The notes under the pieces are model-generated. The model ran no database searches, had not been told where the DNA came from, and saw only the letters and a program-made list of their open reading frames with translations. Source: Bigelowiella natans CCMP2755 (lineage: Eukaryota; Protista; Cercozoa). From it: a stretch of 64,000 nucleotides of DNA. The stretch is taken from contig ADNK01001088.1 of NCBI GenBank assembly GCA_000320545.1, positions 132,070 through 196,069 on the forward strand. The letters run 5' to 3'. The position numbers and the translations under genes were made by a program. Shown here piece after piece: positions 1-64,000 of this stretch; the stretch's first letter is position 1, and every line of letters starts with the position of its first letter.

Positions 1-2897
1 TCGAGCAAGCCCAGGGCAGTTATCCCGAGATGAAACCGATTGTGACAAATCGATGTTGATTTTGATCTCTTTCCTACTCCTTGCTCTGGTCCTTCTCTTG
101 CTCTCCCTTTCGATCTTGGGGCCGCTGCTTGGAAGGTGCCAATGCAAGTGCCGAACCATTTGAGACGTTCCTGCAAAAGGGATGGGGGATAAAAATGAGG
201 GCGGAAACTGGGAGAGACAAGTAGAAAAAGAGAACCATCATGGGAACAAGAATGGCAACCACACAGAATGCGCGTCTGCTCTCACTCTCTGTTGCATCGT
301 ACCTTTTGAATCCTACTCGCGGTTTCGGCCAGAGACTTTTTGGAGTAGCAGACTCTGCTAACGATGTGTCCACTGCCTGCTGTGTTTGTTGTAGTATCGT
401 CGTCACATCTACTTGGATCCACATCCACAGCGTAGATGTCGTATTCCTCTCTCGCCTATGGTAGTACACGATGCATGCATGCAGCATAGGAAGAATGCTC
501 AACAGCGAAAAATGGTTTCGTGCGTATGTATATCGATTTAGTTCTATGAAGCAACGTATTGTCAGAGCAGCCTCTACCATAACAGGAAAACCAGGATGAT
601 GATAATCAAGTATGAGGAGAAATATATCGCTACAATATGGCATCATCGTTGTCAGCTGTTGCACGAAATGTGGATGGTTGAACGACAACAAGACAAGTTA
701 CCATCGAGCAGTCAAAAGAGCGACTACAATATCTGCTGAGCGCGTTCGAAACCTGAGTTCTTTCATCGTGATCTAATAGACGAAACGAATCGGATACATG
801 GGGCTCAACGCGTTTCTTTGTCTGTCGTTGTCTCTTCCTTTTCTTCCTCTTACTGCGTTCCTCCTGCGTCTTTGCAAGCTCGTAAGCATTCCCCTCGTTT
901 GATATCTTCCGCAATTTCGCAATGAAGAAACCGTCTGTCCCGTGTTCGTGGGGGTACAGGCGGCGGGCATGCGCCATGCATGCTGAAAATCGTCGGGAGG
1001 ATGACCCGCATCGTTTGACACCTCGGCTACCAAAGGGGAAAGAAGAGATCGAAATAACCTGGTAGTCAAGTACCTCTTCTTAATTTAGGGGGGGCGCGAT
1101 GAAAACTACAACAAAAAATACTACAAGCTACTACTACAATAACAATGACAACAACAACAACTATTACTACCACATATGATGATTTAGCAGGAAACATTTT
1201 CTTAATGTCTTTTGTCAGTATCCATGACCGTCGCATATGCCCCCCCCCCCCCCCACACACACACAACCTTAACATCCCTTTTCGAAAGGAGGGCTTCAAT
1301 CACTTCTTCATTCTCCTTTACCGTTATTGAGCACGTCGAATAGACCATTTCTCTGCAAAAAAATCGTAGCAACACACCATTGAGCAGATAGTCTCTCAGA
1401 GAAGGAAAAAGGCCGAAATCTTACTTAATATGACATTGGCGCGGAACAGAACTCATCGGTATTTATATCGTTCATAGCTGCCCCCTCCCTCCCCCTCCTC
1501 CTCCTCAATCAATTGGCTGCTCTCTTTCAACTTATGATGTATGACCCTCCAGGTCTCAAGGCATCGACCGCTGCAACGATTAACTCCTTTTGTACTTGAG
1601 AAGATCGCTGGATATCGTGCGGGGTTCGCTTGCTCCTGGCCGAGACATCTCGAGACAAAATCCCAGTCCCAGAACAGGGGGCGTCTAGAAGCACTTTGTC
1701 GAACACCATTCGATGATGAGGATGATGATGATGATGCTGCGAAGGGTATTGGAGATTCTTTGTGCCATCAAACGATGTGACGATGCAGTTCGTTAACCCC
1801 AATCGGTGGATGTTGCATGTCAAAGCTGGGATACGCCGTACACTTGCATCGTTGACAATGAGAGTGCCCGTGTCCTTCATGAGACTTGCCAACTGCGTCG
1901 CTTTGCCTCCAGGAGCGGCACATAAATCTAATACCTGCATGCGATTTTTGCAACAGATTGGTTCTTCTCAACAGCGGTCTCTTCATGACGTTCAATGAGC
2001 AGCATCACCGCAATCACCACCCATTCATTCATTCATGCCAATGTATCACTGTCACTGCATACTATATCGCCAGGTTTTGGTTGGAGAGCCAGAGCTGGAA
2101 GCACCGAAGCAGCCCCTTGAAGCATGTAATGTCCGCACAGGTACTCAGGAGACGCTCCTAAGGGAATTGGCGGTTTCTTCGTAGTTGTCAACAATCCAGA
2201 CTCTCGAGGAAACTCGTTGCTGATGTTTAGATCAAACTTGACACCGCGTAATTCTAACGTCCGACGAAGACTCTCAGCCGACGTTTTCAGCTGATTTGTG
2301 CGGATGGTCAATGGCATGGGTTTGGTGTTGACCTATAAAATGATAGATCAATTTCAGTGCGTGTCAGTCTTGCTGCTGCTGCAACAGCAGTAGGGATTGC
2401 AGCAAGGTTTATTTAATTACGTGGAGAAAGTCCACAAGCTTTTTGGGTCCGAGGAGATCGAGGAAGCCAGTTACAAGGGACTGCAGATACCCAAACCCCC
2501 TAGCCAATTCGCGAATGAGTTGCTCGTGCAACTGTTCGCGCATCAATGGCTGCTGTCCATTTTCTTGGGATGTGATCCAGCACCGGGATCCAGTGAGATT
2601 GTGAAGAATTCGGTACGCATTTTTTACCGCCGTGATATTCGCGATCCTTTTAGATGATGGGCCTTGGTTCTTCGGGAAGACATCGCGAATGTTTGACCGG
2701 ATACGAGATTTCAAGCGTTTTGGGGTATTGAATTGGCGGACATTTTGGGCTCGGCGTGTCGAAGAGTCATGGCGATTACTGCCCTTGAGGAGAAGACTAC
2801 GTTGATAATCCTCAGCGGCGACGGCGACGGACGCGGCTGCAGGAAAGAGAATGATGAAGGCCCTCGTTGAAAACATGTTGGCCGGCCCAGCTGCCAT
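1..2897 (-). CDS. NOP2: NOP2/NSUN1-family rRNA m5C methyltransferase fused to a C-terminal NIP7-like domain, with N-terminal signal-peptide-like leader; 3' end lies outside the window
   Basis: Phase-consistent GT-AG exons 2897-2421, 2332-2063, 1934-1546, 1352-1268, 1058-702, 455-303, 170-<1. NOP2 motifs: PLTIRTNQLK, GASPEYLCGHYMLQGAASVLP, VLDLCAAPGGK, FDKVLLDAPCSGTG, MVYSTCS, RRLYPHEHGTDGFFIAKLRK. NIP7-like motifs follow in frame: FRLLDHDERTQVSNALSRY, RVCYSKKSLAETASRI, LKWFGTCIGTF, RFHLGITALGLL. Confidence 0.9.
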
Positions 2898-3724
2898 GCT
2901 CTGCCTCGCTCAATCCAGGGGCATCCCTATTGTCTGTGCCAGGATGCGAAAGCTACCAGCGAGAGGGCAGTGGCAACTTCGGAGAACGCTTGCATTTTCG
3001 GAATGCTCGAGAGAGAGGGAGGGGCAGCAACCGTGTGAGGTGAACCAACGATATAGTAATATCCTGTTTATCTTAGATATTTGACGCACTAAAATATGTC
3101 TAAAATTATATCCTGAAGAACCTTTTTTTGCTGGAATTCTATCAGCGGAATATCCCACATTGCAGCCGCATTTCACGTTTGCAATCAGTCAGACTCCAGC
3201 GGCCTGCTAGCGGAGATCGACGAGGCAGAGTTACCTCCTATATTTACCGAAAATGAGCACATGTTATTGTCGCAGAGATATTTCGGCAAGAGATTCCATA
3301 ACGGGCCAAAGTTGCTTTGGAACACAATACGGCTGCGCGAACTCGCTGACGCAAGAGAATTTCAAACCCAGTAGTCCAAATAATACTTTTGGAAAGAAGC
3401 TTTTTCCATCATCTTTTGACAACATATTATTGTCGCTAATATTATATCGATCCTGTTATTAAGTCGTTAAGACGTTGATCAGCCTTAGTAGATCTTATAA
3501 CAGAGAGCGGCCTGTGGTTCTGGTAGGGGATAAACAACATAAGGGATTTACGTGTGTGCGCCCCTTTCTCGCCTGTCGAACGAAGACCTAGTCGATTTGT
3601 CAGTGAGATTAGATTAACTGCAGGGGGTACAGCCGCCTTGGAAGAGAGAAAAACAGCCTTCTAGCTCGAGCTTCTCGACGGTTCATCCTCATCATCTTCG
3701 ATACCGCTGAGAAGAATAAGTGAG

Positions 3725-4831
3725 ATGCTTATCGTCAAATTTGGGCTTCTCGTAGCATCTTTACTTGGCAGTAGCGTGAATGCTGAGGGAAATTCGAAGC
3801 ACTCAATTCTCCCAGCGTTCAAGTGGGCCCAGAGCCCCGATGACGTCCACCTCTACATCAAGTTCGCGCACAAGGTTTGGTTGTGAACGGCTGCTTACAT
3901 ACTACGCATATATATCCATTTTTTTGCCACTCTGCTGTATAAAAATGAAAAACTTCTTGTGTAGATCCTAAAGCAATAATCATGAATTGTGGTGGTCAGA
4001 TCGACGCCCCAGCGTACAACAACTTCGCGAAATCGAACGTGAAAGTGGAGATCACCGAGGTTCAGCGAGGCATAAAATACACCTAATCATCTCATTTTGC
4101 ATTGCTACAGACAAGAATTCTTATGGTTGTTGACAACAATGGGATGTGCTGCTTCTGAACAGAAATCTATCTCGATGGTGGCGTCGAACGACGAAAAGCA
4201 ATTCGAGCTCGAGTTGGAGTTATTTAAGAATATTGACCCCGAGGCCTCAACGTATAGCGTGCATACTTTTGGAGTTTCCTTTGTGCTACGAAAAGTGGAC
4301 AAGGTAATGAAAATCGAATATTTGCCATATAGATTACAAATAATAAAACACGCTGACAGTAACAGTATTGCTCTTCCCCCATCCCCCCCCCCACTGCTTC
4401 CAAGGTATGGAAACGGTTGCTCAAGGACCCAACGTTGAAGCCGAGAAATATGCATTTATGGTATATTTTTGAATTAATAAAATATGGATAGTATAGATCC
4501 CCTTCAGAAATGGAATTATCTGCGTGTGACTTCATCAACCGTGTAGGTGGGAGCTGTACGATAAGTACCAAGACGAGATGGAGAAACTTCAGGTACATTC
4601 TATTTATTGTGCCTTTTCCTCTTACACAAAAGGACAATCAGCCAGGATCGGCCTCTGAAAATATCTATGCTTGCTCTGCATCAAATAAATGATATCTAAT
4701 TCACAAGGCCGAAGCCGAGTCCGAATCGAAGGACAACAAGAAATGGTGGAAGAGGTTCGATCATAAATGCGAAGCGTGCCACACTATGGTAGTAGTCGTA
4801 GTTGTAGTAGTAGTAGTAGTTGTAGCAGCAC

Positions 4832-4870
<39 letters not shown>

Positions 4871-7854
4871 TAGTAGTAGTAGATGTAACGGCAAGAGTAG
4901 CAGCACCGGTAGTAATGCAAGGAATAGATTTATACAGACACGCATTACTACAGCGACATTGCCACATCCTTGTGGATTCTGAATAGTAAATGCGAGAGAG
5001 TGCTGAGAACATCGGAAGGAATAGAAAATGAACAGCTATGGCAATAGGAATAAAACTAAGCAGCTAATAGTGACCATCCGCAGGTCGAGGAAGCAGCCTT
5101 TAGCGATCAAGCAATACAGAGGCTGAAGAAAGCTCTTCACACTGAGGTGAGTAGTCATTTGTGAAAAGAGGCACTGTCTTCTTCCTTCCGCGCACGCAAA
5201 CAAACAGTAGTGTCTAAACAGCTTCCACTACCATTAGATGGACCGTGCGGCTGCAGAGGAGGCGCAGAAGGCAGCTGAAAAGGCCAAGAAAGCAGCTGAG
5301 GAAGCTAAAGCGAAGGAAGAAAATGAGACAGAAGGTCTAGTCTAGCTAATCATAAGAAAGTCGATGTCATTTCTATCGTCCTCTTATGTTTAAACTTTCT
5401 CAATCACTTAGAAGCTGGATCTGAAGAGAACAGCGATGATGACGACGGCAAGGAGGAAGAAGACGATGAAAAGGCCAAAAAGAATAAGAAACTCAAACAG
5501 AGTAAGTTGTCCAAAATTCAAGTGATATTGTGGGCGAAAGAAATCCCCGCTGTTCACTTAATCTCTGCATTTCTCGAATACACTGTTTGTGTCGAAGCTG
5601 GTTGAATGATATATTTGAATTGAGGGTGTCTCACAAGCAGTCTTCTTCCCTATTCACAGCGGTGAAAGTGGCTGGATCTGTCGTGAAAAAGGTAAATGAG
5701 TTAACTTGAAAAGGGAGAAGTAGTAGTGTGTATCTTCATTATCTCGATATTTGACGTGAGAAACGACCTTTCTCATAGATTCTTGCCGTCCTATTTAGCT
5801 ATCAATTCCCTACTACATTTGATACAGAATCTTGCTGAACTGAAGAATAATATGAATAGGTTTGCGAACACTACAATAGCGACGTGATCTCAACGCCATT
5901 CAAGAAAGCTTGCAAGAAGGTCCATGTTGTTCATTGTTGTTTCTCCGTGCTATATTTCCTTGCAGGCCACAGATGCCATAGAATCGATGATTCAATCTCT
6001 GATTTCGTTCATCATCGTTGTGATTTGATTTGGCAGTTAAGAAAGAAAAGGGACATTAAAAAGCAAGTGGTCATCACAATGGGTGGGATAGATAATACAT
6101 GATGATGCACATTTTCCGTTGACAGACAGCGATGCTGCTGCTTTCGAATTGATGATAGGAATTGAAACACCTGCAACAACAAAACAATAACGCTAGCACT
6201 AGCCAGTTGGAAGTGCATAGAATAGAGAGTGCCTTCAAAATGATTTCATACCAAAGCTAGCCTGCAGCTTTAGGACACCATTCTCTCTTGGTGTTTGAAT
6301 ATACAAACAACTGAGAGGCTGCTGCTTCTGCCATGCTATAACCATTACCTACGATTTGTTACATTGTGTGTTGTTGTTGTTGTTGTTGTTGTTGTTGTGT
6401 TGTCCACTCTTGCTGTTGGCAACGTACGTCTGTCAGGGGTTGTATTGGAAATGATTCGGAAGGACGAAGAAATGAACCCGTCAGCTCTCAAACCCGGATT
6501 TATCGCCAACCACACGGAAAGGTAGTAAGTAGTAGTAGTAGTAGTAGTAGTAGTAGCTGTTGTTGTTGCTGCTATTGCTGTTGTGTATGCAGCCAGCGGC
6601 ACCACGTAGTAGCTCAATTCGTCTTGCACCGTGGCAAGGAACGATTGCTTATGTTAATATTGTTGTTGTTGTTGCTGCTGCTGCTGCGAACTTGAAAGAA
6701 ATAATGAGGTGATGAGCTTGCAGTAGTAGCGCTCCAAGGAAGTATTTTTTAAGTCCACGTTCTCCATGGAGAGACCAGCAGCCATAAGAGAGACGACTCA
6801 TATTAAAACGGATTGCTAAATAGCGCCCTGAGAAACTCACTACCATTGACTGAATCAAATGTGACCGAATCTCATTGACTCGATTTGCATTGGTTTCGGT
6901 TTGAATTATCAGGAGTTGCAGCTCCGTGTGTCCCCGCTCTCCGAAGAAGATAAGTTCCTGCAAGGCTTGCAACACAGTCATGAACTCCATCCATGGTTAT
7001 GTGCATGCAAACTAAAAGCTTATGACGTCAACGAGCATGCGTGGTTGCTGTCATCGCTGCTACGACTCCTCTCAATATCTTCTTCTCTATCGTTTTGGTT
7101 GCCTCTCCTCTCCCCGTCTGAATTGTTCTCCACATGTAATAATCAGCTCATGTAGTCAAGCACAAGCAGAAGCTGTCGAAAGAGCAGCTCGTTGACGGCA
7201 CATGCGAGCGCGTCTTGGGCAGGATGCCCTCTATCGAGGAGGAAGACTATGAAAGCGTTTCGTACATTTGCAACCAGTAGGACTTTGTAGCTCTCCCTCT
7301 CCCTCTCTCTCTCGTTCTCTCTCGTTCTCTCGCTTTCTCACCACAGCTTAATCATCACTGCCAATCCACAAACAGGATAGTTCGTTGGCAAGATAAGGAA
7401 ATCGTCCATATAGTGAGAGAGACACCGCAGGTGTGAAGGATAATGACAGCACTTATTTCCACCTCAAGCATGCTATTTCGACTTTTCGGCGGAAGGGCGA
7501 AGACTTTCGCATATTGTGATTAATTGCCGCTGTTTGTTCTTCTTTGGTATGCATGCAGTCGGAGAGACGAAAGGCCTTAGGAAACCTATGCTACAAGCTG
7601 AAGTTCTGTCAGAAGGTCGTGCGTTTTCATTGGTTTCTTGTTTGTGTGGGGATGTAGGTGACTATTCACAATTATGCTCACGATGTGGTTTCGGCGGTGT
7701 ACCTTGCATGGTGCTCCATGTTTCCATATTACAGAAGAAAAAATCAAAAAAGAAAAAGTCTTCCGCTGACACGGAAGAGAAAACCAAGCCATCCCAAGGC
7801 TTAGAGAAAGTTACGGAGGGAAAAGGGAAAAACAGTGTCTCTGATGAATTATAA
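3725..7854 (+). CDS. ER-resident protein: signal peptide + CS (p23-like) domain + two saposin-like (canopy-like) domains + Lys-rich tail + SDEL (~480 aa)
   Basis: 18 phase-consistent exons: 3725-3874, 4000-4059, 4163-4303, 4405-4460, 4547-4592, 4708-4788, 5084-5146, 5238-5334, 5412-5501, 5660-5691, 5860-5919, 6037-6082, 6437-6521, 6913-6995, 7156-7276, 7376-7430, 7559-7615, 7735-7854. Signal peptide MLIVKFGLLVASLLGSSVNA. CS motifs PAFKWAQSPDDVHLYIKF and WKRLLK. Two 6-Cys patterns (CEAC..C..C..CSSVC; CKAC..C..C..CYKLKFC). Ends VSDEL-stop. Confidence 0.8.
4789..4882. repeat. Compound intronic microsatellite (GTA)n/(GCA)n; representative of dozens in the window
   Basis: Directly visible. Similar (TA)n, (CA)n, (GA)n, (GAT)n, (GAA)n and (GTT)n tracts occur throughout introns. 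Confidence 0.95.
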
Positions 7855-8645
7855 TTGTTTTATGTGCATTCGTATGCTCGCATGTATTTCAAAAACCTTA
7901 CCTGCTCACAACATAGCGAAGAACGTACTAGTGACTTGTTGGAGCTTCGTTCGAATTTCGCGAATCATCACAGTGCTAACAATGCACTAGTGCATTGCGG
8001 CTAAAAGGTGGTGGCAGTGGATATATCGCGTGCATGTCATATAATATGCAGCAGATATCTGCTGCTTGCGCTTTACGCTATTATTGCGCGAATGTACGTC
8101 ACACGCCGAAAACGTAAAATTAGTACGTGCCGTGCATCACTGACTGATCATGCATATATACCCATCTACATTGCAAGTTAAATTTGTTGCAACAAGCAGT
8201 AGCAGCACATCGAGCCAGCTGTTTAGTCATCCATGCAATTGTATCAAATTGCAACATGCGACGAAGTCTTCAGAAAGCGGATGCATTCTTGGAAGAAGAC
8301 CGTTCGTAACAATTCTGGTCTCATTTGAGCGTTTTTTTTGGCGTTACGTACAACTCCGCTGCTGTCCACATTGCGCACGTGCTGTTGCTTAAAGTCGCAA
8401 GCCACATGTATAATACTAGAACATTCTAATGTTCAACCAAAGCACTGTTACGATATTCAAAAATGTATGAGCATTATGGGCTTTCCTCAAATATATATCG
8501 GAGCAGAACTATTCAGACACAACAGTATACTACTGTCTCATCATGTACTACTACAGTACACTCCATGTTTGAAAAAGAGTACCTACTCCTTCCAACAATT
8601 CGCATGCTTTGCAACAACGTTATGGCCGCAACATCTCGCTATAAG

Positions 8646-8822
8646 TTACATAGCAGGATTTCCAGTATTTGCAGCCTTCTTCATCAATGGCATCATGTCA
8701 ACCTACATATTCATTTTACAGATGAAAATCTCATTGTTTCGTCCTCTCTGTCTCTCTGTCTCTCTCTATTCCTCAGGCCTCTCTTTCTTTTGTGGATATT
8801 GACTTGAGATCTGGTAGCTCCG

Positions 8823-8853
<31 letters not shown>

Positions 8854-10003
8854 TATTATCATCGATGTCATCATTATCATGTGTTTTGTATGTGTGCAGC
8901 AGCACAGACCGGCACAGGGAAAATGATAGTGGAGTTCTTCTCTGCAGAGACTTGGGTTAGGGTGTGCAGGTATCTGTTTGGAAGAAGAAGAAGAGGAGGA
9001 AGAAGAGGAAGAACTAAGGCCATGACGGAGAGTACAAAATGAATGCAGGTTCCACTTCCACCACAGCCAATAAGCACCATTTGTTCGTCATCTTCGTCAG
9101 CACCACCGTTACTATGATCTTGGTCATGATCATCATCATCATCATCATCATGGGTTGTGTATCGTTACTACTACTACCTCAGTTGGATGCTCAGGGGATC
9201 CTCCTGCAGCGTTTGGGCAGCTCTCTGAAGAAGCTTGGAAGCTTGGACCTCGCCTTCTGCGCTGATAACCTAATACATAGTCACCACCGTAAGAAGTCTT
9301 CACAAAGGAATTCAATGTTGTTGCACCCCCCCCCCCCCCCACCCCCCGTCTTCCTTTTCTGCCTCGTCTTTCAAATTTAGTACGTTTCAGGAAGAACCTT
9401 TCCTCGGCGAGTGCGCTCGCTCTCTGCCTGTGACGCCATCGCACGTTGCATGGACTACGAACGTAATTTACATCACCCACACAGAAAAGGAGGAGAAGGC
9501 GGAGGAGGAGGAGTAGAGCCAACATGCGTATTCGATGTGAGATGGCCGATATCATTTGGTATTTTCTCACCTACTGGTGCTACTATTCATCAATGGAATC
9601 CCCCCCCCCTATTTTGCTGCTTTACCAGAGGCAGTTTGACGTCGCTGATTTCCGTAGCAAAGATTTTCACGCCCCACACGTCCGTCTCCTTATCGACTGT
9701 TGAAGAATCATCATGGTTGAGGGGGGCAGCAGTGGTACACGACACACGTGAGTACATGACCACACGACGACGACGAGTACATGAACGCATGTATGATGGA
9801 TGATGCATGGACTTTTAAATCCAATCTTGCAAATCTCTTACGACGAGAGACAAACACAGGCGATGTTGATGTTGTCCGATGAGCTTTATGACAAGATCAC
9901 ACTGGTGTTTTCTACTCATTGCTCGAGAGTCTATTTTTTGGAATGCGAATTGTGGCGCATTGATGATGGTTGGTTGTATATTGGATCATCGTGGTTCATT
10001 GTT

Positions 10004-10043
<40 letters not shown>

Positions 10044-11320
10044 GGCTTCTTCTTCTTCTTCTTCTTCATCTTCTCACTGATTTTCTGCAGCTCCGAGTTG
10101 ATCTTGTGGCGCTGTGACAGAAGCTCGTCAAGCTCGTTGTTTCCTTTGAAAAAAGACACACAGAAGGCATAACCATAGCTATTACTTTAAAGGGCCGAGA
10201 CACAACTGCTCCAGCTACGAACGCCCCCCTATGATGTTTATATACGTTAGACCAGCAGCATAGTACCGACAACACTTCGGAGTGTAGTTTGAGCTAGTAG
10301 CTTGGTGGCGTTAATGTAATCGTCAACTTGAAGAACCATCTGATATCAGTAGGAGGAAACAAACACACGTAACGGCAGAGAAAGAAAATATTGGAGATCA
10401 TGAGATTATTCGATTTGACTTCAGTAGGTAGGAAGGCTCTCCTCTTCTTGTTCTTCTTTCCTCTCCCTTACCAAGTTGGGATCCACAACGCGAATAAACA
10501 CGACAGCATTGACAGTAGTTGTGACGGAATCCTAGATGATGGAGAAGAGGAGACTACATCAGCCCGCTCCAGAAAGAAAGGGATTTTGCAAACATTCGAA
10601 ACTCCGGGCAATCAAGAACATATCAGTAGTTTCTGCTGCAAAGTTCCAACAACTCCTCCTCACTGAAGATTCTGTTTCTACTGTTGAAGCATTCTTCTTT
10701 GACTAAACACCATACTATTCAACATGAAACAAACAAACAAATCTAGTGCGTGTTGCCTGCCCTCTTCCTCTATCCTTTATGATATGATACAAACATACTT
10801 TGGTGATCATTTCCTGAGGAGGAACATCGAGTGCTGTGATACGTAAGTCCACTTTGCGGTATCTAATGGGAGGTGGTGAGTTAAATGATGCATGGGAGAT
10901 TGAAGTTTTTGTAATGAATGACTACTCGTCCACGAATGGCAAGAAAAAGAAGATTCCAGGGCCCCTGAGTGAAGATATACAAATTGTTTGAGGGTGTGTA
11001 TATCTTAAACACGAATATATCAGTATAGTCGCAAAAGATTTGTTACTTGGCTGCTCCGCATAGCTTTCCCAGGCGAAAATGGACGGCACGTTCATAATCC
11101 CTGCATACAAATCACGTCAGCGTGGAGATAGGGAAAAAAACAGAACGTGAGCGAGGTTCGTTTGTATCTTTCCACCTCAAGATGGTGATGCACCAAAACC
11201 AACTCAATGGAATCATAGCCACCATTGTTGCGAGACCGATGAGGAGGCATCTGATAAAGAAGATATATTTATGATGAAGCTAATAAATATGATGGGCCTA
11301 TCCATGAAATAAACTATATA

Positions 11321-11361
<41 letters not shown>

Positions 11362-11736
11362 TGTGTGTGGGGGTATGTAAATATATAGTATCTGAAATGA
11401 TTCTCCACATATTTAATAAGTAGGCGCAATCAACTATCCTCCTCTGTACAGAATATCTCACCTGGCAAACTTTGACAGACATCCTTCCGATTGCGAATTT
11501 TCCTATTGGGAGTGGTTAGAAAAACGTCGAATTATGAAATGGGACCCCTCTAAGCAATACTATCGGAGGGAGAGCCGCTATCACAGCACCAAAATGTGGA
11601 GTGGAAAAGATTCGAAGTAGTAACTTACGATGTTTTCGTAGACCGTGTTGGCATTCACTTTTCTTTCATCGCCAACGTTCGAGTTTCCGATTTCACCAGC
11701 TTTACTATCCGCAGGATGATTCAAAGGCGTAGACAT
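8646..11736 (-). CDS. Stomatin / band-7 (SPFH) family membrane protein
   Basis: Exon peptides GPGIFFFLPFVD, YRKVDLRITALDVPPQEMITK, NATKLLAQTTLRSVVG, ELDELLSQRHKIN, WGVKIFATEISDVKLP, LRYLHTLTQVSAEKNSTIIFPVP|VDMMP. Start ATG 11736 (MSTPLN) is a best guess. Confidence 0.88.
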
Positions 11737-12022
11737 GCTGGGGTCTGTTCCGGGGAGATGAGCGGGGGTGGGGGAGATTCTCGCGTGCACGCCGGGCGAG
11801 GTTGATTCACTGACTTTGCTTGCGACGACAACGTTACTTCTTTCAGCAGCAGGCCCAGCAATATCTTAGCATTTATGCGATATTTACCTTGTCGTAGGTA
11901 AAAAATCGAAGCAATTCTCGAAGATTCCTTCGATTTGCTCCCTCCCGGACGAAGAGTGTGTGGGTGAGGAGGGGGAGGAACGAATGCACGCGATGACAGA
12001 GCACGGAGAATGAACCGCAAAA

Positions 12023-12395
12023 ATGTCGAAGAGGCCGAGAAATAAGACGAGGGATTTCCAAGGATACCTGGATGAATCCATTGAAATCTTGGAGAAGGTG
12101 GTCTCCAAACTGAAACATGGAGGCAAGCAACTCGAGAAAGCCCGAGCATGCTGCATGGCGGAGATCATGCAACTGGAGGTAATTTGCATGCATAATTTCG
12201 ACCAACGATGTTTTCAGTTTTAAATTCTGCTCTCTATGTCTAATCTCTACTCTAACCTTCCAGGAAGAAATTAAATGGATGGAGGATAAATTATCATGCA
12301 AAGAATCCGGGGAAGACTTCTTAATACAAGATGAAATCGACGAACACATTGTAATTAAAAAAATAAGACTTGTTGAAATTAAAGATTTGGACTGA
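12023..12395 (+). CDS. Small (~95 aa) coiled-coil hypothetical protein, two exons
   Basis: Exon 12023-12178, GT-AG intron, exon 12264-12395 in frame (…AEIMQLE|EEIKWMEDKL…KDLD*). Divergent from stomatin. Confidence 0.6.
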
Positions 12396-13078
12396 AGATT
12401 ATATTTGGGAAAATACTACTATTTCAAGGGTTTTCATCATTTCAACGCACAAAACAATGCTGATGAATCTTGTGTCACTGTGGTTAGGTATTTTGTCTGC
12501 GGAAGTATCAAAACCAAAATTTCAATGAAGAACTGAGATAGACAAGTTTTATTCATAAAATTTCGACACGTAACTGAAAACTAGGTTGCATTTCATGCAT
12601 TCCTGCTAGCTAGCTAGATTGCATGCATGTGTAATGTCGCACGGGTTTGCTCCAAGCATCGTAGTAGATTCTGACGCTAGCGTGCACGGAATAGTGTGCG
12701 TCCCATAGTCCGTTCACTTGTGTGCATGTTCATGTTGTGTGCACACGTGTGTGTGTTAACAAATTTGGAGCGAACGAACACTAGAACATGAGGATTATTC
12801 GATCAACAAATTCTAGAATCATTGATAGCTGTGTGCAGCTGCGCACATCGCATCGTAGCTGCGCGAAACTGCATTGCATGGGCGGAGAGGGCTGGGGCAC
12901 GCATGGTCTTTTTGAATGAAAATCAGAATCAGAGCACCGCACTGTGCATACACATGATGATAAACCTTCGCTAGCTTCGGTGAGCTGCTCTGGTGCTTGC
13001 ACATCATGTGCACAGGGCGTGCATTTGTTGGTCCAGACATGCATGATTATATGATGCCGCACACAAACTAGCAAAGAC

Positions 13079-13121
<43 letters not shown>

Positions 13122-13208
13122 ACGTGTCACAAGTCATGAAGAAGAAAGCATTCTCTTGTACTACTCGTCGAAAATATTTGGACGATGAGTGAAGTAAAGT
13201 CGTCGCTG

Positions 13209-13320
13209 CACAGAATCGATGCGCTGTTGTAGCTGCTGTTTTGTATAGCTACACTAGGATGACCATTGAAAACATTTAATTACTTCATTACATCCGTTAA
13301 TCCGTCTCACAGAATCGATG
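13209..13320. repeat. Solo copy of the MITE-like terminal motif, flanked by a 13-bp direct repeat CACAGAATCGATG
   Basis: TAGGATGACCATTGAAAACATTTAATTACTTCATTACATCC at 13255-13295. Identical 13-mers at 13209-13221 and 13308-13320. Confidence 0.6.
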
Positions 13321-13361
13321 TGACGCGTTGCATGTTGAACGCATTCGCAAATCTGTCACGG

Positions 13362-13942
13362 CTACTGTGACTTTTCTTCATCAGACAACTGCAATGCTTC
13401 TAATATGCCATAAAAAAGGCGAATTTCACGCACAGTCAGCTTCGGGTTCTCAACGCGACCAGCAATTGCCCGTAACATTGAAGCAGCTGACTTAGGCTGG
13501 AAGATGTATTTCAAAGTATTACTTCTTTGAAAGAAATATAATCTAGTACTTATCTTAAATCGTCGAAGATAGAATACCATCAACACCATTTCGAAATTGT
13601 GTCACGTATTTCACCCACACACCAACTGTATTGCCGTGTAACTATTTCTTCTTACATCTTTGAATCTTCGTGATCCCGCAATTTTTTGCTCTATTTCTTC
13701 CAGGAGCCTGTCTACGTTCCCTCTAGTCGCAAGTCTGTTGATTGAAAAAAGAAATACGACGAACCTTCTTCAGACAAACCTTAAAGAAAAGTGTCAATTC
13801 GCTTGAACTCACTCTGTGCTGCCTGATGACGTTGCATCCTTCGAAGTAGACTCTGTTTCGTTATCGTCGTCTTGACGAACCGCATACATCTGCACAATCA
13901 TGTGATGTTTCATGGTGTTAAACCATATTTCGTATTATTAAA

Positions 13943-13997
<55 letters not shown>

Positions 13998-15479
13998 TTT
14001 TGTTTTGAGATACTATAATACCATACCATCAATTCAGTCTATACTAGCGGGGTAATCAGCAGCAGCAGCTATTTCGAGACATTACGCCGCCAACTCTCAC
14101 AGTTTTTCTTTTCAAACCTCAGATGAAACGACGGTGACAGCTTGCGCCAGGTTTAGAGCACGAAACGACGGCAACGTTGGAATGTAAAGAAGCAAGTCTG
14201 CAACACTAACAAGATATTTCTAAATTATCGTGTGCCTCCCTCTTTTGAGGTGAGAAGAAAATCGTCAGCAGCTATCTCCTCATCATTGGTGAATTGTCAC
14301 CTTAAATCTTCCGTCGTTAATCCGCTAGTTTCAGGGCCAAAGAGAATTCCCACCTTTTCATTTTTCCCACCTTTATCAGAAAAATCACTCCAGGTCATGA
14401 ACGTCATATCGGGTGTTTATATGATAAAATGCTACGTGCTTCTCTTGCTCGAAGGGCAGAATTTCTGCTGGAGAGCCAAGGTCTGCTCCCTTTTAAGGTT
14501 TTTTAAAAACAATAGATTAATTGTAATAATGAGGAATTGCTTAAAGAGAAGTCCAGAAGGAACTTGCCCATCGTAGAATTGCAATACCGACCTCCAGCGT
14601 TTCCCGCAAGCCCTCTTTTTCTTGCCGTTGTTGCCATAATCTGTACGTAAACATTTTTATTCATCAAATTTACGCCGATAATCCGGATTTTTCGTATACT
14701 ATGTTCAAATCTTGCGATGCCTCGGAAATGGAATCGTAAATTTTAGCGTTTTCCAGGATCTCCACAGCACCGGCTATTATTGATGATTTATGAGATGATA
14801 CAGAAAACATATTAATCAGTAATGAAATCTCCTTCTTCATTGTTTGGATGAGTACCTGCCCTGGCTTTAGCCTTATCAGACAAATGGTCACATTTCGGGT
14901 TGACTAGTCTCAGTTCATGCAGACCGAAATTCAGCATTGACCGTGCAGCGCTTTGTGTAGAAGAAAGAAGTTTTTTTCATATTTGGGTAGATGTGCTACC
15001 GTTTCAAAATTTTGAGAAAACGGTAGAAATTTAAAAATCTATCACCTTCCTATGTTCTCGTCTAAGAAAGTAGATACGAGGATAATCACAGGGGCCAATG
15101 TGTCGTTTGCTGCGATGCGAAAAGCATTCCGTTTTTGTTCATCGTAGTAGCCGCTTCCGGTAGGGCCTTGTTCCTTTGAAGATCCTACCTGTATCCATTT
15201 GCTTCTTCTTGCATTCCATAACCTTCTTGTTCTAGATTGACTGCCATCGTTCGCATTAGGAGCGCTCAGCAACGGTCGCTGGCGGAGCAGGCACTGCCGG
15301 CTGCCTCTAGCTGCATCAAACCGTTGCAACAACGGAGTTCTAGATCCACCGCGTAATCTTTCTGTGTTGTTCAACTTTACGCGTGTAATAAAAGCCATTC
15401 CTGCGAGAAACAGGAGGAGCGTTGTGCGAAGAGAACGAATGCTCCCGGCATGGTCGCGGGTAGGGGGGTGATGGAACAT
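13362..15479 (-). CDS. trmJ: SPOUT RNA methyltransferase, TrmJ/LasT type, with bipartite (signal + transit) leader; probably plastid-targeted
   Basis: PVIILVSTFLDENIGSAARSMLNFGLHELRLVNP, AGAVEILENA, MATTAR, VGILFGPETSGL, LNLAQAV. C-terminal LTVREIRLFYGILEAL. Leader has hydrophobic TTLLLFLAGMAFI followed by an R/S-rich segment containing RLRGG. Confidence 0.85.
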
Positions 15480-15969
15480 TGGAATGGGTTGTGCAAGAAA
15501 GATGCTCCTGGGAAAAAAAAACAGAAAGTAACGCGGTGGTAACGCTGCTGCAGCTACTTCTAGAGTCTACCGGAACTTCCTATTATTTTCTTCTTCTTTT
15601 TCTTCTTCTTCTTCTTCTTCCTCTTCTTGTTCTTGTTTAGATATATGTGCACGTAACAATAATGACGAGTCATAGTTTTGTTCAAATTATTACCATCCCT
15701 GGCGAGAGCTGCTGATTTGTTGTTGTTGTTGTTGCCCGGTTGTTGGCTGTGCTATTGTTGTCGAGTTGTTGCCGAGCAGTTACCCAATTGGGCAGTACGG
15801 TGTGTGCGCACTCTCGACACGGACCACAAAGCAGCAATGCTACTCGTATTATTTAATAAATCACCGATTTTGCAGATGTCGCAGGTGATGAATCGCCTGA
15901 AATAGACGTAAAAGCTGAGCCAGCTCAGACGAAGACACTCAAGCGCTCACGTGGCTCTTGTTATTCGAC

Positions 15970-16514
15970 ATGGGGTTAGTTGGAAGTAAATGCTTGGGGA
16001 GAGGGGTCAAAACTTTTGGGCGTGGCGTGCATACTCGTGCAGTTCGAGCCGGTGCAAGCCCGAACAAGAGCGGGAGTGTGTATGCCGTGATGGTGAGCTG
16101 GAAAGTGAAGCAGCAATGCATCGACGAGTTTATCGAACTGTCGCTGATGGACGCCCAAGGGTCCGTTGGCAAGGAAGAAGGCTGTCGCCGCTTTGATGTC
16201 ATCCAGGTATTCAAAATAATCCACCTCCGTACGCTTGCATGATCGGATTTGATGAATAATTTGTTCTTTGTTTATTCAGGACAAGAAGAATCCCGATCAA
16301 TTTGCATATTGTGAAGTATGTGCTTTCTTTCTGTAATTTAACTGAAGCCTGTATCTCAATGTACGTTTTTCTCATTTCTAGATTTATGACAACGAGGATG
16401 CCTTCGAGCACCACAAAACTACCGACCACTTCAAGGCTTTTAAGGTTGTTTGCTTCGGGGATGGACGGCATTTAGTTAATTTGAGTACTCTTGATATGAC
16501 TCATAGATTCTTTT

Positions 16515-16555
<41 letters not shown>

Positions 16556-17904
16556 TCACATAAAATTTCAGAGCAAGGTGGGCGATTTAGTCGTAGGAGA
16601 AGAAAAAGTGAGTTTGTGCAAAAACGTTTATCCTACAAGCCCAGGTCAGTTGATCAAACAATCCTTACTGACATTTAAAACAAAAACAATAGTGTGAAGC
16701 TCGAACAAATTTATCAGTCCATTTCTGATTCCTGCTATACGGCTACAGAGACTTGTTGGAACACGAAGAACGATGTGAAAGCTGACAACGATGATTATTT
16801 CAAGAAGGGATCCTTGCACGTGAGTTGTTTGTGAGCTTCTCGATTATCCCCAAAGAATGTTCTGAGTTGTTTCCATTCTTATCCTCCTCCTCCTCCTCCT
16901 CTTCCTTTTTCTTTTCATCTTCTCCTCCTCAAGTCGTCGTGCTCCCCATTCATCATCATCATCACTCTCCGCCTATGATTCTATATCTTCCAGGTGATCC
17001 ACGCTCCAAAGTATGTAAAACCTGAGGTGGCAGACCAGTTCATCAAAGAAGTAAGTTTTCTGTAGTAGTTGGGGGTGCATTAGTAGTATTAGTGTTAATA
17101 TTAGTATTACTAGTATAGGTAATAGTGGTAGCAGCCAACCGATATTCTTCCATTTTGCGCTGCTTGTTTAGATCGTTGCAGATGCAGAGGCATCATGTGA
17201 GCAGGAACCTGGATGCCTTCGTTTTGACGTTTTCCAGAACATCACCGACCCTGGAGAGGTGATATAATCATGTGATAATATTATTTGTCTACCCCCGAAT
17301 TATCAAGCTGGAATTATTCACCCCAACATCGCTGTTTATTGGTACCCATTCTCTCTCTATCTCTTTCCCTCTCTGTCCACCTCCCCCCCCTTTCTTTTTC
17401 TTTGCAGATCTACCTTTATGAGGTGTATGCGAATGAGGATGCTTTTGCGTACCACATGGGAACTCCGCATATTAAAACTTGGATCGAAGCAACCAAAGAG
17501 TGAGACAACAGACGATTTCCTCTTCCATTTCGAGGGAGAGAGGGGGGGGGAGCGAGAGAGAACAGATGCTCTAGTTTGTCTAATATTTGGGCATTACTGC
17601 CGCTACAATTAGCATGTATCAAGAGTCCCGGGAAGGCAAGACGATTGAGGAGTACCAGAATAGTGTAACGTGAGTAGCATTCACACTCTCAACGATCTTA
17701 CTCAATCAAACAAATCTGCCTTGACTTGACCTCGAACATCTGATGATGACGTTGATACGGCCTTGTGTCTTATCAATTCTTAATGTATTGACAAGGCACC
17801 ATTCCATAGTCTGAGATGATGAAAATTAACTACTAAATCCTACAATCAGACGAATTGGACGCAATGTTTGGCCTGCTGACAATGCTGGATGGAGCGTATA
17901 TTAA
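15970..17904 (+). CDS. Tandem two-domain ABM/LsrG-like protein with basic, acid-free N-terminal presequence (mitochondrial-like)
   Basis: Domain 1: DEFIELSLMDAQGSVGKEEGCRRFDVIQDKKNPDQFAYCEIYDNEDAFEHHKTTDHFK. Domain 2: EPGCLRFDVFQNITDPGEIYLYEVYANEDAFAYHMGTPHIKTW. In-frame stop upstream of ATG 15970. Last exon GRNVWPADNAGWSVY*. Confidence 0.8.
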
Positions 17905-18240
17905 AGACAGCGCACAATGGAATCTATCAGCACAATCTAGACCATAGACATAGTATCGGCTGCATATTTTATTTATTACATTTATCTTACTGTTACCTTG
18001 AATTTTGTGGGTATAATGAATCCCCGATATACACATATAGTTAAATTAAATAACGAATATCAAACGATAATTATGTATGCGTCGCATGCTACTCCGCTAG
18101 GTCTAGAGATGTCACATAGCAACGATCGATCGTGTCGATTATTGCAACTATCTAGCTATGCATAAATAAGCACCGTGCGAGAACATAAGATATGATCGGT
18201 CCTGGCCAGTAATCGACTGAGCATCACTGTTTATGATTAC

Positions 18241-18557
18241 GAGACGAATGTAATAAAAATAATCACATTTTTTCAATGGTCATCATATATATGTGAAAAA
18301 CCAATGATTCAACCTCCCGGCATTACTAGATTATATGCATCCGGATAGCAACCTGTAGTAGCGCATCATCAAGCTAGCCAAGGGCATCATGGCGATGCTG
18401 AGAGCAAGAAACATCTAGAATGTGTTGCATGTTATTTGCCACTAAACAAACAGGCACAACATAACATAAGTGCTCCAGCCGCTGCGTTGCACAGCTACTT
18501 TACTAGATTAGGATGACCATTGAAAAGATTTAATCAATACTTCATTACATCCATCTC
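18241..18557. mobile_element. Degenerate MITE-like element with ~47-bp imperfect terminal inverted repeats
   Basis: Left end GAGACGAATGTAATAAAAATAATCACATTTTTTCAATGGTCATCATA aligns with the reverse complement of the right end, GAGATGGATGTAATGAAGTATTGATTAAATCTTTTCAATGGTCATCCTA. No coding capacity. Related copies occur elsewhere in the window. Confidence 0.55.
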
Positions 18558-19180
18558 ATGCTAGCATGTTTACGACTAGTACTCAAATAGTAGCTAGTAC
18601 GTCTCTGAGAAGGACGTACAGGATGAAACGATTGTATTTTCACAAATGGTCGTCATATCTTAATTAATGTAGTCTATGTACACTAGTGTTCATGTTAGCA
18701 TTTACGCTCTAGACTCTGGCTAGCGTAGCGCTAGCGTGTCACAATGATTACATTAGCAAAAATCCACATGACAATGGCGTTGAATGTCTAATAACGCGCT
18801 AGCGCGCTGCGTTATGTGCTAGCGTGTTCTTTCTAGTGTTACCATGAGGTCTATGCACCAGACATACAAGGCATTTTGCGTATAGTATCGTACATCTATA
18901 TAGTCCTCTGTACCTTCTCATACATCTGAGACATTTAGACATTGACTGCTAGACGCCATAGTTGAATAGCAGCAATATTACTTTTTAGGAATTATCGATC
19001 TGGCCATGCTCAAGTTTCGATCAAGAGCGCTTTTCCAAATATGAGAGGTTTCCATTGTATTGGTGAAGGGGTAATTGTGCTGTACGAACTTGGAGGACAT
19101 TGACTCATGCATTACACGTCATTTGCGCTCTCTCATTCATTCATCGAGGATCAATCAATAAATTCCTTGCTCTCTCACAG

Positions 19181-21128
19181 CTAAAATCCTCCTGACCTTG
19201 CTAGTCCTGCTAGGTTACCACTACGACCAAACCCCCCCCCTCCGGTTCGTTGGAAGCCTCCCCCCCCTCCCAGTGCCATCCCAGAGTCACTATTTTGGTT
19301 CGTCCACGTTGAAGATGGCGACATCTGCTCGGCGACAAGTGCCAGCTCTCGTAAGCTCTCTCGAACCTCTTCCGGGTCATGCGCATAGTAGTGAGCTTGG
19401 CTAGGTTTCAACCCAACGCAACATGTCACGATCTCGTATCTGCAGCATTCACAAGAAGACCCACAACGAAGGACGAAGGGAAGGAAACACATACCACAAT
19501 TATCAGACATTCCAAAATTTTATGAGCCGAAAGAGTTTATGATTTGCAAACAGTTTGAAAGGAGAGAATTGACAATGATCTTGATTCCTTACTTCAAGTC
19601 GTCTCTCTGGAGAACGGGACTGTTTTGCAGCGCACTGAACATTTTTTCATCAGATACGTCGTCTCCAACCTAAAGTTGATATTTTGTTGCGCAAGGAAGA
19701 AAATTTTGAATTAACTAGCCCTCATCATGTTTCCTAATGAATTCAAGTGTCTAGTCTCAATATTACCGCCATCAAGAAAAGAGGGTCTTTCATGTATGAT
19801 CGCAAGGTGTCAATGAGGAGGGAAGTGGTGAGTCCTTTATTTACTCCCTACAAAGTATCAACGGACTATTAGCTATTTGAAGAAAATGATGATAGATCGC
19901 AGATGAGAACACAGGAATAAGTAATAGAAGGTGATTGGTTGAAGTTTACTCCTGAATCGACTACTACCTTCGGTAGGATTTCTAGGATTCGATTGTCATC
20001 GTAGACCACAATGTCGATCACGTCATCCGCAATCAGCTGAGATATTAATAGTAATTTGGATTCATGATCGGGAAAATAACGATAGTAATGGGATTCGATG
20101 GCAGGCAAAGCAGTTGCAAACGTACGAAGAAGAAAGACAAGTACTCTTTATGAAATAATGCCGCACCTCCATTAGGTATTTCTGCATTTCTCTGGCTTGC
20201 ATTTGGCCATAATCTGGGTCCGCACCCTCGAACTTCCAGACGATGCCGTACTCTTTATCTTCAATCATTGCCCCATCCGTGCGCTCATCGTATGCCTGAC
20301 AACATTGGATATGTTTTCACCATGGTGCAGGGAAGCAGGAGGAGGAGGAGGAGGAGGGGGAGGCGGAAAAGAGCAGAACCGCTTCAAGATTTTGAAATTA
20401 TGCTTCTCTGCTGCTCAATCAATCACAGTCCATCCTTTCCTCTCCCCACCCATCCTTGTTCCCTCTCTCCTCGCCAATGCAAAATAACAATAGAACCACA
20501 CCTTGATGACGGGCATTGCTAGCTCCTTCCATCCCTTCTCGTCAGAGTCGCAGAGGGAGTACCACTGGGAGTTGTTGCTGGCCGTTGTTGGCGTTGTGGG
20601 AGTTGACTTGTTTTCATTCCCTTTCATGTCCTCACCTCCTTCTGCCGCTGCTGCTGCTGTGGTCGTAGCCGCAGCCGCCGATCCTGACTTCATTTCAAGC
20701 GCCGAGCACTTTATCTTAGACGATAAGAACAAAATACTCAGAAAATCTTCCAGCGAAGAAGTGTTTAGACGATTATGATCATCATCATATGATTATCATT
20801 ATCATATGATCATTCGTTGTTCATTGTTGTCTCAAAGATCGCTGTTGCCTTTCTTCTCCTATGCCTAATAGGATAGCTCAATACCAGGAGGACCCCCCTT
20901 ACCTTACTACCAACCAATTACCACACCCACTACTACACTAATATGTTCCAACGATAAACAACGTTTGCTGCTGCTGCTATTTCGCACTACTACTGCTACA
21001 ACTACTACTTAATACTACCCATGGAGACTGTCGTGTGCCCCTTTGCAGGGCGATCATTCGCCTCTCCCTGGACCGCTCCGTGCCTTGGATTAAATGAGAC
21101 GGTACGAACGGTAAGCAAGATGCTGTTA

Positions 21129-21165
<37 letters not shown>

Positions 21166-24026
21166 ATTCGAGCATCTCCGAAGCAGCCGCACATGGCCAT
21201 TGAAAACACAGAGACCAGTACTACTGCTGATATACGGATATGGTAGGTAGACACCACTCGCTGTATCTTGTCGTCCTCCCATCCCTTTCCTCATTCCTAG
21301 TACTTTATTTCGTTTGGCACATATGTAGAGGTATCCTCCTCCTCCTCCTCCTCCTCCTTCCCCCGTGCTTCCTACCCCTCCTCTCTTTCTTCTTCTTCAT
21401 TCTCACTTGAAATTCTCTACTACTACTACTACTTCTACTACTGCTACTACTACTTTTGGGTAAGTTGCTGATATAAGAGAGCACGTGCTTCGGCCATCGG
21501 ACGAAGCAGCCCTTTTCGGCTGCAAGCCCTAAGTTCTCGATATCGCCAAAGCACCGGATCAATTTCTCCCTTGTCCTCCCAGATATTATGAACACCTAGT
21601 ATTTGTTAGTTTTCCAGGAGAGCAGTGTTAAATGTGATTTGTATGTCGCTGTCATTATCGCCATCTCCCCAGCAAGACCCCCCCATAACACCGCATGATT
21701 GTATTCTCGTATACTGAATTTAACGTGCACATAGCAATAAAAATTGGGAGTCCTCTTTGCACCAGGCGAACAGGAACATTTATTTATCCACCCGATGCAA
21801 ATGTCGCGGAATCGTCAGTGTCAGGGGTCAAAAAATCCAATTTTCTTAAAAATAAATGATGATCATATGTTCATCGTTGTCATCATCATCATTCGTCAAA
21901 GCATCGGTCACGACAATGTTGGCCTCGTCCTCGCAGAGGGTCCTCAGCGTCTCTTTGAGCTGTGGAGGTGGGGTAGCTCCTGATTTCGTGACTTCAATTA
22001 AGGTTCCATCGTAATCCAGCAAGATCAGCCTGGACTTGCTCTGTGTATGCACGCAGCAAAAATAATAAGAGAGAGAGGAGGAAGAGGATGATGGGGAGAA
22101 TTCAGTAACTCTATGTTGTTTTGTGTCATGTGTAGCACATCCTCTTCAACCAGTCTGGCTTTCATCTCTTACTCCCTAGAGCTACATTTTGACTGCTGCT
22201 ACGCAGGACCACTTATTAGTGGTGTGGTGGTGGTAGTGGTGGGGCATAGAACGCACCTTTCCATATGTTTTGCGGATGCTCTCCATGTCCACTTTCGCAA
22301 AGTCGGAGCGTAAGCCCACAAGCGTCACATCTGATGAGAATCCGACTTGCACAAACCTGCCATGGTCATCGTTTTATGATTAGCGCTAAAGTTGAGAAAC
22401 TGGTAGGCAAACAGGTGCTGCATTGACAAAGACACTCTTCGGCGATAATATTTATTATTTATTTGTTATCACTCTCACCGTAGATTTGAGTTGTATGCGG
22501 AAGCTTTTTTGAGATCCCTGAGAAATGACTTAGCCCAAAGCTCAAGGCTATGGTTCATCACATAGCGGTACCTACACAAATCAACAAGGACACCCAACGA
22601 GACGACGACAACGACGACCCACAGCATAGTATCGTACAACAAGGACCTCTCAACAAAGATAGATCATAGTAGGAGCAATACAAGGCGTGCTATGTGCTTA
22701 TGGTTGCGTGGACGTTGGGAATATTTTAAAGTGTAAATGAAGAACAGCTGCTCTTACCGACGAGCATGGTTGGACCGTCTCTTAGCAAGTGACATCTCCT
22801 GAGAATTCAAACAATTTTTCAGTGAAATCATTGCTTACAGCCACACAGATTAAGGTTTAGCATCAGTCGGTTAGCTCGTCGTTTTTCATTCGACGCATGC
22901 TGCTGTTTAATTGTTTCTGGCTATGAGTTGCGAAAACTTTACCACAGCAGTCTTGATGGCGTCAGCAGTGTTCTGTATCGACCAAGGGTTTACGCGAATA
23001 ACGCCGCTGAGGGATCGCGAACAGCCCATGAACTCGCTAATGACAAGTGCCCCAGGGTCTTCTTTTCCCTGTGACGCAGTGTACTCGTATGGAATCAAGT
23101 TAAGTCCATCCCAGAAGGTGCTTATTATGGCCACATGCGAGAGTCTGTAATAGGCTACTAGTTTCTCCAGGGATGGGTTGTCGTCCGTGGTGATGATGTG
23201 CTGTCCGAACTCGTCTCGAATCTGCTTCACCTCCTTCATCACTAGCTTTCGTACCTCGTCTTGGTCAACGTTACTCGAGGGGAGAATGACCTGACCAAGA
23301 AATCGGAATTATAATCATAAGTAATGACGACGACGACGATGATGACGGCGGCGGCGGTGGGGTGAGCACATAGGGACTTATACCTGTGTGAAAGTAAGGG
23401 AATCTTTCATGTGAGGGTGACTTCTGAGGAAGCGGTAGAACGACTGCAACTTCATTTGCGGCCCTTTAGTCAAGTCCATGTAATCCACACTAACTATGAG
23501 TTTCTTCTTCTTTCGCGAAGAGTTGAGGCCGAGAGAGACTTCGATAGCCTTCATTTCCCTTTTGGTTTAAGTCACATTCCACAACGTCGTAAGTCATCAA
23601 TTCATCTCTCGGGCTAGGACACAGAGTTGTACGCATTGTATCCGCTGGAGTAAATATTACACCATCTACATGAGAACAGATATGTTGGCACCAACCTCTT
23701 GACTTCGGACGATGCAGTAAGATTCTTGAAGAACTCGGATCGCGTACCAACATGGCTAGCAAATGATTTTTTAACATAATGAGAGATTTATATCCCCCCC
23801 CGTCCCCCCATATCCCCCATTTGAAATTAGTGACAATGAAAGATCGCGAGGTGCAATATTTTCTTCTTTACAATATTGCCCCTTTATGAGGTACCTAATC
23901 CGAATTGCAACTGATCTTCCTGCGTATGTGATTCCTATGGAACCTCCGGCTAAACTCTGTATTATTCACAAATTTACGCCAATGATGTCGTTTCCCCCCT
24001 TCATTCCGTCGAAAACAACAACAGTG

Positions 24027-24065
<39 letters not shown>

Positions 24066-25250
24066 ACTACCACCGCCTACTACAACTACTACTACCACTA
24101 CAACTACTCGAATTTGTACCTTATAGTCCAGGTTCATCAGACGTTTAACGCATGAGAGAAAATGGCGCACATAGTCGTACGTTTGAAAGCCAATCAAGTC
24201 GCATGCTAACATCCCTGTCGATTAGCGAATTCCAAATTACTCGCTAAAACAAAAACTTGCTAATTAAAATCCTTCCAAGTCACTTGCATTATATTTCTGA
24301 CACCAAATCAAATGGCCCATTATGCGGTAGCTAAGTAGACCTCGCAAAAGATTTTCTCGTGCTGGCAATGAACGGAATACTTCCGAGGAAGGCCAAGGTT
24401 CATGCTGACAATACAAACAGTTACAACATGATGCATGATGATAATAACACAACTTATCTATGTTTAGAATAAAAAATAGATATTCTAAGGATATCGTGGG
24501 TGGTATTACCACAAAAAGACCGATTCGCGCTTTCGGTAATCGACGGCGTACGAGAGAAGGAACGGAGAGGAGGTGGTATCTAATATGGGACCCAGGGCAT
24601 AAAAATATTAAGATAACAGCGAGACTCGCTCAAATTAAACATTTTAGATACCCATGAATCCATATCATGTTGTCGTTGTTCTCATTGACCCGGGTGACAA
24701 TTTTCGAGAAAAACATGTTGCCAGCGGTGTATGCTGAGAATGAATCATAAGAACACATGTTAGCTTTAAACTTGTTTTCATTACATCAAATGGGATTTAG
24801 GTACATTTTTTTGCAGTGACTGTTACGATGTCATCTGTTCTTTCTTCTTACCTTGCCAAACAGCATCCCAACGTGTGCCAAAGTCCGTATCCAGCTTTAT
24901 AGCTTGCGGCATAACGTAGTGAAAAAGAGGCCAAAGAGTTCCCTAAACCAAAATACGAACAATAAATTATGGTATCGTCCATGGCCATCCTTTTCGGCAC
25001 ATGGCTCATTAACGCTGCTCAAGTATTAATCGTTACCTTGCAAAAGCCTTTGTAGAATTTCTGCTTGATGTCACGAGGCAAAAAGACCGGAAAGCAGTTG
25101 AGCTCCGCCAACTCATCTTCCAAGTCAAATTGCTCTTCCTGAGAGAAATTTCAAAGACTATTGGTTTTGTTCTCATAAATACGATACGTAGATCACAGCT
25201 GATTTGATCGATACATGAATATACAGAAGATACAAAAAATTTAGGATATT

Positions 25251-25294
<44 letters not shown>

Positions 25295-26030
25295 CAAATG
25301 TATATTTTCTGAATCACTATGCGTGTTTTGTGGCGGTGGAACTCCTGGGGATGCATATATGCTGATTCTATCTACACGACTGAACAAACTATGTGCCTCA
25401 CTTTTGGAATATCGGGGCCCGGGACTGTCCCAACCCACTTAACGATAAGCTTTTCACTGGGATACGACCAAAAAAGCATAAATCAAAGATAAGTTTGGGA
25501 ATGAATGATAAGCTGTATACACTTTGATACCTGTGAAGAACACGCAAGTCTGCAAATACATTGCGAGCGAAAGGATCGTCCCATGTTGCGACCCAGCGGC
25601 CATTCTTCTTCTCCACCTTGACAGGAAGGCGGAATGCTACGATAACAAGCTCCTCTGGCTCTGAGCTCTCCTTGTTTTCAAGGTCCTTCTCCTCATCTTC
25701 CTCATCTTCATTGTGCTCAAAAAATGTCAAACTTTTCTCTTCCCGTTTGTTGTCCTCCAGAAGGCTTTCGTTTGTGTATATCGAGACAGTCGGCGGTGCA
25801 GATTTCCCCCCTGAAAACACGAAATGTATTCTCTGTGGCTGCTGATATATCAAATAACTAAACATAATCGAAACCTTTAAAGCTAACATAAACACGATGA
25901 AAACGAGAACAATAGATCTTATGTCAAAAACAGAAAGATTAAGAAGACAATGTATCTAACCAATCTCATTGAGAAAATAGCCTCCGATGACTGCGATGAT
26001 TATACTCAAAGCCCAAATCACCCACTCCAT
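19181..26030 (-). CDS. Trehalose-6-phosphate synthase/phosphatase (TPS-TPP fusion), class II-like, with N-terminal hydrophobic anchor
   Basis: LVIVAFRLP, FYKGFCK|GTLWPLFHY, WIHGYHLL, HEPWPSSEVFRSLP, ACDLIGFQTYDYVRHFLSC, WDGLNLIPYEY, GALVISEFMGCS, RVNPW. HAD motifs LLDYDGTL, GVNKG, GDDVSDE. First exon MEWVIWALSIIIAVIGGYFLNEI splices in phase 1 to GGKSAPP. Confidence 0.9.
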
Positions 26031-28015
26031 CTTATTGGACAAATTCGCTTACTCCTGTAGATTAATAAATACAGAGAACCCCAAGTATGACGATGAAGTT
26101 ATAAACATAATGTGAACTCAAGTTTAAAACAAATTTGAGACCCAATCGGGACTCCTTGTCAATTTGGAAAGGTTTGAACTTCGTGTTGGTGATAATATCG
26201 TGTCAAGGGAACAAATTCGTTTTTCCAAGTTATTGATCCCGAATAACATCCATCCCACAGTACATGTTGCTTCGAGAGTGTTCGGTGAAATCATTCCTGT
26301 GAGACTCAGCAAAAATTTCGGGATTACCAAAGGAGCCGCCGGGTCTATCCTCTTTTATTTGATCCAGGGGGATCTCTCCTCTCTTTCGCTTGTGTCAAAC
26401 GGAGATCTATTCCTGCCAGAGCCTCGTTATGATGAAGACTTAGGGAGCGAGAAGGGGTAAGGGGGGAAAGGATTTTGCTTTTTTATGAATATGTGCCATT
26501 CTTCTCCTGCGTCATAAATATTTCCATATTTCTCAGGATTCTGCGATGGCATCTCGTTTGCTCGCATCACATTCTTGAAAAGCACACTGTGATAGTTGTA
26601 CCCAGCTTTTATAAGATAGCGACATGCTCTATCAATTGTCGTACTAATTTTCACCTCACTGCTAAAAATGAAAGCATTTTAGATTGTTGTTGTTACAAAT
26701 TTCCATGGATTTTAACTGTGCGTCCCTCCTGGGCTACATGTAGATCTAGATCTAGACCTGTCAAAATTCAGCCTGGTTGCCAAAAAGCGCGACAAATTTT
26801 AAATCATTTGGAGGAATTATTTTTCGGTGTTTTTCTGCAAACTAGATTTCGTGCCTTGCTTTCCACGTGGCATGGGTGGTCTTGCTGTTCAGGGGAGGGG
26901 GGTGAAATGATTCATTCATGCAAACCAAGCTGCGAGTGCCGTCGAAGAATGCAATTAACACATTGCCGATGCACAAACTTGAAAGTTTTTGGTTTCCAAT
27001 TCATTCAAGACGTGGTGCAGAAGTTTCACACGACAGGAAAACTGTGAACGAAGAAACGAAAGAAGTCTTTCCAACGGTGCTGTCAAAAGGATCAAAAGAA
27101 TTCATGTCGAGTGTCGTTGAAGCGCAGCAACTAGCAACCTTGATGATGCGGATCTTCATTTCTCGGTGTTGCACGTTGCACCTCAAGTTGCTAGCTTGTC
27201 GTGAGTGTGCATGGCATGTGCGACGACGGGAGCCACGTCGCTCGAACGAGTGGCAACAGCTCCACTTTCTTCTCCTTCTTTTTTCACGTTCACGTCATCA
27301 TCATTGGCTTCATTCTGTGCATCACAAAACTGATTGCCGCGTACAAGATCACTTGTGGTGACGATGTGAAAAGTGACACAGTCAAACGCGACAAAACAAG
27401 CACGCCACGGTGCGGTGGCGGTGGCGGCTATGGACGCGAGGGCGCATCGTGTTGACAGCTGGGACAACGGACACAGGCGTGCGCACGTGCATGCATGATG
27501 TGCACTTTGTCCGCGGTTCACAGTTCCAGAGTGATGGAGTTGCGCTGCGCGTGCATCACCAAATCGCAGATCGCGTGGCGTGCTCACGCCACCCGCGAGG
27601 CACCTGCTAGCGTGCCAGAGCGGATCATGCGCGTGTGTCACAATGCGCAAGCTTGACCAATTGTCCCATGGAGACACAGTGTGCACACATGTGAAATGGT
27701 TGTCTGCACCCACTTTGTCTCTTCACATCTTTGGACCCAGTTGCTCGTGGATTGTGGGATCGACTGCTTGCTCCACAGCGCGTTGCGTTCGTGTAGTCGC
27801 CACACCGTACTCAATTCTGAATCGATGATGCAATCTAGGAATTCCAATGACACGACAACATTGCATTGATGGCGCATCCTGCGAGTCATGCGCGCTAGCG
27901 CGGGCTGTGATGTGTCTGTCAAACGCAAACAAATTGTGTCGTGTCTATGTGTCCATCAATGAGCTGTCCACAAGATCCAATGAGTAGCATTCACTTGTTC
28001 TTAGTAGTCTTTTTG

Positions 28016-29596
28016 TCAATCAGTCGCGCTGCTCTTCGTCGCTGAAAGAGTGGCTGTTTGTGCATCTTTGACAGATTCTACCATGAGATCATGTTCTTTC
28101 CTTTCAGAATTTCGAATTTTGGCGGTGTACTTGGTCAGATCTTTCGTCATCGATTGCCGCTGTGTAAAATATATTTTTATCATTTTTCGACTAAAATCAG
28201 AGATGGGAACTTCATATACCTGTAGTGGCATGCTTGGCAATCTGGTTTCATATTTCCTTTGCCTATGGATAGCCTCTTCTCGTAACATATATATAATTTC
28301 CAATCTTTCACCTGGGACTTTAATACCAGCATCCTTAAGCAACTCATTTAGAAACACGGGCTCGAAGGCAAATTCTATCAGCCTTTCTTTGTGAAGTTTT
28401 GCATATGTAAGTTGTGTTTCATGGAGTTCAATAGCGTCGGCATCGTCCCCGAGTTCACGCTCTTTATGGCAGAAATAAAGAACAACTGCTGATGCAATAA
28501 TATATCCTGCGGCTGGAAAAACAAAGCATATTATTATGTATCCGTAATAATTGTAGAACACATCCCCTGCATTCAGTCTCGGAAAAGATACTGTTGTGCC
28601 ATACTCGAGTGAGAAGAAAAAAAAGAAGATCCCCGCCAATCCGAGGATGATCATATAAATGAGTACGGGAAATGTCAAAGCAATGAAGTCCTGGTATGTA
28701 TCAGGATCCTCAAGTGGCTTGCACATGATAAGGACTAGATACATTGTAATCCCTAAAAAGAGGACTGTGCCGACTAGTGCTATCGATATACTGGACGATT
28801 CAAAAACTTGGTATGAAGGGAGCTTTTTGTCGAGTCCATCGCACATATTTTGGTTCCAATCGCCGAACGGAGGGTCACTTCCACCTAAAAGTTCAGCTCG
28901 ATTTGCTGAATACCAATTACACTGTCCGTGCATTGTATCGCCTCCCTTGCTATATATGTGATCTAATCTTGCCGCTGCCTCAGTTGCATTCAAACCGAGT
29001 ACATGCTCTAAGTGTCTTTGGTCAGCCTCACGAAGGTGTTCGGGCTCGAAAACAAACATATGCGCGACAGAAAATGATAGCACCAGCGTGAAGACGATTA
29101 ACAGCATGTCGAGCATAGCCTAAAATCACAAGTGATTCAGTTATGTTAACCTTGCAATGTCGTTCCTCTCCGTCCAAAATTAGTCATTATCACCTTAACA
29201 TCCTCTCTGTCCAAAGCACTTGTTGTATACTTATAGTTAATCCAGAAAATATAACACTTGCCGCAACCATGACACATTTTATCCGGGTCCTGCGTGAAAC
29301 TGTACCGAAAAAGTAGAAGTAAAGAAGGAACATGCAGACGATATCGACTGATTTGTTTGTACATACCTTCGAAGAATATCAGGATCCACGTGCCCTACCC
29401 TACATATAACATCCAGATTAGGATCTAATATGCTTTCAAAAAGGTTAGTACTAACACATGCGAGGATACACGATAAATCTGAGCAAGACCTGCCAGTAGA
29501 TGCTGCAAATTTGTTGTCATCGTCTTTTGTCGATGCCATCTCAACGTCCTTGGTGTTCTTACGCTCATTAGATTTCTGAGGCGCCTTGGAATCCAT
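28016..29596 (-). CDS. Hypothetical multi-pass membrane protein (about 4 TM) with C-terminal SAM-like segment
   Basis: Exons ~29596-29367, ~29300-29195 and a 1.1-kb terminal exon to 28016. Four long hydrophobic stretches. LLKDAGIKVPGERLEII resembles the SAM 'L..lGI..lG.R.kI' motif. Confidence 0.7.
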
Positions 29597-29692
29597 AGTA
29601 TTTGCTGGGCATGAAGTAGGTCTAATTGGGGCAAGCTGGAGGACAGAAGGAGACAACGTATGCGAATTAGGTGTATAAGGAGGAGGAGGATG

Positions 29693-29771
29693 AGAAGAAG
29701 AAGAAGAAGAAGAAGAAGAAGAAGAAGGAGAAGAAGAAGAAGAAGAAGAAGAAGAAGAAAAAGAAGAAGAA
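29693..29771. repeat. (GAA)n purine tract upstream of the TM-SAM gene
   Basis: Long imperfect GAA repeat visible in the sequence. Confidence 0.9.
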
Positions 29772-31132
29772 CGTAAGGAGAAGAAGTTGTCAATTATTTT
29801 CGGTTCATAGGCATTCTTAGGTTTCACACCTGCTTGGAAAGCCCAGCTAGAAACCTCTTCGGCTTTTTGCCACTTCCACCAGGTGCTACCTTGCTCATCA
29901 AGATACCCTATGGTGATTTCATTCGCTACCAGCCTAGTGTTGCGCAACTTTAGAGGAGTTCAAGGTCCACTCGATTTAGAGCCGTCGTCGATCGAACAGC
30001 CTGTGGCGAAAAATGTGCCATTGCCTTTCCGTGTTTCCGGATGACTCGATTATTCCGTTACTCGGGGTTACTACTGCACTCACCGTTGTCGTCAAACGTG
30101 CGACACCGCTTCCTCTCTTCAGCATTTCGCTCGTCCATCAAAAGGTGTCACAATTAAAAGAAGGGTACTAATGCAGGAACTATCTGAAAAATTCTTTCAC
30201 GATTCTGCCTAATTACAATCGGACGAACCAAGTGTCGCTTCTGTCTTCGTCAAGGTAGTACAAACGGGAAATATCCAAGAATTTTTATCTAAAAGATGAA
30301 GCCATGACCCGGTACCTAACTAAGACTTATACCTACGAATCCGACCGCGATTCCTACTGAATCCCGGTAGGAAATAGGCGTAGTCTTATGATTAATCTCA
30401 GCGACATGTTCGCTTCCTTGTCGCAATCAAAATTGTAATGAACCGCGAAACAGTGTATACAGTTACACGAAGTAAAAAGGGAAATAATAAAGGAAATAAA
30501 ACTTGGAATAAATGTTGATATATCAGGTCAAATCCTGGTGTATTTGTTACGGCATCTTCACACTGCCGTCGATCCTGTGAGTGGGTCTAGTTCTTGTTCC
30601 CCGTCAAATTCTGTGGTCAAATTGGCATTGAATCTTTCTTTCGCACTTGGGTAAAAAATATCACATAAGTAGGAGCAAGGAGGAAGAGGCTCATAATGTG
30701 GTAATTCGTCCGATAAAATAATTTCAGACGAACGAAACAGCATTGCGATCAGGAATGGTCCAATCATTGCATCGGCCCTCCTTCTAGCATCTAGGATGCA
30801 ACTTAGGTTGGCGAGTTGCGGGTTCGGCACACAGTTGGGAATGCTCTGAGTATGAGAGGAGTTATGAAGTTGTGGAGAATACAGCTTTGATTTTGTGTCA
30901 ATCCTGCGAGCTCATCGCTTTTGGAACTTGATTCACACCGAATTCAACTAACGAATAACATTTTTCAAAAGAACCATAAATTTGAGTCACTGTTCTGCAT
31001 CCTGAATGGTTTAGATTCATTCGTACAGCAATGCTCAACATTACTATCGTAACTAACTCTAATATTGCATTCTCGTTTCCTTTCAGACAACAGGACATGG
31101 GTTTTCCCCAGGATTACACCTGCAGATACTAA

Positions 31133-31488
31133 ATGATTCAGAGTAGGGAAGAAAAAGAGAAGGATGGTAGTGCCAACCGCAAGACCAACTGCACTCAGGG
31201 AGGGGATACTCAACCAGAGATTGACACGCTCAAAAGGCAACCTGAAAATGGAAGTCAGGCTGATTCGTCCGCAGATGAGTCGCCGAATGGGCAAAATGCA
31301 TACCTCGAGAGGGCGATGAGAGCAGAGGCAAGGGCTTTGCGTGCTGAAGAAATTGCGAGGGAACTGGCAGTAAGACTTAAGCAGCAGAGAGGTGTCCTCC
31401 GCGCGGATTCCGATAAACAAGGGCATTCATCTTCATTAGGATTGCGAAGCTCCTTGGTAAACCAACGCGGCAATTCCTCCAACAACCC

Positions 31489-31527
<39 letters not shown>

Positions 31528-34500
31528 TAGCAAGGGAGAGGGGAAGGAGAAGTTCGGTCTCGCTGATACAATTCAAAGACTTTCCAAGGTAAGCGTGGAA
31601 GGGAGAGGCGGAGGCGAGGAAATGAAAATGCAAACGTCTTTGCAGAAGTTGGCAGATATTCATTTCGACACGGATGCAACTGTCCAGACTAGTAACTATA
31701 TTAGCGCTGCTGCCGTTGCCCGCATGGCTAATAGGAGGAGTGTTGATACTATATTGAACGACCTTGCTTTCGTCGAAGAAGGTTCAGATTCTTCGTCGGT
31801 GGGAAGGGCTGTCAGTTTCTCATCAGTTGTCACACCCAAGACAGTAACAAGTATGCCTCTGAGCCCATTGTCATTGGGCAGTAAGATAGACACCACTTGG
31901 CAAAAAAAACCGCCAACTAGGAATCCCCTTCTTGAAACGGTGAAAGAGGGTGGATCCAACCATTCTCGCTCGACACTGAAGACCAAAACTAAAGATCCAA
32001 ATGAGAATACAGCTGACGGTGACACTGACGTTGCCTCCAACAACGCTATTGCTAATTTATACATAAATCAAGACAACCTTGACATGGAAGACGATGTGGA
32101 AATAGTAGAAATAGATATTAAAGATGATAATGGTTATGATGATTCCAACGACAACGATAGCAACAAAAACAAAGAAGTTCGCAAGAAGCAGCTTACAATC
32201 GAAGTGCCTTCAAATTATACAAGCGAGGGAGGAAGCAGCCCCCCCATCCTAAACGACTTTAGATCACCACAAAGCCAATCCTCAAGCTATGTTAGTGTCG
32301 GAAATCTATACTCATCAACGGCAGTTGAGATAAAGGAACCGCAGCCCTGGGACCAAGAATCGCCAAGAGGGCGAGCCATCGTTAAAGCATTCAATAGGTG
32401 GATTGTCAGGAAGAAGGACAAGCTCACTATGGACTCGGCCTCATGCTCATGGAACGACCAGTTTCAAGCTGCGCTAGAGGCAAGAGACTACCATAAATTG
32501 GACCAAGTAGGAGAGGACTTCATTGCTCAAGTCAAAATGTCAGTAACCTAATGCACTCGACAATGACTTGTGCCTCCCAGTACATGCAAATAGACATATA
32601 CTTTATTGTTCCTAAATTATCACCGGAAGATCGCTTTTTGCGGGAACCTGTCATTTTCCGATGTAGGTTGACTCTCGTCATCTTGGTAGTAGTTTACATG
32701 TCACAAATATCTGAAGGAAGTACAAGTATTGGCGATAGGGCTCGTCACTGATTCTCTTACCCCTCCTCCCCTACCTTCCTTTCTCTGTTCATTAATCTAT
32801 GCGTAGGTACGGTAGGTTGATCATCTCTGAGCATCAAATGAAGGACGCAAAGAAGCGTACAGTCCCCGTAGCAACACGGTTTGGTGGAACAGCGGGGGGC
32901 GACAAGTATTTTATCAAAGGCATACTGTTCAAGCTGGTAAAAGACCCTGAAATCTCGATAAAAGGTAAGAAGGCGTGGGTATACGGAGGGAAATACCCTC
33001 AGTACACATTCGCCATGAAGAACGCATCACACGACCTGATGGGGGCTGAGTGCTATCTAAACTCGTCGGAGAAGAGAAGGGACGAGGGCGAGACGCTTCG
33101 GGTTCCCATGCAAGTAGTAATAGACTATTGGGGCTTCCGAGTCATCGCAATGCCGTATCTCGATCTCAAGGAGCAAGTGTATGGAGGCGGGGGGCAAATC
33201 CTGTACGACGGAACAGGTCACCCTGACGTGCAAAAGGTCATGATGAAGACGGCAAAGGATCTGCATCTCGCGCCTCATTCCGTGCTAGGCAAGCGACTCT
33301 ACTGCGCAGGAGACGTCGAAGTACATCGCGGTCAAGACGGGAAGCTGTACACTCTCGACCTTGCACGGACTGTTCCCTGCGAGAGCCAGCGCGTCGTCCA
33401 TCAGATAAAAGGCCATGTAAAACCAGATGGACAAGCTGAATTCTACTGCCTTCTCCGAGCGGAGCTGATCGAGCGATGGAAGAACAACGGCGGCCCGCCT
33501 TTAAGTCCAGATGCGTTCACTGGGTTCAGCTCCAAGGACCCGAGGTCTGAAGAGCACAACCTCAACATCGACAGAGTCACTGACTTTCTGCTCAAAGACT
33601 GTATTCCCAAACTGGCCAGGGAACTCGACAGCCTTTCTGAGGAGGAAGTTGAGAGATTTCGCGACAGCGTCTCCATGCACTTGCACCGTCATGGCGTAAA
33701 CTTGAGGCACACGGGTTACCTGTTGTCCCTGTGCCACTCGTACAGCATCCGTCGCATCCTATTCATGCAGATTGTGTGCCGCTCCTTGAAGTCATTGCTG
33801 AGGACCTGTCTGAGGCAGGCGTTGAAGGAATCTGCCGAGTTTCCGAGCGAGCACTTGATGAAGTGTACCGTCGTAAAACTGCTAAATAGCACGATTCACA
33901 ACACGGGCTACTTTTGGGATATAATCGTAAACTCGCAGATGATAAAGTCGTTTGGAAAGCTCGGACTCAGATTTCTACCGTTGGAATACAGGGCACCGGA
34001 CAAGATCTACAAATACCTTGCAAGCTACGAAAATGGTAGCTTCATGATACAGTTGGTGCCCATGCTGCTCGAGATGACTGGCTTCGGTCTTAGACCTGAT
34101 ACTCTAGCCGACTTCAGATCGAACCAATTGGATCTGTCCGTGTTCCAGTTTCACACACTCGATTTGGACGTGAGCCGTGTCACTATAAAGACGCTTAGCA
34201 TCCTGCAATTCTCGGGGGCCAAAGTTCTGAAGGACAACTGCTCGCAGGTCATTCAGGACATGGCCCAGATGAAGCAGCGACGGAAGAGAACAGCCGCCAT
34301 TGACACCACCCCCACAGCACCCACTAAGCTGCCAAGGAAGCGACAGCATCTGCCTCGAGCACCGTCATCATCCACCCCTTCTTCTTCTTCGTCATCATCA
34401 TCATCTACATGTGGGCAATTGCGACAAGCCATGCGCCTCTTGTCTCAGTCAGTGTCGAAGTGTACCGAATTGCTGCGAAGAAAACCTCGGCACTTAGCAG

Positions 34501-35407
34501 CGAATTACGAGAGGTTTCTAGCCAGCGTCAGGCTCGCAGAGCTTGAGCATAGGCACCACACGGCTATCAACATCCTTGAAGAGGCAACATCGTACTTCCG
34601 CTATCAAAGCACGCTGCAGGTGCCGATACGGCGACAGGTGAATCTTAAGTATGCGGTGTATGGACCTCACAGCTTGAAGGCATTAAATCGTATAAAGAAC
34701 AACCAAAGCGGCTACACCACACACACGCGCACATGCTTGCGCTCTGTGGACAACGCGTTGCTTCGTTACCATCGGCTGTGTCATAATAAGATTGACGACG
34801 ACGACGATGATGACGATGATGACGACGACGACGACAGTGTAGAAGAAAGAGAACGATCTATCGACGCCGATGCTAAATTCGAAAGTAAGCTAGAAAATAG
34901 TGGCAGCAAGCTCAGAGTTGACTCGAAGCTCGAAGGGAAAAGACAGCAGCAGCAGCAGCAGCAACATCAACAGAAATGGACCAGGGAGAGAGTAGGGTGG
35001 AAGAAGAAGAAGAGAATGAGTATAAGGCGGATGTACAAGATGTTAAACGAAGACAGCATGGCCAGCCTAGGCCTGCTCTCCACCACATCGACGAGAAACT
35101 TGAAAACCGTTGGGGGGGAGCCTGACACTCCTGACGAAGTCATCTCTCGGGCGGTTGCGAGACGCCATCCCGCGGCATACGCCCTCATCGCGGCGAAAAA
35201 TCGATACCGACTGCACTATGCTGCCCAGAGGGGGGGGCTGGATGTCGTGAGGTACCTCCTAGACACAGGAGTCTCTCCAAATTTACGCGATGACAAGGGT
35301 AGGACGCCTCTCCACCTCGCAAGCACGGTAGTTTGTCAGTTAGATCTCTCAGCATTGAATGATAATACCAGTAGCAGCAGCAGTAGCAAAAGTAGTATAG
35401 TAGGAGC

Positions 35408-35444
<37 letters not shown>

Positions 35445-36843
35445 ATAAGTGGTAGTTCAGGCGGTGGTAATATAATATCCATCATTTAAATCTAATTAAA
35501 AAAAATGCTACATGATTTAGGGTGATGTCGCGCGCACGCTGCTGGACGCCAAGGCAGACCCAGATATAGGTCGAGTGCAGCAGTAGCAGCAGTAGGAAGG
35601 AGTAGTATAGTAAGTATTCCTAGTGGTAAGAAGAAATGAAGGGCATCGATAATGATGATGATGATGATAATGACGTGTTGTTGTTGTTGTTGTTGTTGTT
35701 GTTGTATTACTACAGTATCATAAATGCACTTACCTCAACCACTACCACCACGATCAATTTGCTACTATAGTAGATTCCAAATATGTTGAACATGTTCTCT
35801 CTCTCTTTCTCTGATGATAACTTACTTCTAGGGGACAACCTCGGTCTCACGCCATTAGAAACCACACAAGATCGAGAAGTGGCAAGGTCGTCTCCAACCT
35901 GCTGCACAACACGAAGCAGAAGATGAAGGAAAAGAAGAAGATGATGATAATGGGAAGAGGAGGGAAAAGGGGGAGTGGAAAAGTAGGATTGTGGGTAATA
36001 GTGGTGACGGCTTTACTTCTTCATCATCGTCCTCTTTTGGTCTTTGATTCATTCATCATCATCATGATAATGATCGCCATCACTACTGTCAAAATAGGAA
36101 TCTTGTGAATGCGAATGGGAAGATAGACCAGAAGTGGACCATATGTGAGGCAACACGGCAAGGTAAGTTGGGCGTTGTCCTCGCACTCATGACGGAAGCC
36201 AAGGCTGCTTTCCAGGACAAGACGTGGAATCGGACGTAATAATGCCAGCATCCATCCATCCATCAATCAGTCAATCTATCTATCACCACCGCTAATTTTT
36301 ATCTTCACCATCTAAATCCCCCCCCCCCCCCCCCCGGTGTTTCTCTTTTATTCTCTATGTATCTATCTATCTATCTATCTATCTCGCCTGCTACTGGTGT
36401 CAGCTACGGGTTCAACGAGCAGGATAACACGGAAATGACACCACTTGGTAATAATAGCTACGTGTGTACGTAGTAATAGTAGTTGTGGCAGCAGCAGCAG
36501 CAGCAGCAGCAGCATTATCATGAGCATTGCCTCTCTTTTCTCTGACGCTATGAGCCAACATCCACGATGGCGGCACGCCCTAGGAGTTGTACAAACATGA
36601 AATCGTTAATTTTCAGGTTGGGCAGCCCAGATGGGCCATTTGCATATAGTACAGTTACTCTTGGACTCCAAGGTAGTACGTAAGTAGTAACAAGTAGTCA
36701 GTAAGCGAACGGTGCTGCTTCACGTAGAGATAGATCTGTGTATTAGTATCATTTTTATTTTTAAAATTTGAATAATAGTAGTAGTGGTGATGATAATGTA
36801 GAGTGACTTGAGTTGCTCTATTCGAAATGGGGCTTGCACATGC

Positions 36844-36878
<35 letters not shown>

Positions 36879-37290
36879 GTCAATACCCCTCCATCAAGAT
36901 TAATATTATCATCATCACCAACATCATTGGCAAGCTCCTGCATACTTATTTGATCAGGTGAGTGCCAATCAACGATGCCTGGGACGGAGAGGTTGTCCAA
37001 CACAACAACAACAACAACAACAACGACGACGATAACAATCACACCACGCCCAAAAAATGAAAGAAATGAAAGGCAGTGAATTGTGTTCAGGAATTGAGAG
37101 TAGTATTCCTGACTAACTGAGGAGATATTGCTAATGTGTTGCATATGACGTTGACTTGTACTTGCAGGCATTTTGCACCACGCTTGTCACAAGGAGGGGG
37201 ACGTACGGTAATATCTAAGATTTCTGCTTCTGCTGCTGCTGCTACACAATCAAACTACACCCATAACTACACACCACGAGGGAAATATTG

Positions 37291-37339
<49 letters not shown>

Positions 37340-37538
37340 AATAAGTTCCATGATGCCTAGTAATGCTACATCCCGCTGGCCTTTGACTTTGTTTGATGAT
37401 GACTATCTTCTTCTTCTTCTTCTTCTTCTTCTTCTTCCTGTCTCACTACTGCCTGCTACTGCTACTACCCCTCAGCGTTGTGGAGTTGTTGCTTGACTAT
37501 AAAGCATGCCCTTCCATGAAAACATCGTCGGTAAGGAG

Positions 37539-37597
<59 letters not shown>

Positions 37598-37762
37598 GAG
37601 AAACAACTGCATACAATAATTTCGCAGCTTTGTCTTCATAGATAGTATGATGATGATGATGTTGCTGCTGTTGTTATTATTGTTGTCATCGATACTGATG
37701 ATGCTGCCTATTGGAAATCATCAGGGATGGACACCGTTTAGGGATGCATCTAACGAGGAGGT

Positions 37763-37801
<39 letters not shown>

Positions 37802-39520
37802 CAGATTGTGATACATTGTTATTACATGATAACGGTTACTCTGTGACAGCAGAAGCCTAATTCTAGTGCCCCTTTTTTTATGCCTTGAGTAAGATCATCA
37901 CAATTTTGGGGAAAGGGGGGGGGGGGGGGGGAAAGTCCCTAGATTCGCTGATGTTGTTATCATTGATTTTGTAGGAGTTTGATACGAATTATAATTGTGA
38001 CAACCATGATCAGGTGAAGAATGTCCTAGCACGGGCTCTTAAGGAGGAAGGCACTCTCACAATCTTCGAGATTGCGGCGGTGAGAGATGAGAGACAACCC
38101 AAGATTATTTAAAACCTCTACACAGCATTATACTTGCATGCAACAGCGATCATCACGAATCAGGGCGCCATTTAAGTGCCATGCTGTTCTTTGCCATCGT
38201 CCGCACCGAAGATGCTTATAGATATAGGCAGTTGGAGAGTTCTGTAATTCAAGAGAACAAACCTTGAACCAGCTGTCGATGATGACTGATTATTAGTGGT
38301 GATGATGATGATGATGGTGGTGTTGATTTTGTTGGTGATAGTGATGTTTCAGTCACTTACGGTTGTTGCTACCACTCCACTACTACTACTACTATTACTA
38401 CCACTTTCGCGCAGATGGGCTGGAACATGCAAATATCTCACCAAATCAACAAAATGGGAGTCAAGGTAGGCACCCCTGTTAGTTTGTCATCGTCGTCCTA
38501 GCATTCTAGTTTGTGATTGTGATGATGATGATATATTTATAGATAAACATTGTCATCGTCATCGTACATCCTATTAATATAATTACCTAGGTCAACAATA
38601 CCGACACATTTGGCCAGACGCTTCTGCACCATGCGGTAAAGAAGACAACTAGTGTAGTACCAACAGCAACAGCGCCAAAGTGACAGCAGACGGCTCTTTA
38701 TACTATCATCTATTTATATATTACCGTAAACATGCGTGGCATCATGAAAACTTACAGCTACGATTGACAACAACAATGACCAATGACACACCTCACCTCC
38801 TTCTCCACTCGATTAAGCACAACAACAACACCAACAACATCAAACGATGACAACAGTGATCATCATCATCATCATCATCATCAGGCGTCTCATGGTAGAG
38901 GAAGCACCACTTCATTGCTTCTATCTCTAAATGCAGACCCGAACATCACCGACAGGTACTTGTGTTTGAGATGGGGGATGATGATGATGATGATGATGAT
39001 GATGTCATGGTAGTAGTTGTTGTTGCTGTGGTGGTGGTGGTAGAGGAGATAATTAGAGTATAGCTCGGATATATAGATGTTTCACACGGGGAGAGAGGCA
39101 CGCACAAACACACATACCCACATACAAATACTTGCAGACTCTCATTTATTCGTGATTTTCATCATTATTTTCTAACATTATTATTATTATTATTATTATC
39201 ATTTATGTATACCTTTGTTGTGCTCCCTCCTTGTCCCTCCTCTCCTCCCGGTGACTGAAAATGATCATAATGGACCCCTACCACCACCCTTTCCAGACAT
39301 GGGTTTAGACCTCTCGAAGGTATGGAAGCGTGTGTTTTTCAAGTAGCGTCCATGCATGCATGTATAGCACGTGACGCAACGACTCTCATGAGCGCACGTA
39401 GACCTACGTCGCCGCACTTCCATCAGGCTATGTAGCTCATCAAGTTTGCGTCGAGAGCTATGTGCATGTGTGTGCGTGTGTGCGTGTGACACATTGTTTG
39501 TTGTGATGTATTTATTGGGG

Positions 39521-39554
<34 letters not shown>

Positions 39555-40052
39555 AACACTGGTGAAATAGGAACGGAGGATTTCCATACGGCTGACGCAT
39601 TGTTGGAAGCCAAAGCCTTCGTTGATACAGGTAACAACTGCGAATATTGACGACGATGATGATGATGATGATGAGGTGATAGTTTTTAGCTGATGTTGTC
39701 TTCATAGCCCACAATCGCCTTAATCCGGCCAAGCTAAAGAACATCCTTCATCATCACCACCACTACCGCATCGATCACCTAGCCTATGTGACAAAGGATC
39801 AACTACCAGAAAGATGATGATGATGATGCCCAACATAGTGAAGGCTTTTCTTCAACACGTCATCATACATGTTGTATCTGTTGTTGTTTCTAGGCGAATG
39901 GACCCTTTACACGGCTGCTCGAGAAAATAAAATCGGCGTGATTGCGGTAGTAGTGAGGCGTATGTAACAGTAGCAACAACATGATGAAGAATAGCAGTAC
40001 ACAGATATAATCATAATTCGAGGGTAAGAAATCAAGTATGTACTCTTATATT

Positions 40053-40097
<45 letters not shown>

Positions 40098-40607
40098 GTG
40101 TGTATATGTATGTGTGTGTACACAAATGTTTCTCGCGCTCAATTCATGACTCTTGACTCGATGTCTGTTTCCTCTTCCTTCTCCTAATAAATACTACTAC
40201 TTTTTGACCAGGCTCTTCTGAGGCAGAAAGCCAATCCGCTAGTAAGAGACCAGAACGAATAGCACATAAACACACACACGTGCACTTTTTCAAGACGTGT
40301 ACGTAAAATATTGCGAGTTATAATGTTGGTAATAGATGGAGATCATTAATTTGCAATCTGATGTGTGTGTGTTTGTGTGTTTTGCCTTCTTCTTGTTCTT
40401 CTTCCTATTCTTTCTACGAATGGTGATCACTACTACTACCATCATCAGGCCTCAATGGAACACGAAGATATCTCTCCCATAGGCTACGCCGCGAGAAACG
40501 GAAAGGTGATGGATGGTTAGGAATCATGATCCACTCTCCCTTCATGTCTTAGTCCTGCGTAGCAATCAATCAATCAATCAGTCAATCGTATTGGTGTATC
40601 ATAGTAA

Positions 40608-40639
<32 letters not shown>

Positions 40640-41104
40640 CCAGTGTCGTCGTCTACATATTTAGTCAAGCGCTTGCTAACTACTGTCGCCATTTCTGTTG
40701 TCGCCGTTATTGTTGCTGTTCTCTTCCTCCTCCTCCTCCTACTCCTCCTCCTCGTAAACAGACACAAGCAGTACGTGCAATGCTCGCATCACCTCGAATA
40801 GACCCCATAAAAGTGGTAGATGACGGCAAGAAGATTTCTGCTGCCACTACTCTTAATAGTAGTACTACCACCGTGAAGAGGTCTCCGCGAGTGCCTCCTA
40901 GACTCGGGTTACTGATAAGCAGCACTAATTTGAGATGATGATGATGATGACGATGATCGATCCATTCCTTTTCATTGATCACCCATCCACTCACTCGCAC
41001 GTTCATGAAGGATGAGTTGTTGTTTTATAGCAACAAGGAGACGAATGGCCAGTTTATATGTGCTAGAATGATGATATTGCTGTCGGCTGTTTTCTTATCA
41101 AATC

Positions 41105-41203
<99 letters not shown>

Positions 41204-41987
41204 TGTGTGCCTTACATTGGATATATCTCTTTGTTAATAGGACTCTCCGGTCTTCGGGAGCGCTCAGAGGCTCGAGAGAGTAAATACACATTTGTTGATA
41301 TATCATTTCCACCACCACCACCACCAGCAAAGAGGAAAAAGCTTTAAAACCATGTAGATGGGGGGAGAAACTATTAACATATTGTGGGTTAAGTACCACT
41401 GAAACCTACTACTACTACTACTACTACTACGACTACTACTACCAACAATGGTGTCGCTATTGTCCATAATTATTTTTATCATGGCGGCTGTTGTTCTTTC
41501 AACATCTTCCACAAACTCATCCTCTCTTTCTCTTTTTCTCTCTTAGGAAAATCAGCTCCTTTTCTTCAACGGCTAGAAGTGTTCTAAAATCTGCACTGAG
41601 AGCGGTCGTATTCGATAGTGCTGCATAAAAACAGCGTGAGAGGAGGAGAGGAAGGGGAAAAGAGAGAGAGAATGTTGTGGAGAAGGGCGTCGTCGTCGTT
41701 AATGATGTCAATAAAAATGATGAGGGTGCTAAGTATTACATGATAATGCCTCTACAAGCCAGCAGTGCTGTATGTCACAGCTAGCGGCTAAATTAGTTTT
41801 GTAATATGTTAATTCATCTCCTCCTTGCCCTTCATCACTGCCATTGTGTTGTTTTTTCTGTTTCGGTCCTCCTCTTTCCTTCTTCTTCTTCTTCTTCTTC
41901 TTCGTTGTCTTGGTGCTACAGGCTGTGATGGCGATGAAAGACTTCGACGATCGGATAGAAAATTACGAAAGGAGCAGCGACAGCACC

Positions 41988-42019
<32 letters not shown>

Positions 42020-42370
42020 CCCTGAAACTTCATCGGGGATGTTGATGGGGTCGAAGAACAATTACCGATCGAAGGGTGACCTTAAGAGCAAGAAGAGAGA
42101 ATTGAAGACCATAATTCGGCTCATTACTGAAAAGATCAAGTCTCTTCCTGCTATTGAGCGAAGGCCCTCAAAGCTCTCAATCAACTCGTTTCATAGCGGC
42201 GGCAGCACTGCAAACACGCCAACTTCGTCAAACGGTTGGTGACGACTTGAACCCGCCAGCAATATCACATGCATTTCAACATAAACTAAATACCAGCTGC
42301 TGTTTGACTCAAAAGTTCACGGTTCGGGGCTTAGAGTACTATGAATTCTACATCTGAAGTGTGGACTTTT

Positions 42371-42401
<31 letters not shown>

Positions 42402-43028
42402 GCTGTATCTTCCTCCTCCTCCTCCTCCTCTTCTGCCTCGTTAGGGCCCGGCGAGACTTCAAACGACGAAGCACAACGAAGTTCCACTGATTCTGCATCA
42501 GAGGTAAGTATACTACCACTAAACTGTCAATATACAGTGCATCTTGATGAAATGAAGGACTCAACCATCACCTAGATGCTAACAGTGTATAAACATGATG
42601 TTTTCCCACGTACCGTGAGTAAGTACGTACATGAAGTGAGGAGGTGGATGCATGATCTCAGACACCTCTGGCTAAGGAGGAGGCCTTCGCTGCTCCGGTG
42701 TGGTGGGGCGGTTACAAGATGTCGGAGGAAAATCTCTTCGATCGCAGACATTCACGCAGCAGCGGTGGGTCGAAGTCCAGCCGAACTAGCTCGACATCAT
42801 CTCATGGGATTGTGAGCCCGAGAAGCAGAAAGTTTACCAAGACTCCTGGACTGCGGAACCTCCAGGTGCGTGCGTGTGCACGAGCTTGTATTCGTGGATG
42901 ATGAAAGTTGTTAAGTTGAGGTGAAAAGAGATCTGACTTGTTGTCATGCTCCGAAATGCACGCAGGTGGGATACACACGCTCTGGAGAACGTTCAAGCCT
43001 TGACAAGAGTGACAACGAAGATGATTGA
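31133..43028 (+). CDS. Large protein: disordered N-terminus, Clu/CLUH-like central domain (amoebozoan-type), multiple ankyrin repeats, low-complexity C-terminus
   Basis: GGTAGGDKYFIKGILFKL, AMKNASHDLMG, VPMQVVIDYWGFRVIAM, GDVEVHRGQDGKLYTLDLAR, MHLHRHGVNLRHTG. Ankyrin motifs LHYAAQRGGLDVVRYLLDTGVSPNLRDDKGRTPLHLA plus many small downstream exons (e.g. 35521-35569, 36618-36672, 38591-38635, 38885-38955). Final exon ends NEDD* at 43028. Internal ankyrin exon set not fully resolved. Confidence 0.8.
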
Positions 43029-43402
43029 TGATGACGCGAGGGGAGATTGCAATACAAGTCATGTACACGTGCGTAGAAGCGTATCAGTTTGTAAAGTTGA
43101 GTACGGGAAATCAGGAAATCCAACTATTGTGTGTGCAAAATATTAAGCTTTTGCACGTACCGCACGCCAATTGTTGCGCCTACTGTCGATTTTGTTTGGG
43201 CTGGAAGGCTATGAATGTATTATGTGCGAGACTCTTTGTATTCTTTTTGTTTCTAGTTACATGATGACCACATGTTTAGTGACTAGACGACGTGCATTCA
43301 TATATGCACAACCGCAATGCTAAAATTCAAGACAAAGACACGCTCCGTTTCGTGTGTTGCTATTGCTCACCAATAAGACCTCGCAGCATGTGACATTCAA
43401 TG

Positions 43403-43441
<39 letters not shown>

Positions 43442-43747
43442 CGCGTCGCACGTGTGTGCACGAACATTATCGATGTGCATGTGCATCGATCGTGATCGAA
43501 CACTCAGCGTGCGATCGAGCCATGGCCTGCATGTGCACTGCTCACGCAAGCGGAATGATCAGATCAACGCGGTTTCTCGACAATCAACACGATTGACAAT
43601 TCAATGTGTGCATGCACATGTTGCATGTGCTGTGCACATCGTGTTGCTGTGTCTGTGAGTTGCAGATCCGTTGCATTTGGCCGTTTCGTAAAACTGCCAA
43701 CACGTGCGCTTGTTGAACATATCAATCCTTTCATCTCAACAAATCTG

Positions 43748-43948
43748 TATAATAGACACAGTAATAGCATATATAGTATATATATGATATTACATGTCTA
43801 TAATAAGTATCCCCTTACTTATAATAGACACAGTAATAGTATATATAGTATATATATGATATTACATGTCTATAATAAGTATCCCCTTACTTATAATAGA
43901 CACAGTAATAGCATATATAGTATATATATGATATTACATGTCTATAAT
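43748..43948. repeat. 72-bp tandem repeat, ~2.8 copies
   Basis: Unit ATAATAGACACAGTAATAG(C/T)ATATATAGTATATATATGATATTACATGTCTATAATAAGTATCCCCTTACTT starts at 43749, 43821 and 43893; copies are near-identical. Confidence 0.95.
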
Positions 43949-44403
43949 CTGTTGTGAATTCTCAACGAATGTTGTGAATTGGCTGCAAGATGCAATGATG
44001 GCTAGATTGTCTTCGTTTCAGACGATGCGTGCATCAAGGTGTCCAACAATCAAAATGTTGTATTTCCTAATAAGCTCGTTGCGTCTGGATGAACAGATCC
44101 AGAACACTACACGCGCACGCCTGCTGCCAGGCTGCCAGCGTAGCAGTTTCGAGCCTACTGGCTATGTATAACAACGTCACGAAAAGGACTAGAAGGATGA
44201 ACCATAAAATTGAACATTGCATAGCGAGCGTCGACTGCCTCGTATTGTTATGCTTGCAGTTGCTACGCGCATGCTCGCTCGTAGGCACATGTGCCATTGC
44301 AAGCACTTAGTAGGAAACATTTATGAGCTTGATTGAACGGATGCCGCAGCTTCTAATTATCCGATTACATGCATCAACCATGAAGTAGATACAACGTACA
44401 ATG

Positions 44404-44664
44404 TTATGCAGTAATCTTCTTTCTCTTCGTTTTTTTCCGGTTAGACTTGTCCCCCCTTTTTTTTAACTTCGCCCTTTTGATTTTGTTTTTTCCACGTTTG
44501 CTGCTGCTGCTATCAGCTGACACCAACAAATCCTTGGGTGGGGGTGTCCTTTTCGTATCTAAGGCATCGTCGTTTCAATTAGTGGGCGTGGGGGTGGATG
44601 ATATGGAACAACGTGGGCAAGGAAGGGGCAGAGTGTAGTAGATGTGAGCATGGGAGCTGCTGCC

Positions 44665-44702
<38 letters not shown>

Positions 44703-46306
44703 CCTTGGGTATATTTACCCCATGATGATGCCCCTCCGAGGCCCAACTATTTGGTTTCATTTGTAAAGATAACAGTATTAGAAGAATCGATTTTGGACGA
44801 GGGGCTGAGGTTGATTTCAGATGGACCGCGTAGATGTGCGGAATTACAACTGTAATGAACGCTTCTTTTAAGCTCCAATTTTATCGGTGCATGAAAGGAA
44901 AGCATCTTCAGAATATGATGAAAAAGTCAATCGTCAAAACTGGGACTTTAATCCTGCGCGGCGACATTGTCGCGGCGGAACGATAATTCTCCATCTAAGT
45001 TTCCTTCTCTTCTGGTCTCATAATCATGGCGTAGTTGATGGTTTACCGTTATTATGTTCGTACCTTGTCGGCTTTGTCGGTTAGTAGAGCAAAAGGAAGC
45101 AGCCCATCATTATCATTATCATCATCATCATCCCTGCCATTGCCTTGAGTCGAGGAGTTCTGCATCTTCCTCTTCCTCCCCTTTTTCTTGTCATATATCT
45201 TCACACTGACTACACCACTGTTTGTGTTATATGAATGATAGATAAACATGAGCTACTTGAAGCTTTCATTCGTCATTATCATCATCATACAGAATGAAAT
45301 TGTCGATAAAAAAGACCTTCTGCTGCCGCCGCCGCCGCCACTGTCCATTTGCCTCGTTTTTTCGCGTGTTTGTTCCGCAAATGTGTTAAAATCGATGGCA
45401 TCGTCGTCATCATCACCATCATCATCGTCGTCTACGTTATCATCGTCGTCATCATCACCATCATCATCGTCGTCTACGTTGTTTGTGTAATTAACAACTA
45501 GCTCTTTCTTCTTCTTCTTCTTCTTCTTCTTCGTCTTCTTCTTCTTCTTCTTATTGTGGGAATCCTCGTTTCTGTATCTCGCAGCTTTCGATCTTTCTCT
45601 TCCTTTCTAGCACGTTTCTTCATCTTGGAGGAATTGTGGCCATCCACGATGGCAGCGTCCTCCCCATCCTCTTTTGATTTGCCGCTGGTGCTGATGGTAC
45701 TACTACTCTCGGGTTTTTTCTTATTCTTTTCCTCCTTCTGTTTCTCCTTATTCATCCTTTTTGCCATGACCTTCTTTTTAACATTTTTTTCCGCTAATGA
45801 TTGAGGTGGCTGTTCCCCTCCTGTAGTGGATGCTGCTACTGCCACCGCAGAGTCAGGGAAGGAAAGATGTGGATATCTCTCCCGAGGCACTTGTGGGTAG
45901 GCCTCACTCTGACACAACGGGTTGCCTCGTATATTGAAGCTCTAATAAGCAGCAGAAAGAAGAAGAAGGAGATTCGAGAATGAGAGAGATAAATAAAGAT
46001 AACGAGGAAACAATGCAAGAAAAAGGAGGAGGTAATGTTGATTTCTATGTAAACCAGAGCAGTAATGCACAACGAAAACTACGCACTGCAATTTCCATCA
46101 CTCAATACCTTAAGGTTCTCTAGTTTGCCAATGACGTTGAGATTTTCCATGTCGCTGTTAGTTTTTAATGAATACAGCATGCAGCAGCAGCAGCAGCAGC
46201 AGCAAGTTGTTTGTTCATTAATTATCCAACTTAATATCAACATGACGCTACGACTCGAAGGGACGCCTGGCCAGTTTTCTTGCTATGTGCGGTGTTCTTC
46301 AACAAC

Positions 46307-46343
<37 letters not shown>

Positions 46344-47910
46344 AATATACATATATTTTGTCTCTTCGCTACCATCTTGTTTTCTCTCTCTCTCTCTCTC
46401 TTTCTCACTCTTTCTGTGATCGCGCTACTACTACTACTACTACCTAATTCTATTATTCCCCAAGTCGAGCACACGTAGGTGGCGGTTTAGAGCGAGAGTC
46501 TCTGGAATCGATCTGATTGGAAGACGGAGAGTGAAGATTTAGAGGCAACATGTATGATATCAAAATATTAGTACTGTCATCATCATCATCCTCATCATCC
46601 TTATCATCACCACTATATTATAAGAAATTGGTTTGTTTGAAGCAATCCTTCTGCTTACTATGGTTTCTACTCGATTTTGTTGGAGTTAAGTCGCAGCTCT
46701 TTGAGAAAGAATAGCGTTGATAAATCCGGTATTTTTCGAATGAGATTATGGGATAGAGATAATTTCAGCAATGTCTTCGAGGCCCACTTCAAGCGAGACT
46801 GAAGATTATGTCACATGAGCTTCAAATTATCACTATATGTTTATTGACATGCTGCTCGAACGAAATAAATAGAAAAATAAAAGAAAAACAGCAGAGGAAG
46901 CATATTTATCCGCAACGATGACAAGCACAACCTGATAGATTTTCTCAATTCTGTTGGATGAGAGTATCAAAGTTTTTAATTCCGTACATAACCTATTGCA
47001 TCATTGCCAGATAGTATGAAATTTATAGTAGTCTTCCATATGTTCTCTTCCCCTCTTTGTAACGTGAAGAACCCAAGAATAAAATGGTTGACCAAAAAAA
47101 GTGTGCGTGTGTGTGAGTGTGTGTGTTGTATGTTTATTTGTATATCTTGCAAGTAATAATGAATACACTTACTTCAATGATGGTATATCTCGAAGTTGAT
47201 TGCCATTCAGAATTAAGGCCTGAAATTTTGAGATAATGTGCTCATGTCAATCAACTCCCATAGTCTTAGTTGATGCGTAGGCTTGCAAGCTCCACGGCTG
47301 TTTCTGATAATTTTGCCACATACTTTGAGATTCTTGCTGTCGGGATGATACTCCGAGAGTTGGTTCTTAGCTGCATTCAGAGTCACCAACTTTTTTAACG
47401 TTGCCAGCCTTTCTAACCTGAAAAAATGATGAACAATCGATCTCTTACATCGCTTGCGAGAATTGTTTGTATGCGTATAGCCTGCCAACTAAAGAGATCA
47501 TTCCAACGTTCTTCTTCCTACGTTTTGATCTTGTTCTCAGCTATGTTGAGAAAGGTGATGGAAGTGCATTCTTCGATTCCTTCTGTGCATGGGAGGCTGT
47601 TTTTACTGAAATTATTTTGCAGATAATACTTATTAGGTGTCCTTCGAACTTCACATTAATGACATTTCAAACCTTAAATCTAAACGGGTCAACTCTTGGC
47701 AGGAACTTAGGTCTTCTATGGAGGCGATTTGTCTATTTGGAAGCTGCCACGTACACCGAGTTAAAGTTCATGTAAAATAATGAATTCAAGTTGATTCCGC
47801 AAAAGCTACTGATTTTTCCTAAGCAAGCCAGAAACCTTGATAGTCTTCATCTCCTTCGGGTTCCCATCCAGCTGCGAGGACAGATATGCGTAGTTCAAAG
47901 TGATAGCCAT
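44404..47910 (-). CDS. SDS22-type leucine-rich repeat protein with Lys/Asp-rich, probably nucleolar C-terminus
   Basis: LPNRQIASIEDLSSCQELTRLDL, TFLNIAENKI, LKKLVTLNAAKNQL, LKTLILSSNRI, LKELRLNSNKI, LNLHSLRLPIRS. Ends KRAKLKKRGDKSNRKKTKRKKITA*. Confidence 0.75.
45399..45480. repeat. 42-bp tandem duplication within the LRR gene (Asp-rich NVDDDDGDDDDD x2 on minus strand)
   Basis: CATCGTCGTCATCATCACCATCATCATCGTCGTCTACGTT at 45399 and 45441. Confidence 0.85.
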
Positions 47911-48318
47911 ATTGTTAGTTTCCTTCCTGGGGAGGGCTATGTTCTTATGCTCCAGCAGGAGGAGGAGGAGGAGGAGGAGGAGGAGGAGGAGGTGTGCGAA
48001 TGGGGCGTTGCAGTTGTTGTTAGGAGCACGCTGCAATGAGGAAAACCCAATCGAATTTATCTTTGCGACATACAATTTCCATTCATTCTTATCTCTTACT
48101 TATTCTCCGTAAAGAGTTGTGAATGTATTCACAAATGCGCTCTGTGCAGAGTTGTCGCAAGATCAAAACGCACAGTAAAACATGTGATGCCTTGATTCCG
48201 ATCTTTTCGGCTCGTTGGTCGGGATTAATGGCTGCCACAACCCAAAGCCTTTCTCACCACTCAGAGGAACCGTCGTCTTGCCAATTTCTGAACAATTTGA
48301 GGACACGTTCGATTAAGA

Positions 48319-49462
48319 ATGCGGCGGTTTGTTAGAATCGCTCCGCAGAGGAAGATGCTGCGTGAGAGACTTTCAAATGTAAGATTGCCACACTAACTCG
48401 AACGCAAGACACGTGCCATGACTCATGATGTGTGGTAATCAGTTGCGAAGATTTAGCAGCGCCGACCGTGGTCCAGGGAGTATAAAGTCATCGAATACCA
48501 ATCTTGCATTGTATTTGGTACATGCTAAAAGATGAAAGAATAACTAACCACGTGCTATTTGAGCAACAACGTCTGTTTTCAGGGGGGGGTAGCACTTTGC
48601 ACTCTGGGGTTATCATATGCAGCTGTACCTCTGTACCAAGCATTCTGTCAAGCAACGGGATATGGGGGGACAGTACAAACTGTTAAAGAGGAGAAATTGG
48701 AAAAAATTTCGAGGTGGTAGCCACTCCCGCCAGTAATTTTCTGTGTTTCTTATTTGTTGATTTTATTTGTGTGGATGCTAATACTTACCGTATAGCGGTA
48801 AAAGAGGAGAACGAGAAATTATTATTAATTTCGACGCTGGAACTGGGATAGGGATGCCATGGAAATTTAAGCCGTTGCAACAAGCTGTGCAGGTCGCGAA
48901 TGCCCTTCTTTTATCCAATTTACAGCAATCCGCCGATGGTCTTTCCCCCCCCCCCCTTTCAATACATGCTCCTGCTAGCTTGTGACAGGTGAAACTGTGT
49001 TGGCGTTTTACAATGCTGAAAATCCTACGGACAAACCAATGACGGGGGTTGCCACGTATAATGTCACTCCGATGAAGGTCGAGCATTATGAAAAAGAAAA
49101 TGACAGCCCTTCTTTTCTCCTCCAATGCCGTCGGCTAATTTTATCCAATGATGCAACATACATATACTATTAGGCTGGGCTCTACTTTAACAAGGTTCAG
49201 TGCTTCTGTTTCCATGAACAGCGGCTTCAAGGTCATTAAATTGTTAAAATTATGTCCTCTTTAAGCACAAGAGTACGATGGACACTGAACGACTTTCGTT
49301 GGCATCCTTTCTCAGGCAAGGAGAATGTGGATATGCCCGTATTCTTCTTTATAGATAACGAATTTGAAGAGGATCCTCGTATGGATGACGTGCACGAAAT
49401 AACATTATCGTACACATTTTTCCCTATAGAAGATGATGATGATGAGGTAATCTATCAATCAC

Positions 49463-49499
<37 letters not shown>

Positions 49500-49573
49500 G
49501 CTTGCTTGATTCAGGTCCGAGAGCATGCTTGATTAGTCGAATATCGGTTGTATTTTTTTTGAGTCAGGCTTAG
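48319..49573 (+). CDS. COX11: Cytochrome c oxidase copper chaperone COX11/CtaG
   Basis: Arg-rich presequence MRRFVRIAPQRK. Motifs SYAAVPLYQAFCQATGYGGT, MPWKFKPLQ, GVATYNVTP, YFNKVQCFCF, DMPVFFFID, ITLSYTFF. Last tiny exon is ambiguous (stop 49532 or 49573). Confidence 0.93.
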
Positions 49574-50125
49574 GAGTCAAGGACTGAAACTTCTCTGCCA
49601 ATTAAGTCTTACTTTAATCAGCAACGCTGATGGCTTGTAGTCTTTCAAAGAGGGTACTACATTGAACATCTATATTTTGAGACTGGTACATCTCTTGCTG
49701 CGATGCTGCCTATCCGGATGAAAATCTAGTCGTAAGCCACAACACACATGCTGGCTCACTTACGCTAGCTGTGGCTGTCTAGCTGTGTGACTTATGCGTG
49801 GAGTTGCTAGACTACATGAGTAGGCAGCCGTAACAAGTTTGATCGAATCAAAGTAACGAAAACAACGTGTCAGTTATTGCACGCATTGCTGCTTGCATTG
49901 GCCAGAACGTTTCTGCCACCATGAACATGTGTGCAAATGAACGTGCGTGCCGTTCAACGTGTAGCCACACAGCGGAAGCAGCTGCCGTGAGATTCTTCAT
50001 CTCCATATCTGTCTCTTTCGACATTCCACGTACATGCTAGCATGTATAGAGCATGCATGCATGGACCGTCTAGCTGTATCTAGGTGTGACTAGCTAGATC
50101 GAGCAGTAAATAGGTAAGGCTAGAA

Positions 50126-50168
50126 GGGATGTAATCAATCAAATTAAATTTGTTCAATAATCATCCTA
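50126..50168 (-). repeat. Diverged copy of the same dispersed motif
   Basis: Reverse complement TAGGATGATTATTGAACAAATTTAATTTGATTGATTACATCC. An internal-segment match (ACTAGATT…CATCCGGATAG) lies at ~49712-49735, against ~18325-18349. Confidence 0.5.
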
Positions 50169-50550
50169 ACGTAAATGTAGTGGCTCTCGATCAAACACAT
50201 CTCATTATACAAGTTGTGCTCCAGGCACATTAAGCTTGCACTCATGCACACTAGCATGGACCATTTGCCGGACATTTGTAGCTACTATGCACATAATGTG
50301 CACATAATAGTTATGACTTGCAGCCGCAAGCTTAATAATTACACAAATGTGCGCACAATCAAACTAGCTAACAACCCCGACTGCTGGGAAGCAATTGCTA
50401 TCTGGCAGCAAAAGCGTTACAAGGCCATTTGCCAAATCATAGCGAAGAGAAAAACTACAAGCCTTTATCTGTTAATACGAGTGTAGTGAAAATATGGCAA
50501 AAATCTTTTATCTGATATTAAAGGCTGTAATGCATTGCATGACTGCAAAA

Positions 50551-53381
50551 TTACTCGAATGGTACATAGACCATGGAGCGGTCCGCATCGTAAATCTTTT
50601 GAATCATCTCGCCGTATTTCTTTTCAACCTGGAGTAGGACCATAGGACATCTTACTTACCAAAACATTTTCATTAATGGATCTTGAAGATTAGAATTACC
50701 ACACTGCGTTTGAGCTTCAGAGTTGGTGTGAGATCACCTATTTTAGATTATATTATAAGTTCGTGAAGATAATTATTGAAATCTACAATTATCATGCTAG
50801 TTCAGGGTGAAATCAAACTTGTTTCAACACTGAAGTCTTGAGGTAGGATGGTGAAACGCTGTATCTTCGCAGCATTGGATGGGCAGCAAGTTCCATCTTT
50901 GTTAGTTGCAATAATTGCATCCTTGATCATTTTAATGAAAGTCGAATCCTTTTCCAAACATAGCAATAAGATCAGGTCAAATGCAGATTTTGATACTTAA
51001 TTCGAAGATTAAATAAATGCATGCATTGAAGTCCGACCTGGCGTGCTTGAGAGATTGTAGTGATGCCTGCTTTCACCTCAGCAGAAGGTCCGGTGAGCTG
51101 TGTGGTTGTTTCATTTCCAAACGACGCAGGGAAAATTCTCAGTTGTGAGACGACGAGGTGTGTTTCAAGAAGCTTGGATATTGTTCGGATGATGTAAGGG
51201 CGAGTGTGTCATCATCATATCGTAAAGAGAGAAGTCCTCTCTCTGAACCTGGTCGGTCCCCGGTTTCTCCCCAGTGGCTCCCTCAGCTTTAAGCGTAATC
51301 AATGCGACGTTGAACTTGGCAACACCAAAAATCATCATTCGGAAAAATAAATCACACATCGTTTGTTCAAGCGTGTAACAAACAATCGACCGATTATTTG
51401 TGGAAAGTAACGATGATGTGATGATGATGATGATGATGATGATGATAATGATGATGATGATGATAATGATGATGATGATGCACGACTACCTTCCTTTTGT
51501 CGCCAACCATCATTACATTCGATATTGCAGGGCAGAGTTTTTTAATATTGGACCTGAATCAATCGTATGAAGTATGATTCAATGCCCCCCCTCCCCTAAA
51601 TGAGCAATAAATGAAGGCGTTACTACTCGATAGGGACTGGAGCAACGTTTTCTCCTCCTGCTCCTATGATGAGCTCTTTGTAGCGACCGGTGATCTTAAC
51701 CATGCCCTTCTCCGACATTGACCCTTTGTCTCCAGAGTGCAGCCATCCGTCCTGTGGTGGTGGTGCCAATAGAATAATGGGTGATAGTCATATTCACTGA
51801 TAATTAGCGTTGTTGGATTTCGTACGTCAGCCTGATTTTCCTCACCGGCCAAGATCAGCATGGTATCAAAGTAACAAACAATAATAATAATAATAACAAT
51901 AACAATACCGAATCGATTGCATCTGCATTCTTCTTCTTCATCAGCTTCACGTGGTCTTCTCCCAGCACTGGATTTGCCATGTAGCCAAGCATGATGTTGC
52001 GACCGCGAAAACTGACGATAGACAAGGCGGCATAGATGAGACGACTATGATTGTGTTGCTGACCGTGACGGCAGCCATTATTCCGACTAGTGTTTCGTCG
52101 GGGATCTATCTCGAGTAGTTCTATTTCTTCAAATGAGGATGTGCATTTTTGACAACTGCGAAAGAGAAGCATTGCTTCTAGAATTTGAGCAGAAGCGTCT
52201 TTGTTCGATAATATACCAAATCTCGCCTTGCTCCTCCTCCGTTGGCTGGAAGAGGTCTTTTGCTCTACCAAAGTTGAAGAAGAAGAAGAAGGAGAAGAAG
52301 AAGAAGAAGAAGAAAAAGGTAATAATAAATAAATAAATAAATAAACCAACTCAATAAGCCGACAAGCAAAGCTGCTATACGCATAATGAGGTTGACAACC
52401 TTGGCACTTCGGCGTACTTGCCCTCCTTGGTTTCTTTCAAAATCTTGACTTCACATCCAGGAAGAGCGTAGCCGCACGAGCCCCAAAGGTGAGTCTCATC
52501 TGACGATTAATATTACACCAACGGCTATGAATATGTTGCTTTTTGTCTGTCACCAACCACATTGTTTGTTATAGCGCGAGCATTTCTTCTTCATTTGCTC
52601 GTTTGGCATCTAAGATTGCGAGCTCTTCTTAGTATCTCGTAAATCTAGATCTTCGGACAGAAATCGGAAGATGTGTGTTGGTTTTGTTGGGTGTTGTAGG
52701 GCGAGTCTCAAAGCTCATCAACATCTTCTACTTTTGGCTACAATGCTTGATTATCGAAGAAACTCATGATTGTACGACTATGTGATAGCAGTGAATCAAC
52801 AACACCTAGACTCCAAGTAACAGCAGCGCAGCTCTCAGACATCCCGTAGACTTCATTCACCTGTGCCGACAAGTATGTATGACAATGCGTTTGCGCAACT
52901 TTGCCTGATGGCTTCTCCCCCTTCCTCCTCTCTTCTTTCAGCTGGCATCGGTTATGATGCTGCTGCTACACCTACCTGAATTCCAAGCGATCCAAAGTAA
53001 GAAAGGGTTTCTTTTGTAATGGGCGCTGCCCCGGTGAATCCGAACTTCATCTGGGTATCATCAAAAGAATTAGCAAAAATCCTACGAGTGCTTGTGGAGC
53101 TGTGACGCTGTATGTCGCTGCTCTCCGCAATGATGCGTCAATGATGCGTGGAGACACCACACACCTTGTCCAGGCCAAGCTTCTCTTTGATTTTGTCGAG
53201 CACGAACTTGTTGAAGATACCGTGCCCCATCGGCTTCGCACCGGTCCCTCCAATCTGACAGTTCTTGGCGTGCTCCAATCCAAGCTTCTTAGCCGTGGTG
53301 GAAATCGTTTTCACCTTTTTTGGTGAGAATAGTTAGTATTGGAAACAGACACCCTCACACAGACATACACACACACACACA

Positions 53382-53413
<32 letters not shown>

Positions 53414-54049
53414 CTAATGCATTCACACAACTGCCGCAAGACGAAGTTTAGTAGGCATCATGATGTCTTGTTGTTGAGTGTACCAGGCCCTTGGTCTTCT
53501 TGCCAATAGCTTGCAACTTCTCCGCAATCTTCTCCCAAACTCGGGGGACGCCGAGGAACATGGTCGGGCGTACGGCCTGATGGCAAATCACGTGTGTTAA
53601 TACATTTAATTCATTCAAGAAGGCTGACGAAGCTTAGGTGATCGATGCGCTTACAGGTCGCCATTGGTGTATTATTATTATGCACGAAGATGTACATCTC
53701 TACACTCGTATTGTTCATCAAAATAGGAAGAAGCATCTGCGAAAGAAGATAACCTTGAATCGCTCAACAATGCTAGCAAGCTTGAGGTCGTAAGGACGGG
53801 CAAAGAATACACAAATCCATCCAGGTCGGTCCTCCGCTCCAGTCATAAAGCTAGAAGATGTTAGATACATGCTCAGAAGACAATCAATCTGTGGGCAGCA
53901 TCGTGGAAACTTCGTGATTCTATGTCGTATATATCCTTACATCGGCATGATGATGTCGACCATCATTCCAGCAACGTGACTCAGTGGGAGGTAAGAAATC
54001 AATCGTTCTTCGCTCTGTGCAAAACAAATAAATCATCGTCAACGTGGAG

Positions 54050-54082
<33 letters not shown>

Positions 54083-54086
54083 TTAT

Positions 54087-54123
<37 letters not shown>

Positions 54124-55624
54124 CTATTCCCCTCCTCGGAGCAAGACCTTGGAATCGCCAATATTGTAGACCTGCGAACCCACGGCGTGGGACTCCCAAA
54201 GAATGTTGTCATGGGATACCATAACAGCCTGCGAGGTGGTGAGGGGAGGAGGAGGAGGAGGAGGAGAAGAAGATGATGACGACCTCAAAATATATTTAGG
54301 AAGCATCATTAGTTGTGATTCAGTGAGCGCACCTTTGGATTTCCCGTCGTTCCTGAGGTGTAGATGTAGGAAGCTACGCGGTTTGGCTTGATGTCGTCCA
54401 ATCGAGCCTGGAGCTTATCGTTACTCACGCTTTTGCCTAGTTCTATCAGCTGCTGCCACGTTAGCAATTTCACGACGCTTCCATCCTAACAAAAAGCAAA
54501 GGGAAAGCATTCATTGCAGCTCGCTCCAATGAAGAGATTATTGCTCGGACAACTACACCTTCCTCGTCAAGGTCTTTTCTGCGGGGGTTTCGGCCCAAAC
54601 AATTATTGCCTTCAATTTTGGTAGACTGTCGATACCCTTCGACAAATAAATTTCTCAGTTAATATATCTTTATCTACATTTTATTGGGTTGTGGACATAC
54701 TGATTTGAAGCGCAAGACTTTCTTGTTATCCTCGCACACTGCCACGGAGGCTCCAGAATGGCTGCACTTGTACTGGACCTATTATCCGCGAATTGAAATT
54801 AGAATCCACTTGCCCGGACCTTCTCTGCAAGCAAGTGCAGATTTTCATAACAATGTAAAAATATGAGCTACCTGTTCCGCGGTATCAGAAGGGTAAATTC
54901 CAGCAGAACAGCCACCGGCGAAAATTGCTGCCAAATCAGCGATAACCCACTCGGGAGAGTTGAACCCGTAAATGTTCACAGCATCGTACGGCTCAAGGCC
55001 AAGATCGATCATTCCTTTTGCGGCAGAGCACACCTGTAAATGATGCAGTAAGATGAGCGAGTCGACGCCATCGCTGAATAAGTGGATGGATGATCATCAT
55101 TACGTCGTCATAGTACTCTTGATACGTCCACGTCTTCCACTCATCGACTGGCTTGGAGGGAGGGACCTTGGGTAAAAAACAATTTGCTTAAGTAATGCTT
55201 GAGAGAGGAATTGCAATGAATATATACTTTCTTGTCCTTGACTTCTGGCAAAGGTCGTTCAACGCGCAAAGCTGGGGTGTTGGCGTGCAACTTCACGGCT
55301 GCCTTGAAAATAGCAGGAATGGTGGTTGGTTTCAGTCCTCCAGAGCTTGGATCCAACGAGCCAACACCCTTTTGATAAATCAAGAATTAATTTCTTCTCC
55401 ATTTCATTAGCTATGTGGATTCTTGGTACCGTTTTTGCACAAACAATGGGGACATCACCGTCGGCCTTTTCAGTCCACACAGTTTTCACATCGGAATAAT
55501 CAGGCAGGGTTTCCTTGGTAGGCACAGGGGGATCACGAAGCTTCGATGGAGGTGGGAAGATAAGAGGGTAGATTTTATACGCCAGGAATGCAACCAACAG
55601 CGCGAAAACGTAGAAGAGGGCCAT
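50551..55624 (-). CDS. Long-chain acyl-CoA synthetase, bubblegum (ACSBG) type, with N-terminal membrane anchor
   Basis: GFNSPEW, GIYPSD, YTSGTTGNPK, FLGVPRVWEK, VYGMSE, GRNIMLGYM, GWLHSGD, ITGRYKELIIGAGGENVAPVPIE, LTPTLKLKR. Confidence 0.92.
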
Positions 55625-56432
55625 AACCTACACATGTTACATCAAAGATTTACATCGAGTGAGGGAAATTGCACAAATTGTGGAGAGATTGAACCAGATT
55701 ATTTTGCAAACACTATAAATACGTTCACTTTAATCTATGTAATCATGAAATTCAACAATCTAGATAAGTTTCGAGCATATAAGCGAAGATTTGAGGCGGG
55801 GGCAGACAGACCGCAACACAAGCCGAATGAATGATCAAGCCAACTGGTTTTCGAAGATTTCCATAGAACACCAATATTTACATGAACGACTTGCAATTTA
55901 AATTGTCGTTAGATCTGAACGAAATGCTTCTTTTTTTATTGGAATATCTGAAAGCCTTCTTCAGAGAAAATTATCTCAAAAGGACTTTTTCGATTTCTAG
56001 GAAGTTGATTTAGAGGTGAGAGCAGTTCCTTTTTATTCATTTAGACTATATAAAATCAAGACGCATGTAAAATATGTAAGATATCCTAAGATATCCTTCA
56101 AATCTTTTGTGATCAGTTGTGACACTTTAAAGTAAAAACAATGCCCATAGATCTACGAGCAAAATCTCGAAATGATTAATTTAACACTTCAGACACTAGC
56201 CTTTAATTGTCGTTAGAATAAAATATGCCCCTCTTAAATCTATTTGGTCAAATATCGGAATCCCGATTCATGACAGATATTATCCGGATTCGTGGGATCC
56301 TGGAGGTTCTTCTCCAAGACATCTCTCAAATGGACTCCTCGAGCAGGAGGTGGGTATTCATGCTGCTTGTTTGGCTTCTTACCTGATTTTGGTTTTCCCT
56401 CCCTTGTTTATTTGAAGTATTGAAGCTTAGGT

Positions 56433-57209
56433 ATGAGTTCCAATCCGTCCTCCTCCGATGGGGGAGATAAAGACGTTAAGAAGGTAATCCAAGATGGTCA
56501 GCGTGTAGGTGGAGGGATTTAACTTCTTTTTTCTTCAGGCCACGAAAGTAGTTAAGGGTATCCTTAAAAAATCCAATCCCGGACCAGTAAGAAAGGATTT
56601 TCACTGGGACGAGGAAAATCTCAACAAGAATGAGGTAACAGCCATCCAAAAAACAACTTTCCATAATGTGGGGGAAATTCCTTCTCCCTGCAATCAAGAT
56701 TGCATTTTTATCTGATCTTGGCAGGAGGAAAAGGTCCCTCGGATGAAGATTGACGAACCTCCTACGCCTTACTACGACCCAGAAGCAGATGGTTGGATTA
56801 CTTCATCATTGAAAGAATGAAAATGGTGATGTAGAAATGCTTCCCGTTAGGCGAGGAACCAATAAACGAAGAAGATGCTCCCGAAATAGAAGTTAATGGG
56901 CCCAACTTAGAGCCAGAGGAAAAGGATGATACAAAGAGTAGCGGCAGTGTTGAAGGTGTAAACAAAATTTACAGTTCGTATCCTTTGCCTTACAACTGGG
57001 TAAATAATTTTAGAACTAGGTTTCTCCGAGGCTCGCAAGCGTCACTACCAAATGGGGTGAGAAAATCTCAAAAAATTATCATTGGTCCACTTGTATTGAA
57101 TATACCTAATGTTCATAGGGGGGCCTTGAAAAAAAAATCTAAGAAGAAAAATATGGCAGAATATCTAAAGAAAATAAATGCAGAATGGGGAGTAAAAGCG
57201 AAAAAGTGA
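56433..57209 (+). CDS. Protein phosphatase 1 inhibitor-2 (IPP-2/Glc8 family)
   Basis: KGILKK (SILK motif), FHWDEENL, MKIDEPPTPY, FSEARKRHY. Confidence 0.88.
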
Positions 57210-57988
57210 ACCAATTACAAATTCTTGCGGCGCAAGGATGTGTAGGCCACGCGATTTACACATAAGGATGAACGTAGAGACATAAACCTTAAGAAACATA
57301 GGTGTTCAAGATTATCATGTGGATGCCACGGAACATATCTTGTGATGCATTGTTCCATACTATGTACATAGTGCATTTACTAAATTAGTTGCTGCTACTT
57401 ACGCTACGTGTGCGTACGGCAACGACAGCTAGGTAACCTAGGCCAGCGTGCAGGACCGCCGTTGATCACAACGTTTATTTGCGAGAACACCTCGGCAAAT
57501 TGGGTTGAAGCTTGCATGTAAGCCCCCAGCTACGTACACTAGCACTAGAGCACATGGTGTGTGACGCATGCGGCACTTTCAGCTGCGCGACGAGACATCT
57601 GCACATCTGTCGCATGTCAAACAAGTGCCGCTATACCGCATGCGCGCATGATTCTGCAACATCACATGCATGTGATCATCACAAAGCTTTAGAGTTCATT
57701 GCAGCTTTGCTCATGCAGCCGCGCAATGAAGTACGTATATGTGTCAATAACTGTATACCATCAAGCGCATGCTTTATTACCTGCTTGACATGAGACCTAG
57801 TTGTACGTTGACTAAGCGTTTATTTGCACATGCACAATAGCATGATGAGACAGCGCACACAAACGTACAGCACGTGTTTCCATGTCGCACCGATCTTAAC
57901 ATATGACAAAGGTTTTAGAGTATGTAACATCAAGTACAATCGATCATGTAATCTCCATCCAAGCATGCTGTTCTGCCTTGTGTACGTA

Positions 57989-58515
57989 CTAGTCCAACAC
58001 AGAAACACATTTCTCATTAGTGACAAATGCTGTCCTTTCAGCGACGCAATCCTTGATATCCATAAGCTCAATATCGAAGGTTTCGAACTGTTTGGCACTG
58101 AAGAAGGTTTGGGGACCAGTGGGTGGTCCTAACAATAATATGAGAAATATTGATTTGTACAATAAAAGTCAGACAAAAAATCATGTATTTTGTTAGAATT
58201 TCACTGAAAACAACATTGATTATCAATGTGTTATTTTTTCTCTTGTACGAAAACGGTGGAGGATTCTCTGTAAACGCCTTTTCTGTACAAATGTTATGGT
58301 GTCGGACTATTCTGCACCATGAATTTTGTTTTTATAGTTTTTCTTCATATCACACTACGGATATTTACAAACAACTTAAAAAGAACTGACCGAAATTCGG
58401 CGATACAATGATTCTTCTGCGCTCTCCAATTTTCATTTGTTTTAGCGCGATTTCAACCCCGGGTACTATGGTACCCAGACCAATCTTTGATGATGGGGGC
58501 TCCGCCTGATATAAA

Positions 58516-58558
<43 letters not shown>

Positions 58559-60208
58559 CGAACGGTTGCAAAGTTTTTCCTCCCGGATAAATAGAAAATA
58601 GGAACATCTTCCGATCATCCTCGCTTCCAACGTTTTCCCTGGTGCCATTAGTGTGAATTTGCTACCTTACGGATGGAGCTATCGATTTGATCACCATTCT
58701 CGTTGTAGGCGGTGAATTCGAACACTACTTTTTGTCCTTCTTTTGGGAGGATGTCCTTACGCCCGGCAACCAGGACCTGAAAGAAAAAGAACAGAAGAGA
58801 TTAAGAGGACAATGCATAATGAAGGGGGTTGTAACCGCAGTTAGCCAAAATGAAAAATGAAGAAAGATATAGGAGAGAGGGAGGGGAGGGGGGACGAGAG
58901 GGAGCAATTAATGATTGAAGCCAGCAAAATTCTAGTGATTCACATGATCACGACCTTGTAAAAGAGTCCTTCAGGAGTTCGCTGGTAGTCATCCTCAATG
59001 AACATCTAAGAATTACAGAGGAGGAGAATGGGTGGAGAAGGTCAGACACATTGTCACTGTGAGGTTCGGCATACACTCTTTGATTTATCAAAAAATTACG
59101 GAAGAATAATCAATCTCATGCATTCGCTAGCAAACTGCTCGCTCTTGCTCAAACAAAAGATCGACATGTTACACTTACTTTCATCTTGTATCCGTCGCGA
59201 ACGAAGTATGGGAAGCCTTCTCTTGGGAGTCCACCTTTGCCCAAACATCAATTAGCTGTCAATTATAGGAGAAGAAGAACAGCAACGTGGTAGACGATAG
59301 TTTCTCATATACACCTCGCCCAGGTGAAGATAGTCTTTGTCGCACTGTTGGGTCTTTAAGCCTCATGTCTTCTAGAACGTTCCTCGGGTAAACGAGCGTT
59401 ACAGATCCATCCTCGTATTCTAGCCTTTCTGCCTGTGTCTGAAAGCAACGAGTTGGCAAAGAAATGATCTCGGAAGCATCGGATATGAAGACTACGACAG
59501 CACGTAAGGGCGAGGGCATGTTGAATGTAGCCACACGTATATCACTATGGTAAGTGGCACGTGGGCTGAATATGTTCTACCTCTTTCTCTCCAAGTGCTT
59601 TCCTTTGTTTCTCCCTCAATCTTTCGATCGCTGTCATCGGTTTCTCGTCGTCTCCTGGACCGTCAGAACTTATACTTTCCGTCTCTTCGGCTCCAGCCAA
59701 CCCCGAAACACTGGCTAAACCACCGGTGCCAAGTATTCCGTATAAAATCTTTACGTAAAGATAGCAGCAGAGGATATCATATTGGAAGGTCGTCTTACTC
59801 GTATCTAGATCTCATACTAGCCTAATTTTACGAAATTTCGTGAATCGTGGACGTATGTTAGATTACCGCTCTTTTCGTCGTTCTGTCACTCTCAGAGGAA
59901 CAGCTTGAGGCATCGCGAGCATTTGTTCTAAATCGCCAATTCATAGCCCGATTTGTAAGAGGTGATTTCCGCATCGTCCTTGCCATTGTCGTCACATAGC
60001 CACTGCTTCTCACGGGCACCGAAGCGGCGATAGGCTGTGAAAATGCAAACATGGGTGGAATAATGATTCGAGGCGCTCACCCTTCCACAACCACCCTAAT
60101 TTTCTATACAAGCATCCAGCAATAACAACAGACCAATTGGAAGCTGACGAGGAGTGCTGCCAGGACGGCTCGGGAGAAGGTACCCCTTGTCTTGTCTCCC
60201 AGCGCCAT
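57989..60208 (-). CDS. FKBP20-2: Thylakoid-lumen immunophilin FKBP20-2 with tripartite leader (signal peptide, transit peptide, lumenal transfer peptide)
   Basis: GFPYFVRDGYKMK, PKEGQKVVFEFTAYNENGDQIDSS, IVPGVEIALKQMKIGERRRIIV, GPPTGPQTFFSAKQFETFDIEL…DC…C, the hallmark motifs of plant FKBP20-2. Leader exons 60208-60134, 60095-60081, 60034-59867, then 59748 onward. Confidence 0.88.
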
Positions 60209-60453
60209 TCGATGTATTTGTGTTATGAGAGCTGGACGTGAGGAGAGAAATAAAGAAAATTATTCGAACTTGTACCTTGTCGCTTACATAAAATCGCATC
60301 GAATTTCTTCCTCAAATTCCTAGCAGTGCATGTACGAGAAAAAGAGACCAGAAAATGACAACTAAAATCGCATATATTTTATGTGTGCGACATGAAACTA
60401 GGCGAAGACGCACAGCTGAAACTAAAGCTCAGCAGACAGGACGTCGATTTGGG

Positions 60454-61450
60454 ATGGGCACTGGCACGTGGAGGAGCTTCGCAGCTCTGGCTGCTACCCT
60501 TGTCCTAACTTTTATGGCTTGTCTCTCCACGCAGCTTCCTGGAAAAAATCGACCATGGTCTTTATAAAGAAATTCATTATAAAATAATATAGCTCATAAG
60601 TCTCCAATCATTTACATGTGGAGGGACGATGAGATGTGGCGAAAGCCTTCATGGATAATTTTGGGCTGATTTACCTTCTTCGCACAGGCATCTTCCTCAA
60701 ATATCAAATATTCATCTCTCTACTGGTCTGAAGGCTTGTCGGAGGCAGTCGTCGCTGATGACGCCGTCTCTAAGACCGTCCGGTGAATTTGTAAAGGTGG
60801 TACCCCCCCCTTTTGTACGTGGAGAACCTTAACACACAAGCGCGCACAGAAACGCGGTGCTCACCGCAATAAACCATGATATATTAATTATATCTAGTTT
60901 CAGCCTCATTATCGACTCCGTGCATCCTCCTCCAAATCTCGGCTGTCATTCCAACCTCTCCAAGTTTCGTCAGCAGCCGTAGCAGGTGGCTATGAGGACC
61001 TTCCCGTCGAGGTGGAAAATGCGTTTTGGGATTGGGCAGAGGCTAGCGGCGTTAAAGCAAGCGATCGTCTTCGCCTTGCCAAGTTTGATGGCGTAGTAGG
61101 GCTCCGGGTATGTTCCAAGCACACACGAACACCCCTACAAGTGTATAGGATAGTCAGAACGACACTGATAATAACGATTATAATGGTGATGGTGATGATC
61201 GATAACGATGATCAGCGGATTGTTGAGTTTTTCGAACGCTATATTCAGGTCGCAGGGAGAGAAGAGACACGCAGTGGTGAGCTTGGAGGTGGGGGCCTGA
61301 GGCCTGGAGACGTTGTGCTGGAGATACCAAAGGAAAGCATCGTATCGATGGACACGTTCAAGGAAACTGAGTTGGGCAAGAAACTAGGGCCAGAGCAGAT
61401 ACGACTTAGTACGTCAGCCAACATGCAGCATGACTCTTCCCAATATGATG

Positions 61451-61486
<36 letters not shown>

Positions 61487-61707
61487 CGACGACGACGACG
61501 ACGACAACAACATGATGAACAATTATTGCACTCTATGTTCTTCGCAAACCTTATCTTTGTCCGGATATCATTATCACATTTGCTACTGCTGCCTTCTTTT
61601 GTCCTCTTACTCCATGATAGTCTCTTCGAAGGTTCAAATAGCTCTCGTACTACTACAAGCCCTAGGGTACTGCTCCTCTACATTGACGACTTATCTCTCC
61701 TCCTTTA

Positions 61708-61748
<41 letters not shown>

Positions 61749-61782
61749 GCCAGGCATGCAGGCGGATTAAATTTATACTAAG

Positions 61783-61848
<66 letters not shown>

Positions 61849-63507
61849 GCTGAAACAGAAGTGGGTCATCGGAGAAAGGCGGGGATATGGAGGGATTGCT
61901 ACCCTGGATTCAGCTCGTTCGGGGCAGCGAAAAGCCACGGCCTTGCAAATGGTCGATGCAGGAGATCGAAAGGTGGTTTTTGTGCTCGTAGACAAACGCA
62001 CCGTACATGCATATCGTATGAAATCATGAATCATACGTGTTCAGGACGCAAAACCCGAAGTTGATGACTTTATTCGGGGCTCTCAAAAGCCTAAGGCGGT
62101 CACAGCTAGAGCGAGTGCAGCCCCTTGTCAAGGTAAAGAGAAGCAGTTTGGGCTTTGCCGTTAGAAGTTGCAGCTGTTACTAGCGTATCCAACGAGAGAA
62201 AAGGGGAAGGAAAGAAGGGGCGTGAGGGGGATCTGTAGAAGAAAGGAACAAAAAGAACAAAAAGAAGAAGAGGGGAAAGTATCATCACTACTTCCACCTC
62301 TACAACTGCCGTCAAGTCATCACCATTATCGTCACCATCTTCCTCCTCCTTAGCTACATCATGTACCTGCTGCGCTTTCCAACCTTCTTCTTGCGCTACT
62401 ATATAATAATAACAAAGGGGATAGGCGGGCTCCAAATCACCGAGAGCGACTTCGACTGGGCGATGACAGAGGTTAGTTCTTAAGATGGGGAGGAGGAGGA
62501 GGAGGAGGAAGAGGAGGAGAATAAGAAGATTTGGGACCCTCGCCCGAATCTTAAAATGACTTGATCTTCGAGCTTGTATATGATTGTGCGTGGTAAATGT
62601 TCTTCCTCCTCCTCCTGATAGGTGGATCGGCGTTCCATCCTCCTCCCACCTGAGAAAAAGCCGAAGGAAGATCGGCGTCAGAAGCAGCAGCCGACTGCAT
62701 CATCGGCAAGCAATTCAATGTCTGCGAAGAATCGCACACTAGACGGATAGGCAACACAATAAACATTAATGCTGACGTGCATAGTCATTCTTTTTCATTG
62801 AAGCCCTTACTCTTCCTTGCTCATGGCTATCGAAGGCATGTCCTTGAGACTAGTAGTTGGATAGTGTGGGGTTTTCCCTTAAACTAAGTTTTCCCGCAAT
62901 TGGGAAGACATTCCGAAGGGAGGACCAAAATCACCTTTTATCAAACACTACTGCTGCTGCTGCTGCTGTAATCAGGCACATCGTAGCTCCTGTGCTAGAC
63001 TTCCTTCAGCCTGACCCTCTCGCTTCATGCCATCTGCAGCTAGATGATGGCAACGTCAAGGTTAGTGGTAGTAGCCGTAGTAGTAGGAGTAGGAGCTGTA
63101 GAAGTAATGGTAGTAGGAGAAGGGAGGTATTGAAACAGCAATAGATGCGATGAGGAGCTAGACTCAAGACTTAGGAGAGTAAGCAACTTATTTCGTGAGG
63201 AGGAATAATGTTATATTTGCGACCCACACCCCACGAAATCAGAAAATTCGAATCTTGTTTATTCCTCTTCTCTCCCCCCCCCCCCCCGTTTTCTGATACT
63301 CCTCCTCCTACTCCTCCTCCTCCTCCTCCTACTACTACTACTACTACCTGTTCTGGTGTTCTAATCGTTGCGACGCGTGCAAGATTGTGGCCACAGAACA
63401 GGTGACATCTGGAAAGAGAGTGCAGTTTCGTCCTCCGCCACCAGGCATCCCCAACGAGGTAGATAGGAGGAGGAGGAGGAGGCAGATAAGTGATTAACCC
63501 GTGTTAC

Positions 63508-63538
<31 letters not shown>

Positions 63539-63722
63539 CTCAGGAGGATGATAATGACGACATGGTTGATGTTGTCGTTGTCATCGATGGTGATGATGAT
63601 GATGATTATGAGGATGATGATAATGATGTTGATCGTAGGTGTTCCTCACTAGTCATGGATACATCCCGGAAATCAACACGAACGACTTTGTCACTCTCAG
63701 GGTAACGATGATGATGACGATA

Positions 63723-63758
<36 letters not shown>

Positions 63759-64000
63759 GTGGGTTGGGGAATAATTATTTTCAGCATGATATGATAACGA
63801 TATGCGTATCTGTCCCAACTGCGGTGAGTTTGTATCGTGTGCGTGTCCAGAAAGTGGGGGGAGGTGTCGTTATGGTGGACGATGCACACCTCACACTTCC
63901 TCTAGCTCCTCTCCTCCTTTCCATTCCTTCATCGTCTTCTCACCGGCGTCATCGTCAACCCATTTTATTTCCTCTTATTGGTTATCTTTTTCATGTGCTC
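60454..64000 (+). CDS. SET-domain (Rubisco-LSMT/SETD3-like) protein with bipartite plastid leader; 3' end outside window or unresolved
   Basis: Signal-like SFAALAATLVLTFMACLS followed by an S/R-rich transit region. Motifs AFWDWAEASGV, GLR, LRPGDVVLEIP, QIALVLL, LLPWIQL, DFDWAM, IVAPVLDFL. Confidence 0.7.

What the first reader, a model, noticed from the sequence alone, without database searches (positions are those of the whole stretch)
1..1058. NOP2 is fused in frame to its pre-60S partner NIP7
Seen: the ORF track ends the methyltransferase at 630. Splicing 702|455-303|170 (all phase 0, GT-AG) instead continues the frame into NIP7-like motifs in the correct order: FRLLDHDERTQVSNALSRY (cf. 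MRPLTEEET..VFEKL..Y), RVCYSKKSLAETASRI (cf. RVYY..), LKWFGTCIGTF (cf. L.SLG.CLGKF) and RFHLGITALGLL (cf. KFRLHITAL). A basic NLS-like linker (RSKRKKRKRQRQTKKR) joins the two parts. Established: Nop2 and Nip7 are separate proteins that act together in yeast and human pre-60S particles, and bacterial RsmF carries PUA-like C-terminal domains. Inference: a single-chain eukaryotic-type Nop2-Nip7 module, which would fix stoichiometry and allow co-import.
Basis: partly seen in the sequence, partly recalled or inferred. Interest (0 to 1): 0.85.

Follow-up and report, generated by a model that had tools for sequence, protein, structure and literature searches.

The report
Signal-peptide NOP2 fused to NIP7-like module
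In the alga Bigelowiella natans, one spliced gene joins a spare copy of the rRNA methyltransferase NOP2 to a very divergent copy of its ribosome-assembly partner NIP7, behind a signal-peptide-like leader, so the single chain is probably sent to the alga's endosymbiont compartment rather than to the host nucleolus.

Summary
Junctions 702|455 and 303|170 (minus strand, GT-AG, phase 0) occur in spliced transcript contigs from three independent studies. In two of them one contig runs from the 5' UTR through the methyltransferase into the NIP7-like exons.

Left of the window the gene continues. A phase-1 intron leads to a last exon that passes Pfam's NIP7 PUA model (30.7 bits, cut-off 23.8). The model has 8 exons and 784 codons.

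The NIP7-like part has no start codon of its own: TTT stands where NIP7 has its first Met. Both catalytic Cys motifs of the methyltransferase are intact.

This is not the cell's main NOP2/NIP7 pair. Conserved, unfused copies lie on other contigs. A published gene list also names nop2 and nip7 in the nucleomorph genome, so this is a third set.

The N-terminus looks like a signal peptide followed by a transit-peptide-like stretch. That suggests import into the periplastid compartment or nucleomorph; this is inferred, not shown.

The public gene model covers only the last exon (136 aa). No orthologue or other such fusion was found. Verdict: a real fusion, a new variant of a known kind, moderately interesting.

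The parts
2898..3031 (-). 5' UTR (approximate transcript start)
   Evidence: Contigs of X1 and X3 run about 31-32 nt beyond L002:9000, which is window 3000. The first ATG of the frame is at 2897.
2421..2897 (-). Exon 1 (159 codons): leader plus the N-terminal pre-methyltransferase region
   Evidence: ORF 2409..2897. Donor GT at 2420-2419. Joint L002 8332|8421 is in the contigs.
2814..2897 (-). Signal-peptide-like segment (aa 1-28; h-region aa 13-28)
   Evidence: There are 16 consecutive uncharged residues. The best 11-aa Kyte-Doolittle window scores 2.3. AVAA precedes ED. No signal-peptide predictor was available.
2598..2813 (-). Transit-peptide-like segment (aa 29-100)
   Evidence: 17 K/R against 4 D/E, and 11 S/T, in 72 residues.
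2063..2332 (-). Exon 2 (90 codons): NOP2 N-terminal/ferredoxin-like region
   Evidence: Weak hits to PF22458 and PF17125, both below cut-off. TIGR00446 positions 1-75 score 45.9 bits. Joints are in the contigs.
1546..1934 (-). Exon 3: core of the m5C methyltransferase
   Evidence: PF01189 scores 130.6 bits. The best solved relatives are human, S. pombe, yeast and Chaetomium NOP2. Fragment homologues named Nop2 reach at most 54% identity.
1662..1685 (-). Motif IV, DAPCSGTG (first catalytic Cys)
   Evidence: Read directly from the exon 3 translation.
1268..1352 (-). Exon 4: carries motif VI, YSTCS (second catalytic Cys, 1328-1342)
   Evidence: Contig piece L002 7271-7352. GT-AG ends and phase confirmed. 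Translation.
897..1058 (-). Exon 5, first part: C-terminal end of the NOP2 fold (...YPHEHGTDGFFIAKLRKISN)
   Evidence: S. pombe and human NOP2 align here at 30.7-31.1 bits. PF01189 positions 178-199 also match.
786..896 (-). Exon 5, linker of about 37 aa with a basic cluster (810-857)
   Evidence: Translation. There is no stop and no in-frame ATG between the two modules.
702..785 (-). Exon 5, last part: NIP7-like N-terminal helix, beginning with TTT (Phe) where NIP7 has its initiator Met
   Evidence: Aligns to residues 2-23 of the canonical B. natans NIP7 (z 2.4; 60 of 2000 shuffles reach it). Same exon and same frame as the NOP2 end.
456..701 (-). Intron 5; if retained, the frame stops at 630-632
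   Evidence: Spliced out in the contigs of X1, X3 and X9. A separate 221-nt contig covering L002 6453-6673 exists in X1 only (depth 10.9 against 17.9).
303..455 (-). Exon 6 (51 codons): NIP7-like pre-PUA region with an acidic/Thr-rich insertion
   Evidence: Aligns to canonical exon 2 (RVxY... motif; z 2.0). The intron after it sits at the same place and phase as in the canonical NIP7 gene.
1..170 (-). Exon 7, which runs 37 nt beyond the window's left edge to L002 5963: pre-PUA core (GTCxGxF, RFxLxITAL) with a basic insertion. Exon 8 lies wholly outside the window (L002 5304-5719, stop at 5304-5306): NIP7 PUA domain with two insertions. The 3' end lies near L002 5182.
   Evidence: Joint L002 5963|5719 is in three runs. 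Exon 8 hits PF03657 at 30.7 bits, above the 23.8 cut-off. Its only solved-structure matches are yeast and S. pombe NIP7. Read ends pile up at 5182.

Best explanation
This is a real, expressed fusion gene of Bigelowiella natans. It has 8 exons, 784 codons and lies on the minus strand.

Shown:
- One spliced mRNA encodes, in order: a signal-peptide-like plus transit-like leader, a NOP2-type rRNA m5C methyltransferase with both catalytic cysteines, a basic linker of about 37 residues, and a complete but very divergent NIP7-like module (pre-PUA plus PUA).
- The NIP7-like part has no initiator codon of its own, so it can only be made as the tail of the methyltransferase.
- It is an extra paralogue pair. 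The conserved host NOP2 and NIP7 genes are separate and unfused.

Inferred:
- The PUA module, which in yeast and human is supplied in trans by Nip7 in the Nip7-Nop2 complex of nucleolar pre-60S particles, is here tethered in cis. That would guarantee 1:1 delivery with a single targeting signal.
- Because of the leader, the chain is probably translocated into the ER and on to the periplastid compartment or nucleomorph, where it would act on endosymbiont-type pre-60S particles. I put about 0.5 on this destination.
For: - Junctions and phases.
- Transcripts: spliced contigs of 2444 nt (X1) and 2568 nt (X3) run from the 5' UTR exon to the PUA exon. X9's 1856-nt contig runs from exon 2 to the PUA exon. 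All junctions it covers are removed, in three studies.
- Methyltransferase: PF01189 at 130.6 bits; top solved relatives are eukaryotic NOP2.
- NIP7-like module: PF03657 above cut-off on the last exon. Its only solved-structure matches are NIP7, at co-linear positions. Co-linear similarity to the canonical NIP7, with two shared intron positions.
- Unfused paralogues: canonical NIP7 with its own ATG on C1643; canonical NOP2 with an acidic N-terminus and no hydrophobic leader on C1883/C1884.
- Leader composition.
- Literature: a signal peptide is expected for nucleomorph-targeted proteins (PMC6411479). Nip7-Nop2 is a known complex (PMC10068337), and both proteins sit in the same pre-60S entries.
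Against: - Assembled contigs cannot prove that single molecules span the whole gene. Raw reads were too few to help (17 reads).
- One run has a separate contig from inside intron 5. This may reflect an isoform that stops at 630.
- The pre-PUA exons are not detected by Pfam PF17833 exon by exon.
- No orthologue was found, so conservation of the fusion is untested.
- The nucleomorph gene list for B. natans and L. oceanica already names nop2 and nip7 (PMC4035089 Additional file 1). An imported pair is therefore not obviously needed.
- The leader was judged by composition only. It cannot separate a periplastid or nucleomorph destination from a plastid one.
Confidence: 0.75

Rival explanations
1. 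There are two products, not one. NOP2 is made from an intron-5-retaining mRNA that stops at 630. The NIP7-like protein is made from its own transcript or by internal initiation. The continuous contig merely merges overlapping transcripts.
For: X1 holds a 221-nt contig from inside intron 5, at depth 10.9 against 17.9 for the mRNA contig. The public gene model treats the last exon as a separate 136-aa protein. The tool itself warns that a contig across two genes shows no single transcript.
Against: The spliced 702|455 junction is present in all three studies. The conserved NIP7 N-terminal helix has Phe (TTT) at the Met position. The only in-frame ATGs in exon 5 are inside the methyltransferase (977) and at the last codon of the exon (704-702), and out-of-frame ATGs intervene. 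The intron contig reaches neither exon boundary convincingly and is absent from X3 and X9. The few 3'-end reads cluster only after the PUA exon.
Confidence: 0.08
2. The fusion is real, but the NIP7-like tail is a decaying remnant with no function. Only the leader-bearing methyltransferase matters.
For: The tail is extremely divergent. An exhaustive phmmer search found no NIP7 at E below 0.001. PF17833 finds nothing. There are large low-complexity insertions. The single-sequence fold had pLDDT 37.
Against: About 285 codons stay open across three introns with intact GT-AG sites and correct phases. The retained similarity sits at the core NIP7 motifs, in order. The PUA exon still exceeds Pfam's curated cut-off.
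Confidence: 0.1
3. The hydrophobic N-terminus is not a working signal peptide. The fused protein acts in the host nucleolus beside the canonical pair, or it goes to the plastid stroma.
For: No predictor or experiment was available. The basic linker could serve as an NLS. The nucleomorph is listed as encoding its own nop2 and nip7. The SP+TP architecture is shared with plastid-targeted proteins.
Against: The leader shows a 16-residue uncharged h-region followed by a +13, Ser/Thr-rich stretch. It replaces the long acidic/basic N-terminal region seen in the canonical host NOP2. A conserved host pair already exists. NIP7/NOP2 act on eukaryote-type large-subunit precursors, which a plastid stroma lacks (established knowledge).
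Confidence: 0.07

Closest known systems
Nip7-Nop2 complex of nucleolar pre-60S particles (yeast 6ELZ/6EM5, S. pombe 8ESQ, human 8FKT)
   Same: It has the same two protein families, NOP2-type m5C methyltransferase and NIP7 pre-PUA+PUA. The catalytic motifs IV and VI are retained. Both partners sit in the same solved pre-60S entries. A review describes a Nip7-Nop2 complex that aids peptidyl-transferase-centre formation (PMC10068337).
   Different: There the two are separate polypeptides from separate genes. Here they form one chain, MTase then NIP7, with a signal-peptide-like leader in place of the usual long charged N-terminus. The NIP7 part is far more divergent and carries several insertions.
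Bacterial RsmF/YebU (2FRX) and NSUN6 (5WWQ): m5C methyltransferases with a built-in PUA domain
   Same: They combine an RsmB/F-fold methyltransferase with a PUA-type RNA-binding domain in one chain. RsmF has it at the C-terminus, as here. This is from my own knowledge of the YebU structure paper. Both are sequence relatives of exon 3.
   Different: Their PUA domains are not NIP7-family (UPF0113) and lack the pre-PUA domain. The fusion here is a secondary joining of two eukaryotic genes, not the ancestral RsmF architecture. The MTase is closer to NOP2 (102.6 bits) than to YebU (79.8 bits).
Nucleus-encoded, nucleomorph-targeted proteins of chlorarachniophytes (histones H2A/H2B, POLD, RFC1, RPA1)
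   Same: These are extra nuclear-function paralogues encoded in the host nucleus with an N-terminal signal peptide plus transit-like leader (PMC5635652; PMC6411479).
   Different: Their localisation was shown by GFP fusions, whereas none has been shown here. None of them is a fusion of two interacting partners. The nucleomorph is reported to keep its own nop2 and nip7.

Membership tests
NOP2/Nol1 subfamily of RsmB/F m5C RNA methyltransferases | Methyltr_RsmB-F domain (PF01189) above the curated cut-off | tested here: met
   Exon 3 alone scores 130.6 bits against a cut-off of 27. Exon 5 supplies the last 22 profile positions.
NOP2/Nol1 subfamily of RsmB/F m5C RNA methyltransferases | Closer to eukaryotic NOP2 than to other NSUN/Rsm members | tested here: met
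   Solved-structure ranking: human NOP2 102.6 bits, S. pombe 92.6, yeast 90.5, then YebU 79.8, NSUN6 67, NSUN5 41.6 and NSUN2 30.4. Fragment hits are named Nop2. The TIGR00446 whole-protein cut-off cannot be judged exon by exon.
NOP2/Nol1 subfamily of RsmB/F m5C RNA methyltransferases | Two catalytic cysteines (motif IV PC, motif VI TC) and the SAM-binding motif I | tested here: met
   DAPCSGTG (window 1662-1685), YSTCS (1328-1342) and DLCAAPGGK are read directly from the translations.
NOP2/Nol1 subfamily of RsmB/F m5C RNA methyltransferases | Methylates the conserved C in helix 89 of large-subunit rRNA (C2870 in yeast) | not testable with these tools
   This needs bisulfite or mass-spectrometry mapping of rRNA.
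NIP7 (UPF0113) | C-terminal NIP7-type PUA domain (PF03657) above cut-off | tested here: met
   Exon 8 scores 30.7 bits against a cut-off of 23.8, covering profile positions 9-73 of 73. The only solved-structure hits are yeast and S. pombe NIP7, aligned to their residues 103-135 and 159-179.
NIP7 (UPF0113) | N-terminal pre-PUA domain (PF17833) | tested here: inconclusive
   No profile hit for exons 5-7 taken singly and none at this locus in the genome scan. However, all co-linear exon alignments to the canonical NIP7 beat shuffles, and two intron positions are shared. The joined sequence was not searched.
NIP7 (UPF0113) | Free-standing protein of about 180 aa with its own initiator | tested here: not met
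   TTT (Phe) stands at the Met position, in frame with NOP2 and in the same exon. This is the fusion itself. I file it as a NIP7-derived module, not as a NIP7 orthologue.
Periplastid/nucleomorph-targeted proteins of chlorarachniophytes | N-terminal signal peptide followed by a transit-peptide-like stretch | tested here: inconclusive
   Composition and hydropathy fit, but no trained predictor was available.
Periplastid/nucleomorph-targeted proteins of chlorarachniophytes | Localisation to the periplastid compartment or nucleomorph | not testable with these tools
   This needs GFP fusions, as in PMC5635652, or proteomics.

The most novel reading that the evidence does not exclude
The host nucleus encodes a single-chain Nop2-Nip7 that is imported into the nucleomorph, although the nucleomorph still lists its own nop2 and nip7. 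That would be a snapshot of the host taking over endosymbiont 60S assembly. The fusion would have been selected because two obligate partners must cross the ER and periplastid membranes, and a nuclear envelope without a canonical pore complex, in equal amounts on one targeting signal.
Probability: 0.35. Interest if true: 0.75.

Novelty: new variant of a known kind. Interest (0 to 1): 0.6.

Why it matters
Natural fusions of two proteins that elsewhere work as a complex are independent genetic evidence for that partnership. They also show which chain ends can be linked, which is useful for engineering and for structural work on the Nip7-Nop2 step of peptidyl-transferase-centre maturation.

In this organism the gene is also a handle on a nearly unstudied process. 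[quoted passage not shown]

A host-encoded, leader-bearing assembly factor that duplicates nucleomorph-listed genes would bear on how hosts gain control over endosymbiont gene expression.

Practically, the public 136-aa gene model for the last exon (JGI Bigna1 133727) covers only the end of this gene and should be merged with the upstream exons.

Tried and rejected
- **Exhaustive phmmer of the PUA exon** against 1.8 billion representatives returned only the organism's own 136-aa model and an unrelated repeat protein.
- **Two metagenome scans.** The MTase exon found nothing. The junction exon found 80 loci, which matched essentially only the generic ...DGFFIAKL motif. The longest match (L109) is a bacterial RsmB followed by a stop and a separate downstream gene; L036 also ends in a stop.
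- **Word-indexed homologue search of the junction exon** found nothing. The same search with the MTase exon returned only Nop2 fragments at 54% identity or less, with no close orthologue.
- **ESM Atlas look-alikes** for exons 7 and 8 gave no usable hit.
- **Single-sequence AlphaFold of exon 8** gave pLDDT 37 and was unusable, so no fold search was run.
- **Exact look-up of contigs encoding P0001** found nothing on record.
- **Rfam scan of the locus**, to test whether the intron-5 contig is a hosted snoRNA, gave only sub-threshold hits on microsatellites.
- **DBP10 C-terminal domain scan**, to look for a second leader-bearing B-factor, found one locus only, and I did not follow it up.
- **Papers not held:** the papers by Gilson 2006, Curtis 2012 and Hirakawa 2009, and the supplements of Suzuki 2016.
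- **Origin of the paralogues** (green-algal or host) could not be tested, because full-length eukaryotic homologues are out of reach of the length-limited searches.
- **Joined protein:** Every search was exon by exon, by reference. Complex prediction was not used, because single exons are not meaningful binding units.
Full report
**Observation.** The gene lies on the minus strand.
- Exon 1058..702 carries the end of an RsmB/NOP2 fold (...YPHEHGTDGFFIAKLRKISN) and then a basic stretch.
- Still in the same frame and the same exon comes FRLLDHDERTQVSNALSRY...CSM.
- GT follows at 701-700. AG at 457-456 precedes exon 455..303, GT is at 302-301, and AG at 172-171 precedes the exon starting at 170.
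- All three boundaries are phase 0. A script confirmed GT-AG at every intron and a consistent phase chain.
- Unspliced, the frame stops at 630-632.

**Extension beyond the window.** The window is G000:C2649:132070-196069. I fetched 6 kb to the left as L002, where window position w equals L002 position w+6000.
- Exon 7 continues 37 nt past the window edge (...ITALGLLEKNARFKLILTKK-G) to a GT donor at L002 5962-5961.
- After an intron full of TA/GA/TG microsatellites, AG at L002 5721-5720 opens a last exon (L002 5719-5304). It reads G-TMSFVYGND...ADVGEYIRDQDRLL and ends in a stop.
- The split codon G|GA is Gly.
- The full model has 8 exons and 2355 nt, which is 784 codons plus the stop.

**Transcripts.** One reads call was allowed.
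- Logan contigs of three runs from three studies (X1, X3, X9) lack the introns they cover, so they derive from spliced RNA. Six joints are listed, each with CT..AC ends on the plus strand. The seventh intron follows from the contig pieces.
- In X1 (2444 nt) and X3 (2568 nt), one contig runs from beyond L002 9000 (5' UTR) to L002 5350 and 5225, past the stop codon. In X9, one contig (1856 nt) runs from exon 2 to the 3' end.
- Junctions 702|455, 303|170 and the new one to the PUA exon are each present in all three runs.
- The raw-read run gave only 17 reads, mostly after the PUA exon. Five molecule ends fall at L002 5182, which is probably the poly(A) site.
- Caveat: a contig is an assembly, not a molecule.
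- X1 also holds a separate 221-nt contig from inside intron 5 (L002 6453-6673, depth 10.9 against 17.9). It is absent from X3 and X9. It reaches only 3 nt into exon 6 and stops 28 nt short of exon 5. It may be retained intron, excised intron or pre-mRNA. Rfam found no hosted RNA there.

**Identity of the two halves.**
- *Methyltransferase.* Exon 3 alone gives PF01189 at 130.6 bits. Its best solved relatives are human, S. pombe, yeast and Chaetomium NOP2, ahead of RsmF, aTrm4, NSUN6, RsmB, NSUN5 and NSUN2. The exon 5 start aligns to the C-terminal end of the same NOP2 chains. Motif I (DLCAAPGGK), motif IV (DAPCSGTG) and motif VI (YSTCS) are intact, so the enzyme looks active.
- *PUA domain.* Exon 8 passes Pfam's NIP7-specific PUA model PF03657 (30.7 bits, cut-off 23.8). 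Its only matches among solved structures, even at E up to 10, are yeast and S. pombe NIP7. They align co-linearly to residues 103-135 and 159-179.
- *Pre-PUA exons.* These are too divergent and too split for PF17833.
- *Comparison with the canonical NIP7 of the same genome.* Each of six co-linear exon pairs scores above shuffles (z 2.4, 2.0, 4.4, 2.4, 6.6, 2.8). Six non-cognate pairs do not.
- *Shared introns.* Two of the three introns in the NIP7-like part sit at exactly the same place and phase as in the canonical gene. One is phase 0 before E-x-L-...-GTC. The other is phase 1 inside the Gly before (T/V)MS(F/Y)xYGN.
- I therefore treat the tail as a NIP7-derived pre-PUA+PUA module with several lineage-specific insertions.

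**No independent start for the NIP7 part.**
- Where NIP7 proteins begin MRPLTEEE..., this gene reads S-F-RLLDHDE..., with TTT at the Met position.
- The in-frame ATGs of exon 5 are at 977, inside the methyltransferase, and at 704-702, the last codon of the exon.
- Out-of-frame ATGs lie between them.
- The conserved N-terminal helix can therefore only be translated as a continuation of the methyltransferase.

**It is a third set, not the housekeeping pair.**
- The organism is Bigelowiella natans. The last exon is identical to EukProt EP00466 / JGI Bigna1 133727, a 136-aa model. The public annotation thus splits the locus.
- A conserved NIP7 with its own ATG (MRPLTEEETTTFFEKLAKYIG...) lies on C1643.
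- A conserved NOP2 lies across C1884/C1883. It has the usual long acidic/basic N-terminal region and a charged C-terminal tail, and no NIP7 is attached.
- The gene-content list for the nucleomorph genomes of L. oceanica and B. natans names both nip7 and nop2 as shared genes (PMC4035089, Additional file 1). I could not inspect those sequences.

**Leader and likely destination.**
- Residues 13-28 are 16 uncharged, mostly Ala/Ile/Leu/Val/Phe residues. The best 11-aa Kyte-Doolittle window scores 2.3, and the stretch ends ...AVAA|ED.
- Residues 29-100 have 17 K/R against 4 D/E and are Ser/Thr-rich.
- This is the signal-peptide plus transit-like pattern of chlorarachniophyte plastid, periplastid and nucleomorph proteins. 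PMC6411479 states that a signal peptide is expected for any nucleomorph-targeted protein. PMC5635652 validated such leaders by GFP for nucleomorph replication factors.
- Because NOP2 and NIP7 act on eukaryote-type large-subunit precursors, and a host pair already exists, the periplastid compartment or nucleomorph is the most sensible destination.
- This remains inference. The nucleomorph-listed nop2 and nip7 argue that import is not strictly required.

**How it most likely works.**
- In yeast and human the Nip7-Nop2 complex binds nucleolar pre-60S and helps form the peptidyl-transferase centre (PMC10068337). Both chains sit in the same solved particles.
- Here the PUA-bearing partner is tethered to the C-terminus of the enzyme by about 37 residues that include a basic cluster. 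This sits at the place of the Lys-rich tail of ordinary NOP2.
- One targeting signal then delivers both activities in 1:1 ratio.
- The domain order, methyltransferase then PUA, recalls bacterial RsmF. The PUA here is NIP7-type, however, and the join is secondary.

**Rivals.**
- Two overlapping transcripts or products: about 0.08.
- A real fusion with a decaying, functionless tail: about 0.10.
- A non-functional leader, meaning the host nucleolus, or a plastid destination: about 0.07.
- Evidence for and against each is given in the rival entries.

**Novelty.**
- I found no paper describing a Nop2-Nip7 fusion.
- PMC5635652 merged 306 adjacent B. natans gene models and predicted 147 nucleomorph-targeted proteins in supplements that I could not read. 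The merged model may therefore already exist there, undiscussed.
- No orthologue or second example was found in any sequence search.
- I class it as a new variant of a known kind.

**Limits.**
All searches were exon by exon, by reference.
- The origin of the paralogues (host or green alga) and conservation in other chlorarachniophytes remain open.

Noticed in passing
L002 5304-5719 (left of the window): The public B. natans annotation (JGI Bigna1 133727, aug1.22_g8435; EukProt EP00466_P009048) models the last exon alone as a 136-aa protein. It is really the C-terminal PUA exon of this 784-codon gene.
   Followed up: yes
G000:C1643:71670-73061 (L005, L003): This is the canonical, highly conserved, stand-alone NIP7 gene, with at least six short exons and its own ATG. 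Its sequence is close to animal and fungal NIP7.
   Followed up: partly
G000:C1884:8440-9172 and C1883:427-814 (L023, L022): The canonical NOP2 gene appears split across the end of one contig and the start of the next. It has many short exons, poly-acidic and poly-basic tracts, and no NIP7 attached.
   Followed up: partly
window 453-673 (L002 6453-6673): A separate 221-nt contig from inside intron 5 is present in run X1 only, at more than half the depth of the mRNA contig. It could be retained intron, a stable excised intron or pre-mRNA. No Rfam family matches it.
   Followed up: partly
L002 8249 (window 2249, inside exon 2): In run X9 the transcript contig breaks here and carries 30 unrelated letters. 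A second X9 contig covers exon 1 plus 66 nt of exon 2. This is probably an assembly break rather than an isoform.
   Followed up: no
L002 5740-5859, and window 1126-1270: Two introns are packed with simple repeats: (TA)n(GA)n(TG)n in intron 7, and a G-run plus GTT/GTA repeats in intron 4. The reads tool skipped both stretches.
   Followed up: no
window 1713-1736: A His-rich insertion (HHHHHPHH) sits inside the methyltransferase core, between motifs III and IV.
   Followed up: no
run X17: A run labelled as a different organism (organism B, in the same study as X11) holds 28% of the exact 31-mers of this locus. That points to a very close relative or a mislabelled or mixed sample. It could show whether the fusion is shared.
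   Followed up: no
same genome, other contigs (notes s1-706928, s1-716406): Earlier unchecked notes of this scan report a divergent DBP10 and a TSR2-like factor with similar signal-peptide-like leaders. If these are real, a set of imported ribosome-assembly factors may exist. My DBP10CT scan found one locus only (C3185), which I did not inspect.
   Followed up: partly
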